From: Candidatus Nealsonbacteria bacterium
Lineage (GTDB): Bacteria; Patescibacteriota; Minisyncoccia; Minisyncoccales; PWPS01
NCBI GenBank assembly: GCA_003555075.1
Contig: PWHW01000002.1
Location: 96,210 to 160,209 of the forward strand
Length of the DNA stretch: 64,000 nucleotides
Direction of reading: 5' to 3'
Shown: piece after piece, positions 1 to 64,000 of the stretch
Position numbering within the stretch: position 1 is the first letter of the stretch
Layout of the letters: each line of letters begins with the position of its first letter
Translations under genes and position numbers: made by a program
Notes under the pieces: model-generated
Told to the model about the DNA's origin: nothing
The model's input: the letters and a program-made list of their open reading frames with translations, nothing else
Databases searched by the model: none

Positions 1-1367
1 AGTCCATAATCAAAAGGGCAGAGAAGGTCAATGACAAAGGAAAGATTCGGAAGCTCAACAAGGAAGAAAAGAAAAGGATCCTTTCTCAAGTGGATGAAAT
101 GTCCGAGAAAGCAATGAGGACCATTGCTCTTGCCTATCGAGAGGTGGATGGAAAAAAAGAGAAGGTAGAAGGAGAGATGTTGGCGAACTTGATTCTTGTG
201 GGGGTGGTGGGAATGATAGATCCTCCTCGAGCGGAGGTAAGGGATGCAGTAAAAAGAGCCCATGATGCGGGGATAAGAGTGGTTATGTGTACCGGTGACC
301 ATAAAGGAACTGCTGCCGCTATTGCGAGCGAAGTAAGTATTTCAAGAGAAAATGAGAGTTATCCTGAATCTCTTGAGGAATCCGAGTTAAAAAGTATGAG
401 TGACGAAGAGTTCAAGGATGCTGTGGAGAATGTCAATGTTTTTGCCCGTCTTACTCCTCAAATGAAAAGGAAGATAGCTCGAGTCTTGCAAGAAGAGAGT
501 GGTGCTACGATAGCTATGACCGGTGACGGAGTGAACGATGCTCCTGCTGTGAAACAAGCCGATATAGGTATTTCCATGGGTATTATGGGTACTGATGTTA
601 CAAAAGAGGCGGGAGATATAGTACTTGCCGATGACAACTTTGCTTCTATTGTTAACGCCATAGAAGAAGGAAGGATCGTTTTTGAGAACACAAGAAAATC
701 AAGCTCCTCTCTTTTAAGTAGTAATTTTGCGGAAATGGGCACCCTTATAACTTTTCTTCTTATGGGCCTTCCGTTACCTCTTCTTCCCACTCAGATCCTG
801 TGGGTCAATCTTGTTACCGATGGAGTAGTAGGGGTGCCTCTTGCTCTCGAGCCCAAGCACGAGGATATATTAAAAAGACCCCCTAGAGACAAGAATGAGA
901 CCATTCTTACTTTTCAAATAGTTCCTTACTTCATTTTAATGACTGTTTTAATGGTAGGATTGACATTTTTCGTTTTTAATATGCTTTATGAACCTACTAT
1001 TCAAGAGGTTTTTGCGAATACGGGTGACATGGAAAAAGCTAAAGAGGTGGCCCTTAATACGGCCCGAACAGGAGCTTTCACGGTCATAGCTCTTACCCAA
1101 CTTTATGGTGCCATCAATTTAAGATCCATTGATAAATCCATTTTCAAAGTGGGCTTTTTTAGTAATAAGTACATGATGATCGGCCTTTTGATTGGAGTAG
1201 CTCTGCAGTTTGCGGTTATTTGGATTCCTCCGCTTCAAGAGATTTTCCATTTTGAAACTTTGCCTTTTGAGAAAGTTATCTTCGTGCTCATCATTACTTC
1301 GCTTGTATTTTGGGTAGGTGAGATATATAAGTATATTCATTACAGGGTTATAAGGAAAGAATCATAA
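1..1367 (+). CDS. P-type cation-transporting ATPase, C-terminal part (5' end truncated by the window edge)
   Basis: Partial ORF with frame starting at nt 3. Contains the P-type hinge motifs 'VVMCTGDHKGTA' (TGD) and 'MTGDGVNDAPAVKQADIGISMG' (GDGxNDxP), followed by about four hydrophobic helices typical of the type II ATPase C-terminus. Confidence 0.85.
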   Translation, partial: SIIKRAEKVNDKGKIRKLNKEEKKRILSQVDEMSEKAMRTIALAYREVDGKKEKVEGEMLANLILVGVVGMIDPPRAEVRDAVKRAHDAGIRVVMCTGDHKGTAAAIASEVSISRENESYPESLEESELKSMSDEEFKDAVENVNVFARLTPQMKRKIARVLQEESGATIAMTGDGVNDAPAVKQADIGISMGIMGTDVTKEAGDIVLADDNFASIVNAIEEGRIVFENTRKSSSSLLSSNFAEMGTLITFLLMGLPLPLLPTQILWVNLVTDGVVGVPLALEPKHEDILKRPPRDKNETILTFQIVPYFILMTVLMVGLTFFVFNMLYEPTIQEVFANTGDMEKAKEVALNTARTGAFTVIALTQLYGAINLRSIDKSIFKVGFFSNKYMMIGLLIGVALQFAVIWIPPLQEIFHFETLPFEKVIFVLIITSLVFWVGEIYKYIHYRVIRKES

Positions 1368-1399
1368 GTTCTTTAAAAATTTAAAAGGAGGGGTTTTCA

Positions 1400-2473
1400 A
1401 TGAAAACTCTGGAAGACCTTAATTTGGAAAGGGAGAAAGTTTTGGTTAGAGTTGACTTTAACGTCAGCTTGAATGAAAAGGGTGAGATCCTGGGAGATGA
1501 AAGAATAAGAATGGTCTTGCCCACTATTGATCATTTAATGGAGAAGGGTGCCAAGATCACTCTTGTGTCGCATCTTGGAAGGCCCAAAAAGAGGGAAGGA
1601 AGATTAAGCTTGGCTCCGGTTGCAAAGAGGTTAGCGGAGATGTCGGGGTATGAAGTGGCGCTTTTTGACATTGTTTCCTCCACCAATGTGCTCTTGGGTC
1701 GTTACAACCGAAGGGGGCGTGAGAGGGGAACTCTTATTCTTCTTGAGAACCTTCGTTTTTCAGAAGGAGAAGAAAAGAATGATAGTGATTTTGTGCAAAT
1801 GCTTGCAAAATTTGGAAGGATGTTCGTGCAAGATGCATTTTCCAGTTGTCACAAAAAACATGCTTCCATCGTTGGCCTTCCGAGGATCTTGCCGTCTTGC
1901 TCCGGACTTCTTATGGAAAAGGAAGTGGAAAAACTTTCGGGAGTGATTAAAGATCCGAAAAGGCCCTTTGTGGTGATCATGGGAGGCAAGAAGGTTGATA
2001 CGAAAGCTCGTGCAATAGAGAGTCTTTTGGAAATTGCCGACGAGCTTTTGGTGGGCGAGTTGATAGGTAAAGAAATAAAGGAGAATGGGATTTTTTTGAA
2101 GCATCCCGAAAAGCTGGTTGCTCCGGTTGATAGTGTCAATGGAAGAGATTTGGGACCGCAGACCATAGAGATCTTCAAGAAAAAGATACGGTCTGCCGGT
2201 ACGGTTTTTTGGAATGGACCAGTTGGAGAATTCGAGAAAGATTCTTACTGCTTGGGGACAAAAGAGATTGCGAAAGCAGTTGCTTCTTCCGGTTATTCCG
2301 TGGCAGGCGGAGGAGAAACAATGGAGGCCATTAAGAGCCTTGGGTTATTGAATGAAATAGATCATGTTTCTACCGGGGGAGGGGCGACTCTTGAATTCTT
2401 GGGGAGGAACGGTGATCTGCCCGGCATTTGGGCGCTTCGTAATTCTCCTAGTCATAATTTTGGAATAGAATGA
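1400..2473 (+). CDS. pgk: phosphoglycerate kinase
   Basis: 357-aa ORF with a PGK-like N-terminus 'RVDFNVSL'. The full length is colinear with PGK and carries a C-terminal 'GGGA' nucleotide-binding segment. The RBS GGAGGGG lies 7 nt upstream. Confidence 0.88.
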   Translation: MKTLEDLNLEREKVLVRVDFNVSLNEKGEILGDERIRMVLPTIDHLMEKGAKITLVSHLGRPKKREGRLSLAPVAKRLAEMSGYEVALFDIVSSTNVLLGRYNRRGRERGTLILLENLRFSEGEEKNDSDFVQMLAKFGRMFVQDAFSSCHKKHASIVGLPRILPSCSGLLMEKEVEKLSGVIKDPKRPFVVIMGGKKVDTKARAIESLLEIADELLVGELIGKEIKENGIFLKHPEKLVAPVDSVNGRDLGPQTIEIFKKKIRSAGTVFWNGPVGEFEKDSYCLGTKEIAKAVASSGYSVAGGGETMEAIKSLGLLNEIDHVSTGGGATLEFLGRNGDLPGIWALRNSPSHNFGIE

Positions 2474-2498
2474 AAATGTTTTCCGGAGTTAAGATAAA

Positions 2499-2530
2499 CT
2501 GTGCTTTACTATATGCACAGTTTTATTTTT
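2499..2530 (+). terminator. rho-independent terminator after pgk
   Basis: Hairpin CTGTGC-N10-GCACAG followed by TTTTATTTTT. Confidence 0.6.
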
Positions 2531-2537
2531 CTCACCC

Positions 2538-2571
2538 GTACCTATATTCCACAATTGTGGAATATAGGTAC
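2538..2571. promoter_or_regulatory. 34-bp perfect palindrome (candidate operator) upstream of uvrB
   Basis: GTACCTATATTCCACAA|TTGTGGAATATAGGTAC is a perfect inverted repeat. It is not followed by a T-run, and it sits about 35 nt upstream of a sigma70-like promoter for uvrB. Confidence 0.45.
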
Positions 2572-2604
2572 AGGTTTGAGGTGTTGTCAGGGTAATGGTT
2601 ATTA

Positions 2605-2632
2605 TTGAATTTAAGGTGATAAGTGCTATAAT
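2605..2632 (+). promoter_or_regulatory. sigma70-like promoter for uvrB-uvrA
   Basis: TTGAAT-N16-TATAAT. Confidence 0.5.
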
Positions 2633-2692
2633 TACCATAGTTTAAAGAAGGAAGAGTCCCCCTAGTAAGACCACAAAGGGGGCAGTTTTGTT

Positions 2693-4666
2693 ATGAATTT
2701 TAAGTTGAAGGCGAATTTTGAGCCGGCGGGAGATCAGCCCAAGGCGATAAAAGAGTTAACAAAAAATGTTAGAGAGGGTCTTGATAAGCAGACCCTTCTT
2801 GGGGTTACAGGGTCTGGAAAGACCTATACCATAGCAAAGGTTATTGAGGAGACGCAAAAACCTGCTTTGGTGATAAGTCACAACAAGACCCTTACCGCTC
2901 AATTGTGCAACGAATTCAGACACTTTTTTCCGAATAATTCCGTGCACTATTTTGTCTCTTATTATGACTATTATCAGCCGGAAGCTTACATAAAACAAAC
3001 AGATACTTATATAAGAAAAGAAGCTCTTATCAATGAAGAGATAGATAAGCTTCGTCATGCTGCGACAACAGCTCTTCTAACAAGAAACGATGTGATCATT
3101 GTAGCCTCTGTGTCATGTATATATGACCTGGGGCTTCCTTCTGTTTATGAAAAGAATATTTTTAGAATCAAAAAAGGGGAAGAAAGGACGAGAAGAGAGA
3201 TTATCGAATCTTTGGTAAAAATGCATCTTACCAGAACTCCTTCTGTACTTGAAAGGGGGAGGTTCCGTGTTCAAGGCGACGTATTGCAAATAGCACCGGT
3301 GAATGAGGATATCATTTATCGCGTAGAGCTTTCAGGAGATAGAATTGAGAAGATTTTCGCAATGGATCCCGTAGAGGGTTTTATTCCCGGAGTAACTCCG
3401 GAAACTGAAGAGATCGTGCTTTCCCCCGTAAGACATTTTCTTTCCGAGGAAAGAGGAACGGAGGAGGCTATAAAAAAAATAGAAGAAGAGCTGAAAGAAC
3501 GAATTGCTTACTTTGAAAAGAGAGATATGCCTCTGGAGGCTGAAAGAATAGAGCAGATAACAAGAAATGATATAGCCAGACTAAGGGAGATGGGATATTG
3601 TCATGGAATAGAGAATTATTCTCGCCATCTTTCGGGAAGAGGGGCGGGAGAGTCACCTTCCTCTCTTCTTGATTATTTCAGAGAAGATTTTTTAACGGTA
3701 ATAGACGAATCGCACATTACCATTCCGCAGATCGGGGCTATGTATTACGGTAACAAATCCAGAAAGGAAGCGCTTATCAAGCATGGTTTTCGCCTTCCTT
3801 CGGCAATTGACAACAGGCCTCTTACTTTTCAAGAGTTTGAGGAGAGGGTAAAGCAGGCGATATATGTTTCTGCTACTCCTGCAGAATACGAGAGAGTAAA
3901 TAGCAAGAAGGTTGTAGAGCAGATCATAAGACCTACCGGACTTGTGGATCCCAAGGTTACAATCGCTCCCTGCGAAGGACAGATAAAGGATCTCTTGAGG
4001 AGAATAGATGAAAGGATAGGAAAGAATCAAAGAATACTTGTCACCACTTTAACAAAGAAAATGGCGGAAGATCTAACAGAGTATTTAAAAGAAAGAGATG
4101 TAAAGGTATCTTATATTCATAGTGATATCAAATCTCTTGAAAGAATAAAGATCCTTACTTCTCTAAGAAGAGGAGAGATAGATGTGGTAGTGGGGGTAAA
4201 CCTTTTAAGGGAAGGATTGGATCTTCCGGAGGTTTCTTTGGTAGCTATTTTGGATGCCGACAAAGAAGGTTTTTTGCGCAGCGAGACAGCTTTAATTCAA
4301 ACCATCGGAAGAGCTGCCCGAAACATAGAAGGGGAGGTCTTGGTCTATGCGGATGAGATCACGGGCTCCATAAAGCGTGCGCTGGAAGAAACAGAAAGAA
4401 GGAGAAAGTTACAGATAGATCATAACAAGAAGCACAATATTACTCCTCGGACAATAGAGAAAGAAATAGATGATATTGTTCCCACCAAGGAGGTGCTTGA
4501 GATAGAAACCAAGCCTCTTCCCGAGACCAAGGATGCCATGAAGAAGTTCATCAAAGAAAAGGAGGCGGAGATGAAGAAAGCGGCGAAGGATCTCAATTTT
4601 GAACTTGCAGCTATTTTACGGGATGAAGTAAAAGAATTAAAAAAGGAAATGGATAAGAAAAAATAA
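2693..4666 (+). CDS. uvrB: excinuclease ABC subunit B
   Basis: 657 aa with Walker A 'GVTGSGKT', helicase motifs and a C-terminal UVR coiled-coil ('[16 protein letters not shown]'). Confidence 0.95.
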
Positions 4667-4670
4667 ACGT

Positions 4671-7169
4671 ATGAAGGAAAAAATCTCCATAAAAGGGGCC
4701 AGAGAGCACAACCTAAAAGGGGTGAATGTGGATATACCTCGCAACAAGATGACCGTGTTCACAGGTATTTCCGGTTCGGGAAAGTCATCTCTTGCATTCG
4801 ATACCATATTTTCCGAAGGGCAGAGAAGATACGTGGAGTCATTATCATCTTATGCCAGGCAATTTCTAAGCAAGACAGACAAGCCCGATGTAGACGAGAT
4901 AGAAGGACTTTCTCCTGCTATTTCCATAGATCAAAAGGCCAAATCACACAATCCTCGTTCCACGGTAGCTACCGTAACGGAGGTTTATGATTTCTTGAGA
5001 GTTCTCTTTGCAAGAGTAGGCAAGTCTCATTGCCCAAAGTGCGGAGAAGAGATAAGTTCTCTTGGCGTGGATCAAATAGTAGATCTTATTTTTGACCTCA
5101 AAGAGAAGGAATGTGTGACTGTTCTTTCACCCGTAGTCAGGGGTAGAAAAGGGGAATATTATCAGCTTTTGTATGATCTTTTGAATGACGGATTCAGAAA
5201 AGTACGTATAGATGGAAACTTTTATTCATTAAGAGAAAGAATAGTTATGCCCCGGTACGAAAGACATGATATTTCAGTGGTGGTTGATGAGGTTCCAATG
5301 AATACTTCGGAAAAAGAAGTGAGAATGAGGCTTACTGAAGCAGTGGAGACTGCACTGAACAAGGGTAACGGATTCTTGGAAGTGATCTATGGACAAGGGG
5401 AAAAGCAGTTCTCGGAAAAACTTTCTTGTCCAAAGGATAACTTTTCCTACCCGGAGATAGAACCTCGAATTTTTTCTTTTAATAGTCCTTATGGAGCTTG
5501 CCCCGATTGTAATGGACTTGGAAAAGAAGAGATGTTCTCTGAAAAGCCATGTAATACTTGTAAAGGAAAAAGGCTTCGTGAAGAAGCTTTGCACGTCTTG
5601 ATCGATGGAAAAAGCATAAATGACGTAGTAGAAATGTCCGTCCTGGAAAGTTCCAAGTTCTTTAATGACCTTCAAGGAAAGCTCGATGAGTACGAATCGG
5701 AAGTAGCCGAAGCTCCCTTGAGAGAGATAAGGGATAGAGTGGGTTTTTTGGTAGACATAGGTCTTGACTATCTTACTCTGGGAAGAGCCTCTCACACTCT
5801 TTCCGGAGGAGAAGCTCAGAGAATAAAATTGGCCTCTCAGGTGGGACTTAGGCTTGTAGGAACTCTTTATATTCTTGATGAACCGACGATAGGACTTCAC
5901 CAGGAAGATAACGAACGTCTTGTGAATACTCTCCAGAACCTTCGTGATCTTGGGAATACAATAATTGTGGTAGAGCATGATGAAAAGACCATTTTTTCTT
6001 CGGATTTTTTGGTTGATTTTGGCCCGGGAGCGGGAGTGAACGGAGGCAATATAGTGGCTTCCGGAGAAGTTCCTGATATCATGGAGGATAAATCCCAGAA
6101 CTCGCTCACTCTCCAATATTTACGAGGAGAAAAAGAGATTCCTCTCCCTGATAAGTGGAGGAAAATAAAACCCTCTACTCCTTTTTTAAAGATCAGAGGG
6201 GCCAAGGAAAACAATTTAAAAAATATCAACGTGGATATTCCTTTATCCCGGTTTGTTACGATCACGGGTGTTTCCGGGTCTGGTAAGAGCACTTTGGTGC
6301 ATGATGTTCTCTATAAACACTTGGCTAAAAAAATGAATAGATCAAAATTGGAAGCAGGGGAGTGTAATGCGATCATGGGAACCGAATATGTTGATAAGGT
6401 AATAAACATAAATCAATCTCCCATAGGAAAGACTCCTCGCTCCACCCCGGTTACTTATGTCGGCGCTTTTACAGACATTAGAGAGCTTTTTTCTTACAAT
6501 GAAGAAGCTAAAGTTCGAGGATGGAAGCCCGGAAGATTCAGTTTCAACGTGCCGGGGGGACGTTGCGAGAATTGTAACGGATATGGGTATATTCCCGTGG
6601 AAATGCATTTTCTTCCCACTATTTTTATTACTTGCCAGGTGTGCAAAGGAAAAAGATTTAACAGAGAAACTTTGGAAATAAAGTATCGAGGAAAAAGTAT
6701 ATTCGATGTTCTGAAAATGACGGTGGATGAAGCTCTGGAATTCTTTGAGGATACTCCCTGGATAGAGAAAAAGCTACGTATATTACAGGAGGTGGGGCTT
6801 GGTTATCTTTCATTGGGACAGTCTGCCACCACTCTTTCGGGAGGTGAGGCTCAAAGAGTAAAACTTTCCGCGGAGCTTGCTAAACCCGATACTCGCAATA
6901 CGGTATATATTTTGGACGAACCAACGGTCGGACTTCATTACGAGGATGTGAGAAAACTTATTGATGTACTACAGTTTCTTGTAAATAGGGGGAATACGAT
7001 CATTGTAATTGAGCATCATCTGGATGTAATAAAAAGCTCCGATTATGTCATAGATCTTGGTCCGAAAGGAGGGGAGCAAGGGGGGGAGGTAGTGACCTGC
7101 GGAGATCCTAAAAAAATATCGCGAAAAGCAAGTAGTTTTACGGGAAAACATCTTCGCAAGATTTTGTAG
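4671..7169 (+). CDS. uvrA: excinuclease ABC subunit A (compact, 832 aa)
   Basis: Two ABC ATPase modules ('GISGSGKSS' and 'GVSGSGKST'), two 'LSGGEAQR' signature motifs, and Zn-finger cysteines ([21 protein letters not shown]). It starts 5 nt after the uvrB stop. Confidence 0.93.
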
Positions 7170-7227
7170 TTTTTGCACAGTTTTTGTTATACTTCCATTA
7201 GCTAACATCAAAAGGAGGGCGAGTGGC

Positions 7228-7410
7228 TTGGCTTATATTGTTGAACGTTTACAGGGAGTAAATACTATAAGAATGAATGGAAGACAGGTTTTGGTAGCGG
7301 AGGTAAGGATAACCTATTATAATGTTGTTGACTGTGATTGTATTTGTGAACCTTATAAAGAATGTGAGCGTTGCAAGAGTGTCGTCACTCAAGTTAAAAA
7401 AGAAAGTTAG
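7228..7410 (+). CDS. hypothetical Cys-rich micro-protein (60 aa) between uvrA and uvrC
   Basis: TTG start 9 nt downstream of AGGAGG. The C-terminus 'DCDCICEPYKECERCKS' has five Cys in a metal-binding-like arrangement. Confidence 0.4.
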   Translation: MAYIVERLQGVNTIRMNGRQVLVAEVRITYYNVVDCDCICEPYKECERCKSVVTQVKKES

Positions 7411-7440
7411 TGATCTTGTGATCCATCTTAAGAGAGGAAG

Positions 7441-8640
7441 GTGAACCCTTCTTCTTCTTTTTCCATGAAGAAAGAAGAGATAAAAAATATTCCGGAAAAT
7501 CCCGGGGTCTATATTTTCAAAAATGTAAAAGGAGAAGTGATCTATGTGGGAAAAGCGGCCAATTTGAGGCGACGCGCTAGCAGTTATTTTTCAGGAAGAA
7601 ATATAAAAGACAGCAGGATAGCGGAGGAGGCGCGAGATATTGAGTACGAGGAGACAGAAACAGTGATAGAAGCTCTTATAAGGGAAGCTGAGCTTATAAA
7701 GAAATACAGACCCTCTTATAATATAAAAGAAAACGATGACAGGAGCTTCCTTCATGTGGTGATAACCGATGAAAATTATCCGAGGGTTTTGCTCACAAGA
7801 GGTAAGGATCTTGAAAATTACAAGAAAAGAAGTGTTTTTGGGCCTTTTGTGTATTCTTCTGAAATAAGAAATGCTTTAAAGATAATAAGAAGAATATTTC
7901 CTTATTCTACTCATACCGAGAAAGAAATAGGGAAAGGAAGGGGTTGCTTCTATCATCAAATAAATCTTTGTCCGGGAGTATGTGCGGGAAAGATGAGTAG
8001 AAGCGAATATCTCAAGAATATTAGGAATATAGAACTTTTTTTGAAGGGAAAAAGGAAGGAAATAATATCAAGACTTACAAAGAGAATGAAAGAAGCGAGT
8101 AAAAAAATGGAATATGAAAAAGCAGAGGAATTCAAAAGAAAGATCGATGCCCTCTCTTACATACAAGAAACCGCTCTTTTGAGTAAAAAGGAAAAAGGCG
8201 ATGGTGTTCTTAGGATAGAGGGTTATGATGTGTCAAATATATCGGGAGATCTTTCCGTGGGATCCATGGTGGTATTCAAAGGAGGAGAACCTTCAAAAAG
8301 TGATTACAGGTTGTTCAATATAAGAAGTGTACGAGGACCGAATGATATCGATATGATAAAAGAAATTCTAAGAAGAAGAGTTGAGAATAATTGGCCGCTT
8401 CCTTCTGTTATTGTTGTTGATGGAGGGGAAGGTCAGGTGAATGGAACCAAAGAGGTTCTCGGGGAAAAGGGGCTCGATATTCCGGTGGTAGGCATCGCAA
8501 AGGGTGTAGATAGGAAAGGGGAGCGAATGGTCGGGGATAGTGTGAAGGTGGAAAAGGACATTTTAATAAAAGTTCAAAGAGAAGCTCATCGGTTTGCCTT
8601 AAGTCATCATAGGAGAACCAGGAAAAAGAACTTCCTATAA
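7441..8640 (+). CDS. uvrC: excinuclease ABC subunit C, compact form lacking the C-terminal (HhH)2 domain
   Basis: GIY-YIG motif 'GVYIF...VIYVGKAANLRRRASSYF', a UVR-like helix 'YEKAEEFKRKIDAL', and the UvrC endonuclease region 'EGYDVSNISGD...VDGGEGQVN'. The ORF-track start is GTG at 7441; an ATG at 7465 fits the usual N-terminal length better. Confidence 0.85.
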   Translation: MNPSSSFSMKKEEIKNIPENPGVYIFKNVKGEVIYVGKAANLRRRASSYFSGRNIKDSRIAEEARDIEYEETETVIEALIREAELIKKYRPSYNIKENDDRSFLHVVITDENYPRVLLTRGKDLENYKKRSVFGPFVYSSEIRNALKIIRRIFPYSTHTEKEIGKGRGCFYHQINLCPGVCAGKMSRSEYLKNIRNIELFLKGKRKEIISRLTKRMKEASKKMEYEKAEEFKRKIDALSYIQETALLSKKEKGDGVLRIEGYDVSNISGDLSVGSMVVFKGGEPSKSDYRLFNIRSVRGPNDIDMIKEILRRRVENNWPLPSVIVVDGGEGQVNGTKEVLGEKGLDIPVVGIAKGVDRKGERMVGDSVKVEKDILIKVQREAHRFALSHHRRTRKKNFL

Positions 8641-8703
8641 AGAGACATTTGTTATAATATATCTATGGCAGCTTGGTAAAAATTAATTATTACTTTATTT
8701 ACT

Positions 8704-9249
8704 ATGAAGGAAGAAAAGTTCAATGGAATAACCGTGAAACGTATTGTAGTGGGATCCTTGGAAACCAACTGTTATCTTGTATTTTCTGACGATGAAATGG
8801 TGGTGGTGGATCCGGGAGGAGATTCCAAGAAAATAATCGATGAAATAAAGAATTCCAAGATCGTTCCCAATATTATTATCAATACCCACCATCATCCTGA
8901 TCATGTTTCTGCAAATGAAAAAGTAAAGGATGCTACAGGTGCGGAAATATTTGAAGGATTGAGAGAGGGTTATGAGATAAATTTGGGAAATAACAAACTG
9001 AAAGTTATGGAAACTCCCGGTCACACAAAGGACAGTATTTCTTTGCTTGGCGAAGGTTTCCTTATAAGCGGCGATGTTCTTTTTTCGGAAGGGCATGGAA
9101 GAACGGATCTTCCCGGGGGATCGGGAGAGGAGATGACCAAGACACTGAATAGATTAAGAAGGGAGATACCGGATGAAGTAACGATCTATCCCGGGCACGG
9201 AGAACCCTTTAAAATGAAGGAAGGAAAGAAGGTTTGTTTCTTGATGTAA
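8704..9249 (+). CDS. MBL-fold metallo-hydrolase
   Basis: 'INTHHHPDHVSAN' (HxHxDH), downstream His/Asp ligands 'PGHT', 'SGDVLF' and 'YPGHG'. 181 aa. Confidence 0.8.
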   Translation: MKEEKFNGITVKRIVVGSLETNCYLVFSDDEMVVVDPGGDSKKIIDEIKNSKIVPNIIINTHHHPDHVSANEKVKDATGAEIFEGLREGYEINLGNNKLKVMETPGHTKDSISLLGEGFLISGDVLFSEGHGRTDLPGGSGEEMTKTLNRLRREIPDEVTIYPGHGEPFKMKEGKKVCFLM

Positions 9250-9307
9250 TTATATTGAAAACTTGCTGTTGTTGTGCTAAAATAGCTTGCAGTCCTTTTG
9301 GAGGATT

Positions 9308-9390
9308 GGGTCGGTACCAAAGCGGCCAAATGGGGCAGACTGTAAATCTGCTGGCGTTAGCCTTCGGGGGTTCGAATCCCTCCCGGCCCA
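9308..9390 (+). tRNA. tRNA-Tyr (GTA) with long variable arm
   Basis: Acceptor GGGTCGG/CCGGCCC, anticodon stem GCAGA/TCTGC with loop CTGTAAA (GTA), long variable arm, T-arm GGGGG-TTCGAAT-CCCTC. Confidence 0.8.
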
Positions 9391-9444
9391 CAGCCATAGT
9401 AATGAAACAGAAATAATACGGGACAAATTCAAGATAAAAAAGAG

Positions 9445-9516
9445 GCCGAGATAGCTCAGTGGCAGAGCACTTCCATGGTAAGGAAGGGGTCCCGGGTTCA
9501 AATCCCGGTCTCGGCT
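9445..9516 (+). tRNA. tRNA-Thr (GGT)
   Basis: Acceptor GCCGAGA/TCTCGGC, D-arm TAGCTCAGTGGCAGAGC, anticodon stem CTTCC/GGAAG with loop ATGGTAA, T-arm CCGGG-TTCAAAT-CCCGG. Confidence 0.8.
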
Positions 9517-9539
9517 CAGCTAAATTAAAGTTCAAGATC

Positions 9540-9713
9540 ATGTCAACTAAAACAAAAAGACCATTTCTGAAACTGGAATGCAAAACCTGCAAGAAGGCCA
9601 ATTACCACATTCCAGTCACGAAAGGCAAAACAATAGAGAACGATAAAATGGAGGTAAAAAAGCATTGCAGGTGGTGCAAGAAACATACGGTTCATAAAAT
9701 GAAGCTCAAATAG
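9540..9713 (+). CDS. rpmG: 50S ribosomal protein L33 (zinc-ribbon type)
   Basis: 57 aa 'MSTKTKRPFLKLECKTCKKANYH...KKHCRWCKKHTVHK', matching the L33 pattern C-x2-C...NY...C-x2-C...KHT.H. The ORF-track ORF 9459..9713 was trimmed because its 5' part overlaps tRNA-Thr. Confidence 0.85.
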   Translation: MSTKTKRPFLKLECKTCKKANYHIPVTKGKTIENDKMEVKKHCRWCKKHTVHKMKLK

Positions 9714-9765
9714 TTTTTTGCTTCAGAGAACTTTGCTTTTATTTGGAACCTTTATTTGATGAACT

Positions 9766-9840
9766 GGGGGCGTAGCTCTAATTGGCCAGAGCGAGGGTCT
9801 CCAAAACCCTAGGTTGCAGGTTCGAATCCTGCCGCCCCTG
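9766..9840 (+). tRNA. tRNA-Trp (CCA)
   Basis: Acceptor GGGGGCG/CGCCCCT with a G1-U72 wobble, anticodon stem AGGGT/ACCCT with loop CTCCAAA, T-arm GCAGG-TTCGAAT-CCTGC. Confidence 0.8.
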
Positions 9841-9930
9841 CATATTTGCCCGAGATTTTTTCTCGGGTTTTTGTTTTGTGATATCATAAAGAAAAGTTGG
9901 CTTAGATTTATAATCCTAGTATTTACAAGA

Positions 9931-11154
9931 ATGAAAAGTATGAAAAGAAAAAGCATTATTATTTTAATTATTTTTCTTTTTGTAGCTTTGGTGGGACTTA
10001 TAGGTTTCAAAGGAACAATGGAAGAAATGAGCAAGGAAAGAGAGGAAATTACGAGGAATTATCTTGAAAAAGAGGTGGCTGATACGACATACGGAGGAGA
10101 AGTTTTTGCTGAGTTTCACACGTTTATGGTTAAAAGCAATAGAGCTTATATCTGGTCTTATACTTCCGAATACTACGAGGATGATGGGAGTGTATATCAG
10201 GGGCGTGCTAGTTCCGGACCGAGAATTATCTATTTTTCAAACGAGAAAGAACCGGTAGATCACTTTCGTCCGGGGCATGGATCTTATTACTCAGAGTCGA
10301 TAAAAGAGAAGTTTCCTTTCTACCTTCATAATAAGGTTTTAAGTTTTCCGTCCGAATCGGGAGAAGTCATTCAAAATTTAAAAGAAAAGATTGAATACAG
10401 GGCGGAGAAGTATTTTGATAAAAAAATTAGAGATCGGGAGGAAGTAGCATCAAAGAAACAGATACAAAAAGTTTACGAAGAAAAAGATCCCGAATATTGG
10501 GGGGAGATGGTTCCGGGAGTAATAAAAAGAATTGATACCGAAGAAAAAGTGGTCGCGCTTACCCTAGATGCTTGTGATGGCGATTATGATAGAGAGCTTA
10601 TAGCTCATTTAAGGAAAGAAGATATTCCCGCTACTTTGTTCATTGCATCTCCTTGGATTGAGAATAATGAAAAAGAACTTGAAGCTTTAGCCGATGACCC
10701 ACTTTTTTATATAGCGGGACACGGAAAGGATCATCTACCTCTTTCCGTGGAAGGAAAAGAAGCTTATGGAGAAAAAGGAACAGGAGGCGTAAAAGAAGTA
10801 ATGGAGGAAATTGTTTATAATAGCCGGGATATTGAGGAAGTAACAGGAAAGGAACCTTCCTACTTTCGATCGGGAACTGCTCATTATGACGAGGTTGCGG
10901 TAAGCATTGCAAATTCGTTAAATAAAAAGGTTATAGGTTTTACAGTTGCAGCAGATGGAGGAACGACATTCAGTAAAGAAGAGATAAAGGAAGCAGTTCT
11001 TGGAACAGGTCCGGGAGGAATAATTTTGGCGCATATGAACCACCCGAACTCGGAAATTGCAAAAGGATTGATAGAAGGAATAATTTCGCTCAGAGAAGAG
11101 GGTTATCGTTTTATCCATCTCAAAGAGTATGAAGATAAATTTTATGAGCTTTAG
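9931..11154 (+). CDS. membrane-anchored polysaccharide deacetylase (NodB homology) family protein
   Basis: N-terminal TM 'SIIILIIFLFVALVGLIGF'. The catalytic-domain motif 'LTLDACDGDYD' resembles TFDDG, and His-containing motifs 'IAGHGKDH' and 'ILAHMNH' are present. The start was moved downstream of tRNA-Trp to ATG 9931. Confidence 0.6.
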   Translation: MKSMKRKSIIILIIFLFVALVGLIGFKGTMEEMSKEREEITRNYLEKEVADTTYGGEVFAEFHTFMVKSNRAYIWSYTSEYYEDDGSVYQGRASSGPRIIYFSNEKEPVDHFRPGHGSYYSESIKEKFPFYLHNKVLSFPSESGEVIQNLKEKIEYRAEKYFDKKIRDREEVASKKQIQKVYEEKDPEYWGEMVPGVIKRIDTEEKVVALTLDACDGDYDRELIAHLRKEDIPATLFIASPWIENNEKELEALADDPLFYIAGHGKDHLPLSVEGKEAYGEKGTGGVKEVMEEIVYNSRDIEEVTGKEPSYFRSGTAHYDEVAVSIANSLNKKVIGFTVAADGGTTFSKEEIKEAVLGTGPGGIILAHMNHPNSEIAKGLIEGIISLREEGYRFIHLKEYEDKFYEL

Positions 11155-11247
11155 CGATCAGACTAACAAAGAGGCGATTTCATGCTATACATGATCCACA
11201 AATTTTTATGATAAAATAATTTAAGATTATTCTTAAGAAGAAATAAA

Positions 11248-12024
11248 ATGAAAAAAAAGAATTACATAATCATTGTTATTGTTTTACTTGTGATCTTTGG
11301 AGGAGTCATTTTTTTCTTGCAAAGAGATAGTGGGGATAGAGCTGTTGCGGCACCTTCGGACATAACAACAAAGGAAGATTGTGTGGAAGACGGATTTTAT
11401 TGGTATGGCGAGGCTTGTCATGCAACTCCCCAAGAGGAGGGCGATTGGTCTTGCGGAAAAAGATTCAAAGATGAGAGGGACGGAAGCACTTATTCCACCA
11501 TTGAGATAGGAGATCAATGCTGGATGGCGGAGAATATCAATTATAAGGACCATGATAAGGGAGAGAGTTGGTGCTATGAGGACGAAGAAGAAATGTGTGA
11601 AAAATATGGGAGACTGTATGATTGGGATGCGGCAATGAGCGTGTGTCCTCCGGGATGGAAATTACCATCCGATGATGATTGGAAAAAATTAGAGGGATAT
11701 GTTGATTCTACTTATGATTACGAAAATGAAGAATGGGATCAGAGGGGTTATAGGGGAGATGATGCGGGAGATCTTATAAAAGATCCGGATCATGAATGGT
11801 GTGATTCTGATTCGTGCGGAGGATTCGGTTTTAATGCCTTTCCTGCCGGGGATCGTATGATTGACGGAGAATTTAGGGATTTAGGTGATTTCAGTTCTTG
11901 GTGGACTTCCGATGAAGACAGGTTGGATGCCTGGAATCGGGTCATAGACCGTGATCATCCCTCTGTCAATCGCCATTCTATTAGCAAAGAATTCGGTATA
12001 TCAGTGAGATGTGTTGTGGAATAA
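11248..12024 (+). CDS. FISUMP-domain (Fibrobacter succinogenes major paralogous domain, TIGR02145-like) secreted protein
   Basis: Signal/TM segment followed by 'GSTYSTIEIGDQCWMAENINY...YGRLYDWDAAMSVCPPGWKLPSDDDWKKLEGYV...GFNAFPAGDR', the characteristic FISUMP pattern. Confidence 0.7.
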   Translation: MKKKNYIIIVIVLLVIFGGVIFFLQRDSGDRAVAAPSDITTKEDCVEDGFYWYGEACHATPQEEGDWSCGKRFKDERDGSTYSTIEIGDQCWMAENINYKDHDKGESWCYEDEEEMCEKYGRLYDWDAAMSVCPPGWKLPSDDDWKKLEGYVDSTYDYENEEWDQRGYRGDDAGDLIKDPDHEWCDSDSCGGFGFNAFPAGDRMIDGEFRDLGDFSSWWTSDEDRLDAWNRVIDRDHPSVNRHSISKEFGISVRCVVE

Positions 12025-12362
12025 AAGGAAAAAAAGAAAATGTTCTTAAACAAAATCAAAAGTTCTTTAAAGTAAAATAATTGGAAAGGAGTGAGTAAGA
12101 GCTGATCAAAAAAAGAGCGAAGAGCGTTATTTTTTTAAAAGACAAGGAGCTTGAAGAGATTGATGATAAAAAAATTTTTATCTTTGCCGGGAAAGGTTTT
12201 GTCTTTATCCTATCGGAGGGAGAAATAAAAAAAATAGAAAGAAAGATAAATATAGATCTTACCGGGAAAGAAAGAAGAAAAGCACTTAGAATGTTTTTTA
12301 GCAGAGCAGGGGAGTCTTCTGTAAAGAAAAATAAGATAAGAATTCCTTCCAATATTTTAAGA

Positions 12363-12386
12363 AAAGCCCTTTTATAGGGCTTTTTT
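12363..12386 (+). terminator. rho-independent terminator-like hairpin closing a 340-nt non-coding stretch
   Basis: AAAAGCCC-TTTTATA-GGGCTTTTTT. There is no convincing ORF in 12025-12362. Confidence 0.45.
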
Positions 12387-12396
12387 GATTAAGGGC

Positions 12397-12425
12397 TTGA
12401 CAGATTATAATTATGGGTATATATT
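12397..12425 (+). promoter_or_regulatory. sigma70-like promoter
   Basis: TTGACA-N17-TATATT upstream of the DUF5320 gene. Confidence 0.45.
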
Positions 12426-12465
12426 TATAACAGAAAGGTCGTTTTATAAATCAAAAAATTTTACT

Positions 12466-12702
12466 ATGCCTAAATTTGATGGAACAGGCCCTTTAGGATA
12501 TGGCCCCATGACAGGAAGAGGAATGGGTCCTTGCCGCTTCGGAACCGGAGGAGGATTTGGATGGGGATATGGTAGAGGATTTGAAAGAAGGTTCTTTACA
12601 AGAAAAGAAGAAAAGGAAGAATTGGAAGAAGAAATGAAAGATCTGGAAAAAGAACTTGAAGCAGTAAAAGAAAGACTGCAAGAACTTGAGGGTCAAAAAT
12701 AA
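12466..12702 (+). CDS. DUF5320-like small protein (Gly/Pro-rich N-terminus, C-terminal coiled coil)
   Basis: 'MPKFDGTGPLGYGPMTGRGMGPCRFGTGGGFGWGYGRG' followed by 'EELEEEMKDLEKELEAVKERLQELEGQK'. ATG 12466 is internal to the ORF-track ORF 12385..12702. Confidence 0.6.
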   Translation: MPKFDGTGPLGYGPMTGRGMGPCRFGTGGGFGWGYGRGFERRFFTRKEEKEELEEEMKDLEKELEAVKERLQELEGQK

Positions 12703-12756
12703 AAGAAGGCCGGAGAGACCGCTCCGCATGATGCGGGGCGGTGCGACCTTCTTTAT
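12703..12756 (+). terminator. rho-independent terminator (long hairpin)
   Basis: GAAGG...CCGCTCCGCAT-GATGCGGGGCGG...CCTTC followed by TTTAT. Confidence 0.55.
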
Positions 12757-12785
12757 AAATTAAGAATTATCATAAAAAAAGGATT

Positions 12786-13061
12786 ATGCCAAGACCCAGA
12801 GGGTGCCGAAGAATTAATTTTGATCCAAGAGTATATTATTTCAAACCGCAAGGAATTCCCTTGAGAAGGTTAAAAGAGATACTTTTGAGAGCGGAGGAAG
12901 TGGAGGCCTTGAGATTAAAGAATGTTAAGGGGTTGGACCAGGTTGAGTGTGCAAAAAGGATGGATACTTCTCAGAGCACTTTTCAGAGAATTCTTAAGTC
13001 TGCGCATGAGAAGGTTTCCAGAGCTATTATTGAGGGCAAAGCAATAAAAATAACAAGATAA
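12786..13061 (+). CDS. DUF134/UPF0251-family predicted DNA-binding protein
   Basis: 'MPRPRGCRRINFDPRVYYFKPQGIP' N-terminal signature plus an HTH-like 'LDQVECAKRMDTSQSTFQRILKSA'. Confidence 0.65.
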   Translation: MPRPRGCRRINFDPRVYYFKPQGIPLRRLKEILLRAEEVEALRLKNVKGLDQVECAKRMDTSQSTFQRILKSAHEKVSRAIIEGKAIKITR

Positions 13062-13097
13062 GCATCAAAGAGGGGTGAGGGGTGAGGGGTGAGATGA
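13062..13097. repeat. 3x GAGGGGT tandem repeat plus inverted repeat between convergent genes
   Basis: gaggggtgaggggtgaggggtgag followed by GAGATGA...TCATCTC. Confidence 0.4.
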
Positions 13098-14615
13098 TCA
13101 TTCCCTCATCTCTTTTTGTATTGCTGATTTTATGTGTTTTTTTGCAGTAGTGGTCTTAGCGTATTCAAGCCACTTCTTTTTGGGACGACTGTTTTTGTTT
13201 GTGATTATCTCAACAATATCTCCATTCTCTAACTGAGTGTCCAGGGAAACGAGCTTTCCGTTCACTTTGGCACCGCTTGTTCCGTTTCCCACTTCCGAAT
13301 GAATGCTGTAAGCAAAATCTATTGTAGTGGATCCAATAGGAAGATCGATGACATCTCCTTTTGGCGTGAAAACAAATATTCTTTGCTGAAAGAAGTCGTC
13401 ATTCAATTCTTCTTCAAAATTTTCCCTACTTTCTTCACTGGATTGATACTCGACCAATTCTTTTATCCATTTTGGTACATCTTCGTAAGTGACCTGACTC
13501 TCATGTTTATTCTCTTCTGTAGAACTGAAGGGAAGCAGTCTTTTTATCCAATTAAAACTATTCCCGGATCCATTTTTCTTTCCTTCTTTATAAGATACGT
13601 GTGATGCGATTCCATATTCTGCCTCTTGGTGCATTTTCCTTGTTTTTATTTGTATTTCTACAACATTTCCGTATCCCGTGAATATGGTGGTGTGAAGTGC
13701 TTGATAGCCGTTCGGTTTTGGAAATGCGATATAGTCTTTTATTCTTCCGGGAAGAGGTCTCCAGGTTCCGTGCACTATTCCGAGTACCTTATAACACTCA
13801 TCCACATTTGTTAGCATGATCCTTAGTGCGGAGATATCATAAACCTTTTCTATATTCCAATCCTTTCTCAGGAGTTTATTGTAGAGACTGTAGAGAGTCT
13901 TCATTCTGTAATCAAGCGTGAAATTTGTTATGCCATGCTTTGCAAGAGTTTTCCTTACCGATTTCTGAAATTTTTCCAATTTCTTATCGTCTTCTTTCCT
14001 TTTTTCTTTTAAAAGATTTTTCGTTTCTTCATACTCTTTCGGGTAAACATAAAAGAATGATACGTCTTCCAGGTCCCTACTTAACTTACGTATTCCCAGC
14101 CTGTAGGCTATGGGAACGTATATTTTCAGGGTTTCTTTTGCTATGCGATAGCGCTTGTGCTCCGGGACATGATCAAGAGTTCTCATGTTATGAAGCCTGT
14201 CTGCCAGCTTTATGATAATTACTCTGATATCCTGCGATACGGCCACAAAAAGCTTTCTAAGGCTTTCGTTATGTCTTTCAGCACCTCGGTACTTTACTTT
14301 TCCGAGTTTTGTAACCCCCCTTACAAGAAAGAGTATTTCTTCTCCGAAATTTTCTTTTATCTTTTCCTCACTGACATTTCCATCTTCCAATGTATCATGC
14401 AAAAGTCCCGCGGATATTACTATCGGACTCATTTTTAGGTCTGCCAATATTTTTGCTGTTTCATAAGGATGCACAAAATATGGTTCCCCTGAAAATCTTT
14501 TTTGTTCTTTGTGTGCTTCTTTTGCAAAAGTAAATGCTTTGGAGATCAACTCCGTTTCCTCTTTTGAAATGGGGTCTGCTAGACTAAGTATTTCCTTGAT
14601 ATTATCCATATGCAT
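13098..14615 (-). CDS. rel: bifunctional (p)ppGpp synthetase/hydrolase, short Rel/SpoT lacking the C-terminal ACT/RRM region
   Basis: HD hydrolase ('HDTLEDG'), synthetase domain ('DISALRIMLTNVDECYKVLGIVH...YQALHTTIF') and a TGS domain ('RIFVFTPKGDVIDLPIGSTTIDFAYSIHSEVG'). The start was moved to ATG 14615 ('MHMDNIKE'). Confidence 0.85.
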   Translation of the reverse strand: MHMDNIKEILSLADPISKEETELISKAFTFAKEAHKEQKRFSGEPYFVHPYETAKILADLKMSPIVISAGLLHDTLEDGNVSEEKIKENFGEEILFLVRGVTKLGKVKYRGAERHNESLRKLFVAVSQDIRVIIIKLADRLHNMRTLDHVPEHKRYRIAKETLKIYVPIAYRLGIRKLSRDLEDVSFFYVYPKEYEETKNLLKEKRKEDDKKLEKFQKSVRKTLAKHGITNFTLDYRMKTLYSLYNKLLRKDWNIEKVYDISALRIMLTNVDECYKVLGIVHGTWRPLPGRIKDYIAFPKPNGYQALHTTIFTGYGNVVEIQIKTRKMHQEAEYGIASHVSYKEGKKNGSGNSFNWIKRLLPFSSTEENKHESQVTYEDVPKWIKELVEYQSSEESRENFEEELNDDFFQQRIFVFTPKGDVIDLPIGSTTIDFAYSIHSEVGNGTSGAKVNGKLVSLDTQLENGDIVEIITNKNSRPKKKWLEYAKTTTAKKHIKSAIQKEMRE

Positions 14616-14733
14616 AAGTCTAATATACGGAAGAAAAACTAACAACCTTGAAAATGGTTTATAAAAATAGCAAATTCGGTTATAATAAACCGGATACGAT
14701 AAGGTGTTTTGCAATTTATTAGCTACTAAAAAA

Positions 14734-15243
14734 ATGACAAAGGAAGAAGCGGTAAAGTATTACAACCCTGTTTTGCGCAGAAAAGCGCAAAGTGTTGCAT
14801 TGGATGAAGAGTCAAAAAAAACAATAGAACGGATGAAGAAAGTTCTTAAAGAGGAAGATGGGGTGGGCCTTGCAGCTCCTCAAATAGGGGAGTCAAAAAA
14901 GATCATTGTCATTAATGCGGAAGATGGTATGTTTGCTCTTTTAAACCCCGAGATAAAAGAGAAGAGTAAAGAAAGTTTTACTACCAAGGAAGGATGCCTC
15001 AGTATTCCCGGTATTTGGCTTGATATTGCAAGATCCAAGAAGGTAAGAGTAAGAGCTTTAAACGAGGAAGGGAGAGAAATGGAAATAGAGGGTGAGGATA
15101 TTTTTGCAGTGGTCCTGCAACATGAAATAGATCATTTGCACGGCAAGCTTTTTATAGACAGGGCAGGCACTCTGGTAAAATGGAGATCTTTGGTCAAATA
15201 TTATTTTAAAAAATATTTTGGAAATAAGTGGGAAAGTATATGA
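14734..15243 (+). CDS. def: peptide deformylase
   Basis: Motifs 'GVGLAAPQIG', 'EGCLSIPG' and 'HEIDHLHG'. Confidence 0.9.
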   Translation: MTKEEAVKYYNPVLRRKAQSVALDEESKKTIERMKKVLKEEDGVGLAAPQIGESKKIIVINAEDGMFALLNPEIKEKSKESFTTKEGCLSIPGIWLDIARSKKVRVRALNEEGREMEIEGEDIFAVVLQHEIDHLHGKLFIDRAGTLVKWRSLVKYYFKKYFGNKWESI

Positions 15244-15872
15244 CGGAAATTGCTCACAAATTGAAAGAAAAAGGTTTTTGCAAAAGAAATGATATTTATA
15301 ATGCCTTTTTAAGGATAGACCGCAAAGATTTTGTTCCTCGGGAGGCCGAGATCTACTGCTATGAGGATGTGCCTCTTTCTATTGGATACGGACAGACCAT
15401 CTCTCAACCGTCAGTAGTCGCTTTTATGATTGACAAGCTATCCCCTAAAAAAGGAGATGTTGTTCTGGATATTGGGTGTGGTTCGGGATGGACTACGGCA
15501 CTTCTTGCAGACATCGTTGGAGAGAACGGAAAGGTTATTGGGATAGAAAGAGATCTTCATTTGAAGAAGTTTGGAGAAACGAATATCAGGAAATACAATT
15601 TTATAGAGAAGGGGAGAGTTGAGATTTTGCACGGAGATGGATACAAAGGGCTTCCGGAAAAGGCACCTTATAATGGAATATTGGTCTCTGCTGCTCTTTC
15701 GAGTAAAAAATTTATGCCCTCTTCTTGGAAAGATCAATTAAAAGAAGAAGGAACAATAGTGGTTCCCATAGAGAATTCCATTTATAGATTCTTCAAAAAA
15801 GAAGGAGAACTACTGGAGGAAGAGTTTTTTGGTTTTCGATTTGTTCCTCTTGTAAAAGATAATGATGAATAG
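15240..15872 (+). CDS. pcm: protein-L-isoaspartate O-methyltransferase
   Basis: SAM-binding 'VLDIGCGSGWTTALLA' and the PIMT motif 'SQPSVVAFM'. The ATGA start overlaps the def stop. Confidence 0.85.
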   Translation: MTEIAHKLKEKGFCKRNDIYNAFLRIDRKDFVPREAEIYCYEDVPLSIGYGQTISQPSVVAFMIDKLSPKKGDVVLDIGCGSGWTTALLADIVGENGKVIGIERDLHLKKFGETNIRKYNFIEKGRVEILHGDGYKGLPEKAPYNGILVSAALSSKKFMPSSWKDQLKEEGTIVVPIENSIYRFFKKEGELLEEEFFGFRFVPLVKDNDE

Positions 15873-16917
15873 AAAAATATTTACGGGAATTATACTTATC
15901 TTGTTACTTGTTTTAATCACTGCCGGTGGTTTGCTTTTTATTGAGATCACTACTCCAAAATGGAGCCTCGAGGAAAAAGAAACCATTTTTAAAGTGGAGA
16001 GAGGGAAGAGTTTTCCCGAGGTTGCCGAGAAACTAAAGAATGAGGGAATAATAGGGAGCGATCTTGCATTCAATGTTTATGTGATTTTTTCAGGGAAAAG
16101 AGGAACATTCAAGGCAGGAGATTATAAACTTGGTGATGATATGAGCATAATTGATATTGCGGAGAAATTTTCAGAAGGCGATGTTTTTTTTGAGAGCATT
16201 ACCATACCGGAAGGGTGGTCCATAAGAGATATTTCTCGTCTTGTTGAGAGAGAAAATTTTTATAAAAAGGAGAGTTTTTTGGATGTGGCGGGAATTTCTT
16301 TTCCGCAAGCGGAGCTCGAAGGGGTCCATGAAAGAGAAGGAAAACATTTCGAGGAATTTGAAATATTAAGGGACAGGCCGAAAGGATCCTCGCTTGAAGG
16401 GTATCTTTTTCCTGACACTTATAGGATTGAGAATGGTGATCCGGAAAAGCTTGTAAAAAGGATGATTGCTAACCTGGAAAGAAGGTTTTCCGATGATTTT
16501 TTTGAGGCAGCAAAAGAAAAGGAGAGAAGTGTTCATGAAATTATTATCATGGCTTCCCTTATCGAGAAAGAGGTAATTGACTTTGAAGAGAAAAGAAAGG
16601 TGTCGGATGTTCTATGGAGAAGGATTGAGGTCGGGAAACCTTTGCAGGTTGATGCTACCGTCAACTACGTTACGGGGAGGAGAGATGTCGGTGTTACAAT
16701 AGAAGAAACCAGGGTTGATTCTCCATATAATACCTATAAATATAAAGGACTCCCCGAAGGACCAATATGCAATCCCGGTATTGAAAGTATAGAAGCGGCC
16801 CTTTATCCGTTCGAGAATGATTATTGGTATTATTTATCCAGGCAAGATACGGGAGAGACCATTTTTAGCCGAACTCACGATGAACATGTTAAAGCAAAGA
16901 ATAAATATTTAAGATAA
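15862..16917 (+). CDS. mltG: endolytic murein transglycosylase MltG (YceG-like)
   Basis: N-terminal TM and YceG signature 'DATVNYV...YNTYKYKGLPEGPICNPG'. Confidence 0.8.
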   Translation: MMNRKIFTGIILILLLVLITAGGLLFIEITTPKWSLEEKETIFKVERGKSFPEVAEKLKNEGIIGSDLAFNVYVIFSGKRGTFKAGDYKLGDDMSIIDIAEKFSEGDVFFESITIPEGWSIRDISRLVERENFYKKESFLDVAGISFPQAELEGVHEREGKHFEEFEILRDRPKGSSLEGYLFPDTYRIENGDPEKLVKRMIANLERRFSDDFFEAAKEKERSVHEIIIMASLIEKEVIDFEEKRKVSDVLWRRIEVGKPLQVDATVNYVTGRRDVGVTIEETRVDSPYNTYKYKGLPEGPICNPGIESIEAALYPFENDYWYYLSRQDTGETIFSRTHDEHVKAKNKYLR

Positions 16918-16928
16918 TTTTTAATGAC

Positions 16929-17465
16929 ATGGGAAAGCTTATTACATTGATCATCGCTTCCAAAGATTTTAGAGATGAGGAATATTTCATACCCAAAGAG
17001 GTTTTTGAAAAAGAAGGGTTTAAGGTAGAGACAGTTAGCGATAAAAGGGGGGTGAGCATTGGAGTGTATGGGGGAGAGGCAAAGGCGGAACTCAGCCTGA
17101 AGGAGGTTGAAGCTGAGAGAAGCGGCGCGATAGTTTTCGTCGGGGGGCCGGGGGCGTTAAAATTTCTGGATAATGAACATTCTTATAAGATAGTAAATAA
17201 GGCAAAAGATGAAGGAAAAGTACTGGGGGGTATATGCGTTTCCCCTGTAATATTGGCAAATTCCGGAGCTATCGAAGGAAAAGAAGCTACTGTTTATTCT
17301 TCCAGCATGGAAAAAACTCCCGTTAAAACACTAAAAGAAAAAGGAGTTTTTTATAAAGAGAAAGAGTTGGTAGTTGACAATAAGGTTGTTACTGCAAACG
17401 GTCCTGAAGCAGCAGAGGAATTTGCAAGGGCTATAATAAAGTTAATGAAAGACTCGGGCAGTTGA
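16929..17465 (+). CDS. DJ-1/PfpI family protein
   Basis: 'KVLGGICVSPVILANSG' nucleophile-elbow Cys in a 178-aa DJ-1-like fold. Confidence 0.75.
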   Translation: MGKLITLIIASKDFRDEEYFIPKEVFEKEGFKVETVSDKRGVSIGVYGGEAKAELSLKEVEAERSGAIVFVGGPGALKFLDNEHSYKIVNKAKDEGKVLGGICVSPVILANSGAIEGKEATVYSSSMEKTPVKTLKEKGVFYKEKELVVDNKVVTANGPEAAEEFARAIIKLMKDSGS

Positions 17466-17622
17466 CAAAAAGATAAAGAAAGTTATAATTGCACTACCAT
17501 ACGATCAAATAGAAATCCGTAGACAGCAGGGACGTAAAGTTTAAAGATCCTGCCGAGGAGATCATCTCTAGCTTTTAGATTTGTTTCCAGCTGTCTGCGT
17601 AAAATTAACGCAGTTTTTTATT
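17466..17622 (+). promoter_or_regulatory. structured 5' leader upstream of rplJ (candidate L10 autoregulatory leader)
   Basis: A 157-nt untranslated region contains the long-range complementarity CGTAGACAGC...GCTGTCTGCG. Confidence 0.35.
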
Positions 17623-18138
17623 ATGGGCACTGTCACCAAAGAAAAGAAAAAAGAAATAATAGAGGATATCCGGAGAATGGCTGCGGATAATGATGGGATA
17701 TTCTTTATAAATTTCAAGGGAGTGAAGGGAGAAGAGATGAGATCCCTCAGGGGTGATATTAAAAAGGGGGAGGCAAGAATAATTGTAGCAAGAAAGACTC
17801 TTGCGAAAATAGCCTTTGAAAAAGAGGGGGTGGAATTTGACCCACTCTCACTTGAAGGAGAAGCAGGGTTTGTGTTTGGAATTCAAGATGGTATTGAGAC
17901 TGCAAAGATTCTTCGCAAGTTCGATAAAGAAGAAACGATCACCATTCTTGGTGGAGTTTATGATGGTAAAGTATTAAGTGCTGAAGAAGTAAGAAGTGTT
18001 GCTGAACTTCCTACGAGGGAAGAACTTCTCTCAAAGTTTTTGGGAACTTTATCTGCTCCCATGGGAGGGTTTGTCAATGCTCTTCAAGGCAATATAAAAG
18101 GTCTTGTAAGTGTTTTGGATCAAAAAGCAAAAGCATAA
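17623..18138 (+). CDS. rplJ: 50S ribosomal protein L10
   Basis: 172 aa 'MGTVTKEKKKEIIEDIRRMAADNDGIFFINFKGV' with an L10-like C-terminal helix. The ORF-track start 17581 was trimmed to ATG 17623. Confidence 0.85.
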   Translation: MGTVTKEKKKEIIEDIRRMAADNDGIFFINFKGVKGEEMRSLRGDIKKGEARIIVARKTLAKIAFEKEGVEFDPLSLEGEAGFVFGIQDGIETAKILRKFDKEETITILGGVYDGKVLSAEEVRSVAELPTREELLSKFLGTLSAPMGGFVNALQGNIKGLVSVLDQKAKA

Positions 18139-18170
18139 AAGTATAATAAAAATTAATAAAAAGATAATAT

Positions 18171-18680
18171 ATGGCTGAAGAAAAAAAACAACAAACAAAG
18201 AAGGAAGCCGAAGCAAAAGAAGAGCAAAAGAATGATTCAGCTCAAGAAGAAAATAAAGGTGCTTCAGAGGAAAAAACAGAAGTTCCTGAAAAGTTCAAGG
18301 AATTAGTGGAGAAGATAGAGAATCTTTCCGTGTTAGAGCTTTCTGAGCTTGTAAAGATTCTGGAAGATAGGTTTGGTGTATCTGCTGCTGCTCCCGTTGC
18401 TGCTGCTCCTGCGGCAGGCGCTGCTCCCGCGGAAGGAGGAGAAGAGGGAGGAGAAGAGAAAAGTGAGTATAATGTTGAAATAAAGGATGCAGGAGAAAAG
18501 AAGATAGAAGTAATTAAGGCTGTAAGAACCATTACGGAAAAAGGACTCAAGGAAGCAAAGGAATTGGTTGATTCTGTGGCCAGCGAACCTCAAGTGATAA
18601 AAGAGGGAGTTCCCACTGAAGAGGCCAAAGAAGCCAAGAAGGCTCTTGAAGATGCCGGAGCGACAGTAGAGCTCAAGTAA
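18171..18680 (+). CDS. rplL: 50S ribosomal protein L7/L12, with a ~39-aa K/E-rich N-terminal extension if the annotated ATG is used
   Basis: NTD '[29 protein letters not shown]', an Ala/Pro hinge, and CTD '[25 protein letters not shown]...GATVELK'. An in-frame GTG preceded by AAGGAA is an alternative start. Confidence 0.85.
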
Positions 18681-18689
18681 TTTATAGAG

Positions 18690-20546
18690 TTAGATCTCAA
18701 TCAAATATACCTCCTTTTGCGTAAGGAGGTATATTTTTTTACCTCCTCGAGAAACAGCTATATCCACTACATCATCTTTTTCATAGATAATCTGACTGAT
18801 CGTTTCTCCTTTTTTACCTATTAGTACTATTCTGTTTTCCTGAGGGTCATGAATCACCAAAGGGGTTTCCGAATCGGTGTATAATTTTCTTCCGTCCTTA
18901 AGGGGAGGAAATATCAAAGGATTGATAGTTTCCTTTTTTTCTCCTCTGTAATAATGATATATATCACTCTTGGAGGTCAGTGCAAATATTGATCCGTCTA
19001 TGGCAATAGATATCGCTTTTGACATTTTATCCTCACCTTTCTTTATCCATGGCTGAGGTCTTTCTTCGGGGTAGTGCATGATCTCTCCCTTAGTATTCAA
19101 GAAATAGGGGATTCCCATGAAAGAAGATAATGATATGAAATTGTTATGATCCTCGGGAAGAGTTATTATCCTTTCTGAGAAATGACCGTTCTCAAAGAAG
19201 ATGAGATGATCTGGAGAAGAAAAAAAGATGGCTCTTTCTCCGGAGAAAGAGGAAAGGTCTATTCCTTTCTCTATTGGTAAAGAATAAGATGTTATTTCCC
19301 CGTTTTCCGGCTCTAGAATGACTACTTTAGATTCTTGGGAAGAGTAGAGAAAAAGGTTTTCGCCTCCAGCCATTATTTTTTCAGGATTCATATCTTCGAT
19401 TTTTCCCAATAGTTGCACATCAGATCTTACTTCGGTTTCTGAGAGAAGAAGTAGCTCTTCCTCCATTTTATTAAGTAGGATCTCTGCTTCTTCTTTCAGA
19501 ATGGTTTTATTCTTGAACTCGTTAAGCTCTGAGAATAGTTCTTTAAGAGAAGCCATGTCTTCCTTTTCTTTCTTTTGCAGCATTTTTTCCTCCATGGAAA
19601 TTATTTTCTTTTGATCTTTGTCTGCCCTTACTTTTCTTTCGATACCGATTATCGTACTTCCCATTATTATGATAACTACCAATATTAGCGGAAGATAAAC
19701 AGACTTCTCTCTAAAAGGTATTCTTTTTATTCTATCGGGAAGTTTCATGTTTTTTATCCCGGAAAAATTCAATTTACTGAAAATGTTCTTTACATAAGAG
19801 ATGTTCTCTTTGGCCATTTTCTTGAAAGAGAATCTTTCTTTCGGTGCACCAGAAAAGAACTTTCTTTTACTGTCTTTTGGGGAGCCGGAAAAACTCATTA
19901 TCAGTGCCACTCCCGAGACATCTGGAAATTTTTCTTTTTGAAGAGAAGATATCCGCTCCATTGTATCATTTCCCAACAATCCCTTTTTTATCTCTTCAAG
20001 TATCTTTTCTTTATGAAAGAAATCATATATTTCGGGAGTTGCTATAACCAATTTCTCGTTCTTGGAGATCTTCCCGGAAATGAGGTTCTGAAAAGAATCG
20101 GAATGTGAATTATTTAGTTCTTTGCCAATATCTTCTATTTTGTTATTACTTAACAAAAGAATCTTCATTTCACCGATCCTTGAGAAATGTATATCAAAGC
20201 TCTTTGAGCAGAGAAGTGCTATGTTGCCCTTTTTTCCTTTTTTTGACTTTTTTATGAATTCGTTGACTTCCAACAAAGCTTTCTTTAAGGAGTGCTCCGG
20301 GCGAGAAGAGTTCTCATAATAGGAATCTTTTGCAATTTCGAATAATTCTTGCAGGAAAGGGGTTTCTTTTTCGTAAATCTCTCCGGCCATATAAAGTCTT
20401 CCTTTTTTGGCCCTATGAGGATCTTTTGGTTTATATTGAAAAGTTTTGCAAACTTTTCCTTTTTTTTCGGGATTGAATTGTAGCTCGTAGATCTTCATTG
20501 ATTTCATTATAATGTTTTTCAATAAATAGACAATTTTATTCTTCAA
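18690..20546 (-). CDS. hypothetical membrane protein (N-terminal cytoplasmic domain, single TM, coiled-coil, C-terminal beta-rich domain)
   Basis: 618-aa ORF with TM 'VYLPLILVVIIIMGSTIIGI' and a K/E-rich coiled coil. No recognisable catalytic motifs. Confidence 0.5.
   Translation of the reverse strand: MKNKIVYLLKNIIMKSMKIYELQFNPEKKGKVCKTFQYKPKDPHRAKKGRLYMAGEIYEKETPFLQELFEIAKDSYYENSSRPEHSLKKALLEVNEFIKKSKKGKKGNIALLCSKSFDIHFSRIGEMKILLLSNNKIEDIGKELNNSHSDSFQNLISGKISKNEKLVIATPEIYDFFHKEKILEEIKKGLLGNDTMERISSLQKEKFPDVSGVALIMSFSGSPKDSKRKFFSGAPKERFSFKKMAKENISYVKNIFSKLNFSGIKNMKLPDRIKRIPFREKSVYLPLILVVIIIMGSTIIGIERKVRADKDQKKIISMEEKMLQKKEKEDMASLKELFSELNEFKNKTILKEEAEILLNKMEEELLLLSETEVRSDVQLLGKIEDMNPEKIMAGGENLFLYSSQESKVVILEPENGEITSYSLPIEKGIDLSSFSGERAIFFSSPDHLIFFENGHFSERIITLPEDHNNFISLSSFMGIPYFLNTKGEIMHYPEERPQPWIKKGEDKMSKAISIAIDGSIFALTSKSDIYHYYRGEKKETINPLIFPPLKDGRKLYTDSETPLVIHDPQENRIVLIGKKGETISQIIYEKDDVVDIAVSRGGKKIYLLTQKEVYLIEI
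18704..18735. terminator. bidirectional terminator hairpin
   Basis: ATACCTCCTT-TTGCGT-AAGGAGGTAT followed by T7. It overlaps the last codons of the convergent gene. Confidence 0.5.
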
Positions 20547-20573
20547 AGTTATAATGTCCTTGCAAGTAATTAT

Positions 20574-20647
20574 GGGCGCATAGCTCAGCTGGTTAGAGCG
20601 CTGTCTTCACATGGCAGAGGTCTCTGGTTCGAGTCCAGATGCGCCCA
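20574..20647 (+). tRNA. tRNA-Val (CAC)
   Basis: Acceptor GGGCGCA/TGCGCCC, D-arm TAGCTCAGCTGGTTAGAGC, anticodon stem CTGTC/GGCAG with loop TTCACAT, T-arm TCTGG-TTCGAGT-CCAGA. Confidence 0.75.
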
Positions 20648-20700
20648 CTTTTGCTTCTATTAAAGACCTTTCTTTATTCATAAAAATAGTGAGTTTTATT

Positions 20701-20979
20701 ATGGATACCAAAAAGAGGGTTAACATTTTGATCTCTGGGAAGGTTCAGGGTGTGTTCTTCAGAGATAGCACTCGTAAGATCGCAATTTCCTTGGGAATTA
20801 CGGGTTATGCAAAAAATTTATCGGATGGGAGAGTAGAAGTAGTTGCCGAAGGAGGGGAGAATGAGCTAAAAAAGCTTGTTTCATGGGTAAAAAAAGGACC
20901 TCCTCTTTGCAGAGTGGATAATGTAACTTTAAAGAAGGAAAAGTATAAAGGGGATTTTGATGATTTTAATGTGATATAG
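20701..20979 (+). CDS. acyP: acylphosphatase
   Basis: 92 aa 'ISGKVQGVFFRDSTRKIA...GYAKNLSDGRVEVVAEG' (acylphosphatase signatures). Trimmed from the ORF-track ORF that overlaps tRNA-Val. Confidence 0.8.
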   Translation: MDTKKRVNILISGKVQGVFFRDSTRKIAISLGITGYAKNLSDGRVEVVAEGGENELKKLVSWVKKGPPLCRVDNVTLKKEKYKGDFDDFNVI

Positions 20980-20989
20980 AAGATGTTCC

Positions 20990-21018
20990 TTGACAAGAGG
21001 TAATGGTACGCTATAATG
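20990..21018 (+). promoter_or_regulatory. consensus sigma70 promoter for the hsp20 gene
   Basis: TTGACA-N17-TATAAT. Confidence 0.6.
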
Positions 21019-21021
21019 AAG

Positions 21022-21049
21022 CTAGCACTCTTTTGCTAAAAGTGCTAAA
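21022..21049 (+). promoter_or_regulatory. CIRCE-like inverted repeat (HrcA operator-like)
   Basis: cTAGCACTC-ttttgctaa-AAGTGCTAA, compared with the CIRCE consensus TTAGCACTC-N9-GAGTGCTAA (one mismatch per arm). It lies immediately downstream of the -10 box. Confidence 0.6.
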
Positions 21050-21095
21050 AAGAAGAACTTTAAAAGGTCGGATATAAACCAAGTCAAAAAGGCTT

Positions 21096-21524
21096 ATGAA
21101 TATCATACCAAGAAAACCCTTTGGGGAGTTAGACGAATTCTTTCGAGATGATGATTGGTTTTTTCCGATTTTTAGGAAAGGAATGTTTGAACCTGACATG
21201 GATGTTTATGAAACGGAGAATGAGGTAGTAGCGGAAGTGAATGTTCCTGATATCAATCCTGACAATATTAATGTTTCCGTTGATGGAAACGTTTTGAAGA
21301 TAAGTGGAGAGTTTGAAGACAAAAAAGAAGAGGGAGAGAAGGAAAAGAGTTACTGGAAAAAGGAAATTCGCAAAGGTTCCTTCAGTAGAGCGGTAAGATT
21401 ACCTTCAGAGGTTGATGAGAACAAGTCGGAAGCTGCTTACGAAAATGGTATCTTGAAAGTGACACTTCCTAAAACAGAAGAAAAAGAAAGAAAAGGAAAA
21501 GAGATCAAGGTAAAGAAGAAATAA
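21096..21524 (+). CDS. Hsp20/alpha-crystallin family small heat-shock protein
   Basis: 'DVYETENEVVAEVNVPDINPDNINVSVDGNVLKISGE...AYENGILKVTLPK' alpha-crystallin domain. Confidence 0.85.
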   Translation: MNIIPRKPFGELDEFFRDDDWFFPIFRKGMFEPDMDVYETENEVVAEVNVPDINPDNINVSVDGNVLKISGEFEDKKEEGEKEKSYWKKEIRKGSFSRAVRLPSEVDENKSEAAYENGILKVTLPKTEEKERKGKEIKVKKK

Positions 21525-21543
21525 AAAGATCCCAGATAAACCA

Positions 21544-21572
21544 AAACCCCGCTTAAAAAGCGGGGTTTTTTG
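21544..21572. terminator. bidirectional rho-independent terminator
   Basis: AAAACCCCGC-TTAAAAA-GCGGGGTTTTTT between convergent genes. Confidence 0.7.
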
Positions 21573-21592
21573 TATTTCAACTTTTCTCTTAA

Positions 21593-21826
21593 TTATTCTT
21601 CTTCCTCTTCTTTACCTTCTTCCTCTTCTTCTTCGAGGTCGAGATCGTCATCATCGAGGTCAAGGTCGTCTTCAAGATCACCGAGATCCAGATCATCATC
21701 ATCTAGATCACCGAGATCATCATCCTCGAATTCATCATCCTCGAATTCATCATGATCTTCTTCTTCATCTTCGTTTATTGTTGCAAGAAAGGGTTGTTTA
21801 AATTCAATTCGTTCAGTTACAAACAT
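21593..21826 (-). CDS. small polyacidic protein with DL-x-DL repeats (77 aa)
   Basis: A strong RBS AAGGAGGG lies 8 nt upstream of the ATG. The protein is 'MFVTERIEFKQPFLATINEDEEEDHDEFEDDEFEDDDLGDLDDDDLDLGDLEDDLDLDDDDLDLEEEEEEGKEEEEE'. Confidence 0.55.
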   Translation of the reverse strand: MFVTERIEFKQPFLATINEDEEEDHDEFEDDEFEDDDLGDLDDDDLDLGDLEDDLDLDDDDLDLEEEEEEGKEEEEE

Positions 21827-21997
21827 ATTTTTTTATTCCCTCCTTTTTTGAAAGGAGAAAATGGTTATTTACTCGTCACACCCCCCTGGAGTGTACCGAC
21901 CTTTTTTGCTAGAGTCATTATAGTGTTAGATGTATCGTTGTCAAGAATAAAAAAAGTGTATTTTATTTTTTGATTTTTTCTATTATAATCCACTAAT

Positions 21998-22396
21998 ATG
22001 TGGGAAATAACGGAGAAAAGAAATGTTCTTATTTCGTGGTTTGTGTGGCACTATGATGTTGCTTTAGAGGAGATGGTGTCGATGTGGAAGAATTTGCTTG
22101 TTTTTAACATGAATTATTTTTCCATACGCTTTCTACTGAGAACTCTTTTTGCCCCCTGGAAAAAATATACTTTCTCTTACGGAAGGGGTTTTGACGCGGG
22201 AAGGTTTCTCGATACCCTTGTCTTCAATGTGTTTTCGAGACTAATAGGCTTTATAATACGTACATTGATAATTATTATTGGATTGATAGCGCAAGTCATG
22301 ATATTCGTTTTGGGAATTTTGATAATGATGGCTTGGATATTGATACCTTTATTAATAATAGCGGGAATAATCGTTTCTCTAAAATGGTTAATTTGA
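21998..22396 (+). CDS. hypothetical membrane protein
   Basis: 132-aa ORF with a strongly hydrophobic C-terminal half ('IIIIGLIAQVMIFVLGILIMMAWILIPLLIIAGIIVSL'). No SD sequence is evident. Confidence 0.35.
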   Translation: MWEITEKRNVLISWFVWHYDVALEEMVSMWKNLLVFNMNYFSIRFLLRTLFAPWKKYTFSYGRGFDAGRFLDTLVFNVFSRLIGFIIRTLIIIIGLIAQVMIFVLGILIMMAWILIPLLIIAGIIVSLKWLI

Positions 22397-24885
22397 ATAT
22401 AAAGAATGCTGCCATAAATAGAGCACTTCTCCTCAATAAAATACCGATCTTCCGATTTGCGGGGTCGCTCATGGATCTCTTTCTTGTACTTTCTGTACTC
22501 TTTGTTCTTTTAGAGCACTTCAGTGGAAGATTGTATGTAATGGACTTTCCTTTTCTGGGATATGGAATCTTGTCCTTTGTTTTATTCTTATTTTTTCTGG
22601 AGATGGAGCTTTTCTTTAAGCACACAAAGAGCCCCAAGCTTTTCATGGGCATGAAAGATATAAAAGAGGATGACCTGAAAGAGGTTAATCTTGCTGAGTT
22701 TTTGGATTTTGAAAGCGCAAAGATCATTAAAAGAGCAGGAAAGATAGGCGGTGCGGATTCCTATCTTTTGCTTTTTCATATACTTCGATATTCTCGTGAA
22801 ATGGACTTCGTATTTTACAGATCCTTAATTGACAAGGAAAGGATGGCTTCCGAGCTGGAAAATGTCTTTAAGAAAAGAGAAAGGGTCCGAGAGGAATACC
22901 TCGAATCTTTCTTTGAAGTAATGAAAGAAGCTTTTCTGGTGGCCAAAGAAAGAGGCAATGAAAGGATAACATTGGAAGATATTTTTGTTGCTCTTGGCGA
23001 GCATAATAGTTATCTTCAAGGAGTGTTCTACGAGGAAGGGCTCAAGAGGAAGGATTTGATGGAATTGACTTCTTGGCAATTAAGATTGAAAAGTAAAGAC
23101 CATCCTTTTACTCACGATAGTCTTGTAAAAAAAGGAAAACTTGGAATAGAGTGGGCTTCCGGACACACTCCTCTTCTTGATAAGTTTTCTGTCGACTGGA
23201 CCAAAAAAATGAAGATCGCCGGCTTTCCGGAGACCATAGGGCATAAAGAGGAGATAGAGGCACTAGAAAGAGTTCTTTCAAGAGGTGAAGCTAATAATCC
23301 GTTGCTTGTAGGCGAACCCGGATCGGGAAGAAAGAGTATAATTCAGGATGTCATAAGAAGGAGTTATTCGGGAGAAAGTCTTTCTCAGGTTAATTTTAAG
23401 AGGTTTTTAGAGCTTGATCTTTCTTCTTTGGTGTCTCATGCGGAAGGGGTTGAGGAAACAGAGTCTCTTTTGGATAGTGTTTTCAGTGAAGCGGAAAATG
23501 CGGGCAATGTCGTTTTGATAATAAACGATATTGATAATTTCATGAGTGGAGAGCAAAGACCGGGGATTGTTGATATTTCCGGTGTTTTGAATTCTTATCT
23601 GCATCTTCCCTCCTTTGCGCTCATAGGAGTAACTAGCTATGAAGGATTTCACAATAATATTGAGAAGAATCCAATATCCTCTTTAATGGAGAAAGTGGAA
23701 GTAGGTAGGGTGAACAAAGAAGAAACCTTGTGGTTGCTTGAAAGAAGAGCCTTGGCACTTGAAAGAAAGTATCATAAGCTGATCCCTTTTTGCTCTTTAA
23801 AGAAAATAATCTCTCTTTCGGATCGTTACATTCAGGACCATCCCTTTCCAGAGAAAGCAGTGGATTTATTGGAAGAGGCGATGGTGCATATAGAACAGCA
23901 AAAGGTCAAAATTCTTCTGCCAAAACATATTGAGAGGTTGGTGTCCGAGAAAACCGAAATACCGGTGGGAGAGATAGACGAAAAAGAAAGGGAGATCCTT
24001 TTAAACATGGAAAGGCTTTTACACGAAAGGATAGTTGATCAGGAGCAGGCTGTCAGTGCTGTCTCAAAAGCTCTTCGTCGCTCGCGTGCACAAGTTGATA
24101 CGAGAAAAGCCCTTATTGGAAGCTTTTTATTTCTTGGTCCGACCGGTACCGGAAAAACTGAAATGGCAAAAGCAATAACCGATGTTTATTTTGGGTCGAA
24201 AGACAGGATGATACGCCTTGATATGTCCGAATTCCAAACTGTACGTGACCTGGGAAGACTCATAGGTTCCCCGGGAAAAGAGGGTGTGCTTACCTTGAAG
24301 GTCAAAGAGGACCCCTTTTCGCTCCTTCTTTTTGATGAAATAGAGAAAGCTCACCCAGATATTCTAAACTTGTTCTTGCAATTACTTGATGAAGGGCATA
24401 TCACAGATGGAATGGGCAAGAAAGTGGATTTTCGTAACACAATGGTGATTGCTACCAGTAATGCGGGTTATCAGACTATCTTGGATGCTATAGAAAAAAA
24501 TGAGAACTGGAGTGACTTGAAGAAAAGAATATTAAGGAGACTTTTTAAAGAATCAACATTTAGGCCGGAATTTGTGAACAGATTTGACGAAGTGGTTCTT
24601 TTCAAGCCTTTAAGCAAAGAGGAATTATTTATGGTGGCCGGAATGCAGCTTGAGGATCTAAGAAAAGGGTTGAAAGAGAAAGAAATTGACCTCCAGATCA
24701 CTGAAGAGTTAAAGAGGAGAGTCGTAGAGATGAGCTATGATCCCGTATTTGGCGCCAGAGAGATGCAAAGGGTCATTCAAGACAATATAGGAGATGCCTT
24801 GTCATCGGTTATACTAAAAAAGGAAGTAAAAGAAGGAGACTCCCTTACCATAGATCCGAAAGATTTTTCTGTGAAAAAAATGTAG
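22384..24885 (+). CDS. Clp/Hsp100-family AAA+ ATPase with a membrane-spanning N-terminus and a degenerate first ATPase module
   Basis: Two N-terminal hydrophobic helices. Two Clp_N-like repeats ('ESAKIIKRAGKIGGADSYLLLFHIL' and 'ITLEDIFVALGEHNSYLQG'). D1 is atypical: P-loop 'GEPGSGRKS' and Walker B 'IINDIDNF'. D2 is canonical: 'GPTGTGKTEMAKAI', 'LLLFDEIEKAH', 'ATSNAG'. The start between 22333 and 22384 is uncertain. Confidence 0.7.
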   Translation: MVNLNIKNAAINRALLLNKIPIFRFAGSLMDLFLVLSVLFVLLEHFSGRLYVMDFPFLGYGILSFVLFLFFLEMELFFKHTKSPKLFMGMKDIKEDDLKEVNLAEFLDFESAKIIKRAGKIGGADSYLLLFHILRYSREMDFVFYRSLIDKERMASELENVFKKRERVREEYLESFFEVMKEAFLVAKERGNERITLEDIFVALGEHNSYLQGVFYEEGLKRKDLMELTSWQLRLKSKDHPFTHDSLVKKGKLGIEWASGHTPLLDKFSVDWTKKMKIAGFPETIGHKEEIEALERVLSRGEANNPLLVGEPGSGRKSIIQDVIRRSYSGESLSQVNFKRFLELDLSSLVSHAEGVEETESLLDSVFSEAENAGNVVLIINDIDNFMSGEQRPGIVDISGVLNSYLHLPSFALIGVTSYEGFHNNIEKNPISSLMEKVEVGRVNKEETLWLLERRALALERKYHKLIPFCSLKKIISLSDRYIQDHPFPEKAVDLLEEAMVHIEQQKVKILLPKHIERLVSEKTEIPVGEIDEKEREILLNMERLLHERIVDQEQAVSAVSKALRRSRAQVDTRKALIGSFLFLGPTGTGKTEMAKAITDVYFGSKDRMIRLDMSEFQTVRDLGRLIGSPGKEGVLTLKVKEDPFSLLLFDEIEKAHPDILNLFLQLLDEGHITDGMGKKVDFRNTMVIATSNAGYQTILDAIEKNENWSDLKKRILRRLFKESTFRPEFVNRFDEVVLFKPLSKEELFMVAGMQLEDLRKGLKEKEIDLQITEELKRRVVEMSYDPVFGAREMQRVIQDNIGDALSSVILKKEVKEGDSLTIDPKDFSVKKM

Positions 24886-24920
24886 CAGGGGAGAAGTCGC
24901 GATAAAAACACAATCAAACA

Positions 24921-24958
24921 ACCTCCGAAGTGGGACTTCGGAGGTTTTTATTTTTTAA
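24921..24958 (+). terminator. rho-independent terminator
   Basis: ACCTCCGAAG-TGGGA-CTTCGGAGG followed by TTTTTATTTTTT. Confidence 0.7.
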
Positions 24959-24968
24959 AAAATGCCTT

Positions 24969-25048
24969 GTGTGGAATTTGTGGGTTGACAGGGGATTGAT
25001 TGTGGGATAATATGGGGTCACATAGTAAATATGTGGAAAAAAGTGGGG
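24969..25048 (+). promoter_or_regulatory. mraZ promoter region with an array of GTGGG direct repeats (MraZ-box-like)
   Basis: GTGTGG, GTGGG (24980), TTGACA (24985), GTGGG (25002), TGGGG (25013), TGTGG (25032), GTGGGG (25043). The spacings of about 10/11/20/22 nt put the repeats on one helical face. Confidence 0.5.
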
Positions 25049-25095
25049 AAAATACCGGATCTTTGTGGAAAACTCCTCTTTCTTCCTCCTTCTAT

Positions 25096-25527
25096 ATGTT
25101 CATAGGGGAATACACATACAAGATAGATGACAAGAAAAGGCTTGCTATTCCTTCCAAGTTTCGTGATGAATTAAAAAGAAAGGCGGTGATCACGCGCGGT
25201 CTTGATAGATGTCTTTTTCTTTATTCCATGGAAGAGTGGGAGAAGATCGCTGAAAAGATAAGTCAACTCCCTTTTGGCCAACATGACAGTAGGGGGTTTT
25301 CAAGAATAATGCTTTCAGGAGCGATGGAGGTGGAGTTTGATTCGGCGGGAAGGATTCTTATTCCGGATTATTTAAAAGAATATGCTTCTTTGAAAAAAGA
25401 GGTTGTAATTGCAGGTCTGTATAATCGTGTTGAGGTTTGGGATAAGGAAACCTGGAATGATTATAAAGAAAAGACGGAAGAGGAGCTTGGTAATATTGCT
25501 GAAAGACTGAAGGAGTTTGGTGTTTGA
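25096..25527 (+). CDS. mraZ: transcriptional regulator MraZ
   Basis: 143 aa 'MFIGEYTYKIDDKKRLAIPSKFRDEL' with a second half 'MEVEFDSAGRILIPDYLKEYA' (two DXXXR MraZ repeats). Start is ATG 25096. Confidence 0.85.
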   Translation: MFIGEYTYKIDDKKRLAIPSKFRDELKRKAVITRGLDRCLFLYSMEEWEKIAEKISQLPFGQHDSRGFSRIMLSGAMEVEFDSAGRILIPDYLKEYASLKKEVVIAGLYNRVEVWDKETWNDYKEKTEEELGNIAERLKEFGV

Positions 25528-25636
25528 TCAAAAGAGTCAATCTTTAAAAAATAAAAGCAATTTTCAAGACCACGGATCCAGGTTGTCATTATAACGGTTC
25601 TTTACAATTGAATTTTGTGGCTTGAAGTCTTATTCA

Positions 25637-26512
25637 ATGCATATTCCCGTTTTAAAAGAAGAGGTCCTACACTTTTTGAGTCCGCAACCCAATGAAGATT
25701 TTGTTGATTGCACGGCGGGAGAAGGTGGTCATACGGAAGCTATACTGGAAAGGAATGGCCCCTTGGGAAGAGTTTTGGCCATTGAATGGGACCCGGAACT
25801 TTTCAGTGTTTTACTGGAAAAGAGTAAAAAAGAGAAAAGAATTGTTCCCGTAAATGATTCTTATACTTTGATAGAGGAGATAGCTGTAAGAAAAGGATTC
25901 TCTTCCGTGTCAGGAATACTTTTTGATCTGGGTTTTTCAAGTTTTCATGTTGATAGAAGTGGTAGGGGATTTTCATTCATGAGGAAAGAGCCACTGGATA
26001 TGCGCTATAACAAAAATAATCCTCTTACAGCTTATGACATTGTTAATAAATATAAGGAAAAGGATATAGAGTACATTTTAAAAAAATGGGGGGATGAAAA
26101 ATATGCGAAAGAAATAGCTCACAAAATAGTCTTGGAAAGAAGAGAGGATCCTATAGAGACCACTACCAGACTGGCAGAAATCGTAAAGAGGGTTATTCCC
26201 GAAAGACATAAGGAGAACTTAAAAATACATTGTGCCACAAGGACCTTTCAAGCTTTAAGAATTGCGGTAAATGGTGAACTCATGGGGATTGAATCTGCAC
26301 TTCCTGATGCCTTCAAGATATTAAAAAAAGAAGGAAGAATGGTAATTATTTGTTTTCATGAAGGAGAGGAAAGAGTAGTAAAGAAGTTCCTTAGGTCTCA
26401 CAAGAAAAACATAAAATTGCTAACGAAAGACCCCGTGGTTCCCACCATTGCAGAAACAAATAAAAACATTCGTTCAAGGTCGGCCAAATTATATTCTTTA
26501 ATGAAAAAATAA
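25637..26512 (+). CDS. rsmH: 16S rRNA (cytosine1402-N4)-methyltransferase RsmH
   Basis: 'MHIPVLKEEVLHFL...DCTAGEGGHTEAIL...DLGFSSFHVD'. Confidence 0.9.
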   Translation: MHIPVLKEEVLHFLSPQPNEDFVDCTAGEGGHTEAILERNGPLGRVLAIEWDPELFSVLLEKSKKEKRIVPVNDSYTLIEEIAVRKGFSSVSGILFDLGFSSFHVDRSGRGFSFMRKEPLDMRYNKNNPLTAYDIVNKYKEKDIEYILKKWGDEKYAKEIAHKIVLERREDPIETTTRLAEIVKRVIPERHKENLKIHCATRTFQALRIAVNGELMGIESALPDAFKILKKEGRMVIICFHEGEERVVKKFLRSHKKNIKLLTKDPVVPTIAETNKNIRSRSAKLYSLMKK

Positions 26513-26513
26513 G

Positions 26514-26798
26514 ATGAGGAAAATGTTAAAACATTACCATGCTTTTCTAGGAGTTCTTGTTGTTGGGCTTGCATTCTTGTGTGTTTTTCAGATCGTGAAG
26601 ATAACGGAAGAGAAGTATCTTGCACAGGAATATCAAAAGGAATTAAGGGAAGTCTCCAGGATGACCCTTACCATTGAAAATCCCGAAAATAATTTTTCCT
26701 TGAGGGAGGTGGAAGAGATAGCCAAAGAAAACGGATTTGTAAACAAAGGAAATGTAGCTTATGTGGAAGTTCCCAGCACCGAGGTGGCTGAGAGATAA
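26514..26798 (+). CDS. ftsL: cell division protein FtsL-like (small single-TM protein in the dcw position)
   Basis: 94 aa with one TM ('AFLGVLVVGLAFLCVF') and a C-terminal coiled segment, located between rsmH and ftsI. Confidence 0.5.
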   Translation: MRKMLKHYHAFLGVLVVGLAFLCVFQIVKITEEKYLAQEYQKELREVSRMTLTIENPENNFSLREVEEIAKENGFVNKGNVAYVEVPSTEVAER

Positions 26799-26830
26799 TT
26801 TTTACAATAATAAACTAAGCGGGGAGATAA

Positions 26831-28492
26831 ATGTGTGATAAACGTTTATGGTTTGTTTTTCTCATAGTAATTGTTTCTACGGGGTTATTCTGTTGGCGTC
26901 TTTTTAATTTGCAAATTGTTGAGGGAGGAGAATGGAGAGCTCAAGCCCAAGGACAACAAAGAATATTTACTCAGGCGCAAGGAGACAGGGGAAATATCTA
27001 TCTAAATAGCAACGGGGATCCCGTAGTGGCTGCTACTAATAAAAAGGTTTATCATGCATATATTTCTCCACGGAGAATAAAAGAAGAAGAGAAGGAAAGT
27101 TTTGCTTCTTTGTTTGCAGATCTACTGGATGTTGAGAAAGAAGATGTCTTGAAGAGAATGAAAAAAGATAGTGCTTATGAAGTAATAAAAAGAAATTTAA
27201 GCGAAGAAGAGAAGGAGGTGGTAGAAAGAACAGAAGAACTGTATATTCAAGAAGAACTTACTCGTTTCTATCCTGAGAATGACTTTGCTTCTCATGTTCT
27301 TGGTTTTGTGGGAGGCGAAAATAGGGGACAATACGGGGTAGAGCAGTACTATGAAAAAGTATTGCAAGGAAAAGTGGGCATGAGAGAGGGGTTGAAAAAT
27401 CCTTTGGGGACTCTTATTCTCAATGATTCTATTAAAAGAGGGGAGGACCTGTTTTTGACCATTGATTATAATGTACAGCATTTTGTAGAGAGAGAGCTTG
27501 AAGAGAGGGTTGAGCAGTTTGATGCAAGAAGTGGAATGGCGATCGTCATGAACCCGAAGACCGGTGAGGTAATGGCTATGGCAAATTACCCCGAGTTCGA
27601 TCCGAACAAATATAATAAATTTGAAAGCTCTGTATTTAAGAACTCTGCGATGCAGTCCGTGTTTGAACCGGGATCTGTGTTCAAACCGATAACCATGGCC
27701 ATTGCTTTGGATGAAGATGCTGTGAATCCCGAAGATACTTTTCTTGATACGGGAAGTGTGCAAATACACGGACGTACCATTTACAACTATGCCAGGAGAT
27801 CCTATGGGGAAGTGGATATGTCAAGGATCCTTGAGAATTCCATTAATACGGGAATAGTGTATGTGAAGGACAGGGTAGGTAATGAGACCTTTTTGGACTA
27901 TCTTCACGAATTCGGATTTTTTGAACCGACTGGCATAGATCTTCACGGTGAAGTTTACTCCAAAAACAGAAGTTTTCTTGAAGGTCATGAAGTTAATTTT
28001 GCCACTGCGTCTTATGGTCAGGGAATAAATGTTACCGCCGTTCAGCTCATGAGAGCTTTTTCCGCTTTGGCAAACAACGGAGAGATGGTCGATCCTTATG
28101 TGGTACAGAGAGAGGAGTATTATATTCCTTCCGGAGAGCAGGTGATCTCTGCCGAAACAGCTTCTTTGGTAACGGAAATGATGATCAATACCATTGAAGA
28201 TGGTTTTGGGAGTACAGCCAAGGTTCCGGGATACTATATAGCAGGAAAGACGGGTACTGCCCAGATCCCGTGGTCTTCGCTTGGGGTTAGTAGAAGAGGA
28301 TATTCGGATAAGACTATGCAGGGCTTTATAGGATTTGCTCCTGCCCTGGACCCCGAATTCATGATCTATGTGAGCCTTGATGATCCTTGGTCTCGTAGTG
28401 CTGAAGTCTCTGCCGCCCCTTTGTTCAAGGAGATATCGGAATTCCTTTTTGAATACAAGAGGATCCCTCCCGATTACGCCGTTACAGATTAA
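26831..28492 (+). CDS. ftsI: peptidoglycan D,D-transpeptidase FtsI / penicillin-binding protein 2
   Basis: N-terminal TM, transpeptidase motifs 'GSVFKP' (SxxK), 'ENSINTG' (SxN) and 'GKTGTA' (KTG). Confidence 0.9.
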   Translation: MCDKRLWFVFLIVIVSTGLFCWRLFNLQIVEGGEWRAQAQGQQRIFTQAQGDRGNIYLNSNGDPVVAATNKKVYHAYISPRRIKEEEKESFASLFADLLDVEKEDVLKRMKKDSAYEVIKRNLSEEEKEVVERTEELYIQEELTRFYPENDFASHVLGFVGGENRGQYGVEQYYEKVLQGKVGMREGLKNPLGTLILNDSIKRGEDLFLTIDYNVQHFVERELEERVEQFDARSGMAIVMNPKTGEVMAMANYPEFDPNKYNKFESSVFKNSAMQSVFEPGSVFKPITMAIALDEDAVNPEDTFLDTGSVQIHGRTIYNYARRSYGEVDMSRILENSINTGIVYVKDRVGNETFLDYLHEFGFFEPTGIDLHGEVYSKNRSFLEGHEVNFATASYGQGINVTAVQLMRAFSALANNGEMVDPYVVQREEYYIPSGEQVISAETASLVTEMMINTIEDGFGSTAKVPGYYIAGKTGTAQIPWSSLGVSRRGYSDKTMQGFIGFAPALDPEFMIYVSLDDPWSRSAEVSAAPLFKEISEFLFEYKRIPPDYAVTD

Positions 28493-28497
28493 ATTAA

Positions 28498-29118
28498 ATG
28501 CTTAAATTCATATTAAAAAATAAGAAGGTGGTCTTTATTGCGGGTGATAGAAGGAGGGAGGTTACGCATTTCATATATTTTATATTAAGAGATGGTTTTT
28601 CAATATTTCCCTCAAAAGGAATTCCCGGCATTTCCGATCTATTTAGGGTACTGAGAAGTGAAATAGTGATAATTGAAGATAACCCCGATGAGAGTCCTCA
28701 AGAAATAAAGGATTTTTTTTATTCACTCAATGATTGCGTATTTGTAATAACTGAAACAGGAAAGAGGGTGAGAATAAAAGAATTGCTTCGCGGGTTTTCC
28801 GATAAGTGGAGTCTTGTATTGGATTTTTCAATGGCAAAAAAGATCAAAAGAAAGAGAGTCAAAAAACTTCTTACTTTTGGTGTTAATAAAAAAAAGGCGG
28901 ATTTCTATATAACCGATACTTATCGCAAAGACAGGGAGACCAATTTTAAGGTCAACTACGAGGACAATATAATCCCTTTTTGGATAAAGGATGATTTAAA
29001 GAACAAGGATATATATTCCATACTTCCGGCTCTTTGTTTGGCTGAGCTATTTGATTTGAACTTGGCCAAGGTTTCCTATAGAATTAAGGAGGAGCTTACA
29101 GTCTTTACTCACAGATGA
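28498..29118 (+). CDS. hypothetical protein (206 aa) in the position where Mur ligases normally follow ftsI
   Basis: ORF with no recognisable motifs; K-rich. Confidence 0.4.
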   Translation: MLKFILKNKKVVFIAGDRRREVTHFIYFILRDGFSIFPSKGIPGISDLFRVLRSEIVIIEDNPDESPQEIKDFFYSLNDCVFVITETGKRVRIKELLRGFSDKWSLVLDFSMAKKIKRKRVKKLLTFGVNKKKADFYITDTYRKDRETNFKVNYEDNIIPFWIKDDLKNKDIYSILPALCLAELFDLNLAKVSYRIKEELTVFTHR

Positions 29119-29185
29119 AAATTTGCTATCATCTTTTGCGAGGATTTGGCCGTTTAGATTGGTCCTCGTTTCTTTTACATGATAT

Positions 29186-29260
29186 GGCCCCGTCGTCTAG
29201 TCTGGTCCAGGACGCCGGGTTCTCAGTCCGGCAACACGGGTTCAAATCCCGTCGGGGTCA
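29186..29260 (+). tRNA. tRNA-Glu (CTC)
   Basis: Acceptor GGCCCCG/CGGGGTC, Glu-type D-arm TCGTCTAGTCTGGTCCAGGACG, anticodon stem CCGGG/TCCGG with loop TTCTCAG, T-arm ACGGG-TTCAAAT-CCCGT. Confidence 0.7.
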
Positions 29261-29324
29261 CATTTTTATTTAGTAGAGATCTCTAAGTAGTTATGCTTGT
29301 TCTGGGAAAGTAAAACTTCAAAAA

Positions 29325-30434
29325 ATGAAAGTTCTATACGGAATATCGATTCTCGCAGGAACCATAATTGGGGCCGGACTTTTTTCTCTACCTTATATAA
29401 CTTCGGTTGTGGGTATCCATGTAATGATCGGATACCTTATTTTTTTAGGGGCTGTTTCTTTTTTGGTTCACTATTTTTTGGGAGAGATAAGCTTGAGAAC
29501 TCCTGATTTTTTACGTCTTCCGGGATTTGCTCGTTATCATCTGGGAAAGAAAGCACAAAAAGTAGCCTATATTTCCGGGATATTGGGAATGTTGGGAGCT
29601 ATTTTAGCTTATCTCATATTGGGTGGAGAATTCTTATCAGCTCTTCTTTCTCCTCAGATCGGCGGTGATACAGTGCATTATACCACTATTTATTTCATTA
29701 TCTCCTCCGCCTTCATTTATTCTGGTATCAGAGCTATTTCTAAAATGGAGCTTTGCGGGATTGCTCTTTTTTTCCTACTTCTTGTCTTTACTTTCATTTA
29801 CGGATTTCAGGAGATCTCAATGGGTAATTTACTTGTCAGAAAGGAGCAGTTCGATCTTTTTCTTCCCTATGGTGCTCTTTTGTTTGCTTTATGGGGAGGA
29901 GCTCTTGTTCCTGAGATAGAGGAGTTGCTTTCTTTGGGAAAAGAAAGGAAAAAACTTAGAACCATCATTCCTGCGGGAATGCTCTTTTCCGTTCTTATTT
30001 CCTTTTTCTTTATTATTGTCATTTTGGGAATGGCAGGAGAGGGAACTACAAGAGAGGCTCTTGTGGGCTTGGAAAATTATTTGGGGCAAGAGGTGGCAGC
30101 TCTAATGCTTCTTTTTGGACTTTTGGTGGTATTTACTTCCATTATTACCATAGGTCTTACGGTCAAAAAGATACTTTGGTATGATCTGAATATTCCTAGA
30201 GATGCTTCTTGGGCGATAACTTGTTTTATACCTTTCATTCTTTTTCTTGCCGGAATAAAAGATTTCATAGGAGTGATCGGCGTAGTGGGCGCGGTAATGA
30301 TAGCTGTAGATGCCATTCTTATACTTCTTATGTATGAAAAGATAAAACCCAAAACGGTCAGGTTGATCACTTATCCTTTGATATTTCTTTTTGTTTTGGG
30401 TATTATTCATGAGGCGATCTATTACTTTATCTAG
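29325..30434 (+). CDS. amino-acid permease-like membrane transporter (Trp/Tyr-permease-like family, ~11 TM)
   Basis: 369 aa, polytopic. The N-terminal motif 'GTIIGAGLFSLPY' resembles the aromatic amino-acid permease family. Confidence 0.45.
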   Translation: MKVLYGISILAGTIIGAGLFSLPYITSVVGIHVMIGYLIFLGAVSFLVHYFLGEISLRTPDFLRLPGFARYHLGKKAQKVAYISGILGMLGAILAYLILGGEFLSALLSPQIGGDTVHYTTIYFIISSAFIYSGIRAISKMELCGIALFFLLLVFTFIYGFQEISMGNLLVRKEQFDLFLPYGALLFALWGGALVPEIEELLSLGKERKKLRTIIPAGMLFSVLISFFFIIVILGMAGEGTTREALVGLENYLGQEVAALMLLFGLLVVFTSIITIGLTVKKILWYDLNIPRDASWAITCFIPFILFLAGIKDFIGVIGVVGAVMIAVDAILILLMYEKIKPKTVRLITYPLIFLFVLGIIHEAIYYFI

Positions 30435-30443
30435 TCAGGAGAC

Positions 30444-31400
30444 ATGCTTCCATATATAGCTATTTTTGTCTTATCATGTCTTGGAATAATCTTTTCCAGT
30501 CGTTGGGTCATTGATTCCTTGAGAAGAATGGCTCACCATTTGGGATGGAAGGAGTTCGTGGTAGCTTTTTTCACCGCCTCTATAGGAGCAGTGCTACCCG
30601 AGCTTTTCATAGGAGTTAGAGCGGCCCTGGAAGGAGTTTCTGAGCTTGCCCTTGGGAATGTGATGGGGCAGAACATAATACTTTTTACTTTTTCAGTAGC
30701 ACTCTGTGCAGTGGTACTGGGGGAGATCACTGTGCAGAGCAGAACGGTAAGAGCCGGAACGGGATTTGCGGTAATATCTGTGATCCTTCCCTTCATTTTG
30801 CTTCATAATGGCATGATATCGAGGCTTGATGGTGTGGTGCTCATACTAGCCTTTCTTTTATACGTAAGATGGCTCTTCAAAGATGAGGATAGATTTATGA
30901 AGAACCATGAGGGTCAGGGTCATGAGAGGATCAAAAAGAAGCCCCATGCTCTAAGAGATGCGGGAATTGCTTTGGGTGGTCTTTTGCTCGTTGTTTTTGC
31001 GGCCGAAGGAATAATTTTTTCGGCTGGTCATTTTGCTGAGTACATGGGAGTTCCTATAGGCGTAATAGGACTTGTTTTCGTTGGGGCGGGAGTTGCTCTT
31101 CCCGAAACCTTTCTGTCATTGAAGCTTGCCTTGAAAGGTCAATGCTGGATGATACTTGGAGGACTCATGGGGGCCATAGCCATGTCTTCAACGCTTGTCT
31201 TGGGAGTGGTGGCAATAATCGATCCCATTGTAATTGATAATTTTGCGCCTTATTCGGTGGGAAGATTCTTTCTTATTTTAAGCGGAGTTGCTTTATGGTT
31301 CTTTGTGAGAACCAGTAACAAGATCACCAGGAGAGAGGCATGGGTTTTGTTTGCTATTTACGCACTATTCCTCATTTTCGAATTCTTCATAATGAAATGA
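30444..31400 (+). CDS. CaCA-family sodium/calcium exchanger membrane protein
   Basis: Two alpha-repeats: 'ASIGAVLPELFIGVRAA' and 'GAGVALPETFLSLKLA'. Confidence 0.7.
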   Translation: MLPYIAIFVLSCLGIIFSSRWVIDSLRRMAHHLGWKEFVVAFFTASIGAVLPELFIGVRAALEGVSELALGNVMGQNIILFTFSVALCAVVLGEITVQSRTVRAGTGFAVISVILPFILLHNGMISRLDGVVLILAFLLYVRWLFKDEDRFMKNHEGQGHERIKKKPHALRDAGIALGGLLLVVFAAEGIIFSAGHFAEYMGVPIGVIGLVFVGAGVALPETFLSLKLALKGQCWMILGGLMGAIAMSSTLVLGVVAIIDPIVIDNFAPYSVGRFFLILSGVALWFFVRTSNKITRREAWVLFAIYALFLIFEFFIMK

Positions 31401-31448
31401 CCTCACTTTCTTGAATTTTTTGATTTTTGGTGGTATCATTTACCAGCC

Positions 31449-32441
31449 ATGACAGAGATTTTTCTCGTTTTTATTATATTATTTGTCCTTTTTATTATTT
31501 TGCTCTATGTGCGCAAAGCGAACTTAGAAACGGAAAGGCGCCTTACCGATCTTATTTCAAGAGAACTCAAGGACGTCAGGAACGATGTTGATATTGGCTC
31601 CAAAGATCTGAGTGACAGGGTTTCCTCTTTTATAAGAGAAACCTCCGATATAAAGCAAAGAATGGCGAATGTACAAGAGGTGGTAAGGGATATATCGTCC
31701 TTCCAAGAATTCTTTCGTTCTCCAAAGATCAGAGGGCAATGGGGTGAAGCCACCTTAAGACACCTTCTGGGAGAGTATTTTCCGGAGAGTTTATACACTA
31801 TGCAGTATAGGTTTTCTTCGGGAGAAACGGTGGATGCCGTATTAAAGCTTCCGGATAATAATCTTCTTCCCATAGATGCCAAATTTCCCTTTGAAAATTT
31901 CAGAAAAATGATCGAAGCTGAAGGTAAAGAAAGGGAAGAGTTAAGAAAGAAATTCTTGGGAGATGTGAAAAACAGGATTCGCGAGATATCGGATAAATAT
32001 ATTCTCCCCGAAGAGGGGACCGTGGATTTTGCGGTAATGTATGTTCCCGCGGAAGCGGTATATTACGAAATGAACATGATAAGTGGTACCGATATTCCCG
32101 AATTTGCACGTTCCAATAAAGTTATCCTGGCTTCCCCGAATACGTTTTATTTGACTTTGCGAGCGATAGAGCAATGGTTTCGTGACACTCAGATCACAAG
32201 AGAGGCTCACGAGATAATGAAAAGGCTTCGCAAGATCGAGAAAGATGGGGAAAAACTTGATAAGGACTTCAAGAAGCTTGGAAATCATTTAAAGAATACC
32301 GTATCAGCCTACCGATCTTCCAAAAAGAGGATTGTGTTATTTGATAGAAAGGTAAAAGGAATCTTGAAGAATAAACAACTAACCGCCTCGGAAAGAAAAG
32401 AAGAAAATTACCGTGGCAAAAAAAATGATAGCAGTAATTAA
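31449..32441 (+). CDS. rmuC: DNA recombination protein RmuC
   Basis: N-terminal TM plus coiled coil, and a RmuC C-terminal motif 'LLPIDAKFPFENF'. Confidence 0.75.
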   Translation: MTEIFLVFIILFVLFIILLYVRKANLETERRLTDLISRELKDVRNDVDIGSKDLSDRVSSFIRETSDIKQRMANVQEVVRDISSFQEFFRSPKIRGQWGEATLRHLLGEYFPESLYTMQYRFSSGETVDAVLKLPDNNLLPIDAKFPFENFRKMIEAEGKEREELRKKFLGDVKNRIREISDKYILPEEGTVDFAVMYVPAEAVYYEMNMISGTDIPEFARSNKVILASPNTFYLTLRAIEQWFRDTQITREAHEIMKRLRKIEKDGEKLDKDFKKLGNHLKNTVSAYRSSKKRIVLFDRKVKGILKNKQLTASERKEENYRGKKNDSSN

Positions 32442-32829
32442 AACAGGAGGAAAACAATATTTGGTTTCTCCGGGAGAGAAGATAAAAGTAGAAAAAATGG
32501 ATGCGGCTCCCGGAGAAAAGGTAAGATTCAGCGAGGTGCTTTTCTTTGAAGACGAAAAAGGGGAATTTTTGCTCGGAACTCCTTACTTAACGGGAGTAAA
32601 AGTTGAGGGAGAGGTTTTGGAAGAAGGTCTTGGAGAGAAGAAGAGGGTGTTCAAATATAAACCCAAGAAAAGATATAAAGTGAAGAAGGGGGCGAGACAA
32701 CCCTTTACCGAAGTCGAGATCAAAGAAATAAAACTTGAAACAAGTAGCTCTAAAAAAGGATCTTCTACAAAAGGTTCTGCAACCAAAAAAAGCTCTTCTT
32801 CCAAAGAGACTTCCAAAAAAGAAAAATAA
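32425..32829 (+). CDS. rplU: 50S ribosomal protein L21 with a K/S-rich C-terminal tail
   Basis: 'MIAVIKTGGKQYLVSPGEKIKVEK...KYKPKKRYKVKKGARQPFTEVEIKEI'. Confidence 0.85.
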   Translation: MIAVIKTGGKQYLVSPGEKIKVEKMDAAPGEKVRFSEVLFFEDEKGEFLLGTPYLTGVKVEGEVLEEGLGEKKRVFKYKPKKRYKVKKGARQPFTEVEIKEIKLETSSSKKGSSTKGSATKKSSSSKETSKKEK

Positions 32830-32834
32830 AGCTC

Positions 32835-33446
32835 TTACTTTCTTCCTTTAAGAGAGTGGGTGAGAGTGTCTTCGTCGGCGTACTCTAATTCTCCGCCGGT
32901 GGGGAGGCCTCTTCCAAGGCGGGTGTGTTTGATATTCAAAGAGGTCAATATTCGTGACACATAATTTGCGGTAGCTTCTCCTTCCGTGTTCTGGTTGGTT
33001 GCAATGATCACTTCTTTTATTTTTGGTAAGCCATGATCCTTGTGATTCTCTATTCTCTCCTTGAGTTCTTTTGCCCTTATTTTTTTAAAATCCTCTTTTT
33101 TAAGAGGGGATATGGTTCCTCCAAGGATAAAGTAGATACCGTTATATTCGTTGGTCTTTTCTATTGCAAGTAGATCAGCTTCTTTTTCAACTACGCAAAT
33201 GACATCTCTTTCTCTTCCTCTGTTTGCACAAACAGAACAGAACTCTTTTTCTTTTGCAATGGAGCGAAAACATATTTTACAAAAGCTCAAAGAATTTCTT
33301 ACTTCTTGCAGAGCGCTCATTAATTCCTTTATTTCTTTTTCAGGAGCATTGAGGCAGTAGAAAGCAAACCTTGTTGCCGTACGAGGTCCGATAGTAGGGA
33401 ATTTCGAGAAATGGTGTATCAATTTTTCGATTGACGGAGGATACAT
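32835..33446 (-). CDS. recR: recombination protein RecR
   Basis: HhH 'LIHHFSKFPTIGPRTATRFAF', C4 zinc finger 'CKICFRSI...CSVC', Toprim domain. Confidence 0.9.
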   Translation of the reverse strand: MYPPSIEKLIHHFSKFPTIGPRTATRFAFYCLNAPEKEIKELMSALQEVRNSLSFCKICFRSIAKEKEFCSVCANRGRERDVICVVEKEADLLAIEKTNEYNGIYFILGGTISPLKKEDFKKIRAKELKERIENHKDHGLPKIKEVIIATNQNTEGEATANYVSRILTSLNIKHTRLGRGLPTGGELEYADEDTLTHSLKGRK

Positions 33447-33448
33447 TT

Positions 33449-34795
33449 TTAATAATGTGTCTTATCCAAGTTTCTAAACGTGGCAGTACTTTGATCGAAG
33501 TATAGTTCCGCTTTTCCCACAGGGCCGTTACGATGCTTTGCCACTATTATGTCCGATATATTCTTGCGAGAAGTATCTTCTCGGTAATAATCCTCACGAT
33601 AAATGAACATTACTACGTCCGCATCTTGCTCTATACTTCCACTTTCTCTAAGATCGGCAAGCCTTGGCACTTGAGGAGTTCTTTGCTCTACGGCTCTTGA
33701 GAGTTGCGATAATGCAAGAACGGGTACATTTAATTCTTTTGCCAATGATTTCAACTCTCTTGATATTTCCGTCATTTGCTGAACCAAGGAGTCTCTTTGT
33801 GATCTGGGCTGCATGAGCTGTAAATAATCTACAATGATGAGTCCAAGACCTTTTTCAGACTGAAGCCTTCGTGCCATTGTTCTCATTTGCATTACGTTGA
33901 AAGAAACAGAGTCGTCGATATAAATGGGGAGCTTTGATATTTTTCCAAATGATTCTCTTATTCTTTCAAAATCATTATTCTCCCCTTGTTTTTTAAGATT
34001 TCCTGTGCGCAATTTCCAAAGATCTATTTCCGATATGTCTGCAATGAGCCTATCTACTATTTGATCTATCGACATTTCCAAACTGAATATTCCCACAGGA
34101 GTATCGTGATTAAAGGCAATGTTCTTTGCTATATTGGAAGCAAAAGCACTTTTACCCATGCTTGGTCTTGCGGCGAGGATGACAAGATCCGATTTTTGAA
34201 GCCCCGAAAGAATGTTGTCGAGATCGGAGAATCCGGTGGGAAGACCTCTTGCTGTGCCCTTCTCTTCGGATAGTGCTTCTATTCTTTCAAAAGCATCTTC
34301 CAAGGTATCCTTTATTGCTGAGAAGTTCTTTCTTGAGGATCCTTGGGCTATGCTGAATATTTTCCTTTCCGCTTCATCCAATAAATGATCTACGTCCTTA
34401 CTCTCTTCGTATGCTGAAATACTTATTTCTTGACCGAAATTTATGAGGTCTCGCAATATTCTTTTTTTACAAACTATGTTTGCGTAATCAGCGACGTGGC
34501 TTGCGGTGGGCACGGAATTTACAAGGGAAGTGAGGTAGCTTTTTCCGCCTATGCTATCAAGCAGTTTTCGTTCTTTGAGGTGGGCGGAAACGGAAAGAAG
34601 ATCAATGGCTTCTCTGCGATCCATCAAGCTCACAATGGTCTCGTATATATCCTGGTGAGCTTTTTTATAGAAATCTTTCGGAGCAAGAAAATCGACCACT
34701 TTAAAGATCGCTTCCGGGTCAAGCATCAATGACCCGAGAAGTGATTGTTCAGCTTCTATATTTTGAGGAGGTATTCTTTCGGTATTATTTGTCAT
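33449..34795 (-). CDS. dnaB: replicative DNA helicase DnaB
   Basis: 'PPQNIEAEQSLLGSLMLDPEA', Walker A 'ARPSMGKSAFASNIA', RecA-like C-terminal domain. An alternative upstream start at 34831 would overlap cysS by 47 nt. Confidence 0.9.
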   Translation of the reverse strand: MTNNTERIPPQNIEAEQSLLGSLMLDPEAIFKVVDFLAPKDFYKKAHQDIYETIVSLMDRREAIDLLSVSAHLKERKLLDSIGGKSYLTSLVNSVPTASHVADYANIVCKKRILRDLINFGQEISISAYEESKDVDHLLDEAERKIFSIAQGSSRKNFSAIKDTLEDAFERIEALSEEKGTARGLPTGFSDLDNILSGLQKSDLVILAARPSMGKSAFASNIAKNIAFNHDTPVGIFSLEMSIDQIVDRLIADISEIDLWKLRTGNLKKQGENNDFERIRESFGKISKLPIYIDDSVSFNVMQMRTMARRLQSEKGLGLIIVDYLQLMQPRSQRDSLVQQMTEISRELKSLAKELNVPVLALSQLSRAVEQRTPQVPRLADLRESGSIEQDADVVMFIYREDYYREDTSRKNISDIIVAKHRNGPVGKAELYFDQSTATFRNLDKTHY

Positions 34796-36149
34796 ATTTT
34801 CTAATTTTATAACTTTCCTTGGTATCTTCAATATAATATCCCATTTTTTCCAGTTTGCTTCTTATTTCATCTGCTTTCTCAAAATCCTTATTTTCTCGAT
34901 ACTTTTCTCTTTTTTCAGCCAATTCTTTTACTTCTTCGGGAGTTTCTTCGGTGGCTTTGCTCGAAAGCGAAAGTCCAAGAACATTATCAAAGTCCGTAAC
35001 GGTACTCTTTTTATCATTTTCTTTTTCATTCTTATCTTTTATTAAATTCCAAAGGACCTCCAGGGCTTTCGGGGCATTGAGGTCGTCGTTCATTGCTTCC
35101 AAGAATTGTTTTTTGTACTTTTCTATCACTTTTCCTTCCTCGTGTCCCAAGTCAAGAAATCTTTCTCTTAGTTTATTAAGAGAGTTTTGTGCTCCGCTCA
35201 ATGCTTCCGTGGAAAAGTTCAATTTTGAGCGATAATGGGCATTGAGAGTTAAATATCTGTAAGCGAGGGGGTCAAAACCTTCTTCTTTCAATCTAGAGAG
35301 AGTAACGATTCCGCCTTTTGATTTTGACATTTTTTCGTCCTTAAGATTCAAGAATTCTCCGTGCATCCAAAACCTTGCCAAATTTTCACCGAAAGCTGCT
35401 TCTGACTGTGCTATCTCGTTTGGATGATGTATCTCTACGTGATCTATTCCTCCACAATGGATATCAAAAGGAACTCCGAGATATTTTTTGGCCATTACCA
35501 CACACTCTGTATGCCATCCCGGAAAACCGACTCCCCACGGGGAATTCCATTCCATCTGTCTCTTTTCTTCTGGTTTTGAGAACTTCCAGAGAGCAAAATC
35601 CGTGATATTCTTCTTTCCTTTTATATCTACTCTTTTTCCTGCTTCTATATCGGCCAAATTGGTCAGTTTTCCGTACCCTTCCAGCTTTGAGGTGTCAAAA
35701 TATATACCGTCCTCTATTTGATAAGTAAACCCCTTTTTTTCCAGTATTTCTATTAATTCTATCTGCTCTTCTATTGTCTCGGTGGCTTTAACGTATACAC
35801 CAGGGCTTCCAATGTTAAGGTCCTCAATATCATTTTTGAATGCTTTCGTGTAGTATTCGGCGATCTCCCAAGCAGTTTTCTTCTTTTCTTTGGCACTTTT
35901 TTCTATTTTATCCTCTCCGCTATCTTCGTCCGAAGTAAGGTGTCCCACATCGGTTATGTTCATTACATGCTTTACTCGATAATGATTATAAATGAGTGTT
36001 CTTTTGAGGATATCTTCAAAAAGGTAGGTTCTTAAATTTCCTATATGAACATAGTCGTAAACGGTGGGGCCGCAAGTATAAAGCCCCACCTCTTTCTTTA
36101 GGGGGCTGAATACTTCTTTTTTTCTGGTGAGCGAGTTATACAGTTTCAT
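34785..36149 (-). CDS. cysS: cysteine--tRNA ligase
   Basis: 'CGPTVYDYVHIGNLRTY' (HIGH region), 'KMSKSKG' (KMSKS motif), 'CGGIDHVEIHH'. Confidence 0.92.
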   Translation of the reverse strand: MKLYNSLTRKKEVFSPLKKEVGLYTCGPTVYDYVHIGNLRTYLFEDILKRTLIYNHYRVKHVMNITDVGHLTSDEDSGEDKIEKSAKEKKKTAWEIAEYYTKAFKNDIEDLNIGSPGVYVKATETIEEQIELIEILEKKGFTYQIEDGIYFDTSKLEGYGKLTNLADIEAGKRVDIKGKKNITDFALWKFSKPEEKRQMEWNSPWGVGFPGWHTECVVMAKKYLGVPFDIHCGGIDHVEIHHPNEIAQSEAAFGENLARFWMHGEFLNLKDEKMSKSKGGIVTLSRLKEEGFDPLAYRYLTLNAHYRSKLNFSTEALSGAQNSLNKLRERFLDLGHEEGKVIEKYKKQFLEAMNDDLNAPKALEVLWNLIKDKNEKENDKKSTVTDFDNVLGLSLSSKATEETPEEVKELAEKREKYRENKDFEKADEIRSKLEKMGYYIEDTKESYKIRKYDK

Positions 36150-36214
36150 GGCAACTTAAATCTAGCACAAAAAAATCTTTCTTTCTACCTCTTTTTATTG
36201 TAGAATGGCTAAGT

Positions 36215-36793
36215 ATGATAGAGGGACTTTTAGTGATGCTTCTCGCCATGACACCCGTGGTGGGAATAAGGGGAGCTCTTCCGATGGCGATAATGGGATA
36301 CGAAATGGAAGTGCTTCCCGCATACTTTTTTTCTGTGATGGGGGAGTTCATACCCGTCTTTTTCATTTTGGCACTTCTTGGAATAATTTCCGAGTGGCTT
36401 TCCGCGAACTTTTCATTTTTTAATCGATTTTTCAACTTTCTTTTTAAGAAGACCAGAAGGGATTATGACGGTAGAGTGGGGAAGTACGGACTTTTTGCTC
36501 TTTTCCTGTATACCGCTATTCCCGTTCCTTTCTCCGGAGCATGGACCGCCTCTTTAGTGGTCTTTCTTTTCGGGCTTCCTTATTTAAGGTCAATAATTTC
36601 CATATTTTTTGGTATACTTTTTGCAGGTATCAATGTTCTCATTATAATGGAGATGGGAAAGAGCATAGAAGAGTATCATGGTATCACCACCTTAATCGGG
36701 TTGGCCCTACTTGCAGGGCTGGTATATTTCCTTTATCATCGCAAAAGAAAAAATAAGAGAATTCAAAACAATGTCCAATCTGGTAATTTATAG
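36215..36793 (+). CDS. COG2426/small multidrug-export-like membrane protein
   Basis: 'MTPVVGIRGALPMAIMGYE' N-terminal signature of the Sm_multidrug_ex family, with 4-5 TM helices. Confidence 0.5.
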   Translation: MIEGLLVMLLAMTPVVGIRGALPMAIMGYEMEVLPAYFFSVMGEFIPVFFILALLGIISEWLSANFSFFNRFFNFLFKKTRRDYDGRVGKYGLFALFLYTAIPVPFSGAWTASLVVFLFGLPYLRSIISIFFGILFAGINVLIIMEMGKSIEEYHGITTLIGLALLAGLVYFLYHRKRKNKRIQNNVQSGNL

Positions 36794-37913
36794 AAAATAT
36801 AGGCCGCAAAGGTTTTCGGAAGTAGTAGGGCAGGATCATATTACCTCTACGCTCCTCAATGCCATTTCACATGGGCGAATATCACACGCTTACCTTTTTT
36901 GCGGGCCGAAGGGTTCCGGGAAGACCACTGTAGCGCGCCTTCTTGCAAAAGCGGCGAATTGTGAAAACAAGAACGACCCCGAACCTTGCAATGAATGTGC
37001 TTCATGTAGAGAAATAGCGGAGAATAAGGCCATGGATATCGTGGAGATAGACGCTGCTTCTCATCGAGGCATTGATGAGATAAGAGAGTTACGAGAGGGT
37101 GTCCGTTTTTCTCCGGCAAAAAGCTCATACAAGATTTTTATTTTAGATGAAGCTCACCAGCTTACCTCGGGAGCGGCAAATGCTCTCTTGAAGATGCTTG
37201 AAGAAGCTCCTTCGCATGCTATTTTTATTTTGGCCACCACTGAACCTCAAAAAATGATTCCTACCATCATATCCCGTTGTCAGCGATTTGATTTCCGGAA
37301 AATACTTATTCCCGAAATGGTGAAGAGGCTTGAATGGATCATTAAAAACGAGGGAAATAAAGTGGAAGACGGTGTTTTACAAATGATAGCTTCCGCCGCA
37401 GGAGGTTCTCTTCGTGACGGAGAAAGTGTATTAACGCAAGTTCTTTCTTTTACTCCTGAGAAAGGAATTGTCAAAAAAGAGGACGTAAAAAGTCTCCTTG
37501 GAATTGTAGAAAGAGAGATGGTGGGTGATTTTATGGATTTTATATTAAAAGATAAGCCCATTGATGCCATCAATCTGATGGAAGATGTCTTCTCCAGGGG
37601 AACGGATGTGGAGGCATTTTACGAGAATCTGATGCATTATCTAAGGGAGATGATGGTACTAAAGATCGTAGCGAATACGAAAGAAAAAGAGGGGAGTCAT
37701 TCGTTGAAAGAAACTTTTCTTGTAAGATTGACGGAGGAAGAGATAGAAAGAATAAAGGAGCAAATAAAAGATATTGAGAGGGATGATATAAAGATGATCA
37801 TAGACTCTTTCTTTGGAGCGGGGGATAGAATAAAATACTCTCCCATACCCCAGCTTCCTCTTGAGGTTTCGGTGGCGGAAACAACGGAGACCTTGAGAAA
37901 AAAGGCCCAATAA
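36771..37913 (+). CDS. dnaX: DNA polymerase III subunit gamma/tau (short form)
   Basis: 'YRKYRPQRFSEVVGQDHI', 'CGPKGSGKTT', Zn module 'CENKNDPEPCNECASC', 'ILDEAHQLT'. Start is ATG 36771. Confidence 0.9.
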   Translation: MSNLVIYRKYRPQRFSEVVGQDHITSTLLNAISHGRISHAYLFCGPKGSGKTTVARLLAKAANCENKNDPEPCNECASCREIAENKAMDIVEIDAASHRGIDEIRELREGVRFSPAKSSYKIFILDEAHQLTSGAANALLKMLEEAPSHAIFILATTEPQKMIPTIISRCQRFDFRKILIPEMVKRLEWIIKNEGNKVEDGVLQMIASAAGGSLRDGESVLTQVLSFTPEKGIVKKEDVKSLLGIVEREMVGDFMDFILKDKPIDAINLMEDVFSRGTDVEAFYENLMHYLREMMVLKIVANTKEKEGSHSLKETFLVRLTEEEIERIKEQIKDIERDDIKMIIDSFFGAGDRIKYSPIPQLPLEVSVAETTETLRKKAQ

Positions 37914-37953
37914 GTTATAATAAGTACCGCTTTGAACCTTTTGCAAAATTTTT

Positions 37954-38027
37954 TGCCGGGTCGTCTAATGGTAGGACGACGGGTTTTGGTCCCGTTAGTC
38001 GAGGTTCGAGTCCTCGCCCGGCAGCCA
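37954..38027 (+). tRNA. tRNA-Gln (TTG), CCA encoded
   Basis: Acceptor TGCCGGG/CCCGGCA, D-arm TCGTCTAATGGTAGGACG, anticodon stem ACGGG/CCCGT with loop TTTTGGT, T-arm CGAGG-TTCGAGT-CCTCG, followed by GCCA. Confidence 0.75.
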
Positions 38028-38159
38028 CGCACCAGTCGGTGCATGGCTTCGCAAGAAGACATGGAAAGACTGGTAAGTGAGGGGTGTACCGAGAGATGAA
38101 CCGTATGGTTCGTCTCGTCTGGTACGTCCCCACTAACACTGTAGAAATTTCGTTTTGAT

Positions 38160-38417
38160 ATGAAATTTTACTATGTATATATTCTAAGGAGTCTAAAGAA
38201 AGATTTTTTATATGTTGGACTAACTGAGAACTTGAAAAGAAGGTTCAAAGAGCATGATAATCAAGAAGAACTTTCCACCAAACATTTTGCGCCTTTCGAG
38301 CTTGTTCACTATGAGGCTTATAAAAACAAGAAAGATGCAGAGAGGAGAGAGCAGTATTTGAAAACGACTAAAGGGAAAACTACTTTAAGATACATGCTCC
38401 AAAACCACCTCTCCTAA
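38160..38417 (+). CDS. GIY-YIG nuclease-family small protein
   Basis: 'FYYVYILRSLKKDFLYVGLTENLKRRFKEH' GIY-YIG motif; 85 aa. Confidence 0.75.
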   Translation: MKFYYVYILRSLKKDFLYVGLTENLKRRFKEHDNQEELSTKHFAPFELVHYEAYKNKKDAERREQYLKTTKGKTTLRYMLQNHLS

Positions 38418-38531
38418 AAAATAATACCAGTGACCGATACCCCTAAAGCCCTGAGATTTTTCTCAGGGTTTTTTTATTTTTTTTATGACTGTTTTGTTAT
38501 ATAATTTGCATCAAAAAGGAGGTGATTATGA

Positions 38532-39869
38532 GTGGATAGCAGTGTTCTTTTGAAAAAATTAAATGGGTTAATAATTAGCTGTGCTAAAAGGTTCTTTATT
38601 GATGGATTGGACTTTGAAGACATGATACAGATTGGAAGAGTGGCAGCATGGAAAGGTATAGAAGATCATGAAATCACAGAAGACAACTACAAAAAGTATT
38701 TACCTCTTTTGAAAACCTATATCGTAAATGCACTTAAGACAGAATTGAAAAGAACGAAGGCAAAAAAGAGGATAAATCTTTCAGAATCAGTAAGAATTGA
38801 TGCTCCTGTCAGTTTTGAAAATGAAAGAAAGCTTCATGAACTTATAGAAGATAAAAAAAGCAGTGAAGATTTTTTTGAAAAAGAAAGGCAACAGAAGTTT
38901 CTAATGCAGCTCAAGGATCATGCTCTCAAAGAGAGGTCTCGGAAAAGCATAAAAGCTGTTGTTTGGTTTTTAGTGCATATTCTTGATATCAGAAAAGAAG
39001 AAATACCCAGAAAAATTTCATTTGAAATTTTTTACAAATTCGGTCTTCAATATTATTTATGGGTATTCTTTAACAACTCTCCTTACAGAGCTATTAACTA
39101 TGCTTATCCTGGTCAATTCTCTCCCTATGAAATGCTGAGAGTTCCAAATGGTTATTGGGGATCTGAGGGGAAAGCAGGATGGGGTAGGCGTAGGGCCATT
39201 AAAGCATTAAAAAAAGCATTGGAAAGTACCGGATATCCTCCGGAGCCCTATCCTAAAATAGCCAGCTATAGATTTTTTGTCGAAATGCGGCTTACTGCTC
39301 CCCTAAATAAGTTTTTCGGATGGAGTCAATATGCTTATTTGGACGCAGCTTTTCCCGGGAAGTATAAACCATGGGAAATGAACTTTTCTCCCAAAGGTTT
39401 CTTTGAAAAGAGAGAGAATATTGTCTCTGCCGTCAAATGGATGGTCGAGGAAAAAATGAACATCCCAATGGAGGAGCTAACAGTTTACGAGGTTTGGGAG
39501 ATGAGGATCGATAAGAAAATCACCAAAGAAATTTTTTCTTTCTATGGATTAAGAGAGGTTCTTGCTCGGTACAACAATTCTCCCGGAAAGGTGCTAAAAG
39601 ATGTTTATCCGGAAAAATTTTTACCATGGAGCTTTCCTTGTAAAGAAAAATGGAAAGGGGAAGAAGGGAAAAGATTGGCAGCACAAGCTACAAAATGGGT
39701 GATAGAGGAGTATGCGGGAATATCTCCATTGTCTTCTGAAATCGGGTATCGTTTTTTTACAGAGAATGGGCTCCATGGAATGATAACTAGCAGAAGTCTT
39801 GGCTTTAACTCATCTCCAAAGGCAGCATTGATCAATGCATATCCACATCTTAAAAGCTCTTTTGACTAA
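38532..39869 (+). CDS. hypothetical protein: sigma-70 region-2-like N-terminus plus four internal ~75-aa repeats
   Basis: GTG start 8 nt after AAGGAGGTGA. N-terminus 'FEDMIQIGRVAAWKGIEDHE' (sigma r2.2-like). Repeats of the form [FY]G..Y......SP..A...AYP..F.PWE...P.G.W (residues ~170-250, 250-330, 330-405, 405-445). Confidence 0.55.
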   Translation: MDSSVLLKKLNGLIISCAKRFFIDGLDFEDMIQIGRVAAWKGIEDHEITEDNYKKYLPLLKTYIVNALKTELKRTKAKKRINLSESVRIDAPVSFENERKLHELIEDKKSSEDFFEKERQQKFLMQLKDHALKERSRKSIKAVVWFLVHILDIRKEEIPRKISFEIFYKFGLQYYLWVFFNNSPYRAINYAYPGQFSPYEMLRVPNGYWGSEGKAGWGRRRAIKALKKALESTGYPPEPYPKIASYRFFVEMRLTAPLNKFFGWSQYAYLDAAFPGKYKPWEMNFSPKGFFEKRENIVSAVKWMVEEKMNIPMEELTVYEVWEMRIDKKITKEIFSFYGLREVLARYNNSPGKVLKDVYPEKFLPWSFPCKEKWKGEEGKRLAAQATKWVIEEYAGISPLSSEIGYRFFTENGLHGMITSRSLGFNSSPKAALINAYPHLKSSFD

Positions 39870-39880
39870 CAAAAGAGCTT
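39840..39880 (+). terminator. rho-independent terminator
   Basis: AAAAGCTCTTTTG-ACTAA-CAAAAGAGCTTTTTT. Confidence 0.65.
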
Positions 39881-40026
39881 TTTTATAGTTGTGCCCAGTT
39901 AAAGAGAGGCACCGAAGACCGCCTTAACATATTGAAAAAATAATAAATTTATTGTATAAAAAAGTAGGTGTGTGAGGTTTTAAACCTTGTTCTTTTGAAA
40001 TTTTATAAGAAAAGGAGGTGTAAGGG

Positions 40027-40863
40027 TTGCTTTATTATGTAAGGAAATGGATTGGTCGTTTGGATATTTTCATCTGGATAGCGGTTTTGATCTTTTTCCT
40101 TTCTTTCTCTTTTGTAAAAGAAAGGGGAGATTTCATGATGACGGTGGTTGCTTCTCTTGGAGTTATACTGGTAATGCTTTTTGTGGGAATATCGATAGAA
40201 GTTATTATCGATGTTCTCCGGAATGTAAGGGGGCTTGGCACCATTCTCGGTTTTCTTACCAATGGACCTGAGACGGTAGTGTTAATAGCGGGTGTAATGG
40301 CAGGTGACGCACTGTTTGGAAGCAGTACTCCTTTGGGATCAAGTGTGATCAATCCGATAATGCTTTTTGCGGCAGCGCTTGTTACCGGAATGACGATTAA
40401 GCTATTAAAAGCGAAAAGTATCTATGGGATGCTTTGTATCATCTTTACCATTGGCGTTTCCCTGTTGTTTTACCTTCTTCCGGAAAAGAATTATCTTACG
40501 TGGGCACTTGTTGCGCTCTTTATAACCTCCTTCTTTTTTCTTGTAAGACCAAGAGAGCAAAAGAAGAGGGATGACCCTTCGGATACTCCGTTTTGGTTCA
40601 TTGTTCCGGCAACTGCTTTGCTTTTTATTGCCGGGTATTATCTTGATCCGGCGGTTGAATTTGCCAGGCAAGTTTCAGGAGTACCAAAAAATCTTATAGG
40701 ATTTTTAGTGCTTGCGACTCTTTCCAGCTTTCCGGAATTCAAAAGCTGTTTGGTTCTTTTTAGGGAGGGACAAGTAAAATCCGCCAGCATCAATATATTT
40801 GTCAGTAATATTACTAACATTTGGCTGGCGATCATAGGGGTGGTAATTTATCTCTTGATTTAA
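40027..40863 (+). CDS. CaCA-like cation antiporter membrane protein (second copy, divergent)
   Basis: Alpha-repeat-like 'GTILGFLTNGPETVVLIAGVMAGDALFGSS' and 'LATLSSFPEFKSCLVLF'; polytopic. Confidence 0.5.
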   Translation: MLYYVRKWIGRLDIFIWIAVLIFFLSFSFVKERGDFMMTVVASLGVILVMLFVGISIEVIIDVLRNVRGLGTILGFLTNGPETVVLIAGVMAGDALFGSSTPLGSSVINPIMLFAAALVTGMTIKLLKAKSIYGMLCIIFTIGVSLLFYLLPEKNYLTWALVALFITSFFFLVRPREQKKRDDPSDTPFWFIVPATALLFIAGYYLDPAVEFARQVSGVPKNLIGFLVLATLSSFPEFKSCLVLFREGQVKSASINIFVSNITNIWLAIIGVVIYLLI

Positions 40864-40971
40864 AAAAGGGGAGTGTATTGGTTATTTATACTCCCCGTTT
40901 TTATTTTAATTGTGAAAAGATCTTAAACAGGCTATTATCTATATAAACTTTAAAAACTAAAATAAAATACT

Positions 40972-41346
40972 GTGAAAAAGCAAACACCGTTATCAATAGG
41001 GGTCTTAATAATAGTTTTTCTCTCTGTAATAGCAATCGCTTCTTTTTTTTATTTTCATGATGTTAAGGATGATAATTGCAAGAAAATGAAGGAAGATTTA
41101 CGACTTTATGTAGAGAATAAGAATTTCTGCAATGATGTTTCCGAGTGTCAAATAGTGCAATTGATTGATTGTGATTTTGGGTTGGCCGGGGACGAGATAG
41201 ATCGGGATCATATTGAAGAAGTTTTTTCTGAATTCTACTCTCCCGAAGGGGAGTGCTGGACAGGGGAGATACCCGAATGCGAGGATCCCAAAAAAGGAAA
41301 GATTATAGCCTGCAAAAATAATAAATGTGTCTTTGAGGCTCAATAA
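40972..41346 (+). CDS. hypothetical secreted Cys-rich protein (124 aa)
   Basis: GTG start, N-terminal TM/signal, nine Cys in the mature part. Confidence 0.45.
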   Translation: MKKQTPLSIGVLIIVFLSVIAIASFFYFHDVKDDNCKKMKEDLRLYVENKNFCNDVSECQIVQLIDCDFGLAGDEIDRDHIEEVFSEFYSPEGECWTGEIPECEDPKKGKIIACKNNKCVFEAQ

Positions 41347-41412
41347 CTTCAGCAAGGGTAAAGGAGATCTTTTTGCATATAACGAACTCTCAGTGAACTA
41401 AAAATTTTTCAG

Positions 41413-41442
41413 TTGACAATTGAAGCAATTTTTTTGTATAAT
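41413..41442 (+). promoter_or_regulatory. sigma70-like promoter
   Basis: TTGACA-N18-TATAAT. Confidence 0.5.
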
Positions 41443-41519
41443 AAAAGTATTATAAACACGAGAACTCTCGTATATTAGGGTGTTCCTTTAAAAATTAAAG
41501 ATATTAGGAGGTGAAAGGA

Positions 41520-42845
41520 TTGAAAAGATTTTTGCTTGTAATTGGTTTGCTTTTGTTTGCAGGTGTAGCGACACATTTTTACTTCTTTCCTCCTGAGAGG
41601 GAAGTAAAAGATGAAGTTCGAGAAACAAATGAAGAGGAGCTGATCGAAGAGGAAGAAAGTGGAGGGTATGTTACTTTTTGGTTTGATGACGGACTTTTGT
41701 CTACCTATGAAGTTGCATATCCTGCTTTAGAGGAGCGTGGATGGGAGGGTGCGCTTGCAATAGTGGCAGGCAGAGAAATTGCATTAGAAAAATTTGAACC
41801 AGAAGGAGATTCAATAATGAGTTGGGATCAAGTAAGGGAATTAGAAGAAAAAGGATGGGAAATATCGAGTCATTCCATGACTCATACCAATCTCTCAGAA
41901 GTAAGGGATAATGATTCCTTGAAAAAGGAGATTATTACTTCAAAAGAAATTCTTGAAGAAAAAGATTTTGAAGTGAATTCTTTTGTCTTTCCTTACGGAG
42001 ATCCCGGAAATGAAGTGGTTTATGATCTTGTTATGGAAAACTATTCCTATTGGAGATTGACCACCTCAGGTGTAAACTCTGTACCATCGACAAAGCGTTT
42101 AGAAACTCTCTTTTTGACAGAGTGTGCTGACAGAGAAGAAATTGACAAATGGATAGAAAAAACAGAGGAAAAGAGTGGTTGGCTTATTATTGTTTTGCAC
42201 TCTATTCTTGAGGAACCGATTGGTTGGTGGCAGCAAACTCCGGAGCAATTTAATATGGTATTGGAGGCTGTAGAGGAAAGTTCTTTGGAAATTGTTTTGC
42301 CCAAAGATATATTTGAAAAATATGGCTATAAAGAAGATTGCTTGTCAAATGTAGAGATCAATGAAGTTCCCAGAACAGTAATTAGTGAAAGTGATTTTAA
42401 TGATAATCAGGTAGAAATAGTTATTCCTTCAATAAACGTGAGAACTTCTTTAAAGCTTGCTTTCTCAGAAGGGGAGGAAATTGATTTTTCGTATTTAGAT
42501 GATCATCCTGTAATGATCTCGGAGAATGAAAGTCCTTTTCTTAGTTCATTAGGAGAATACGGGACAGGATTGATTCTTTGTCATCGCAATCTCTTTTTTA
42601 GAGAACTTGATAAGCTAGAAAAAGAAGAGGAGTTTATGATCGTGAAAAATGATCGTGAGATTGTTTATGAGGTTTTTGACTCTATAGAAGTTGCTCCCGA
42701 TGATGTTTGGGAGCAAGTAAAGGAGATTCATGAAAAAGGATTAAGTGCGGAGGAGTCCAATGTCATTTTGATGACTTGCACTCCCTACGGACTCGGATGG
42801 GATAGGTTACTTGTTTTCGGAAGAACGGTTGAGAATATGAATTGA
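41520..42845 (+). CDS. fusion protein: N-terminal TM, NodB polysaccharide deacetylase domain, C-terminal sortase-like domain
   Basis: NodB motifs 'VTFWFDDGLLSTYE' and 'SHSMTHTNL'. The C-terminus has sortase-like catalytic motifs 'GLILCHRN' (His), 'NVILMTCTPYG' (L-x-TC Cys) and an Arg 10 residues later ('WDRLLVFGR'). TTG 41520 follows AGGAGGTGA; the ORF-track GTG 41511 abuts the SD. Confidence 0.55.
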   Translation: MKRFLLVIGLLLFAGVATHFYFFPPEREVKDEVRETNEEELIEEEESGGYVTFWFDDGLLSTYEVAYPALEERGWEGALAIVAGREIALEKFEPEGDSIMSWDQVRELEEKGWEISSHSMTHTNLSEVRDNDSLKKEIITSKEILEEKDFEVNSFVFPYGDPGNEVVYDLVMENYSYWRLTTSGVNSVPSTKRLETLFLTECADREEIDKWIEKTEEKSGWLIIVLHSILEEPIGWWQQTPEQFNMVLEAVEESSLEIVLPKDIFEKYGYKEDCLSNVEINEVPRTVISESDFNDNQVEIVIPSINVRTSLKLAFSEGEEIDFSYLDDHPVMISENESPFLSSLGEYGTGLILCHRNLFFRELDKLEKEEEFMIVKNDREIVYEVFDSIEVAPDDVWEQVKEIHEKGLSAEESNVILMTCTPYGLGWDRLLVFGRTVENMN

Positions 42846-42875
42846 TGAATCCACAAGGAATTCAACCAGGGGGGG

Positions 42876-43949
42876 GTGATATTGGTGGGAGTTTTTGCAA
42901 TACTTCCGGCGCACAATGAGGAGAAAAATATTGGCAATGCTGTTAAAGATCTTTTATTGCAAACAGTTAAAATTGAAAAGATAATTGTAGTGGCTGACAA
43001 TTGTAGCGATGGTACTGTTGAGGAAGTTAAAAGACTTTGCAGTGAATATGCCGATATTGAGCTCATGGAAACGAAAGGGAATCATTACCGTAAAGCAGGA
43101 GCAATAAACATGGCAATAGATGTGATAAGTGATGAAGATTGCGAGTTCTTGCTTGTTATGGACTCCGATTCCAGAGTGGCATTGGATTTGGTGGAAAGAG
43201 CAATGGAATCCTTTGAGAGTGAAGAAAACCTAGGGGGAGTTTGCTCTACTGCACATGTCATTAAACCTCAAAATCTACCTTCTTCTTGGATTAGGAACCT
43301 GGAAGCTCGGTTTATGGGAGCGTTGCAGAGACTTGAATATGCTGGGTTTGATGCCGAAAGAGTTGCGACTTGGAATAATGTAACTATTCTACATGGTTTA
43401 TGTGCAGTTTATAGATTCAAAGCGATAAAGGAAGCAGGAGGATATACTCTCGGACACCTTATAGAGGATTACGATCTTACAGTGAAATTAAAGAAGCTCG
43501 GTTGGCAAGCAAGGTTTAATCCAAAAATGGTTGCTTGGACAGAAGTGCCACTGAGTTTGAAATCTTTTTTCAAACAGCGACTAAGATGGATGAGAGGCGG
43601 GATTGATGTCTTGGTGGATCATGGAATAAACAGGATTACCATAGAGGATGCATTTCATCACTTTCTTTTCATCTGCCTTCTCTTGGCAATATCAGGGTTT
43701 ATAATTCTATCTTTTATTTATCACGGAGAGTGGAGGTTCGGGTTTAATCCTCATCCAATACCTATTCTTGTAGCGATTATTGGCTACCTTATAAGTCTTT
43801 ATAAATTACGCTACTTAAAAGATGCGAGATTTTCGGAGATAATTCTAAGGATTATAATTCTCCCGGAACTCTTAATTGCGATTGCATTAATGGGGGTTCG
43901 AACATATGCGTATTTTCTAGCATTATTCAAATGCTCTCAAGAATGGTAA
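42876..43949 (+). CDS. family 2 glycosyltransferase, processive type (QxxRW), with C-terminal TM helices
   Basis: 'LPAHNEEKNIGNAV...VVADNCSDGT', DxD 'VMDSDS', 'QRLRWMRGG', and three C-terminal TM helices. Confidence 0.75.
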   Translation: MILVGVFAILPAHNEEKNIGNAVKDLLLQTVKIEKIIVVADNCSDGTVEEVKRLCSEYADIELMETKGNHYRKAGAINMAIDVISDEDCEFLLVMDSDSRVALDLVERAMESFESEENLGGVCSTAHVIKPQNLPSSWIRNLEARFMGALQRLEYAGFDAERVATWNNVTILHGLCAVYRFKAIKEAGGYTLGHLIEDYDLTVKLKKLGWQARFNPKMVAWTEVPLSLKSFFKQRLRWMRGGIDVLVDHGINRITIEDAFHHFLFICLLLAISGFIILSFIYHGEWRFGFNPHPIPILVAIIGYLISLYKLRYLKDARFSEIILRIIILPELLIAIALMGVRTYAYFLALFKCSQEW

Positions 43950-43977
43950 TAATCTTGAAGAAAGGAGGGTTGAGAAA

Positions 43978-44136
43978 ATGCCATATGGAGAAGTTGCTTT
44001 ACCGTCTACGGGTGGATTTCTTTTGGGAGGAGCAATTGGACTCTTTTACGATTGGGCCATTGCTATTGTCGTAGTGATTTTAGTTCTTTCATTAATAGGA
44101 GTGTGGAGATTGTATAGAGGTCAAAAAACAATATAA
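43978..44136 (+). CDS. 52-aa micro-protein that is essentially a complete LPXTG sorting signal
   Basis: The ATG sits 8 nt after GAAAGGAGGG. Protein: 'MPYGEVALPSTGGFLLGGAIGLFYDWAIAIVVVILVLSLIGVWRLYRGQKTI'. It has LPSTG, then a ~27-aa hydrophobic segment, then an R/K tail. Not in the ORF track (<60 aa). Confidence 0.5.
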   Translation: MPYGEVALPSTGGFLLGGAIGLFYDWAIAIVVVILVLSLIGVWRLYRGQKTI

Positions 44137-44163
44137 CACACCCTAAAAGTTCTTTCTTAAATA

Positions 44164-44191
44164 ACACGTCTTAAATTAGACGTGTTTTTTT
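44164..44191 (+). terminator. rho-independent terminator
   Basis: ACACGTCT-TAAATT-AGACGTGT followed by TTTTTTT. Confidence 0.7.
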
Positions 44192-44212
44192 GTAAAATGG
44201 ACATTATTTCTC

Positions 44213-44240
44213 TTGACATTTTTTTCATTTGACGTAGAAT
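44213..44240 (+). promoter_or_regulatory. sigma70-like promoter
   Basis: TTGACA-N16-TAGAAT. Confidence 0.5.
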
Positions 44241-44299
44241 ATAAGGACTAGATCCTATTTTTAAAATAGGAAGTTCACTAGTAAGAAAGGAGGAGTACA

Positions 44300-44845
44300 T
44301 TGAAAAAAATTTTAGAATGGATGGTCACAGGAATTCTGATTTTAGCGATCTTTCTTTTTATTTTTATGTTCATCGGCCCTAGGTTTGGCTGGGAAACCCA
44401 CCCTGTTCTTTCCGGTTCTATGGAGCCGGCCTTGGAGGTGGGGGGAATAATTGTTACTAAGCCTGAAAAGTTGGAAAATATTCAAAAAGGGGATATTATT
44501 ACGTTCCAAACAGAAGGGCCAAAAGTAACGCACCGTATAGTGGACATAAAAGAAATTGAAGGTGAACGATGGTTTCAAACCAAAGGAGACGCTAATAAGG
44601 AACCCGATCGTGACCTTGTCTCTTCTCAAGGAGATGTGATGAGAAAGGTCTTTCTCTACCTTCCTTATTTGGGCTTTGCCGCTCAATTTATGCAAAGCAA
44701 ATGGGCTTTCATTGTTCTTGTCGGAATTCCTTCTGTTATTTTAATAGGATGGCTTGGCAAGGATGTTTGGGAAGGAATTGAAGAAGAGAGAAGGAAAAAG
44801 AGGAAAAAAGAAGAGAATGAGGAAGATCGCAAGGAAGGAGAGTGA
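44300..44845 (+). CDS. SipW-type (ER/archaeal-type) signal peptidase I
   Basis: TTG start. TM followed by 'VLSGSMEPALEVGGIIV' (catalytic Ser), 'THRIV' and 'TKGDAN'. A C-terminal TM and a K/E tail. Confidence 0.7.
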   Translation: MKKILEWMVTGILILAIFLFIFMFIGPRFGWETHPVLSGSMEPALEVGGIIVTKPEKLENIQKGDIITFQTEGPKVTHRIVDIKEIEGERWFQTKGDANKEPDRDLVSSQGDVMRKVFLYLPYLGFAAQFMQSKWAFIVLVGIPSVILIGWLGKDVWEGIEEERRKKRKKEENEEDRKEGE

Positions 44846-44972
44846 TTTCCATCTATCGTTTTTATTACTAGTGATTGCACTTTTAAAAAGAGATAAGAGG
44901 TGTTGAGCTTAAAATTACTTCTTTGGATGTTTTACAATAATATGACTCCAAAGGAGAGAAAGGAGGAGTCAA

Positions 44973-45638
44973 TTGAAAAAAGTACTAGCTTTTTTCTTGG
45001 TACTTGCAATGAGTGTTGGCTTAGTTGGGGCAGGAACCACAGCATATTTTACTGACACTGAAGAATCTAGCAGTAATTCTTTTACGGCCGGAGTGTGGGA
45101 AACTGAGCAAGAAGAAGAAATTGAAGAAGATCTGATGATGCTTGAAGAGGAAACAGTTCAAGAAAGTGTTTATGATGAAAAGGAAGAACTTGACAACCCT
45201 GAAGAGTCCGGTAATGACGAGGGCACCGAAGGAGAGAACGACGAAGAAACCGAAAGTGATGATCCTGAAGGCGAAGAAACTAACGGTGAGGAACCGGAGA
45301 ATGAAGAATCCGAGGCTTCCGAAGAAGAATCAGGAGAAAATGATGTTTCTTGTGATTCTGACGATGAAGAATGCTCCGATGATGAAGAATCTATGAATGG
45401 TGATCCCGAAGATCCTCAGGACTCTGAAGACGGGGAATCCCAAGAAGAAGAAAGCGTATCAGACGAAGAAGAGAGCGGTGCTGATGAGTGCGTGGAAGAG
45501 GAAGATGAAGAGTCCGGTAATGACGAGGGCACCGAAGAAGAGAGCGACGAAGAAACCGAAAGTGATGATTCTGAAGGCGAAGAAACTAACGGTGAGGAAC
45601 CGGAGAGTGAAGAATCCGAAGCTTCCGGAGAAGAATAG
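44973..45638 (+). CDS. SipW-cognate-signal-peptide protein with a polyacidic tandem-repeat tail
   Basis: TTG start. 'AMSVGLVGAGTTAYFTDTEESSSNSFTAG' is the TasA/camelysin-class signal motif. The remaining ~175 aa is E/D/S-rich and contains two ~41-aa repeats (nt 45205-45330 and 45512-45636). Confidence 0.6.
   Translation: MKKVLAFFLVLAMSVGLVGAGTTAYFTDTEESSSNSFTAGVWETEQEEEIEEDLMMLEEETVQESVYDEKEELDNPEESGNDEGTEGENDEETESDDPEGEETNGEEPENEESEASEEESGENDVSCDSDDEECSDDEESMNGDPEDPQDSEDGESQEEESVSDEEESGADECVEEEDEESGNDEGTEEESDEETESDDSEGEETNGEEPESEESEASGEE
45205..45636 (+). repeat. two ~125-nt direct repeats inside the acidic-protein CDS
   Basis: tccggtaatgacgagggcaccgaag...gaagaaactaacggtgaggaaccggag occurs at 45205 and 45512, ~90% identical and frame-preserving. 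Confidence 0.7.
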
Positions 45639-45642
45639 GTTA

Positions 45643-45671
45643 TTGACAAAAACTGTATAATTTGTTATACT
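45643..45671 (+). promoter_or_regulatory. sigma70-like promoter
   Basis: TTGACA-N17-TATACT; the spacer contains AAAACTGTA. Confidence 0.5.
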
Positions 45672-45795
45672 GAAAAATTCTATTATGATCTTTCAAAAGA
45701 AAGGAGGCCGGAGTAAAGAGGTATGCGAAAAGCTCTTCCTTGGGAATTCACCAAAAACGGTGAAAAATCCAACTCAAGGAAGAAAGGAGGACTAG

Positions 45796-46404
45796 ATGAA
45801 AAAGAAGTTAGTTTTTAGTTTGTTGGCTCTTATGTTGGTGGTTGGACTTGTTGGAGCAGGTTCGTTTGCGGTTTTCAGTGATACGGAGAAAAGCGAGGAA
45901 AATGTTTTCCAAGCCGGAACGTTGGAGCTTGACGTGGAAGGTGCAGATGAAGGAGTTACGACATACAGTTTTGAAAACATCAAGCCCGGTGATATCGGTG
46001 GCTGGGATGGTCTTCACGACAATCCGCAATGGATTACTGAAAGGCCGCAGTGGACAGTTAAAAACACAGGTTCACTTCCGGGTGAGCTGACCGTCACTAT
46101 TGAGAATATTCGAGACTATGATGAAAATGACAACCAAATCGACACTGCAGACGGAGCGTTGTCATGGGCAATAGATATATGGTTTAAGGGTGGTGGCAGC
46201 AACTTCTGGGGACATCTTGGCAGGGGAGAACCAGCTCTTGTGATAGACTTAGATCCCGGTGATGAGATTACTGTGCAGTGTCAGTGGCAACTAGGCAGTG
46301 AGCCGAATGATGGCTGGAATGTTTTGCAAGGACATAGTACCGAATTTGACGTGAGGTTCTACCTGGAACAAACAGAAGAACCAACGGCGGATGTTTCACC
46401 ATAA
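45796..46404 (+). CDS. TasA/camelysin-family (Peptidase_M73-like) secreted protein with SipW-cognate signal peptide
   Basis: 'LMLVVGLVGAGSFAVFSDTEKSEENVFQAGTLELDV', 'FENIKPGD', 'WTVKNTGSLPGELTV'. These parallel Bacillus TasA 'AAFNDIKSKDATFASGTLDL', 'NLKPGD' and 'FQFENNGSL'. Confidence 0.7.
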   Translation: MKKKLVFSLLALMLVVGLVGAGSFAVFSDTEKSEENVFQAGTLELDVEGADEGVTTYSFENIKPGDIGGWDGLHDNPQWITERPQWTVKNTGSLPGELTVTIENIRDYDENDNQIDTADGALSWAIDIWFKGGGSNFWGHLGRGEPALVIDLDPGDEITVQCQWQLGSEPNDGWNVLQGHSTEFDVRFYLEQTEEPTADVSP

Positions 46405-46576
46405 CACAACTTACTAATAGTCAAATTTTTGAGCAACAACTCTCTTATCTCTTTCTTCAAAGCCCGAGTTATTAAACCAAACTCGGGCTTTTTTTCTTGA
46501 CAATCCACTGATTGATGATATGGTATAAAAAATTCGTTTGTTCTCTTAAAAAAATATAAGAAAGGAGGAAAAGAAA

Positions 46577-47026
46577 GTGAAAAAAGTTTTGATCAATTTC
46601 TTTGGAGTTTTTTTATTACTTTTTTTGGTGGCAATAAGTGTTCATATAATATTTTTCAAAACTCCCGAGGTAAATATCGGAATACCCGAAAGCGCAATAT
46701 TTGATTTAGAGGAAGACGGCCATTGGTACCCCGGAAAGAGAGTAGAGAAGAAAGTGGAAATAGAGAATGCCGGAAACGTGCCTGTAAAGGTGTCCTTTTT
46801 TGCTGTTCAAAAAGAGAGCAGCCCCTTAAGAGTGAGCTTTCAGCTGCCGGAAAAAGATGGGCGCAAGATTGATCCCGGAGAAAACAAGGAGGTTTTGGTC
46901 AGAGCTTATATGCCGGCTGAAACCGGAAATGCTTTTCAAGGAGAAAGATGGAAAAAGGATTTCATTTTTCGTGCCAACAAGCAAGGTGTTTTCAAAGAGC
47001 AGGATCTTTTAAAAAGGAGGTGGTGA
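46577..47026 (+). CDS. hypothetical secreted protein, possibly a divergent TasA-like domain
   Basis: GTG start after AAGGAGG. N-terminal TM. 'KKVEIENAGNVPVKVSFFAV' resembles the TasA 'FQFENNGSL' strand region. Confidence 0.35.
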   Translation: MKKVLINFFGVFLLLFLVAISVHIIFFKTPEVNIGIPESAIFDLEEDGHWYPGKRVEKKVEIENAGNVPVKVSFFAVQKESSPLRVSFQLPEKDGRKIDPGENKEVLVRAYMPAETGNAFQGERWKKDFIFRANKQGVFKEQDLLKRRW

Positions 47027-47028
47027 CA

Positions 47029-47244
47029 GTGCTGGAGCTGGAAGTAAAAAAAGGAAGGTTTGGTAATAGATCGGTAATAGAGCTTGCAAAGAATGGAAAA
47101 GTGGTCGCAACCATATATCCGGAAGGAGAGAGTGCCATAAAAATAGCAACGGACTACAGGAGAATAGAGGTGAATGATGGAAAGGAGTTCGTGCCCAATG
47201 TTCCTGTTATTATCATTGAGCCAAAAGTGGAGAATGATAAATGA
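47029..47244 (+). CDS. hypothetical small protein (71 aa)
   Basis: A GTG start 7 nt after AAAAAGGAGGTGGTGA seems more plausible than the ORF-track ATG at 46948, which overlaps the upstream gene. Confidence 0.35.
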   Translation: MLELEVKKGRFGNRSVIELAKNGKVVATIYPEGESAIKIATDYRRIEVNDGKEFVPNVPVIIIEPKVENDK

Positions 47245-47288
47245 AAGTATTAAAGCCTCTCATGCGAGAAATTGAGAGGCTTTTTTAT

Positions 47289-48011
47289 TTAACTAACAAC
47301 TGTTCCAACGTTCTCTCCAAGCGCTGCTTTTTTAAGATTTCCTTTTTTGTAGATATTGAAGACTACTATATGTATTCCATTGGTTCTGCAAAGATCCATT
47401 GCAGCATTATCCATTACCCCTATATCATCGCTTTTAAACGCTTCGTCCAAACTTAGCTCCTCGTATTTTTTCGCTTGCGGGTTTTCTCTTGGATCTTTTG
47501 AGTAAACTCCGTCCACTCCGGTAGCTTTGAAGATCGCTTGGCAATTCAATTCCAAGCATCTCATGGCGGCGGCAGTGTCGGTGGTTACAAAAGGAAGCCC
47601 GGTTCCTCCTCCTACGATCACTACTCGCCCTTTCTCAAGATGCCTTGTGGCTCTTTTTCTTATAAAAGGCTCTGCCACCGCTTTCATCTCAAAAGCCGTT
47701 TGAACTCTGGTGGATACTCCCTTTCTTTCCAGTGCATCCTGGAGTGCCATTCCGTTAAAGATCGTTGCAAGCATTCCCATATAATCCGCGGTCGTCCTAT
47801 CCATTCCTTCCTTGCTTCCCGCAACCCCTCGAAAGATATTTCCTCCTCCCACAACAACTACCGTTTCTGTGCCGGTATCATTTAGTTCTTTTATTTCATC
47901 GGCCAGATAAAAAATAAAATCGGGATCTATCCCGAATTTTTTATTTCCCATCATCGCTTCTCCCGAAAATTTTAACATTATTCTTTTGTATTTCGGACCT
48001 TCTTTTGTCAT
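47289..48011 (-). CDS. pyrH: UMP kinase
   Basis: 'MLKFSGEAMMGNKKFGIDPD', 'VVVGGGNIFRG', 'VVFNIYKKGNL'. Confidence 0.9.
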   Translation of the reverse strand: MTKEGPKYKRIMLKFSGEAMMGNKKFGIDPDFIFYLADEIKELNDTGTETVVVVGGGNIFRGVAGSKEGMDRTTADYMGMLATIFNGMALQDALERKGVSTRVQTAFEMKAVAEPFIRKRATRHLEKGRVVIVGGGTGLPFVTTDTAAAMRCLELNCQAIFKATGVDGVYSKDPRENPQAKKYEELSLDEAFKSDDIGVMDNAAMDLCRTNGIHIVVFNIYKKGNLKKAALGENVGTVVS

Positions 48012-48140
48012 TTTTTGAAAGCTTTAATTTTTATACCTGAAGAGAATTATAATAAAGTTTTTTTAAAAGTAAATTATTATTGACAAAATATTTCAAATTG
48101 ATTATAAGTTCCTCAATTTATAGAAAAAGGAGGGATTTTT

Positions 48141-48425
48141 TTGAGAGAAAAAGGGCGGATCATTTGCAATAATACTAGCGAAGCCATTGAAAAACTTCCA
48201 CCGAAAATCCTTGATTCTTGGAAGATGATTTTTGGAGATTTGCAGAAAGAGGAAGCAGTGTCATTTCTCAGAGATCTTTTAGGGACATTAGAAAACAACG
48301 GTAGTGGAGTTACCCTGGAAGAAATAGAACAGCTAAGAGAGGAAAAGAGGGGATTGAATCTATACGAGTTTTGCAAATGCACATCCTGCTCGCAAAGAAG
48401 ATCAAAAAAAGAGCGCTCCATATGA
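48141..48425 (+). CDS. hypothetical small protein (94 aa)
   Basis: TTG start after AAAAAGGAGGG. The terminator hairpin AGAGCGCTC-CATATG-AGCGCTCT overlaps the stop. Confidence 0.4.
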   Translation: MREKGRIICNNTSEAIEKLPPKILDSWKMIFGDLQKEEAVSFLRDLLGTLENNGSGVTLEEIEQLREEKRGLNLYEFCKCTSCSQRRSKKERSI

Positions 48426-48475
48426 GCGCTCTTTTGCTTTGAAAAAAATATTCTTTTTGATATCCTGATACACAT

Positions 48476-49096
48476 ATGAAAAAAGAAGAACAATTAATAA
48501 TGGTGGTGAGGAATGATCTTCTCTTTAGAGATGGTTACTTTGAGGGATTCAGAGGCCCGGAAGAGGTGGATTTTCAAAGAAGGATTCTGGAAAATTTCCT
48601 TTATATGAAAAGAGGCGAGGCGGAAGAGGATGAAAGATATAAGCAACCCATCGGATATGCCGTTCTGAGGGATAAATCTACGGGAAAGATCTTTGCCTAC
48701 AGAAGAGCTTCGAAAAAAGAGGATTATAATGAAAGAAGGTTGCGCGGAAAATGGTCATGGGGAGTTGGGGGGCATGTTGATAAGCCGGACGAAAAGGGTT
48801 TGAATCCTATTAAAGGAAGCGTTTTAAGAGAGCTTGAGGAAGAGATAATCATAGAAGGGAAGGTGGAAGATATAAGGCCAATAGGGTATATCAATGATGA
48901 TTCAAATAGCGTAGGGAGAGTTCATTTTGGAATATTATATCTGGTAGATTTTTCCGGAAAAGTTTTCCCTGCAGATGCTGAAATAGAGAAAGGGGAAATG
49001 AGAACCATTAAAGAGCTAAGTGAAATGAGTGACAGTGAAAAGTGCGAAGTAGAGGATTGGTCCAAGATATCTTTACAAGCATTAAAAGAGGTATAA
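48476..49096 (+). CDS. NUDIX-like hydrolase (putative)
   Basis: 'GGHVDKPDEKGLNPIKGSVLRELEEEIIIEG' resembles the Nudix box G-x5-E-x7-REUxEExGU, with insertions. Confidence 0.4.
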   Translation: MKKEEQLIMVVRNDLLFRDGYFEGFRGPEEVDFQRRILENFLYMKRGEAEEDERYKQPIGYAVLRDKSTGKIFAYRRASKKEDYNERRLRGKWSWGVGGHVDKPDEKGLNPIKGSVLRELEEEIIIEGKVEDIRPIGYINDDSNSVGRVHFGILYLVDFSGKVFPADAEIEKGEMRTIKELSEMSDSEKCEVEDWSKISLQALKEV

Positions 49097-49130
49097 AGAA
49101 AAAGGGGCTTTAAGCCCCCTTTAAGATTAT
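49096..49130. terminator. bidirectional terminator
   Basis: AAGGGGCTT-TAA-GCCCCCTTT between convergent genes. Confidence 0.6.
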
Positions 49131-49535
49131 TGATTTTGCCTCTCTGGCCATCTCTTCTATTAGTTTAATATCCTTGTGTGGTATTTTTTTATATATTTTT
49201 TCAAGGATCCTCCTTTTCCCGCTAATAGTATATTTGTTGAACCAAGGACAGAGAATGTTCATTTTCTTTTCCATTCCCAGTCTAAAAACAACTTGCTCTA
49301 AATTTTGTGAAAAGGGAGATATTCCGGATTCGTCAAAAGTGAAATCTTCCAAAAATCTTTCATACTTTCCTTCATATTTTGGATCCTTTTTTAATTTATG
49401 AAAAGCCAAATGAAGGTAAATCGTGTTGTGGATCATTCGGTCATCCTCCCCAAGCATGTTTATTAAGACGGCCAGAACCACATCGTTTTCCGATAAGGTT
49501 TTATTATTGCCTTTCTTTACTTTTTCAAGGGACAC
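49110..49535 (-). CDS. hypothetical protein (141 aa), downstream of an RHH gene
   Basis: ORF only; no recognisable motifs. Confidence 0.4.
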   Translation of the reverse strand: MSLEKVKKGNNKTLSENDVVLAVLINMLGEDDRMIHNTIYLHLAFHKLKKDPKYEGKYERFLEDFTFDESGISPFSQNLEQVVFRLGMEKKMNILCPWFNKYTISGKRRILEKIYKKIPHKDIKLIEEMAREAKSIILKGA

Positions 49536-49622
49536 GTGATCACCTCCTTTTTTGCTACCATAACAGAAAAAAAGTAATAGTCAAGTATAATAAAAAGCGG
49601 GATATTTCCCGCTTTTTAATAT

Positions 49623-49826
49623 TTAAGGAATGATCTCATGCTTTCGATTTCCTTCTTCATCTTCAATGATTATTCTCCCTTTTCTTTGCATTGCTTCAAT
49701 CACAAGGCCGATACTGATAAAACTTTGTAATACTTCTTTTGCGGTCATTCCTTTTTCTCTTGCTATTTCTTCCATTTTCCGATAAGCATCCTTTCTTACA
49801 GACATCCTTACTTTTCCTTTTATCAA
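49623..49826 (-). CDS. ribbon-helix-helix (CopG/Arc-like) DNA-binding protein
   Basis: 'RMSVRKDAYRKMEEIAREKGMTAKEVLQSFI' RHH fold pattern. Confidence 0.5.
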   Translation of the reverse strand: MIKGKVRMSVRKDAYRKMEEIAREKGMTAKEVLQSFISIGLVIEAMQRKGRIIIEDEEGNRKHEIIP

Positions 49827-49940
49827 AATCTTCCCTCCTCTTTAGAGTTTTTACCCCGCGTATTCTGCATTTTTTATTATTTTTGTCAATAATTTTATTG
49901 AATTTTTCTCTTTCAGGGGTTATTTTAAAATGAAAGAACC

Positions 49941-50378
49941 ATGCTTGGAAAACTAATGGGAAATAAAATATTCAGGATCTTGGTCACTTTACTGGTGATC
50001 CTCTTTGTTCTAGCTTTTTCATTTTATAGAATGGGATTTTACAAGATAGACCTTGGGGAAAGCGGTGATAAAGTGCCAAGAGCGACAGATGAGAATACGA
50101 TCGATTTCAGAGATGCTCCTGATAATATCGGTGAGAATTATTGGGTGAAAGGGGAGGTGGATCATGTTTTTCTTTCAGAGAACAAGAATTATTTTATAAA
50201 CTTTTGCGAGGATTACAGGGAATGCCCTTTTTCTGCAGTTATTTTCAAAGAAGATGCCTCACCATTTAAAGACATTGAAGCACTGGAAGGGGAGACCATA
50301 CTTTTGTACGGGGAGATTTCTCTCTATGAAGGGAGACCTCAGTTGATCATAGAGGATCCCGCTCAATTGAACCGCTAG
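49941..50378 (+). CDS. hypothetical membrane-anchored protein with an OB-fold-like C-terminal domain
   Basis: N-terminal TM. The C-terminus 'VKGEVDHVFLSENKNYFINF...ETILLYGEISLYEGRPQLIIEDPAQL' is an OB-fold-like pattern. Confidence 0.4.
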   Translation: MLGKLMGNKIFRILVTLLVILFVLAFSFYRMGFYKIDLGESGDKVPRATDENTIDFRDAPDNIGENYWVKGEVDHVFLSENKNYFINFCEDYRECPFSAVIFKEDASPFKDIEALEGETILLYGEISLYEGRPQLIIEDPAQLNR

Positions 50379-50529
50379 GGGCTTGAATATTTTGCTCAAT
50401 TTGTTATCATGAAACGTAGACTCCTCCTTTTAAGACAGGAAGGAGAAGAGATCCTCCAAGTATCCCTCCTAGTTCTTTAAAGCTCCTTTCAGCAAGGAGC
50501 TCTTTTTTTTCATAAAAAAGCGCTGATCA

Positions 50530-51189
50530 TTATTTATCAGCGCTTTCTGCTTTTTTTGAAAGAATGTGTCCTCTTATCTCTTCCCGTGTTATCTCTTTAT
50601 GCCTTAGCTTATCTCCCAAGGGTTGCCCAAAACCTATAAATTTCTTTTGGATTATAGCTACCGCATCATTTCCATTGTCTCCGGGAACTTCTACTTTTTT
50701 TACGTTCTTGATATTTACTTCTCCCGCTATGAGGCTTGTAAATATAAGAGGTAAGGATGGAGGAAAAAAACTTACAAGAGTTTTTTCTACCTCTCCTTTT
50801 TCATTTATTACATCGCTTGTTCCCGTAACGAAAACGTAAAAGTAGATTTCGAAATTATTGGTTATTATTTCAATAACACCCGGAAAGGATTTTTCGGTCA
50901 ATTTTTTTCTCTTTCCTTGCGTGAACACCATATTCAGAAGGGGAATGTTCTCCACTCGTTCTCCTATGAACCCTCCTAATTTTCCGGCAGTTACAATTCC
51001 CATAAGGGGCATTACTATGCAAATAACAAGTAGAAAGGGGAGACCCCAAAAAACAAGATTTTCCGGCAAGAAGAAATGCAAAACAACCTCTAAGGATTGC
51101 ACCGCATTTATTCCCCATATGAGCAATATAACCACTACCAGCAGAAAAACAGTCGGCCTGATCCCTTGAATCCACAATCTTCCAAGCAT
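50530..51189 (-). CDS. hypothetical membrane protein (possibly DUF502-like)
   Basis: Two or three N-terminal TM helices, then a soluble domain. Confidence 0.4.
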   Translation of the reverse strand: MLGRLWIQGIRPTVFLLVVVILLIWGINAVQSLEVVLHFFLPENLVFWGLPFLLVICIVMPLMGIVTAGKLGGFIGERVENIPLLNMVFTQGKRKKLTEKSFPGVIEIITNNFEIYFYVFVTGTSDVINEKGEVEKTLVSFFPPSLPLIFTSLIAGEVNIKNVKKVEVPGDNGNDAVAIIQKKFIGFGQPLGDKLRHKEITREEIRGHILSKKAESADK

Positions 51190-51328
51190 ACATTTTCCCT
51201 CCTTTGTTAAAGGTACTCAGAACTGCGAGTCAATATAGCACCTAGGCCCAATAAAGGCAAGTAAAAGGATAAATATTTTTCTCTTTATATGTTATAATTA
51301 AGTTACAATTCTTAAAGAATCAGACGTT

Positions 51329-52843
51329 ATGAGTAAAAGAGTTATTATCATTATCATAGTAGTTGTTTTGGTGGGAATCGGAGTAATGATGAGTTTTAAG
51401 TTTGATTTTGGCATGGATTTAAAGGAAGAGAATGATGAACCTTACATTTCCGGAGAAATATGCTTAGTATCCGATGATAATGTTCTTCTGGCTGAAGAGA
51501 TCGATGCGGAAGAGTGTACGGGAGATCTAAATGAACTTAAAGGAAGTGCGGGATATTTCAGGGTGGACGAAGAGACGAAAATAATAGGAAAAGAAGGAAA
51601 GGAGATCCCATTTGATGAGTTGATGCCCGGAAATCAGGCAAAGATATGGACTGTTGGGCCCATTATGGAAAGTTATCCTGTTCAAGCCAGTGCTTCCAAG
51701 ATAGAACTTTTGGAAGAAGGAGAAGAGCTTGAAGCGGAAGGGTCTAAAGAGGAAAAGGATGACAAAGAGAAGGAAAGAAATAATGAGTGGTCATACAATG
51801 AAGAGCTTGGAGGGGATCTGAAGGAAGTTAAAGGTCAGATCACGGAGTGCCTGTACTCTGTAAAAGGTGTGCCATCTCCAAAAGGAGTTTCTTTCTCTCC
51901 CGACGAAGAGGAGTTTTGGGTAACTTCTTTAATGAATGAATCCGAGGGAGTGGTGGTGTTTGAAAGAAAAACAGGAAAGAAGAAGGAGGGTATGACTTTG
52001 CCCGGGGGAGGGGGAGTGGAGATTATTTTTGATCAGAGTGGCTCCTATGCTTTTGTTAGTCAAATGGAGACGGGGAGGGTGTTCATGATTGATGCGGACA
52101 AGAAGAAGATCGTTGAAACTTTTGACACGGAAGGAAGCTGGACGAAAGTCATGGATCTTTCTCCGGATGAGGAGACCATTTATGCTTCGAATTGGTCAAG
52201 TCACAACGTTTCGGCGATCGATCTTGGATCGGGAAAAGTGACTGATCTTCTCAGTGCCGTGAACACTCCGCGAGGTATTTATGCTACGGAAGACGGTAGT
52301 GAGCTTTATGTTGCAGGATTTGAAAAAGGAGAAATACAAAGGATAAATTTGCACACGAAAGAAAGCGAGGTGATATATGAAAGCGGAGGTTCAATGAGAC
52401 ACATTGTGGGCGATGAGAAAAATGAAACCCTTTATTTTTCCGATATGGGGAATGCGGCTATTTATGAGTTTGACAAGGAGGATGAAGAAGTAAGAAAGTT
52501 TGCGGATACCGAAAGAAACCCTAACACCATAGCCCTCAGTCCCGACAACAAGGTTCTTGCGGTATCAAACAGAGGAGCTAACCATCCTTCGGGAAACTAT
52601 AATATTCCCGGACCGGAGTGGGGAAGTGTTCTTTTTTTTGACACCTCGACCGGAGAAGCGGTTGATGCTATTTTGGGAGGAAATCAACCTACGGCACTTG
52701 ATATATCAGAAAGCGGGAAATACTTGGCATTCTCCAACTTTTTGGATGGCGAGATAAATATTTGCAAATTTCCCGAAACAAAAGATATGCTGGAAGGTGA
52801 AGGAGGAGGATTTCCGGGGTACAAAGAAAAGATCGCAAAATAA
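51329..52843 (+). CDS. YVTN-family beta-propeller repeat protein, membrane-anchored/secreted
   Basis: N-terminal TM. Repeated ~40-aa YVTN-like units ('YASNWSSHNVSAIDLGSGKV', 'LYVAGFEKGEIQRINLHT', 'LAVSNRGANHPSG'). Confidence 0.6.
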   Translation: MSKRVIIIIIVVVLVGIGVMMSFKFDFGMDLKEENDEPYISGEICLVSDDNVLLAEEIDAEECTGDLNELKGSAGYFRVDEETKIIGKEGKEIPFDELMPGNQAKIWTVGPIMESYPVQASASKIELLEEGEELEAEGSKEEKDDKEKERNNEWSYNEELGGDLKEVKGQITECLYSVKGVPSPKGVSFSPDEEEFWVTSLMNESEGVVVFERKTGKKKEGMTLPGGGGVEIIFDQSGSYAFVSQMETGRVFMIDADKKKIVETFDTEGSWTKVMDLSPDEETIYASNWSSHNVSAIDLGSGKVTDLLSAVNTPRGIYATEDGSELYVAGFEKGEIQRINLHTKESEVIYESGGSMRHIVGDEKNETLYFSDMGNAAIYEFDKEDEEVRKFADTERNPNTIALSPDNKVLAVSNRGANHPSGNYNIPGPEWGSVLFFDTSTGEAVDAILGGNQPTALDISESGKYLAFSNFLDGEINICKFPETKDMLEGEGGGFPGYKEKIAK

Positions 52844-52882
52844 ATTTTGTCTAATTTTAAAAATTATTTATAATGCACAACT

Positions 52883-54214
52883 ATGCGTGGTATAAGTATA
52901 AAAGATGAAAACTCGATACCTCTCGTGATATTGGTCACAGTTGTGATACTTTTAGGCGTTTTATGGGTATTGATACAGCTGGATGTCGATATAGACATGG
53001 GTCAAGTGGTGCCTTTCATGAGAGGAGAGGTGGTTCCCGACTATGCAAAAGAAGGGCTGGCGGATGCCGAAGGAGTAACTCTGGAAGGGATGCGAAGTGT
53101 TGAAAAAGCAAGTAGTAAGTTCGCGTTTGATGTTTACGAGGAACTTGCAAAAGAAGAGGGTAATATAGTTTTTTCTCCTTACGGCGTCTCTACTGTGCTT
53201 TCTATGACCTACGAAGGGTCCAAGGGGGATACAAAAGAGGAAATAGGGGAGGCGATCAACATTCCAAGAGAAGATGATGTTCGCAGACCGGCGATGGGTG
53301 CTGTTTATAACAAAATAAATCGCGAGGATGCCGGCTATGATATTGAGACCCTCAATTCAGTTTGGATCCGGGAAAATTATGAGCCATTTTCCGATTTTAT
53401 TGATGTAATTGAAAGGTTTTACGTAGGGCAAGTCAATAGTGTTGACCTTGAGGATGATCCCGAAAACACGAGGGCAAGCATGAATGAGAAGGTTAAAGAT
53501 ATCACGGGAGATATTATAGAAGAGCTTTTTCCTCGCGGATCGGTAGCCGATAAGACTACGATGATGTTGGCAAATGCGGTTCATTTTGACGGTAACTGGG
53601 AGATCGAATTCAACAAAGAGCATACAGAAAAGGAAGATTTTCATATTACCGAAGAGGAAACTTTGGAGGTTGCAATGATGCAAGGCGAAGGAGAATATGG
53701 ATATTATGAAAATGAGGAAGCTCAAATTCTTGAACTCTCATATGAGGATAAAAACGCTTCAATGCTTGTTATTCTTCCCAAAGAAGGGAATCTTGCATCT
53801 CTTGAGAACGAACTTGATTTTGAAAAGATGAATGAATGGAAAGAAGGAATTGAAGAAGAGAAAGTGAGGGTATATCTTCCTCGGTTTAAAATTGGAATGA
53901 GACACAAAATGAGCGATCATCTTAAGAATCTGGGAGTGCTTCTTGCGTTTGACAGGGAAGAAGCGGATTTTTCAAATATCTTTGAGCAAGAAGAAGAGAA
54001 TCTGTTTCTTGATGAGATTATTCATGGTGCTTTCATCTCTGTTAACGAGAAAGAGGCAGAAATACTCGAAGAAACGGAAGAGGAAGAAACAGAGGAGGAA
54101 AAAGAAGAAGATATGATGGTTTTCAGAGCGGATAATCCTTTTATTTTCACTGTCATTGAAAAGGAGGGTGGAAACATTATTCTCATGGGAAGAGTGCAAA
54201 ATCCTTTAGAGTAG
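52883..54214 (+). CDS. serpin-family protein with a poly-Glu reactive-centre-loop hinge
   Basis: 'NIVFSPYGVSTVLSMTYEGSKG', 'NAVHFDGNWEIEF', C-terminal 'FRADNPFIFTVIE' (compare FxADHPFLF). The hinge 'EKEAEILEETEEEETEEEKEED' replaces the usual GTEAAAAT. Confidence 0.8.
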   Translation: MRGISIKDENSIPLVILVTVVILLGVLWVLIQLDVDIDMGQVVPFMRGEVVPDYAKEGLADAEGVTLEGMRSVEKASSKFAFDVYEELAKEEGNIVFSPYGVSTVLSMTYEGSKGDTKEEIGEAINIPREDDVRRPAMGAVYNKINREDAGYDIETLNSVWIRENYEPFSDFIDVIERFYVGQVNSVDLEDDPENTRASMNEKVKDITGDIIEELFPRGSVADKTTMMLANAVHFDGNWEIEFNKEHTEKEDFHITEEETLEVAMMQGEGEYGYYENEEAQILELSYEDKNASMLVILPKEGNLASLENELDFEKMNEWKEGIEEEKVRVYLPRFKIGMRHKMSDHLKNLGVLLAFDREEADFSNIFEQEEENLFLDEIIHGAFISVNEKEAEILEETEEEETEEEKEEDMMVFRADNPFIFTVIEKEGGNIILMGRVQNPLE

Positions 54215-54236
54215 GGTAAAAAAATTAAAACAAATC

Positions 54237-54267
54237 AAAAACCGCTCTTTTTATAAAGAGCGGTTTT
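54237..54267. terminator. bidirectional terminator
   Basis: AAAACCGCTCTTT-TTATA-AAGAGCGGTTTT. Confidence 0.7.
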
Positions 54268-54283
54268 AATTTAGAGAGTCTTT

Positions 54284-54712
54284 TTAGCTATACCTTGCTT
54301 TTTTTGCTTTCTCCTCTCTGTTTTGTAGTTCAACGAGACGTTCTCTCTGATCCGAAGTGAGCTCTCCATCCATTTGTGCTATTCTCAGGCTATTCAATTC
54401 TTTTTGCTCCTCCGCGGGCAAAAGAGCATTTTTTTCGTCAAACCCTTTTCCCTTCTCTTCGAGCCCTTCTTTTTCTCTTGAGAGATTCTTATACCTCTCT
54501 TCCTCTTCTTCATTTAAGACATCCTCTCCTTCTTTTACTCTTTCTTCTTTTGCCTGAAGCTCAAGAAGGCGCTCTCTTTGCTCCGAAGAAAGCTCTCCTT
54601 CCACTTGTGCAATTCTCAGGCTATTCAATTCTTTTTGCTCCTCCGCGGGCAAAAGAGCATTTTTTTCGTCGAATTCCTCGTTTCTATTGGGAGTTTCAAA
54701 GCTTTCTCTCAT
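54284..54712 (-). CDS. hypothetical coiled-coil protein with a 2x tandem ~37-aa repeat
   Basis: 'FDEKNALLPAEEQKELNSLRIAQ[VM][ED]GEL[ST]S[ED]QRERL[LV]ELQ' occurs twice (DNA repeats ~54340-54440 and ~54560-54690). No clear SD sequence. Confidence 0.45.
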   Translation of the reverse strand: MRESFETPNRNEEFDEKNALLPAEEQKELNSLRIAQVEGELSSEQRERLLELQAKEERVKEGEDVLNEEEEERYKNLSREKEGLEEKGKGFDEKNALLPAEEQKELNSLRIAQMDGELTSDQRERLVELQNREEKAKKARYS

Positions 54713-54898
54713 AATTTATTTGTTAATTTATAATCAACTTATTTTATTTTACAAGATGGATTATCTAAGTCAATATTGATCCATTTTCAAAAGGTCATTG
54801 AAAAGAGCAAAGAATTACTTCCTTTCTCCCTTTCCGGCTTGACTTTTTCCCGTAAAAGCTAATCATTAAAGTAGTTATTAATAACTTTTATAAAAAAT

Positions 54899-55132
54899 AT
54901 GGATATCGGCATATTGGAAGGAGTAAATGCAAATTGGGGGCTTTTTATTATACTGGCCGGCTTATGGACCCTTCCTTGGAAAGGGTATGCTCTTTGGAAG
55001 TCGGCGAGAAGGGGAGATAAATGGTGGTTCATTGCTCTTCTTGTAATTAATACGTTGGCTATTCTGGAGATACTCTATATTTTCGTTTTCAGTGAAAAGA
55101 GAGAAAAGGGTGTCAATAAAAAAGAGGAATAA
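54899..55132 (+). CDS. hypothetical small 2-TM membrane protein (77 aa)
   Basis: ORF with two hydrophobic helices. Confidence 0.4.
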   Translation: MDIGILEGVNANWGLFIILAGLWTLPWKGYALWKSARRGDKWWFIALLVINTLAILEILYIFVFSEKREKGVNKKEE

Positions 55133-55165
55133 AGCTAATTTTTAAAAAAGCTTAAAGCCTTTTTA

Positions 55166-55195
55166 TTGACAGCTAATTCTAATTTGTGATATAGT
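55166..55195 (+). promoter_or_regulatory. sigma70-like promoter followed by a ~160-nt structured leader
   Basis: TTGACA-N18-TATAGT. The leader begins AAAACTGTACC and contains the hairpin GGACGG-TTTCGGG-CCGTCC. Confidence 0.5.
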
Positions 55196-55356
55196 ATAAA
55201 AACTGTACCTTAAAAACGGACGGTTTCGGGCCGTCCCTTTGGGGAAGTTTCAAGGTTTTCTCAAAGGGATCGAACGAATTTTAAGTTCGGTTGCTCTTTT
55301 TAAAATTGATTTCCGTGCTGTATCAAAAATTTTAACTTCTAAAAGGAGGTTTTTTC

Positions 55357-56562
55357 ATGATGGGTTTTGCAGAAGTTGTGAAAATGGAAAGCGGGAACGT
55401 TATTGATTTGATGAAAGATGTTTTTCCTAAGAACCACGGTTTCTATCACTACATCAGAGAAAAAGGAAGTTATGTATATTTAGAAGATGTTCTCGAGGAA
55501 GCACTTGATTCATTGGACGAAGAGCATGCAATGGTTTTAAAGGAATGTTATTTCAACAGGAGTACGTATAAAAGTATTGCGAGAAAAATGGGAGTGAGAG
55601 GAGAGACGGTAAAAGCAAAGAAAAAGAAAGGATTGAGAGATTTAAGGCTTTATTGGGCAAAAGAACTTAGTAAGTTCAAAGTTCCTGCCCCTGAAGAGCT
55701 TGAAGAGAAAGAAAGGAAAATAAGAGAAAGAGAGGAGATAAAAGAAGAGCTTCATAGATTTGTAGAAGTTTTGAGCGATATTGAAAAAGAAGAGGATGAG
55801 AATGGCGAAACGATCATCGCAAAGGCAATGAAAAAAATGTTTCCGAGTGTGGAAACGGATCGAAAAGCGCTCAAGGAGTTGGCAGCTAGATATCCCGAAG
55901 AAAAAAAGCTGTGGAAGAAAATTAGCTTTGCAGGACTTGATCGTCTCTCGGAATTGAAAAAAAGGGTGGAAAATAATGAGATAATGAACATAAAGGGCAT
56001 AGGAGAGAAGGGTTATAGGAAGCTAAAGCAAATACTTGAAGAAACAAAAGAAGAGGTTCAAGATGTAAGCGTGGAGTCTGTTCCTCTTGATAACGGGATT
56101 ATGGATCTTTGGGAGGCAATAGAGCAAGAGATGGAGAAGAAGATAAGAGAAACGGAAGCAAGGATGAGGAAAAAGAAAAAGGACTCGGAAGCTCTTGAAA
56201 AAGTATTGTCACGATACAAGGACAATAGAATCAGTAATATACTTAAAAGAAAAGGAGTGAAAGGGCTTTCTCATCTTAAAGAGATGATAGAAAGTGGAAG
56301 AATAAAGGAGTTAAGAGGGATTGGAAGCACCAGCGAATCTTTTCTTAGAATGGTACTGAAAAAAGAGAGGGAGACGGTGGAAGAGCTGGAAGATGAGATG
56401 AAGGTGATAGAAGAAGAAAAGGTGACAAGAAGAATGGAAGAGATCGAAGTTGAAACAGATCAGTTGCCTGCAAAATTTTTAGAAGAAGAGCATGAAAAAT
56501 TAAAAGCTCTTTTACGCCTCAGAGGTAGACTTTTCATAAGGAGGAAAATGTTCTTTGAGTGA
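55357..56562 (+). CDS. hypothetical DNA-binding protein: sigma-70 region-4-like HTH plus helix-hairpin-helix repeats
   Basis: 'LDEEHAMVLKECYFNRSTYKSIARKMGVRGETVKAKKKKGLRDLR' (sigma r4 / LuxR-like). HhH motifs 'IMNIKGIGEKGYRKL' and 'IKELRGIGSTSESFL'. The remainder is K/E-rich. Confidence 0.5.
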   Translation: MMGFAEVVKMESGNVIDLMKDVFPKNHGFYHYIREKGSYVYLEDVLEEALDSLDEEHAMVLKECYFNRSTYKSIARKMGVRGETVKAKKKKGLRDLRLYWAKELSKFKVPAPEELEEKERKIREREEIKEELHRFVEVLSDIEKEEDENGETIIAKAMKKMFPSVETDRKALKELAARYPEEKKLWKKISFAGLDRLSELKKRVENNEIMNIKGIGEKGYRKLKQILEETKEEVQDVSVESVPLDNGIMDLWEAIEQEMEKKIRETEARMRKKKKDSEALEKVLSRYKDNRISNILKRKGVKGLSHLKEMIESGRIKELRGIGSTSESFLRMVLKKERETVEELEDEMKVIEEEKVTRRMEEIEVETDQLPAKFLEEEHEKLKALLRLRGRLFIRRKMFFE

Positions 56563-56669
56563 GATTTATATAATAAGCGGCGGAAATCAATAATGGGCCT
56601 CAAATTGAGAGGCCTTTTTGTTTGTTTTGTATAAGATCTTGATTAAAATATTAAAAAGGAGGGAGTTCT

Positions 56670-57530
56670 TTGAAAAACGCAAGTGTTGTTATTCCGGATT
56701 TTGGGAAGTTGAAAGACAAAATGGAAAGTATAAGAAAAGAGGGGAGTGATAATTTACATTTTATCTCTGATTTTGATCGTACTTTGACATATGGGAGTAC
56801 GCCGGAAGGGGAGAAGATCCCTTCACTTATCTCTATGTTGCGTATCAAGAATTGCCTGGATAAGGAATATTCAGAGGAGGCTAAGCGACTTTATGCCTTT
56901 TATCATTCTTGTGAGGTAAGCCCCGAGCTTTCAGAAGAAGAAAAGAAGGTGATAATGAAAGAGTGGTGGAACGCTCATCTGCAACTTTTTATGGAGAAGG
57001 GGCTTAAAAAGGATCACTTGGAAGAGATAGTCAAAGATGAAAAGGTGAGATTTCGAGAAGGAGCTGATCGATTCTTTGAAAATATCAGCCAAAAGAAAGT
57101 GCCGATCATTATTTTTTCTGCCAGTGGATGCGGGGAAGTGGTGGAGTTGTTCTTCAAAAGAAGGGGAATGCATTACTCTAACACTCATTTTTTAATAAAT
57201 CGCTTTCATTGGAACGAACAGGGCAGAGTTGCGGGAGTCAGGCATCCCATAATTCATTCTTTCAATAAGAATGAGGTGTCGGTGAAAAGATTCAAGGGAG
57301 TGTATGAAGCGGTAAGAGAAAGAAAGAACGTGGTTCTTTTTGGTGACAGCTTGTCGGATGCCGGAATGGCGGAAGGTTTCGATTATCGCAATTTGCTAAA
57401 GGTGGGATTTTTGAATCTTGAGTATAATAAAGCGGAAAAAGAGCGGTACGAGGAAATTTACGATGTAATAATGGTAGGTGATGTGGATTTCAATACCTTG
57501 AATGAGAACATTTTGCGTTTTATTTTATAA
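56670..57530 (+). CDS. HAD-superfamily pyrimidine 5'-nucleotidase (UMPH-1/cN-III-like)
   Basis: TTG start after AAAAAGGAGGG. HAD motif I 'FISDFDRTLT', 'IIFSASGCGE', motif IV 'LFGDSLSD'. Confidence 0.6.
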   Translation: MKNASVVIPDFGKLKDKMESIRKEGSDNLHFISDFDRTLTYGSTPEGEKIPSLISMLRIKNCLDKEYSEEAKRLYAFYHSCEVSPELSEEEKKVIMKEWWNAHLQLFMEKGLKKDHLEEIVKDEKVRFREGADRFFENISQKKVPIIIFSASGCGEVVELFFKRRGMHYSNTHFLINRFHWNEQGRVAGVRHPIIHSFNKNEVSVKRFKGVYEAVRERKNVVLFGDSLSDAGMAEGFDYRNLLKVGFLNLEYNKAEKERYEEIYDVIMVGDVDFNTLNENILRFIL

Positions 57531-57631
57531 GAAGGGTATAAGAACCCTTCTTTTTTTAGCAAATTTTCTGGAATTGATTTTCTTTTTTTGCTATTATGTC
57601 TTAATAATTTTAATCGATATCTCATAAGCTT

Positions 57632-58588
57632 ATGAAAGAATTCAAAATAGCATTATCAATATTTCTCTTGTTCATTTTTGTGGTCCTAAGTAGTGTTTTT
57701 CTTTTCATGAGAGGGGCGGATAAGACTTTTTTGGAAGAGTCTTTTTATAGGATAATTTTTGAAAGAATTGAGGTTTCTCCCATTGTAAAGGAGGAAATAT
57801 CCCGTAGCTTATTAGAAGACTATGAGGAATTAATAGAAGAGGTTAAAGTGGAAAATGAAGAGGAAGAAGAGAATGGCAATGAAGAAGAAGGTGAAGAAGA
57901 GGAGGAAGAACTCAAGGAGGACCACTTGGAAAAGGATGATATTGAAGAGGCTATCCAAACCGCTCTTGATAGAACCTTGGAAGAGGAGTGGGTAAAAGAG
58001 AATTTCTTCTTGGCCCTTAGTGATATCCTAGCTTTTGTAAAAGGGGAGGAAGAGGAACTTACAGTGGTAATTGCATTGGAGGATAAGAAAAGGATCTTTC
58101 AATATAATTTTGAGAGAGAGCTTGAAAGAAGACTTCCGGAGAATGTAGAGATCAAAGATGATATGGCTGAAGAGATTCCCGACGAGATAGTTTTATCCAA
58201 TATAATGGAAGAGGCGGAGGGAGCGGAAGAAATGGAGAATGCTTTATTGTTTTTCCGCACTCTTTATGGTTATTATGAGGCATATTCCTATCATGCTTTG
58301 ATCGGCATTTCTGCTTTACTAATACTTTTGCTCGGGGTAACGGGGGGATTGAAATGGATAGGATCGGGAATGCTTGTTTCCGGGGCATTGGTTTTCTTTA
58401 GTATGCTTCTTGGTAAGAACACCCTTTTCAACATGATCTCGGGTAAAGCGTTTGTTGATAAGGATGCTTTAACATTTGTTTTTGATTTCTTTTTTGAAGA
58501 ATTAAGCACCACTTCTTTATACTACGGTTTGATCGGTGCGGGGATATTGATAGCGACATTTGTGATCATTAGAATTAGAAAGCCGTAA
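57632..58588 (+). CDS. hypothetical membrane protein with a Glu-rich periplasmic/cytoplasmic segment
   Basis: N-terminal TM, 'EEEEENGNEEEGEEEEEELKED', three C-terminal TM helices. Confidence 0.45.
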   Translation: MKEFKIALSIFLLFIFVVLSSVFLFMRGADKTFLEESFYRIIFERIEVSPIVKEEISRSLLEDYEELIEEVKVENEEEEENGNEEEGEEEEEELKEDHLEKDDIEEAIQTALDRTLEEEWVKENFFLALSDILAFVKGEEEELTVVIALEDKKRIFQYNFERELERRLPENVEIKDDMAEEIPDEIVLSNIMEEAEGAEEMENALLFFRTLYGYYEAYSYHALIGISALLILLLGVTGGLKWIGSGMLVSGALVFFSMLLGKNTLFNMISGKAFVDKDALTFVFDFFFEELSTTSLYYGLIGAGILIATFVIIRIRKP

Positions 58589-58613
58589 TTTAATTGAAAA
58601 CTTTCGCTTTATT

Positions 58614-58645
58614 GAGCCGTCCTTTCGTGGACGGCTTTTATTTGT
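58614..58645 (+). terminator. rho-independent terminator
   Basis: GAGCCGTCC-TTTCGT-GGACGGCT followed by TTTATTT. Confidence 0.7.
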
Positions 58646-58667
58646 CTTGCCAAAAAGGGAATTATCG

Positions 58668-58695
58668 TTGACAATCGGGAGATAAGTGGTATAAT
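58668..58695 (+). promoter_or_regulatory. consensus sigma70 promoter plus a structured leader
   Basis: TTGACA-N16/17-TATAAT. The leader starts GCACTGTACCC and contains the hairpin CCGGCT...AGCCGG. Confidence 0.55.
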
Positions 58696-58777
58696 AATAA
58701 GCACTGTACCCTTGATAACAATCCGGCTTTCTCTTTGAGTGTAGCCGGTTAAAACCTTAAAAAAGGAGGAGATTGTT

Positions 58778-59563
58778 TTGATTAACAGAGTTTTTGAAAG
58801 ATTGGGACTGGATAAGAGAAAAGGGGAAGTACAATTTTTAAGCAACGCTTTTGAAAAAGTTTGTATCGAGGGATTTGAGGACAAGTTACAGAGATTTGAA
58901 AGTGAAAAAGAAGAAAGAGTGAGAGAAAATTGGGAAGAGAAGAAAAGAAATAATCCTCATATTTTTCCGGGTCCCCTGGGGAGCGTGGCTGCATTTAAGG
59001 TTGTGGATGAGACCTTGAAGTTGTGGCTTCGACGTACCAGATTCGATCTGTACGACGGGTTGCGAAATGAGGCCCCTTCTTATCTTGACTCTACCAAGAA
59101 ACCGCTTGATAGGGATTTTCCCCTTCCTCTTTCGGTAGGAGCAGTAACTGTTACCGATGACAATAAGATAATTTTCGGAATAAGAAGCAAAGCTACTGCT
59201 TTTGGAAAAGATGGAGCGGTAATGCTTCCTTCAGGGTATTTCAATCCCGATAGAGATGCTTCCGTTCAGGAATTAATAAGAAAGGAGCTCGAGGAGGAAG
59301 TAGGAATAAGGGATTTTGAAATAGAAAGATGGGGAGGTCTTGTGTATGACGGAAAAGTGGCAAAACAACCCCTTCTTTCTTTAAGGATAAAAGTTCCTCA
59401 TAGCAGTGAGGAGATAGAAGATATAAAAGGGGAGATAGACAAAGAAGTAAAGAATGTTCACTACGTTGATAACAAGATCGATGCTGTCAAAGAATTTATT
59501 GATGAGTACCCCCCGTTGCCACATAGTATGGCGAACCTAGTATTGCACTTTTATCTTCCTTAA
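58778..59563 (+). CDS. hypothetical protein with a C-terminal NUDIX-like domain
   Basis: TTG start after AAAAAGGAGGAG. 'LPSGYFNPDRDASVQELIRKELEEEVGI' approximates the Nudix box. Confidence 0.4.
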   Translation: MINRVFERLGLDKRKGEVQFLSNAFEKVCIEGFEDKLQRFESEKEERVRENWEEKKRNNPHIFPGPLGSVAAFKVVDETLKLWLRRTRFDLYDGLRNEAPSYLDSTKKPLDRDFPLPLSVGAVTVTDDNKIIFGIRSKATAFGKDGAVMLPSGYFNPDRDASVQELIRKELEEEVGIRDFEIERWGGLVYDGKVAKQPLLSLRIKVPHSSEEIEDIKGEIDKEVKNVHYVDNKIDAVKEFIDEYPPLPHSMANLVLHFYLP

Positions 59564-59643
59564 GTTCTTTAAAAGCCAAAGACCTCTCCAAAAAGAGGTC
59601 TTTTTTCTTAAATTGAAGTGTAAAAAATGCTATATTAAACACA

Positions 59644-60771
59644 ATGGAACCTCTGGCTTCAAAAATAAGACCAAAGAGCTTGGATGATTTTAAAGGGCAA
59701 GAGCATTTGGTGGGAGAAGGGAAACCTCTCAATGTTGCCGTGAAAAAGAAACATCTTTTCTCTTTTATTCTTTGGGGTCCTCCTGGAACGGGTAAGACCA
59801 CCTTGGGAAGGATATATGCAAAAGCTCTCAATGCTAAACTGTATGAGCTTTCCGCTGTTTCGGCGGGAAAAGAGGATATAAAAAAGATAGTTGAGGATGA
59901 TACAAAAGGATCTCCCAAGGTTCTTTTTCTTGATGAGATACATCGTTTCAATAAATCCCAACAAGACTTTTTGCTCCCCTATGTTGAAGAGGGAGAGATA
60001 ACCCTCATAGGGGCCACTACCGAGAATCCCAGCTTTGAGGTCATTTCACCGCTTCTTTCCCGCTGCAAGATCTTTACTTTGAATGAACTATCGGAAGAAG
60101 AAATTTTTTCCATTATAGAGAGAGCGGGATTTGAAATGGAAAAAGAAGCAAAGGACTGGCTTGTTTCCGTGGCGGGAGGTGATGCCAGAAGAGCTGTGAA
60201 TGTTCTCGATGACACTTACAATCTTTACGGCAAGATCACCTTGGAAAACTTAAAAGAAACTCTTCAATCGCAATTCTTAAGATATGACAAGAAGGGGGAG
60301 GAGCACTACAATGTCATTTCAGCTTTTATAAAAAGCATGAGGGCGAGTCAGCCGGATGCTGCATTGTATTATCTTGCGCGCATGATCGAAGCGGGAGAGG
60401 ATCCCAAATTCATTGCAAGAAGAATGGTCATTTTTGCCTCGGAGGATATAGGGCTTGCACAGCCCACGGCATTGGTAGTGGCAAATGATGTTTTTCGGGC
60501 GGTGGAGACCATTGGTCTTCCCGAGTGCGGAATAAATCTTGCTCACGGCACAGCCTATCTTTCAAATTGTAAAAAGGACAGAAGCGCCTATAATGCTTAT
60601 CTTTCCGCAATTAAAGATGTGAAGAGGTATGGCAATCTTCCCGTTCCTCTCATGTTGAGGAATCCCGAGACAAAGCTAATGAAGGAAATGGGTTACGGAG
60701 AGGGTTATGAGAAATATTCCAAAGAAAGCTTTTTACCGGAAAAATTAAAAAGAAAAAGATACCTGGAATAA
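59644..60771 (+). CDS. rarA: replication-associated recombination protein A (AAA+ ATPase)
   Basis: 'KIRPKSLDDFKGQEHLVGEGKPL', 'LWGPPGTGKTTL', 'LFLDEIHRFNKSQQD', and a C-terminal MgsA domain. Confidence 0.9.
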   Translation: MEPLASKIRPKSLDDFKGQEHLVGEGKPLNVAVKKKHLFSFILWGPPGTGKTTLGRIYAKALNAKLYELSAVSAGKEDIKKIVEDDTKGSPKVLFLDEIHRFNKSQQDFLLPYVEEGEITLIGATTENPSFEVISPLLSRCKIFTLNELSEEEIFSIIERAGFEMEKEAKDWLVSVAGGDARRAVNVLDDTYNLYGKITLENLKETLQSQFLRYDKKGEEHYNVISAFIKSMRASQPDAALYYLARMIEAGEDPKFIARRMVIFASEDIGLAQPTALVVANDVFRAVETIGLPECGINLAHGTAYLSNCKKDRSAYNAYLSAIKDVKRYGNLPVPLMLRNPETKLMKEMGYGEGYEKYSKESFLPEKLKRKRYLE

Positions 60772-60879
60772 GTGACATTGTTTCTTTTATTGACGAATAA
60801 ATTGCAAAATGTTATTTAAAGAAAACTCTTTATAATGTTCAAGAGTTTGTAGCATAAAATAAAAAAGGAGGTGAGTTCT

Positions 60880-61167
60880 TTGGACAAAATGAAGGTGATC
60901 ATTAAAAACCCAATGAGGGTTTACGACGATCTGCAATTGGCTACGGAAATGGGGCTTCCGAAGGCTGTAGAATATAAATTAAGCAGTGTGGCGGGACATC
61001 CCTTTCTATGCTCTGGCGATAAAGCAAAAGTGCTATCACAGGCAAAGCATAAAGTATTAGGAAAGACAAGAGACGTTTTCTTGATAGAAGTAGAAAGGGA
61101 GGAGAATAAAAAGTTTTGGGCTTTAATTGACCAAGAAGGGATCGAGTTTATTGAGGAGGATGTATAG
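60880..61167 (+). CDS. hypothetical small protein
   Basis: ORF following AGGAGGTGA. Start ambiguity: GTG 60871, TTG 60880 or ATG 60889. Confidence 0.4.
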   Translation: MDKMKVIIKNPMRVYDDLQLATEMGLPKAVEYKLSSVAGHPFLCSGDKAKVLSQAKHKVLGKTRDVFLIEVEREENKKFWALIDQEGIEFIEEDV

Positions 61168-61170
61168 AGA

Positions 61171-61434
61171 ATGAAAAGAATTTATATAGCTGGTAAAAAG
61201 ACGACAGCAATGACAGCGTTGTATTTGACAGACAATGGTGTAGACATTATAAGTAATGCACGAAACAGAGGTGTTGAGGTTTTCAATATTAAAGTTGCTG
61301 ACGAGATATGGGTTTTACCGGAATGGGAAAGCTCAGAAGAACCCCTCGTAGAGATAGCAAAAGCTAGGCAACTGAGAAAACCCATAAAATTTATAAAAAG
61401 CATCGACCCTTTAAGGTTATCATTTTGTCATTAA
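61171..61434 (+). CDS. hypothetical small protein (possibly DUF4406/nucleoside-deoxyribosyltransferase-like)
   Basis: 'MKRIYIAGKKTTAMTALYL' N-terminus; 87 aa. Confidence 0.35.
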   Translation: MKRIYIAGKKTTAMTALYLTDNGVDIISNARNRGVEVFNIKVADEIWVLPEWESSEEPLVEIAKARQLRKPIKFIKSIDPLRLSFCH

Positions 61435-61592
61435 GGTGGACTGATAGATCTTTCATATCTTCAAGATCTTGAGTGTCAACATTCCGGAGTTACGAAAGGA
61501 GGGATTCAATATGCGTACGGAATTTGCAAGACCTAAGTTCTTTCTACCCAGAGTAGCAAATTGCTGCGGAGGTTCCTGACCTCTTTGCAGCA

Positions 61593-61670
61593 AAAAGCGG
61601 AGCACAAGCTCCGCTTTTATTTTTTATCACTCCGCCCGGGCGTTTTACTGTGCTTGGCACAGCACATGTC
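61593..61670. repeat. terminator hairpin plus short palindromic repeat element (copy A)
   Basis: AAAAGCGGAGC-ACAA-GCTCCGCTTTTATTTT then TGTGCTtggcacAGCACA. 23 nt (AGCACAAGCTCCGCTTTTATTTT) recur at 62697. Confidence 0.6.
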
Positions 61671-61740
61671 CGTGTATAATGAAGATTGTATTTTGAAAAT
61701 TTTGTATTATAATAAAAAACATGATTATAAAGGAGGGGTT

Positions 61741-62527
61741 ATTTTTGGAAAATATTATTATTCCCGATAAGAAGAAGTTGGAGCACAAAGCGGAAAAAAT
61801 CAAAAAGGAGGGAGCGGATAAGCTCCATTTTTTGTCTGATTTTGACAGGACCCTTACGTACGGTACGATAGGGCGGGAAAAAGTTCCTTCGCTTATCTCC
61901 ATTTTACGGGAAAAGAATTATCTTGACGAAGATTATTCAAAAAGAGCCAAAGAGCTTTTCGCTCGTTACCATCCTTACGAAATTGATACCAACCTTTCAA
62001 GAGAAGAAAAAGTCCGAAAAATGGATGATTGGTGGAGGACTCACAAGAAATTGCTCATTGAGAAAGGAATAAGGAGAGACCACCTCGAGAAATTGGTAAA
62101 GGACGAATCCATAAGGTTTCGCGACAGCGTTCAATTCTTTCTTGAAAGGATAAGCGAAAAAAACATTCCATTTATTGTTTTTTCCGCAAGTGGTTGCGGG
62201 GAAGCCGTGGAGATGTTTTTCGAGGAAATGGGAGTAAAGTATCCCAATATCTATTTTCTCGTCAATCGCTTTAAGTGGGACAACGAGGGAAAGGCGATAG
62301 GTTTTAAAGAACCCTTTATTCATCCCTTTAGCAAGAACGAAAGAACTGTCAAAGAAATGCCCTCTCTCTATGAAAAAGTGAAAGAAAGAAAGAATGTAGT
62401 TCTTTTCGGCGATAGCTTGTCGGATGTGGAAATGATAGAGGGATTTGATCATGACACTCTTCTGAAGGTGGGCTTCCTAAACACGGACTATAACGGAAAA
62501 GATAGGGAAAAGTACGAAGAGGTATAA
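61741..62527 (+). CDS. HAD-superfamily pyrimidine 5'-nucleotidase-like, paralog of 56670..57530
   Basis: TTG start 7 nt after AAGGAGGGG. 'FLSDFDRTLT', 'IVFSASGCGE', 'LFGDSLSD'; ~55% identical to the first copy. Confidence 0.6.
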
Positions 62528-62608
62528 GACATAGTACTCACAGGTGACACGGACATTAGTGCACTCTATGAAAACCTTTTGGAGGAAATAATATAAAAAT
62601 ATTTTTCA

Positions 62609-62636
62609 AACAACTTGGCGGCTTCTCAAAGCCGCT
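62609..62636 (+). terminator. rho-independent terminator
   Basis: GGCGGCTT-CTC-AAAGCCGC followed by TTTTTTT. Confidence 0.6.
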
Positions 62637-62675
62637 TTTTTTATAACAAAACAAAAAATGTTATGTGTGTGCATG

Positions 62676-62722
62676 AGCCTGTGCTGTGCCTGGCAAAGCA
62701 CAAGCTCCGCTTTTATTTTTCA
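62676..62722. repeat. partial second copy of the palindromic repeat element (copy B)
   Basis: TGTGCTgtgcctggcaaAGCACAAGCTCCGCTTTTATTTTT. It shares the 23-nt core and the TGTGCT/AGCACA arms with copy A, but lacks the left terminator arm. Confidence 0.55.
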
Positions 62723-62767
62723 TTTACCATCCCCATCTTTTTTGGTATTATAAGGAAAAATTAAACT

Positions 62768-63028
62768 ATGAATAGAAAAGCAAAGAAGATGATATATTAC
62801 GCTTTAACCATGACTTTAGGGCTTCTTTTTGCTTTCCTTTTCCACGCCATAGTGGAATTCTTTTATATCGATTACTCTTTAAGCGAAGGAGTGGCTCCGG
62901 ATCCGGGCGTAGCGGGGCATTTGTGCTATCTGCCGCTTTATATACAAATAATCCTCCCTTTTGCTGGAATCATTGGCGGATATTACCTCGGACGCCAATG
63001 GTGGTATAAAGTTTATGAGGGAAAATAA
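62768..63028 (+). CDS. hypothetical small membrane protein (86 aa)
   Basis: Two hydrophobic helices. Confidence 0.4.
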   Translation: MNRKAKKMIYYALTMTLGLLFAFLFHAIVEFFYIDYSLSEGVAPDPGVAGHLCYLPLYIQIILPFAGIIGGYYLGRQWWYKVYEGK

Positions 63029-63036
63029 AGTTTTTT

Positions 63037-64000
63037 ATGGAGAAGATCAAAATTCCGGAAATCATTTTTAAGTACTCTTGGATTTATGACCAAAACTGGA
63101 AAGCGGTAGGGGAGAGATTATCCATGGAGATTGAGCACCTTTCACAAGAAGACATAAGGGGATACATGAAAAAAGTCGAGAAATCATGGAAAGAGAACGA
63201 GAGGGATATCCTTGAAGAGCTTTCCAAAATAACTTCTTTAAGCTGGAAATCGGAAAGTATTACCTGTTATGTGGTAAAAAGATGTTTTATGCCTTCCGCT
63301 TTTTCCGATCCGCTTACGATCTCGGTACTTACTCACAAGAAAGAGGACGAGTTTGTCGACATTTTAACTCACGAGCTCATTCACCGCCTACTTACCGAGC
63401 CGGGGAGAAGGAGAGAACTTGAAAATTATCATAAATTAAAAGAAGAAAAGTATCCGGGAGAGTCACTTAAAGAAATGCAAGATTATGAGGAAAAACTTAG
63501 GTTGCTGGAAATAGGGGAGGACTCTCTTTCTCGTGCGTTTTCGGCCGAATATACTTTAAATGTAAATATATTAGATGATGGATTCTCTGAAGAAATGATT
63601 CCTTTTACTTCCAGAGGAGAGGTAAAAAGGGTTAATGCATTCATAGAACAAACATCGTTCTTTTTCAAGCCAAACGAAACAAAGAAGGAATTGGCAAAGT
63701 TTTATGCTCCGTCAATAGAAATGAATTTTGAAGAATCAAAAGAAATTCATGAACTTCCATTTTACTCATCTCCAACATCGACCAGTCTTGCCATAGAAAC
63801 ATTCAAAGGAAATGTTGTTGGAAAAATTTTAAATAGTGCAGTAATAGTTGCTGTTGTGCCGGGAGAGCAGTTGAATGTAATTCGAAAAGTTAACTTAAAA
63901 AACAAGACGCTAAGAACAATACTTGCACTTAATGTTTACGAGAAGGAGTATGGAGATCTTCCGGAAGAACTTGAAGAACTTGTTCCCGAATATCTTTCTC
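63037..64000 (+). CDS. hypothetical HExxH-motif protein (putative zinc metallopeptidase), 3' end truncated by the window edge
   Basis: Open frame from ATG 63037 with no stop through nt 64000 (321+ codons, translated by hand). Contains 'ILTHELIHRLLTE' (HExxH). Absent from the ORF track because it lacks a stop. Confidence 0.5.
   Translation, partial: MEKIKIPEIIFKYSWIYDQNWKAVGERLSMEIEHLSQEDIRGYMKKVEKSWKENERDILEELSKITSLSWKSESITCYVVKRCFMPSAFSDPLTISVLTHKKEDEFVDILTHELIHRLLTEPGRRRELENYHKLKEEKYPGESLKEMQDYEEKLRLLEIGEDSLSRAFSAEYTLNVNILDDGFSEEMIPFTSRGEVKRVNAFIEQTSFFFKPNETKKELAKFYAPSIEMNFEESKEIHELPFYSSPTSTSLAIETFKGNVVGKILNSAVIVAVVPGEQLNVIRKVNLKNKTLRTILALNVYEKEYGDLPEELEELVPEYLS

Follow-up and report, generated by a model that had tools for sequence, protein, structure and literature searches.

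A cargo-less LPxTG micro-protein family encoded directly after a processive GT2 synthase gene in Patescibacteria

In the accepted view, sortases link secreted proteins of considerable size, or pilins, either to peptidoglycan or to each other. At positions 43978–44136 of the 64-kb stretch of Candidatus Nealsonbacteria DNA analyzed here (the window), a short open reading frame (the micro-ORF) raises the question of whether a gene can consist of a sortase sorting signal with next to nothing attached to it and, if so, what its product is for. A first-pass annotation of the same letters had singled it out as a stand-alone gene of this kind and had called such a gene highly unusual. This description stands, as neither a Pfam or NCBIfam model nor any paper that we found covers the micro-protein. 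Here, we describe the gene and its operon, the family to which it belongs and the readings of its function that comparative analysis favors or disfavors.

The micro-ORF and its operon

The micro-ORF (43978–44136, on the + strand, as are all features of the window described here) reads from ATG to TAA as the 52-residue protein MPYGEVALPSTGGFLLGGAIGLFYDWAIAIVVVILVLSLIGVWRLYRGQKTI, which is exactly the translation quoted in the first-pass annotation. A near-consensus Shine–Dalgarno (SD) sequence (GAAAGGAGGG, 43960–43969) lies 8 nt upstream of the ATG, again as originally noted, and the frame is closed upstream by an in-frame TAG at 43918–43920. Seven residues (MPYGEVA), with Tyr3 among them (codon at 43984–43986), are all that precede the sortase-type pentapeptide LPSTG (residues 8–12; 43999–44013); both a signal peptide and a passenger domain are absent ahead of the motif. 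In an AF2 model calculated from a 20-sequence alignment (mean pLDDT of 71), residues 1–12 form an unstructured coil and residues 13–51 (44014–44130) one continuous helix, a single predicted helix that is also indicated by hydropathy and charge bias. The proximal part of the helix is rich in Gly, hydropathy places the hydrophobic core at residues 27–45, and the basic tail reads RLYRGQK. Candidate sortase-substrate peptides are MPYGEVALPSTGGF and MPYGEVALPSTGGFL from the micro-protein and MYGPDLPATGGG from an orthologue. Among the ORFs of 30 aa or more in the window, the micro-ORF alone has LPxTG together with a hydrophobic span and a basic tail, and an ORF with this signature occurred in none of 100 shuffled windows. 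The identical micro-protein is found on seven contigs, which derive from soda-lake-type samples and the MAG GCA_003552105.1.

The micro-ORF is the last of three co-directional, closely spaced genes that encode, in order, a deacetylase–sortase fusion, a GT2 and the micro-protein. A sigma-70-like promoter sequence, TTGACA-18 nt-TATAAT with 12/12 matches, lies ahead of the operon (41413–41442). The first gene (41511–42845, with the start placed at 41520 by gene callers) encodes a membrane-anchored protein in which a CE4 deacetylase domain (PF01522, 52.6 bits) is fused to a sortase domain (PF04203, 41.6 bits; gathering score 26.6), with both scores above the respective cut-off; this is the sortase-domain protein that had been reported two genes upstream of the micro-ORF. 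A TM anchor (aa 7–25) is followed by the CE4 domain (about aa 50–285) and the sortase domain (about aa 291–442; 42381–42842), which carries the motifs CHRN, TCTPYG and RLLV and has class C sortases as its nearest solved relatives. The sortase His-Cys-Arg triad and the CE4 metal/acid motifs are invariant across the fusion family; the nine fusion homologues compared all share TFWFDDG, HSxTH and the residues corresponding to His358, Cys423 and Arg432.

The second gene (42876–43949) encodes a processive-synthase-type GT2 that carries a QRLRW motif and has TM helices at its C-terminal end; among solved structures, BcsA is the closest. Its best curated match is PgaC_IcaA (E = 6e-31), at 107.8 bits, below the equivalog cut-off of 422.3. 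The protein has no N-terminal TM helix and few C-terminal ones. With 357 aa, compared with 346–360 aa in its homologues, it is full length, and its frame differs from that of the micro-ORF.

A terminator-like hairpin with a 9-bp stem (44163–44186), followed by a T-run (to 44193), marks the end of the operon. The downstream terminator of the first-pass annotation is therefore present, although it begins 26 nt past the micro-ORF stop rather than 28 nt. The next promoter-like site (44213–44240) is the start of a SipW/TasA-like cassette that is unrelated to the operon. A link between the micro-ORF and this cassette was considered and rejected, as their adjacency is not conserved elsewhere and strain variants exist from which the cassette has been deleted. 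Scans for Rfam families, tRNAs and tandem repeats returned nothing relevant to the micro-ORF locus.

A family of stand-alone genes that follows the synthase

A word-indexed search with the single 52-residue sequence returned only the sequence itself, and homologues were found first through synteny and then with a profile. The fusion protein has homologues at 34–48% identity, of which the source-labelled ones are from Patescibacteria, and the GT2 gene that comes after each homologue is itself followed by an ORF of 52–66 aa that is laid out in the same way and has a strong SD. A GGAGG-type equivalent of the SD is found at nearly all orthologous loci. Alignment of the syntenic micro-ORFs retrieved 24 clusters from an indexed database, and a profile search of 1.84 billion representative proteins gave 59 clusters (50% identity) at E ≤ 1e-3. 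Nearly all of the clusters have lengths of 49–66 aa and match from residue 1, with the few longer entries being mis-called starts or run-on ends, and no match of the profile to the C-terminus of a large protein was found among the 1.84 billion representatives. The source-labelled members are almost all from uncultured Patescibacteria. Examples of orthologues are MSYGPSLPATGGG...NLRKGEKTLKS, MYGPDLPATG...KLRKGEGKV and MPYGETALPSTGGG...RLYRGQKETKEL. A codon comparison between closest orthologues (with locus L027) gave a dN of ∼0.31 and a dS of ∼1.7 for the micro-ORF (dN/dS of ∼0.18).

These results bear on the simplest explanation of the locus, namely a chance ORF or the residual 3' end of a broken larger LPxTG gene. 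The shortness of the ORF and the failure of the single-sequence search to find anything but itself would fit such an artefact, but the 59 stand-alone clusters, the purifying selection, the conserved SD and genomic position, the in-frame upstream stop, the full-length neighbors and the empty set of shuffled windows leave it with practically no probability. A fragment or pseudogene was likewise rejected on the basis of the closed frame and the conservation of the family. The first-pass annotation had itself named lack of conservation, a pseudogene context and a detached 3' end as grounds for dismissing the gene; what we find instead is a conserved family, a closed frame and an intact GT2 gene. 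The micro-ORF is a real, protein-coding, stand-alone gene under purifying selection.

Motif statistics were collected from 73–74 unique family sequences. The strict LPxTG consensus, in which x is mostly Ala, is present in 57 of 73 and the relaxed form [LIV]PxTG in 65 of 73. The pentapeptide follows Met1 after 3–7 residues in nearly all members, with 5–7 residues before the motif in 68 of 74. A tyrosine is invariant and always occupies a position between residues 2 and 5, the Thr of the motif is essentially invariant and a GG pair comes next in 46 of 73 sequences. From there the sequence is rich in Gly and weakly hydrophobic up to a polar position, which is followed by a hydrophobic core of ∼20 residues, and the C-terminal tail is conserved as L(R/K)xGE(K/R). 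Motif and basic tail are a median of 35 aa apart. The N-terminus is predicted to be outside and the basic C-terminus inside the membrane, because the net charge of the N-terminal tail is close to zero while the C-terminal tail holds a mean of 5.0 Lys/Arg residues, as expected from the positive-inside rule.

The micro-protein thus resembles the C-terminal LPXTG sorting signal (TIGR01167/PF00746) in its pentapeptide, hydrophobic span and basic extreme C-terminal tail, and in having, in the same operon, a cognate sortase whose His-Cys-Arg triad is intact. It differs in the missing signal peptide and passenger, with 3–7 residues ahead of the motif, in the longer span from motif to tail and in being tied to a GT2 synthase; ordinary LPXTG signals, in turn, lack the invariant N-terminal Tyr, the GG after the motif and the L(R/K)xGE(K/R) tail. 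Curated models reflect this distance. Pfam and NCBIfam scans of the micro-protein and 20 family members returned no family above threshold; TIGR01167 matched four of the 20 members weakly (best E = 0.089) and PF00746 one (E = 0.37), while the window micro-protein matched neither model at E ≤ 1. A search of PDB sequences with the family profile gave chance TM matches only.

The genomic context was compared at the 20 distinct loci that are readable past the GT2 gene. The micro-ORF lies directly 3' of the GT2 gene at all 20. Sortases of a single subfamily are encoded nearby at 16, where the domain is fused to CE4 in 14 cases and stands alone in two; homologous micro-ORFs beside sortase genes, with LPxTG conserved, are what the first-pass annotation had proposed to look for in relatives. 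The two stand-alone enzymes (L042 and L046) are lipoprotein sortases of the same subfamily with intact GHRQW, TCTPYG and RLLV motifs; at L042 a CE4 gene is on the opposite strand, and at L046 none is in view. Most of the fusion homologues are also lipoproteins without a TM anchor. At the remaining four loci (L014, L015, L027/L048 and L047) the CE4 protein has no sortase domain, and none was found nearby by tblastn, by Pfam scans of neighboring ORFs or with a sortase-domain HMM in flanks of up to ±10 kb. Where the deacetylases at a locus are only distant relatives, the micro-ORF is absent. Conventional large LPxTG proteins are present in these lineages, for example at L010:1660–2427, where the C-terminus consists of LPETG and a further 29 aa; such proteins were seldom encountered across 318 kb of scanned sequence and never lie inside the operon. 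The invariant partner of the micro-ORF is the upstream GT2 gene and not the sortase.

A small membrane protein gene directly after a PgaC/IcaA-like processive GT2 gene, in an operon that includes a CE4 deacetylase, is the arrangement of the icaADBC and pgaABCD operons, in which IcaD has 101 aa and two TM helices (PMC7674160). The micro-protein could accordingly be an unprocessed IcaD/PgaD-like structural or activating TM partner of the GT2, with its likeness to LPxTG serving for binding at most and never for cleavage. GT2 adjacency as the sole invariant association (20/20 loci), short intergenic gaps as between icaA and icaD (PMC7674160) and the persistence of the family, including its Tyr, Pro, Thr and GG, at the four loci without a nearby sortase all favor this explanation, and a supplementary helix would be plausible for a GT2 with no N-terminal TM helix and few C-terminal ones. 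It leaves the strict selection for LPxTG (57/73) without a reason, however, and does not explain an intact sortase of one subfamily at 16 of 20 loci, including two where the enzyme is not fused to a deacetylase. The proteins are also unlike: the micro-protein has 52 aa and one predicted helix, compared with 101–137 aa and two TM helices, and no similarity to PgaD-, IcaD- or SafA-type models was detected for the window protein and 20 members in Pfam and NCBIfam at E ≤ 10. The ica and pga systems have no sortase, whereas the micro-protein carries LPxTG and is accompanied by one. We consider an unprocessed subunit of this type possible, if rather unlikely. In that case, the conserved outer tail, with its Tyr and Pro-x-Thr-Gly-Gly, would make contact with the deacetylase, the polymer or the exit of the synthase.

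Motif variation and a possible role as sortase substrate

If the micro-protein is a substrate, its motif might be expected to vary with the presence of the enzyme, and the evidence on this point is mixed. All 16 sortase-bearing loci have T-G at the scissile site. Two sortase-less loci of one clade (L014 and L047) have LPVTSGG, with T-S in place of T-G. A further sequence, P0032, belongs to the same clade, and P0010 is a tandem double CE4 protein without a sortase domain; the two, both from 3858-bp contigs, probably share a contig and would then represent a third T-S locus without sortase. With P0032 counted, T-G and T-S split 16 to 0 at loci with a sortase and 2 to 3 at loci without one (Fisher p = 0.0075), in a comparison where the T-S loci form a single clade and amount to one evolutionary event. 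The covariation of motif and sortase is suggestive, though weak. The other two sortase-less loci, L015 and L027, to which the window locus is most closely related, keep LPVTG and LPSTG, respectively, and two WWE3 loci combine an intact sortase with the motif VI[TA]TGGG, which has no Pro. The retention of Tyr, Thr and GG across these variant loci suggests that part of the function of the tail is tied to the GT2 or its polymer and not to the sortase alone. Sortase recognition, as far as these comparisons indicate, is not the whole story of the micro-protein.

On balance, the reading that we prefer, with a probability of about 0.5, is that the micro-protein is a synthase-associated, N-out single-pass protein that serves as the dedicated acyl donor of the sortase of its operon. 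Four points favor a donor: LPxTG is under strict selection and lies on an exposed tail; in 80% of loci, an intact enzyme from one sortase subfamily is encoded nearby, fused to CE4 or not; no other consistent LPxTG partner is present; and the clade in which the sortase was lost has also lost the Gly of the scissile site. The invariant His-Cys-Arg triad argues for catalysis over mere docking.

The following mechanism can be proposed. The micro-protein would be the third subunit of a Patescibacterial polysaccharide-synthase module, anchored by its helix and basic tail in the membrane next to the GT2 synthase; a physical association of the two is suggested by synteny. Its unstructured outer tail of 12 residues would offer Tyr3 and LPSTG-GG to the extracytoplasmic sortase domain. 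Cleavage by the sortase, to which motif and operon point, would occur between Thr11 and Gly12, with the peptide MPYGEVALPST held as a thioester on Cys423 and then passed to a primary amine, while the GG(F/G)-helix stub would stay behind in the membrane. The favored acceptor would be a glucosamine amine of the growing polymer, freshly exposed through the action of the fused CE4 domain, with peptidoglycan as the conventional alternative. The product of a CE4 enzyme is a free amine, the type of functional group that a sortase acyl-enzyme needs, and the proposal of such a sugar amine as acceptor draws on the domain fusion itself, by Rosetta-stone logic and chemical complementarity. We know of no natural sortase that uses a sugar amine as acceptor. 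There is in vitro precedent for sortase acting with amino-sugars, and our literature search for amino-sugar nucleophiles of sortases found nothing relevant.

Several observations count against an acyl donor. Two of the four sortase-less loci keep a perfect LPxTG, the WWE3 loci deviate from the motif despite an intact sortase, the curated LPXTG-anchor models stay below threshold (best E = 0.089) and the median span of 35 aa exceeds the 29 aa of the LPETG protein at L010. Transfer of a 9–11-residue peptide would also bring no obvious benefit, at the cost of a whole protein per event. The sortase-substrate interpretation of the first-pass annotation is supported in part, by the conserved LPxTG and the intact sortase, and is tempered by the GT2 gene as invariant partner, the four sortase-less loci and the two WWE3 deviants.

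The invariant Tyr, located 1–4 residues past Met1, raises a different idea, in which the Tyr-tipped tail acts as a peptide primer or adaptor that is joined covalently to the GT2 polysaccharide; the sortase would then cut LPxT|G and anchor the conjugate to peptidoglycan, and a polysaccharide would become a sortase cargo by means of the micro-protein as its minimal carrier. Joining could occur, for example, by threading of the tail into the synthase channel as an acceptor. In addition to the Tyr, the narrow length range of the unstructured N-terminal tail (5–7 residues before the motif in 68/74) and the strict GT2 adjacency would suit a primer, and sortase anchoring of a glycopolymer-bearing protein has a precedent in the GspA/LcpA/SrtA system of Actinomyces oris (PMC6381275). 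The active site of a GT2 is cytoplasmic, however, whereas the tail is predicted to be outside, and the sortase-less loci would need a different route. To our knowledge, no glycosyl-Tyr chemistry has been described for QxxRW synthases, and we regard a primer or adaptor as improbable.

Considered as a whole, the operon might be a machine for making a natural peptide–polysaccharide conjugate by sortase chemistry, either with CE4-unmasked amines as the nucleophile or with the Tyr-tipped tail priming or carrying the polymer for wall anchoring. We put this forward tentatively, as a speculation that is more doubtful than probable.

Relation to known sortase systems and implications

A precedent in size is SafA of Actinobacteria, a sortase-associated protein of 52 aa with a single TM helix that acts through an exoplasmic FPW motif and antagonizes a signal peptidase (PMC9282373). 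The micro-protein is equal in size, has a single TM helix and is genetically linked to a sortase, and in the window a SipW signal peptidase gene lies 3' of the micro-ORF, so that a SafA-like chaperone or regulator that guards the sortase anchor, for example against SipW, might be imagined. The SafA gene immediately follows that of the housekeeping sortase (srtA), and SafA is no sortase substrate, whereas the micro-ORF follows the GT2 gene, which always separates it from the sortase gene, and its protein bears the substrate motif itself. The FPW motif is absent from the window protein and the family alignments; SipW adjacency is not conserved, and strain variants without the SipW cassette retain the micro-ORF; most fusion homologues, as lipoproteins, have no TM anchor in need of protection; and the family also occurs without a nearby sortase. 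A SafA-like role is accordingly very improbable.

Class C sortases, the closest solved structures to the fusion sortase, share its catalytic TCTPYG motif. They are known users of a non-peptidoglycan amine, that of a pilin Lys, as the nucleophile. The fusion sortase differs in its score of 45.5 bits (a partial match) against the NF033745 cut-off of 160, in its fusion to CE4 and in the lack of a pilin gene and of a conserved Lys in the tail of the micro-protein. Pilin-like polymerization was rejected as a function of the micro-protein on the same ground, as the tail has no conserved Lys and a Lys before the motif occurs in only four of 73 sequences.

The GspA/LcpA/SrtA system is alike in that a sortase handles a substrate for which a glycopolymer is the relevant cargo (PMC6381275). 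GspA, however, is a full-size LPXTG protein that is glycosylated by an LCP enzyme, and the system contains no synthase-type GT2; the operon described here has no LCP gene, and the cargo peptide would be shorter than ten residues. A conceptual parallel is offered by the PEP-CTERM/exosortase system for sorting of EPS-associated proteins, the loci of which include GT2 and polysaccharide-deacetylase genes (PMC1569441). Both combine a sorting transpeptidase, a short C-terminal signal and exopolysaccharide loci, but PEP-CTERM systems use exosortases, have a different motif and occur in other phyla, and their proteins possess signal peptides and passengers; NCBIfam matches to XrtG- and XrtA-associated models were distant only.

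In the literature and the curated models that we consulted, we found no description of a sortase–CE4 fusion, of a cargo-less LPxTG micro-protein or of a coupling of either to a GT2 synthase. The family was previously unannotated, and its members are, judged from their sequences, little more than a sortase recognition signal; with it, the still short catalogue of functional small membrane proteins gains an unannotated family. The usual picture of sortases contrasts with what is seen here, where the conserved substrate-like partner is nearly free of cargo, the sortase is fused to an amine-generating enzyme and the module is centered on a processive synthase. Such an arrangement may point to a connection, so far undescribed, of sortase chemistry with the export of polysaccharides. 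If the sortase processes the micro-protein, this would be a new use of sortase chemistry, in which a polysaccharide is tagged, released, gated or anchored; if a sugar amine is the nucleophile, it would be the first natural sugar acceptor of a sortase, and an enzyme that accepts sugar amines might serve as a ligation tool. The setting is the Candidate Phyla Radiation, where the surfaces of the episymbiotic cells have hardly been explored; if the operon is the conjugate-making machine considered above, the micro-protein would be a cargo-less adaptor through which a synthase-made polysaccharide becomes a sortase substrate or product in Patescibacteria.

Motif variants and membrane attachment

In the WWE3-type orthologues of the micro-protein (window 43978–44136, plus strand), found at positions 8398–8559 of locus L009 and 7294–7455 of locus L017, the sequence reads MYK(N/P)VI(T/A)TGGG, without the Leu-Pro pair. 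The sortase fused to the deacetylase at both loci retains its His, Cys and Arg residues; this points either to a tolerance of IxTG-type sites by the enzyme or to a role of the micro-protein tail there that does not depend on sortase. In a separate clade, consisting of the micro-proteins at loci L014 (1975–2154) and L047 (11933–12115) and the homologue P0032, LPVTSGG replaces LPxTGGG and the tail reads GEA(K/E) rather than GEK. The deacetylase of this clade is devoid of a sortase domain. P0032 is probably paired with the tandem double CE4 protein P0010 (513 aa), the same-sized source contigs being the sole basis for this assignment.

Most homologues of the deacetylase–sortase fusion protein display a lipobox (L-x-G-C) in alignment A1, in which window positions 41511–41590 were compared, and are therefore probably lipoproteins. 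The fusion protein of the window and its homologues P0003 and P0004 contain a hydrophobic anchor that lacks the Cys and looks uncleaved. The mode of membrane attachment appears to have changed within the family.

Neighbouring genes, record labels and assembly differences

The region upstream of the fusion homologue in locus L010 (1–3225) encodes two proteins, one with an LTD domain and one of 255 aa that bears a conventional LPETG sorting signal; an IS200-like Y1 transposase lies between both and the fusion gene. The LPETG protein shows that ordinary sortase substrates occur in these lineages. In two loci the operon is closely followed by genes of the GH18 (chitinase) family (L045, 7916–9073; L043, 8562–9065), and in one by a PAP2 phosphatase; these neighbours are weak circumstantial evidence that the GT2 synthase (42876–43949) makes a polymer based on GlcNAc, chitin- or PNAG-like.

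The 3.3-kb record JBPOHM010000148.1 and the 2.8-kb record JABXGV010000193.1 (loci L013 and L016) both contain this Patescibacteria-type operon; the former is titled 'Bacillota bacterium', the latter 'archaeon'. Since these contigs are short, mis-binning is the probable explanation, and lateral transfer may be an alternative. Elsewhere in the window, a 445-aa protein (38532–39869) matches only sigma-70 region 2, at its N-terminus, and its long C-terminal part is DUF4046-like. The copy in the NCBI MAG (L002, 4555–5892) is called as two ORFs of 111 and 321 aa; this split suggests that the assemblies differ by a frameshift or an indel.

The SipW-type cassette and its strain variation

Downstream of the operon, a SipW-type (archaeal-like) signal peptidase I is followed by three small secreted proteins (44300–47026), with a separate promoter of their own at 44213–44240. 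The SipW-dependent signal peptide (TIGR04088) is present in two of the three; the remaining protein shows a weak BsaA-family match. Together these genes form a biofilm-fibre cassette of the TasA-like type in a Patescibacterium. One SipW-cognate protein (44973–45638) is extremely acidic and rich in Glu, Asp and Ser. Its gene contains an internal repeat of ∼306 bp (45200–45334 and 45506–45639, ∼95% identical), which was not reported by Tandem Repeats Finder. The protein has 221 aa in the window versus 323 aa on a JGI soda-lake contig (L001, 6653–7624), indicating that repeat copy number differs among strains.

Two independent assemblies (SRR16248208 and SRR16248215; loci L004 and L005), otherwise 100% identical to the window, have 46757 immediately after 44288. 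The missing 2468 bp (44289–46756) comprise SipW and two TasA/camelysin-like SipW-cognate proteins, together with the beginning of a third; the micro-ORF operon is intact in both assemblies. These assemblies are strain variants without the SipW cassette.

Follow-up and report, generated by a model that had tools for sequence, protein, structure and literature searches.

A candidate fibre accessory protein: a polyacidic, tandem-repeated SipW-signal protein encoded between sipW and a TasA-like gene

The stretch of DNA analysed here (64,000 nucleotides, hereafter the window) contains an ORF for a strongly acidic protein that lies between a gene encoding a SipW-type signal peptidase and a gene encoding a TasA/camelysin-family protein. 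The acidic ORF begins 127 nt downstream of sipW on the same strand and ends 158 nt upstream of the TasA-like gene at 45796-46404. The locus comprises the following features:

41511-42845, + strand: polysaccharide deacetylase-sortase fusion, an upstream matrix gene (context)
42876-43949, + strand: PgaC/IcaA-like GT2 synthase, an upstream matrix gene (context)
43978-44136, + strand: 52-aa membrane protein, an upstream envelope gene (context)
44163-44186: terminator-like hairpin that closes the upstream unit
44213-44240, + strand: sigma-70-like promoter before sipW, TTGACA-16-TAGAAT (consensus match, 11/12)
44300-44845, + strand: SipW-type (archaeal/ER-type) signal peptidase I, 181 aa (TIGR02228, NF046067, PF10502)
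44961-44966, + strand: Shine-Dalgarno sequence AGGAGG, read off the sequence, 6 nt 5' of the TTG start
44973-45638, + strand: whole ORF of the polyacidic SipW-signal protein, TTG start, 221 aa plus stop
44973-45044, + strand: predicted signal peptide, residues 1-24 (TIGR04088; alignment to the TasA-like neighbour)
45045-45098, + strand: donor-strand-like segment, residues 25-42 (YFTDTEESSSNSFTAGVW), by homology to TasA beta0 with its F-x-A/S-G motif
45099-45199, + strand: unique acidic linker, approximately residues 43-76; a helix is predicted at residues 47-57 with low confidence
45200-45505, + strand: full 306-nt (102-aa) tandem unit, A1-like at variable positions 65-223 and A2-like at 301 (reference L002)
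45506-45636, + strand: partial terminal unit (the first 131 nt), with the stop codon directly after
45643-45671, + strand: sigma-70-like promoter, TTGACA-17-TATACT with TG (11/12), starting 5 nt past the stop of the acidic gene
45796-46404, + strand: TasA/camelysin-family protein, 202 aa, with a SipW signal (PF12389, 42.8 bits; TIGR04088, 37.1 bits)
46577-47026, + strand: 149-aa protein, N-terminal membrane helix, C-terminal motif weakly TasA-like (hhalign)

With TIGR02228 the signal peptidase reaches 106.9 bits, for a cut-off of 51.85; with NF046067, the model for SipW of Bacillus, it reaches 118.5 bits, under the equivalog cut-off of 190. As there is no terminator-like site from the sipW promoter to the end of the acidic gene, the two genes are probably co-transcribed, judging from matches to consensus only. 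The promoter at 45643-45671 suggests that the TasA-like gene is driven separately. Given the three further envelope genes upstream (deacetylase-sortase, GT2 synthase and 52-aa membrane protein), the neighbourhood is a matrix or envelope island.

The protein encoded at 45796-46404 is presumed to be the fibre subunit and donor-strand acceptor of the system. When its family profile is compared with the PDB, the top two matches are B. subtilis TasA in the fibre (8AUR) and as a monomer (5OF1), with E=2e-5. The alignment to TasA is full length, extending from the mature AFND to the C-terminal 'N..QG...F.F...Q' and including 'KPGD', and the AF2 model is a beta-sandwich (pLDDT 75.7). The 149-aa protein further downstream has its own promoter-like site at 46497-46524. 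Its match to the TasA-like profile has an hhalign E-value of 0.0015 with a probability of just 17%, and its score against TIGR04090 (20.1 bits) is far under the cut-off. It is a possible membrane-anchored acceptor, and its membership of the system is tentative.

The frame of the acidic ORF contains no internal stops; the two remaining forward frames have 7 and 38. However, an open frame is easily maintained by GAA-rich sequence, which makes ORF length alone weak evidence, and ORFs of 77–87 aa are also present in the other frames across the region. The size difference between assemblies is exactly 306 nt, which keeps the reading frame. Considering the strong ribosome-binding site, the high signal score, the absence of stops, the intact ORF and a unit length that is a multiple of three, it is likely that the ORF encodes a real secreted protein. 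Rfam and tRNA scans found nothing at the acidic-gene locus.

Residues 9-42 of the acidic protein match TIGR04088, the model for SipW-dependent signals, over profile positions 2-34 of 34 with a score of 41.5 bits (curated cut-off 19 bits), and by this model the protein is one with a SipW-dependent signal. The match to PF12389, the TasA/camelysin family, scores 21.9 bits, just below the gathering score of 22.5 bits, and is limited to profile positions 5-46 of 196, so that the TasA body is absent. The earlier note had described a SipW-class signal followed not by a TasA body but by a polyacidic, repeat-bearing mature part. This description is borne out by the SipW-aware model, by the extent of the PF12389 match, by an AF2 model with no strands and homology matches that end early, and by the composition and repeats described below.

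Cleavage is predicted after Ala24, between GTTA and YFTD. This position is carried over by alignment from mature B. subtilis TasA (8AUR), which starts with AFND, through the family of the TasA-like neighbour to the acidic protein. Over residues 1-41 the acidic protein and the start of its TasA-like neighbour have 59% identity, the F-x-D and F-x-A-G positions included. Y25-F26-T27-D28 is aligned to V-F-S-D in the neighbour and to A28-F29-N30-D31 in TasA, and the mature start, YFTDTEESSSNSFTAG, corresponds to TasA residues 28-42. TasA polymerises via donor-strand exchange: in the fibre structure each subunit places residues 28-38, as donor strand, in the subunit that follows (PMC9674648), and Phe29 is a key conserved contact (PMC10151520). 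Phe26 of the acidic protein would be the counterpart of TasA Phe29, and like TasA/camelysin proteins the acidic protein has an apparent N-terminal donor strand (beta0) with a conserved aromatic residue at mature position 2. The donor-strand-like segment terminates in a TapA-type 'AG-x-W' signature. After 'AG' the acidic protein continues with V-W-E, whereas the TasA-type T-L-D-L is the commonest continuation among 136 proteins. The approximately 18 residues that follow the cleavage site, a homologue of the TasA/TapA donor strand with its 'AG-x-W', were overlooked by the earlier note.

From residue 30 onward the protein is 51% Asp+Glu and 14% Ser, with one Lys, 8% hydrophobic residues and a calculated charge of approximately -97 at pH 7. 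The tail that follows the donor-strand segment is approximately 180 residues long, contains three Cys per 102-aa unit and ends in ESEASGEE. An overall acidic proteome was rejected for the window, as the 44 other ORFs of at least 200 aa have a median Asp+Glu of 15% and a median pI of 7.2. AF2 run on the single sequence of the acidic protein gives a pLDDT of 51 and a pTM of 0.16, with no fold and with helices only in the signal peptide and at residues 47-57. The tail is predicted to be disordered, single-sequence AF2 being weak evidence on this point.

The acidic protein has no LPXTG motif, no membrane helix and no wall-binding domain. A scan of all ORFs in the window for sortase substrates (LPXTG) gave no candidate, and an out-of-frame sorting signal was looked for downstream of the TasA-like gene and is absent. 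As there is no sortase substrate in the window, we dropped the idea that the sortase domain at 41511-42845 anchors either the acidic protein or the neighbouring one. A further idea was that the tail binds PNAG electrostatically, this polymer being cationic when partly deacetylated. By our own reasoning this idea is weak, since the amines of glucosamine should be largely uncharged at soda-lake pH.

Within the acidic region two 131-nt copies, at 45200-45330 and 45506-45636, are 95% identical, which is far above chance, and lie 306 nt apart. The two copies are not adjacent; each opens a 306-nt (102-aa) unit of a tandem array, of which the window holds 1.43 units. The near-identical copies reported in the earlier note therefore exist, but the repeat unit is 102 aa rather than the 41 aa (125 nt) it had given. 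Its suggestion that the region varies in length is upheld insofar as the product is 221 or 323 aa in different assemblies, a difference of one 306-nt unit; however, the short form in the window may be a collapse. The frame is unbroken in all assemblies that cover it.

The longer form is found in L002, a JGI soda-lake sediment contig that is 99.9% identical to the window. Here the repeat has 2.43 units (two full 306-nt units with 98% mutual identity, then the partial one of 131 nt) and the protein is exactly 102 aa longer, so that the window form is an exact one-unit deletion relative to L002. The exact 221-aa product has no record in the assembly collection searched, and thus the short form is seen only in the window. 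The NCBI MAG GCA_003552105.1 has the gene in two pieces, on separate contigs. The first (L006), which shares 100% identity with the window, breaks off at unit position 214, a little short of a unit-variable site. The second (L003) begins at unit position 220, has zero mismatches to the window downstream of the repeat, and holds an A2-type unit that is missing from the window. Two Logan contigs start inside the terminal partial unit. The repeat is real and reproducible, and short-read assemblies fail there.

A map of the variable sites shows that the sole full unit of the window is A1-like at five sites (65-223) and A2-like at 301. The switch falls in a 77-nt stretch that is identical between units (223 to 301), where either an unequal crossover or an assembler jump would give this pattern, and the unit may owe its mixed pattern either to recombination between A1 and A2 or to a collapse in assembly. 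When the assemblies are compared, the variants at positions 223 and 301 occur in all four possible combinations. Five of the six differences between A1 and A2 are non-synonymous (Pro/Ser, Asn/Ser, Glu/Gly, Asp/Glu), so there is no sign of purifying selection on the unit sequence, and composition alone looks conserved.

These observations bear on whether tail length truly varies, the alternative being that copy number is fixed at 2.43 units or more and that the 1.43-unit form is an assembly collapse and not an allele. We put the odds of a collapse at even. The chimeric unit with its switch in identical sequence points to a collapse, as do the contigs of the best-matching MAG, which stop and start inside the repeat and include the A2-type unit that the window lacks, and the Logan contigs that likewise begin in the terminal partial unit. 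However, an unequal crossover in the same 77-nt stretch yields an identical sequence, and the four combinations at 223 and 301 fit real recombination as well as chimeras. In addition, the strain behind the 2.43-unit contig is slightly different, with one residue changed in its SipW; this 99%-identical SipW (P0010) was traced solely to L002.

A word-indexed homology search with the whole acidic protein gave no match. With phmmer, run exhaustively over 1.84 billion representative proteins, 25 matches were obtained at E<=1e-3, nearly all of them ordinary TasA-like proteins. Almost all are confined to residues 1-45 and none extends past approximately residue 70, so that at the level of sequence the tail is an orphan. 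We also fetched 160 loci from genomes and metagenomes via relatives of SipW, and these contain 136 distinct SipW-signal proteins. The mature parts of these proteins are mostly 9–25% Asp+Glu (up to 29%) and their bodies have a median of 29% hydrophobic residues, which makes the acidic protein an extreme outlier. The nearest related loci (L088 and L168, with SipW 60% identical) lack the acidic gene; in both, sipW is directly followed by a TasA-like gene with a C-terminal LPFTG sorting signal. Partial relatives of SipW carry the names Nealsonbacteria and Paceibacterota.

The profile of the TapA Ig-like domain, TIGR04087, does not match the acidic protein at E<=0.01. Three positive controls score 126 bits (L035), 81 bits (L073) and 64.8 bits (P0141). 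L035, from Fervidibacillus halotolerans, is a bona fide TapA with a polyacidic tail of approximately 100 aa at its end. The exact motif 'FTAGVWE' is common to the acidic protein, the TapA-domain protein P0141 and P0142. A Trp two residues after F-x-A-G is found in four of the 136 SipW-signal proteins (L073, L009, L011 and L141), and none of the four has the TasA C-terminal motif. L073 is a TapA. The other three are body-less, low-complexity proteins whose coding sequences directly adjoin sipW: on its upstream side, which is the position of tapA, for L009 and L011, and on its downstream side, in frame with SipW, for L141.

These three proteins, from a Thermoanaerobacteraceae MAG (L009), a Bacillota MAG (L011) and a metagenome contig (L141), are all unannotated. 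Like the acidic protein they consist of a signal-like hydrophobic stretch followed by x-F-x-D...F-Q-A-G/A-x-W and a low-complexity remainder with 5–11% hydrophobic residues. In contrast to the acidic protein, their tails are Gly-rich, Gly/Asp/Glu/Pro-rich or Pro/Glu-rich rather than Glu/Asp/Ser-rich and are non-homologous, and their signals are under the TIGR04088 cut-off or undetected. L009 and L011 also differ in lying upstream of sipW, and the L141 segment in being in frame with SipW.

TapA is the known protein that the acidic protein most invites comparison with. The N-terminus of TapA resembles the TasA donor strand and has been modelled in the TasA groove, and only a fraction of its N-terminal residues has to be present (PMC9674648). 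It starts filaments through strand complementation and is excluded from the fibre interior since its own fold is complete (PMC10151520). Both TapA and, by prediction, the acidic protein are processed by SipW and encoded beside sipW and a TasA-family gene, and both have an N-terminus resembling the TasA donor strand, which is proposed as the first strand for a TasA subunit (PMC9674648, PMC10151520). Neither would have a place inside the fibre. Both have a flexible C-terminus, which in the F. halotolerans TapA is also polyacidic, and the 'AG-x-W' N-terminal signature is common to the TapA-domain proteins P0141 and L073. However, the acidic protein is without the central Ig-like TapA domain, its gene is downstream of sipW whereas tapA is upstream, and its tail, made up of a 102-aa tandem unit, is much more acidic and takes up a far larger share of the protein. 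Its host is a probable candidate-phyla-radiation bacterium, not Bacillus.

A second comparison is with CapP (BC1280) of Bacillus cereus, a SipW-processed accessory protein whose gene lies between sipW-tasA and calY, which encodes a second fibre protein. Its C-domain consists of 15 perfect tandem repeats, is predicted to be disordered, and modulates polymerisation of CalY (10.1101/2024.02.27.582368). The likeness is one of architecture only: an accessory protein that takes the SipW route and has a disordered, repeat-bearing C-terminal part. CapP differs in having a structured, oligomerising N-domain (residues 39-190) and short repeats (15 copies in approximately 89 residues), and the phmmer search (1.84 billion proteins, E<=1e-3) found no similarity between the tail and the N-domain or repeats of CapP. 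Between the acidic protein and the TasA/camelysin family (PF12389) there is homology in the signal peptide, around the predicted cleavage site and over the first ~18 residues of the mature part, but the beta-sandwich body, the 'KPGD' loop and the C-terminal 'N..QG...F.F...Q' are missing from the acidic protein. Without this body and its motifs it would have no strand-accepting groove and would be unable to polymerise. By these comparisons the acidic protein falls outside TasA/camelysin (no body), TapA (no Ig domain) and CapP (no homology). By analogy it probably works like TapA, while filing it as a member of the TasA, TapA or CapP families is unwarranted.

Our preferred interpretation, to which we assign a probability of roughly 45%, is that the acidic protein starts or caps the neighbouring TasA-like fibre, as a TapA-like protein reduced to the minimum. 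This reading draws on an 18-residue homology, gene order and analogy. It is suggested by the retained strand, the TapA-type signature, the position between sipW and the fibre gene, and the lack of an acceptor fold; the donor-strand homologue with its 'AG-x-W' in particular indicates a role at a fibre end. The product would be a secreted, intrinsically disordered polyanion. The adjacent SipW peptidase would cleave it after Ala24, releasing a mature protein in which only the first ~18 residues are of TasA/TapA type and the body is replaced by ~180 acidic residues. The donor strand would then enter the open groove of the first TasA-like subunit (45796-46404) of the fibre. As the acidic protein would have no groove of its own, it would be confined to one fibre end, as initiator or cap. 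Whole 306-nt units could be gained or lost in the gene, altering the length of the tail while keeping the reading frame.

We speculate that the tail projects as a highly charged, hydrated brush that holds cations, repels hydroxide or ties the fibre to envelope or matrix polymers at high pH and salinity. The contig names indicate hypersaline soda-lake sediment as the source. Soda lakes reach up to pH 11, are low in Ca and Mg, and are rich in candidate-phyla-radiation bacteria such as 'Ca. Nealsonbacteria' (PMC6146748). Acidic surface polymers are protective for Gram-positive cells at high pH (PMC6146748), which by analogy makes it plausible that a charged brush retains cations, holds water or repels hydroxide. 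The earlier note had suggested a Ca2+/metal-binding matrix component or a charged spacer; binding of Ca2+ by the tail is less obvious, since these lakes are low in Ca and Mg (PMC6146748). Several points count against the initiator or cap: the closest related loci are without the acidic gene, the tail has no homologue among the representative proteins searched, the residues conserved after the cleavage site could have a part in SipW recognition only, and the differences between units are mostly non-synonymous, with nothing to indicate purifying selection on their sequence.

It is also conceivable, if rather unlikely, that the protein is a free or envelope-associated polyanion that is exported by SipW and acts alone, the conserved residues after the cleavage site serving in SipW recognition only. 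It could serve as a reservoir of cations or as a buffer, bind water as a hydration layer, partner the polysaccharide made by the upstream GT2 and deacetylase proteins, or be the protein equivalent of the acidic polymers in the walls of alkaliphiles. The extreme composition and charge, the soda-lake source, the protective effect of acidic surface polymers at high pH (PMC6146748) and the placement of the gene within a matrix/exopolysaccharide locus are all consistent with this, and TIGR04088 spans post-cleavage residues in all SipW substrates. However, a free polyanion leaves both the TapA-type 'AG-x-W' N-terminus and the location between sipW and the TasA-like gene unexplained, the protein has no anchoring device of the kinds named above, and the low Ca and Mg of soda lakes weaken a Ca2+-binding role (PMC6146748).

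That the ORF is instead a young orphan or a remnant in decay, in which a partly duplicated 5' end of the TasA-like gene continues into an expanded GAA-rich repeat, with a frame held open by composition and a product that has no selected function, would fit the tail without homologues, the absence of the gene from the nearest related loci, the mostly non-synonymous unit differences and the 77–87-aa ORFs in other frames, but is quite improbable given the strong Shine-Dalgarno sequence, the intact and high-scoring signal peptide, the stop-free frame (against 7 and 38 stops), its integrity in each independent assembly covering the gene, a copy-number change that is an exact multiple of 3, and body-less analogues beside sipW in three other lineages.

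The initiator or cap interpretation can be extended to a broader and more doubtful proposal: that SipW/TasA systems in several unrelated lineages have a 'minimal TapA' class of proteins, in which an F-x-A-G-x-W strand starts or caps the fibre and a fast-evolving low-complexity tail gives the fibre end a lineage-specific chemistry. In the present case that chemistry may be a polyanion of approximately -100 to -150 charges with a length that varies with copy number. Such a fibre might have three parts: a tip that only donates a strand (44973-45638), a polymerising subunit (45796-46404) and, anchored in the membrane, a base that only accepts one (46577-47026).

Should the initiator or cap reading not be confirmed, the acidic gene is an orphan low-complexity ORF of one population and of limited interest, though even then its repeat marks a site where short-read assemblies break or collapse. 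If it is correct, the acidic protein would be a body-less donor-strand accessory protein with an assembly-variable tail in a probable candidate-phyla-radiation host: a natural version of a minimal TapA construct, since work in B. subtilis suggests that the N-terminal strand of TapA is enough to start TasA fibres. Three further lineages appear to have arrived at similar designs, and these counterparts would look convergent. The jobs of an accessory protein would then be separable, with a conserved strand that starts the fibre and a freely evolving tail that sets the adhesion or cargo of its end. Donor-strand fibre biology would also extend to the little-studied cell surfaces of candidate-phyla-radiation bacteria living at high pH and salt.

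Low-complexity proteins are also encoded at sipW, the gene for the TasA/TapA signal peptidase, in other lineages. In two loci retrieved through SipW relatives they occupy the position of tapA, immediately 5' of sipW and the TasA-like genes, and a third locus carries a composite frame:

L009, 4112-4894, +: low-complexity protein gene in the tapA position, Thermoanaerobacteraceae MAG
L011, 3846-4898, +: low-complexity protein gene in the tapA position, Bacillota MAG
L141, 174-1373, +: SipW domain and second hydrophobic segment in one open frame, high-GC metagenome contig

The L009 and L011 proteins are Gly-rich or Gly/Asp/Glu/Pro-rich, and neither matches an NCBIfam family. Both contain a 'GGFSDT...FQAG(T/V)WG' segment after a hydrophobic stretch and share the motif 'VYDGAAENAAL'. 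In L141 the second hydrophobic segment is followed by 'TIAYFNDIERSVGNLFQAGEWED' and then a Pro/Glu-rich tail; this frame is either a SipW-substrate fusion or contains an internal start.

A further gene near the fibre genes of the window has its own promoter-like site (46497-46524):

46577-47026, +: 149-aa protein, membrane helix at the N-terminus, TasA-like stretch at the C-terminus

The C-terminal stretch (L.PGe...NAFQGERWKKDFIFRA) is similar to the TasA C-terminal motif, and hhalign comparison with the TasA-like profile gives an E-value of 0.0015 with a probability of only 17%. The product could be a membrane-anchored fibre base that acts only as an acceptor of a donor strand.

Elsewhere in the window the following were identified:

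17499-17629, +: ribosomal protein L10 leader (Rfam, 57.2 bits; gathering score 44)
51329-52843, +: beta-propeller/Vgb-lyase-like protein, 504 aa
52883-54214, +: serpin-family protein, 443 aa (PF00079)
54284-54712, -: 142-aa ORF with two similar 116-nt segments

The L10 leader and six tRNA genes (Tyr, Thr, Trp, Val, Glu and Gln) are ordinary housekeeping context. Serpins are uncommon in small-genome bacteria; the serpin-family protein here is 23% Asp+Glu, and its gene adjoins that of the beta-propeller/Vgb-lyase-like protein, both assignments being precomputed Pfam marks on the identical contig. The 142-aa ORF has no family match. Its two segments (54324-54439 and 54555-54670), which surfaced as cross-matches when the related contigs were compared with the window, are 88.8% identical and point to an internal duplication.

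Two further entries adjoin the fibre genes:

41511-42845, +: polysaccharide deacetylase (PF01522, residues 50-172) and sortase (PF04203, residues 305-439) fused in a single ORF
42876-44136, +: PgaC/IcaA-like GT2 synthase (TIGR03937), then a 52-aa membrane protein

No LPXTG-type substrate was found across the whole 64-kb window. The TasA-like protein of L088 (1268-2005), among the closest related loci, does carry LPFTG, accompanied by a membrane helix and basic tail. The GT2 synthase scores 107.8 bits against TIGR03937, under the equivalog cut-off, and the 52-aa membrane protein encoded 3' of it is reminiscent of PgaD/IcaD, the small proteins that partner PNAG synthases. This layout, together with the deacetylase upstream, suggests that a PNAG-like exopolysaccharide module adjoins the fibre genes.
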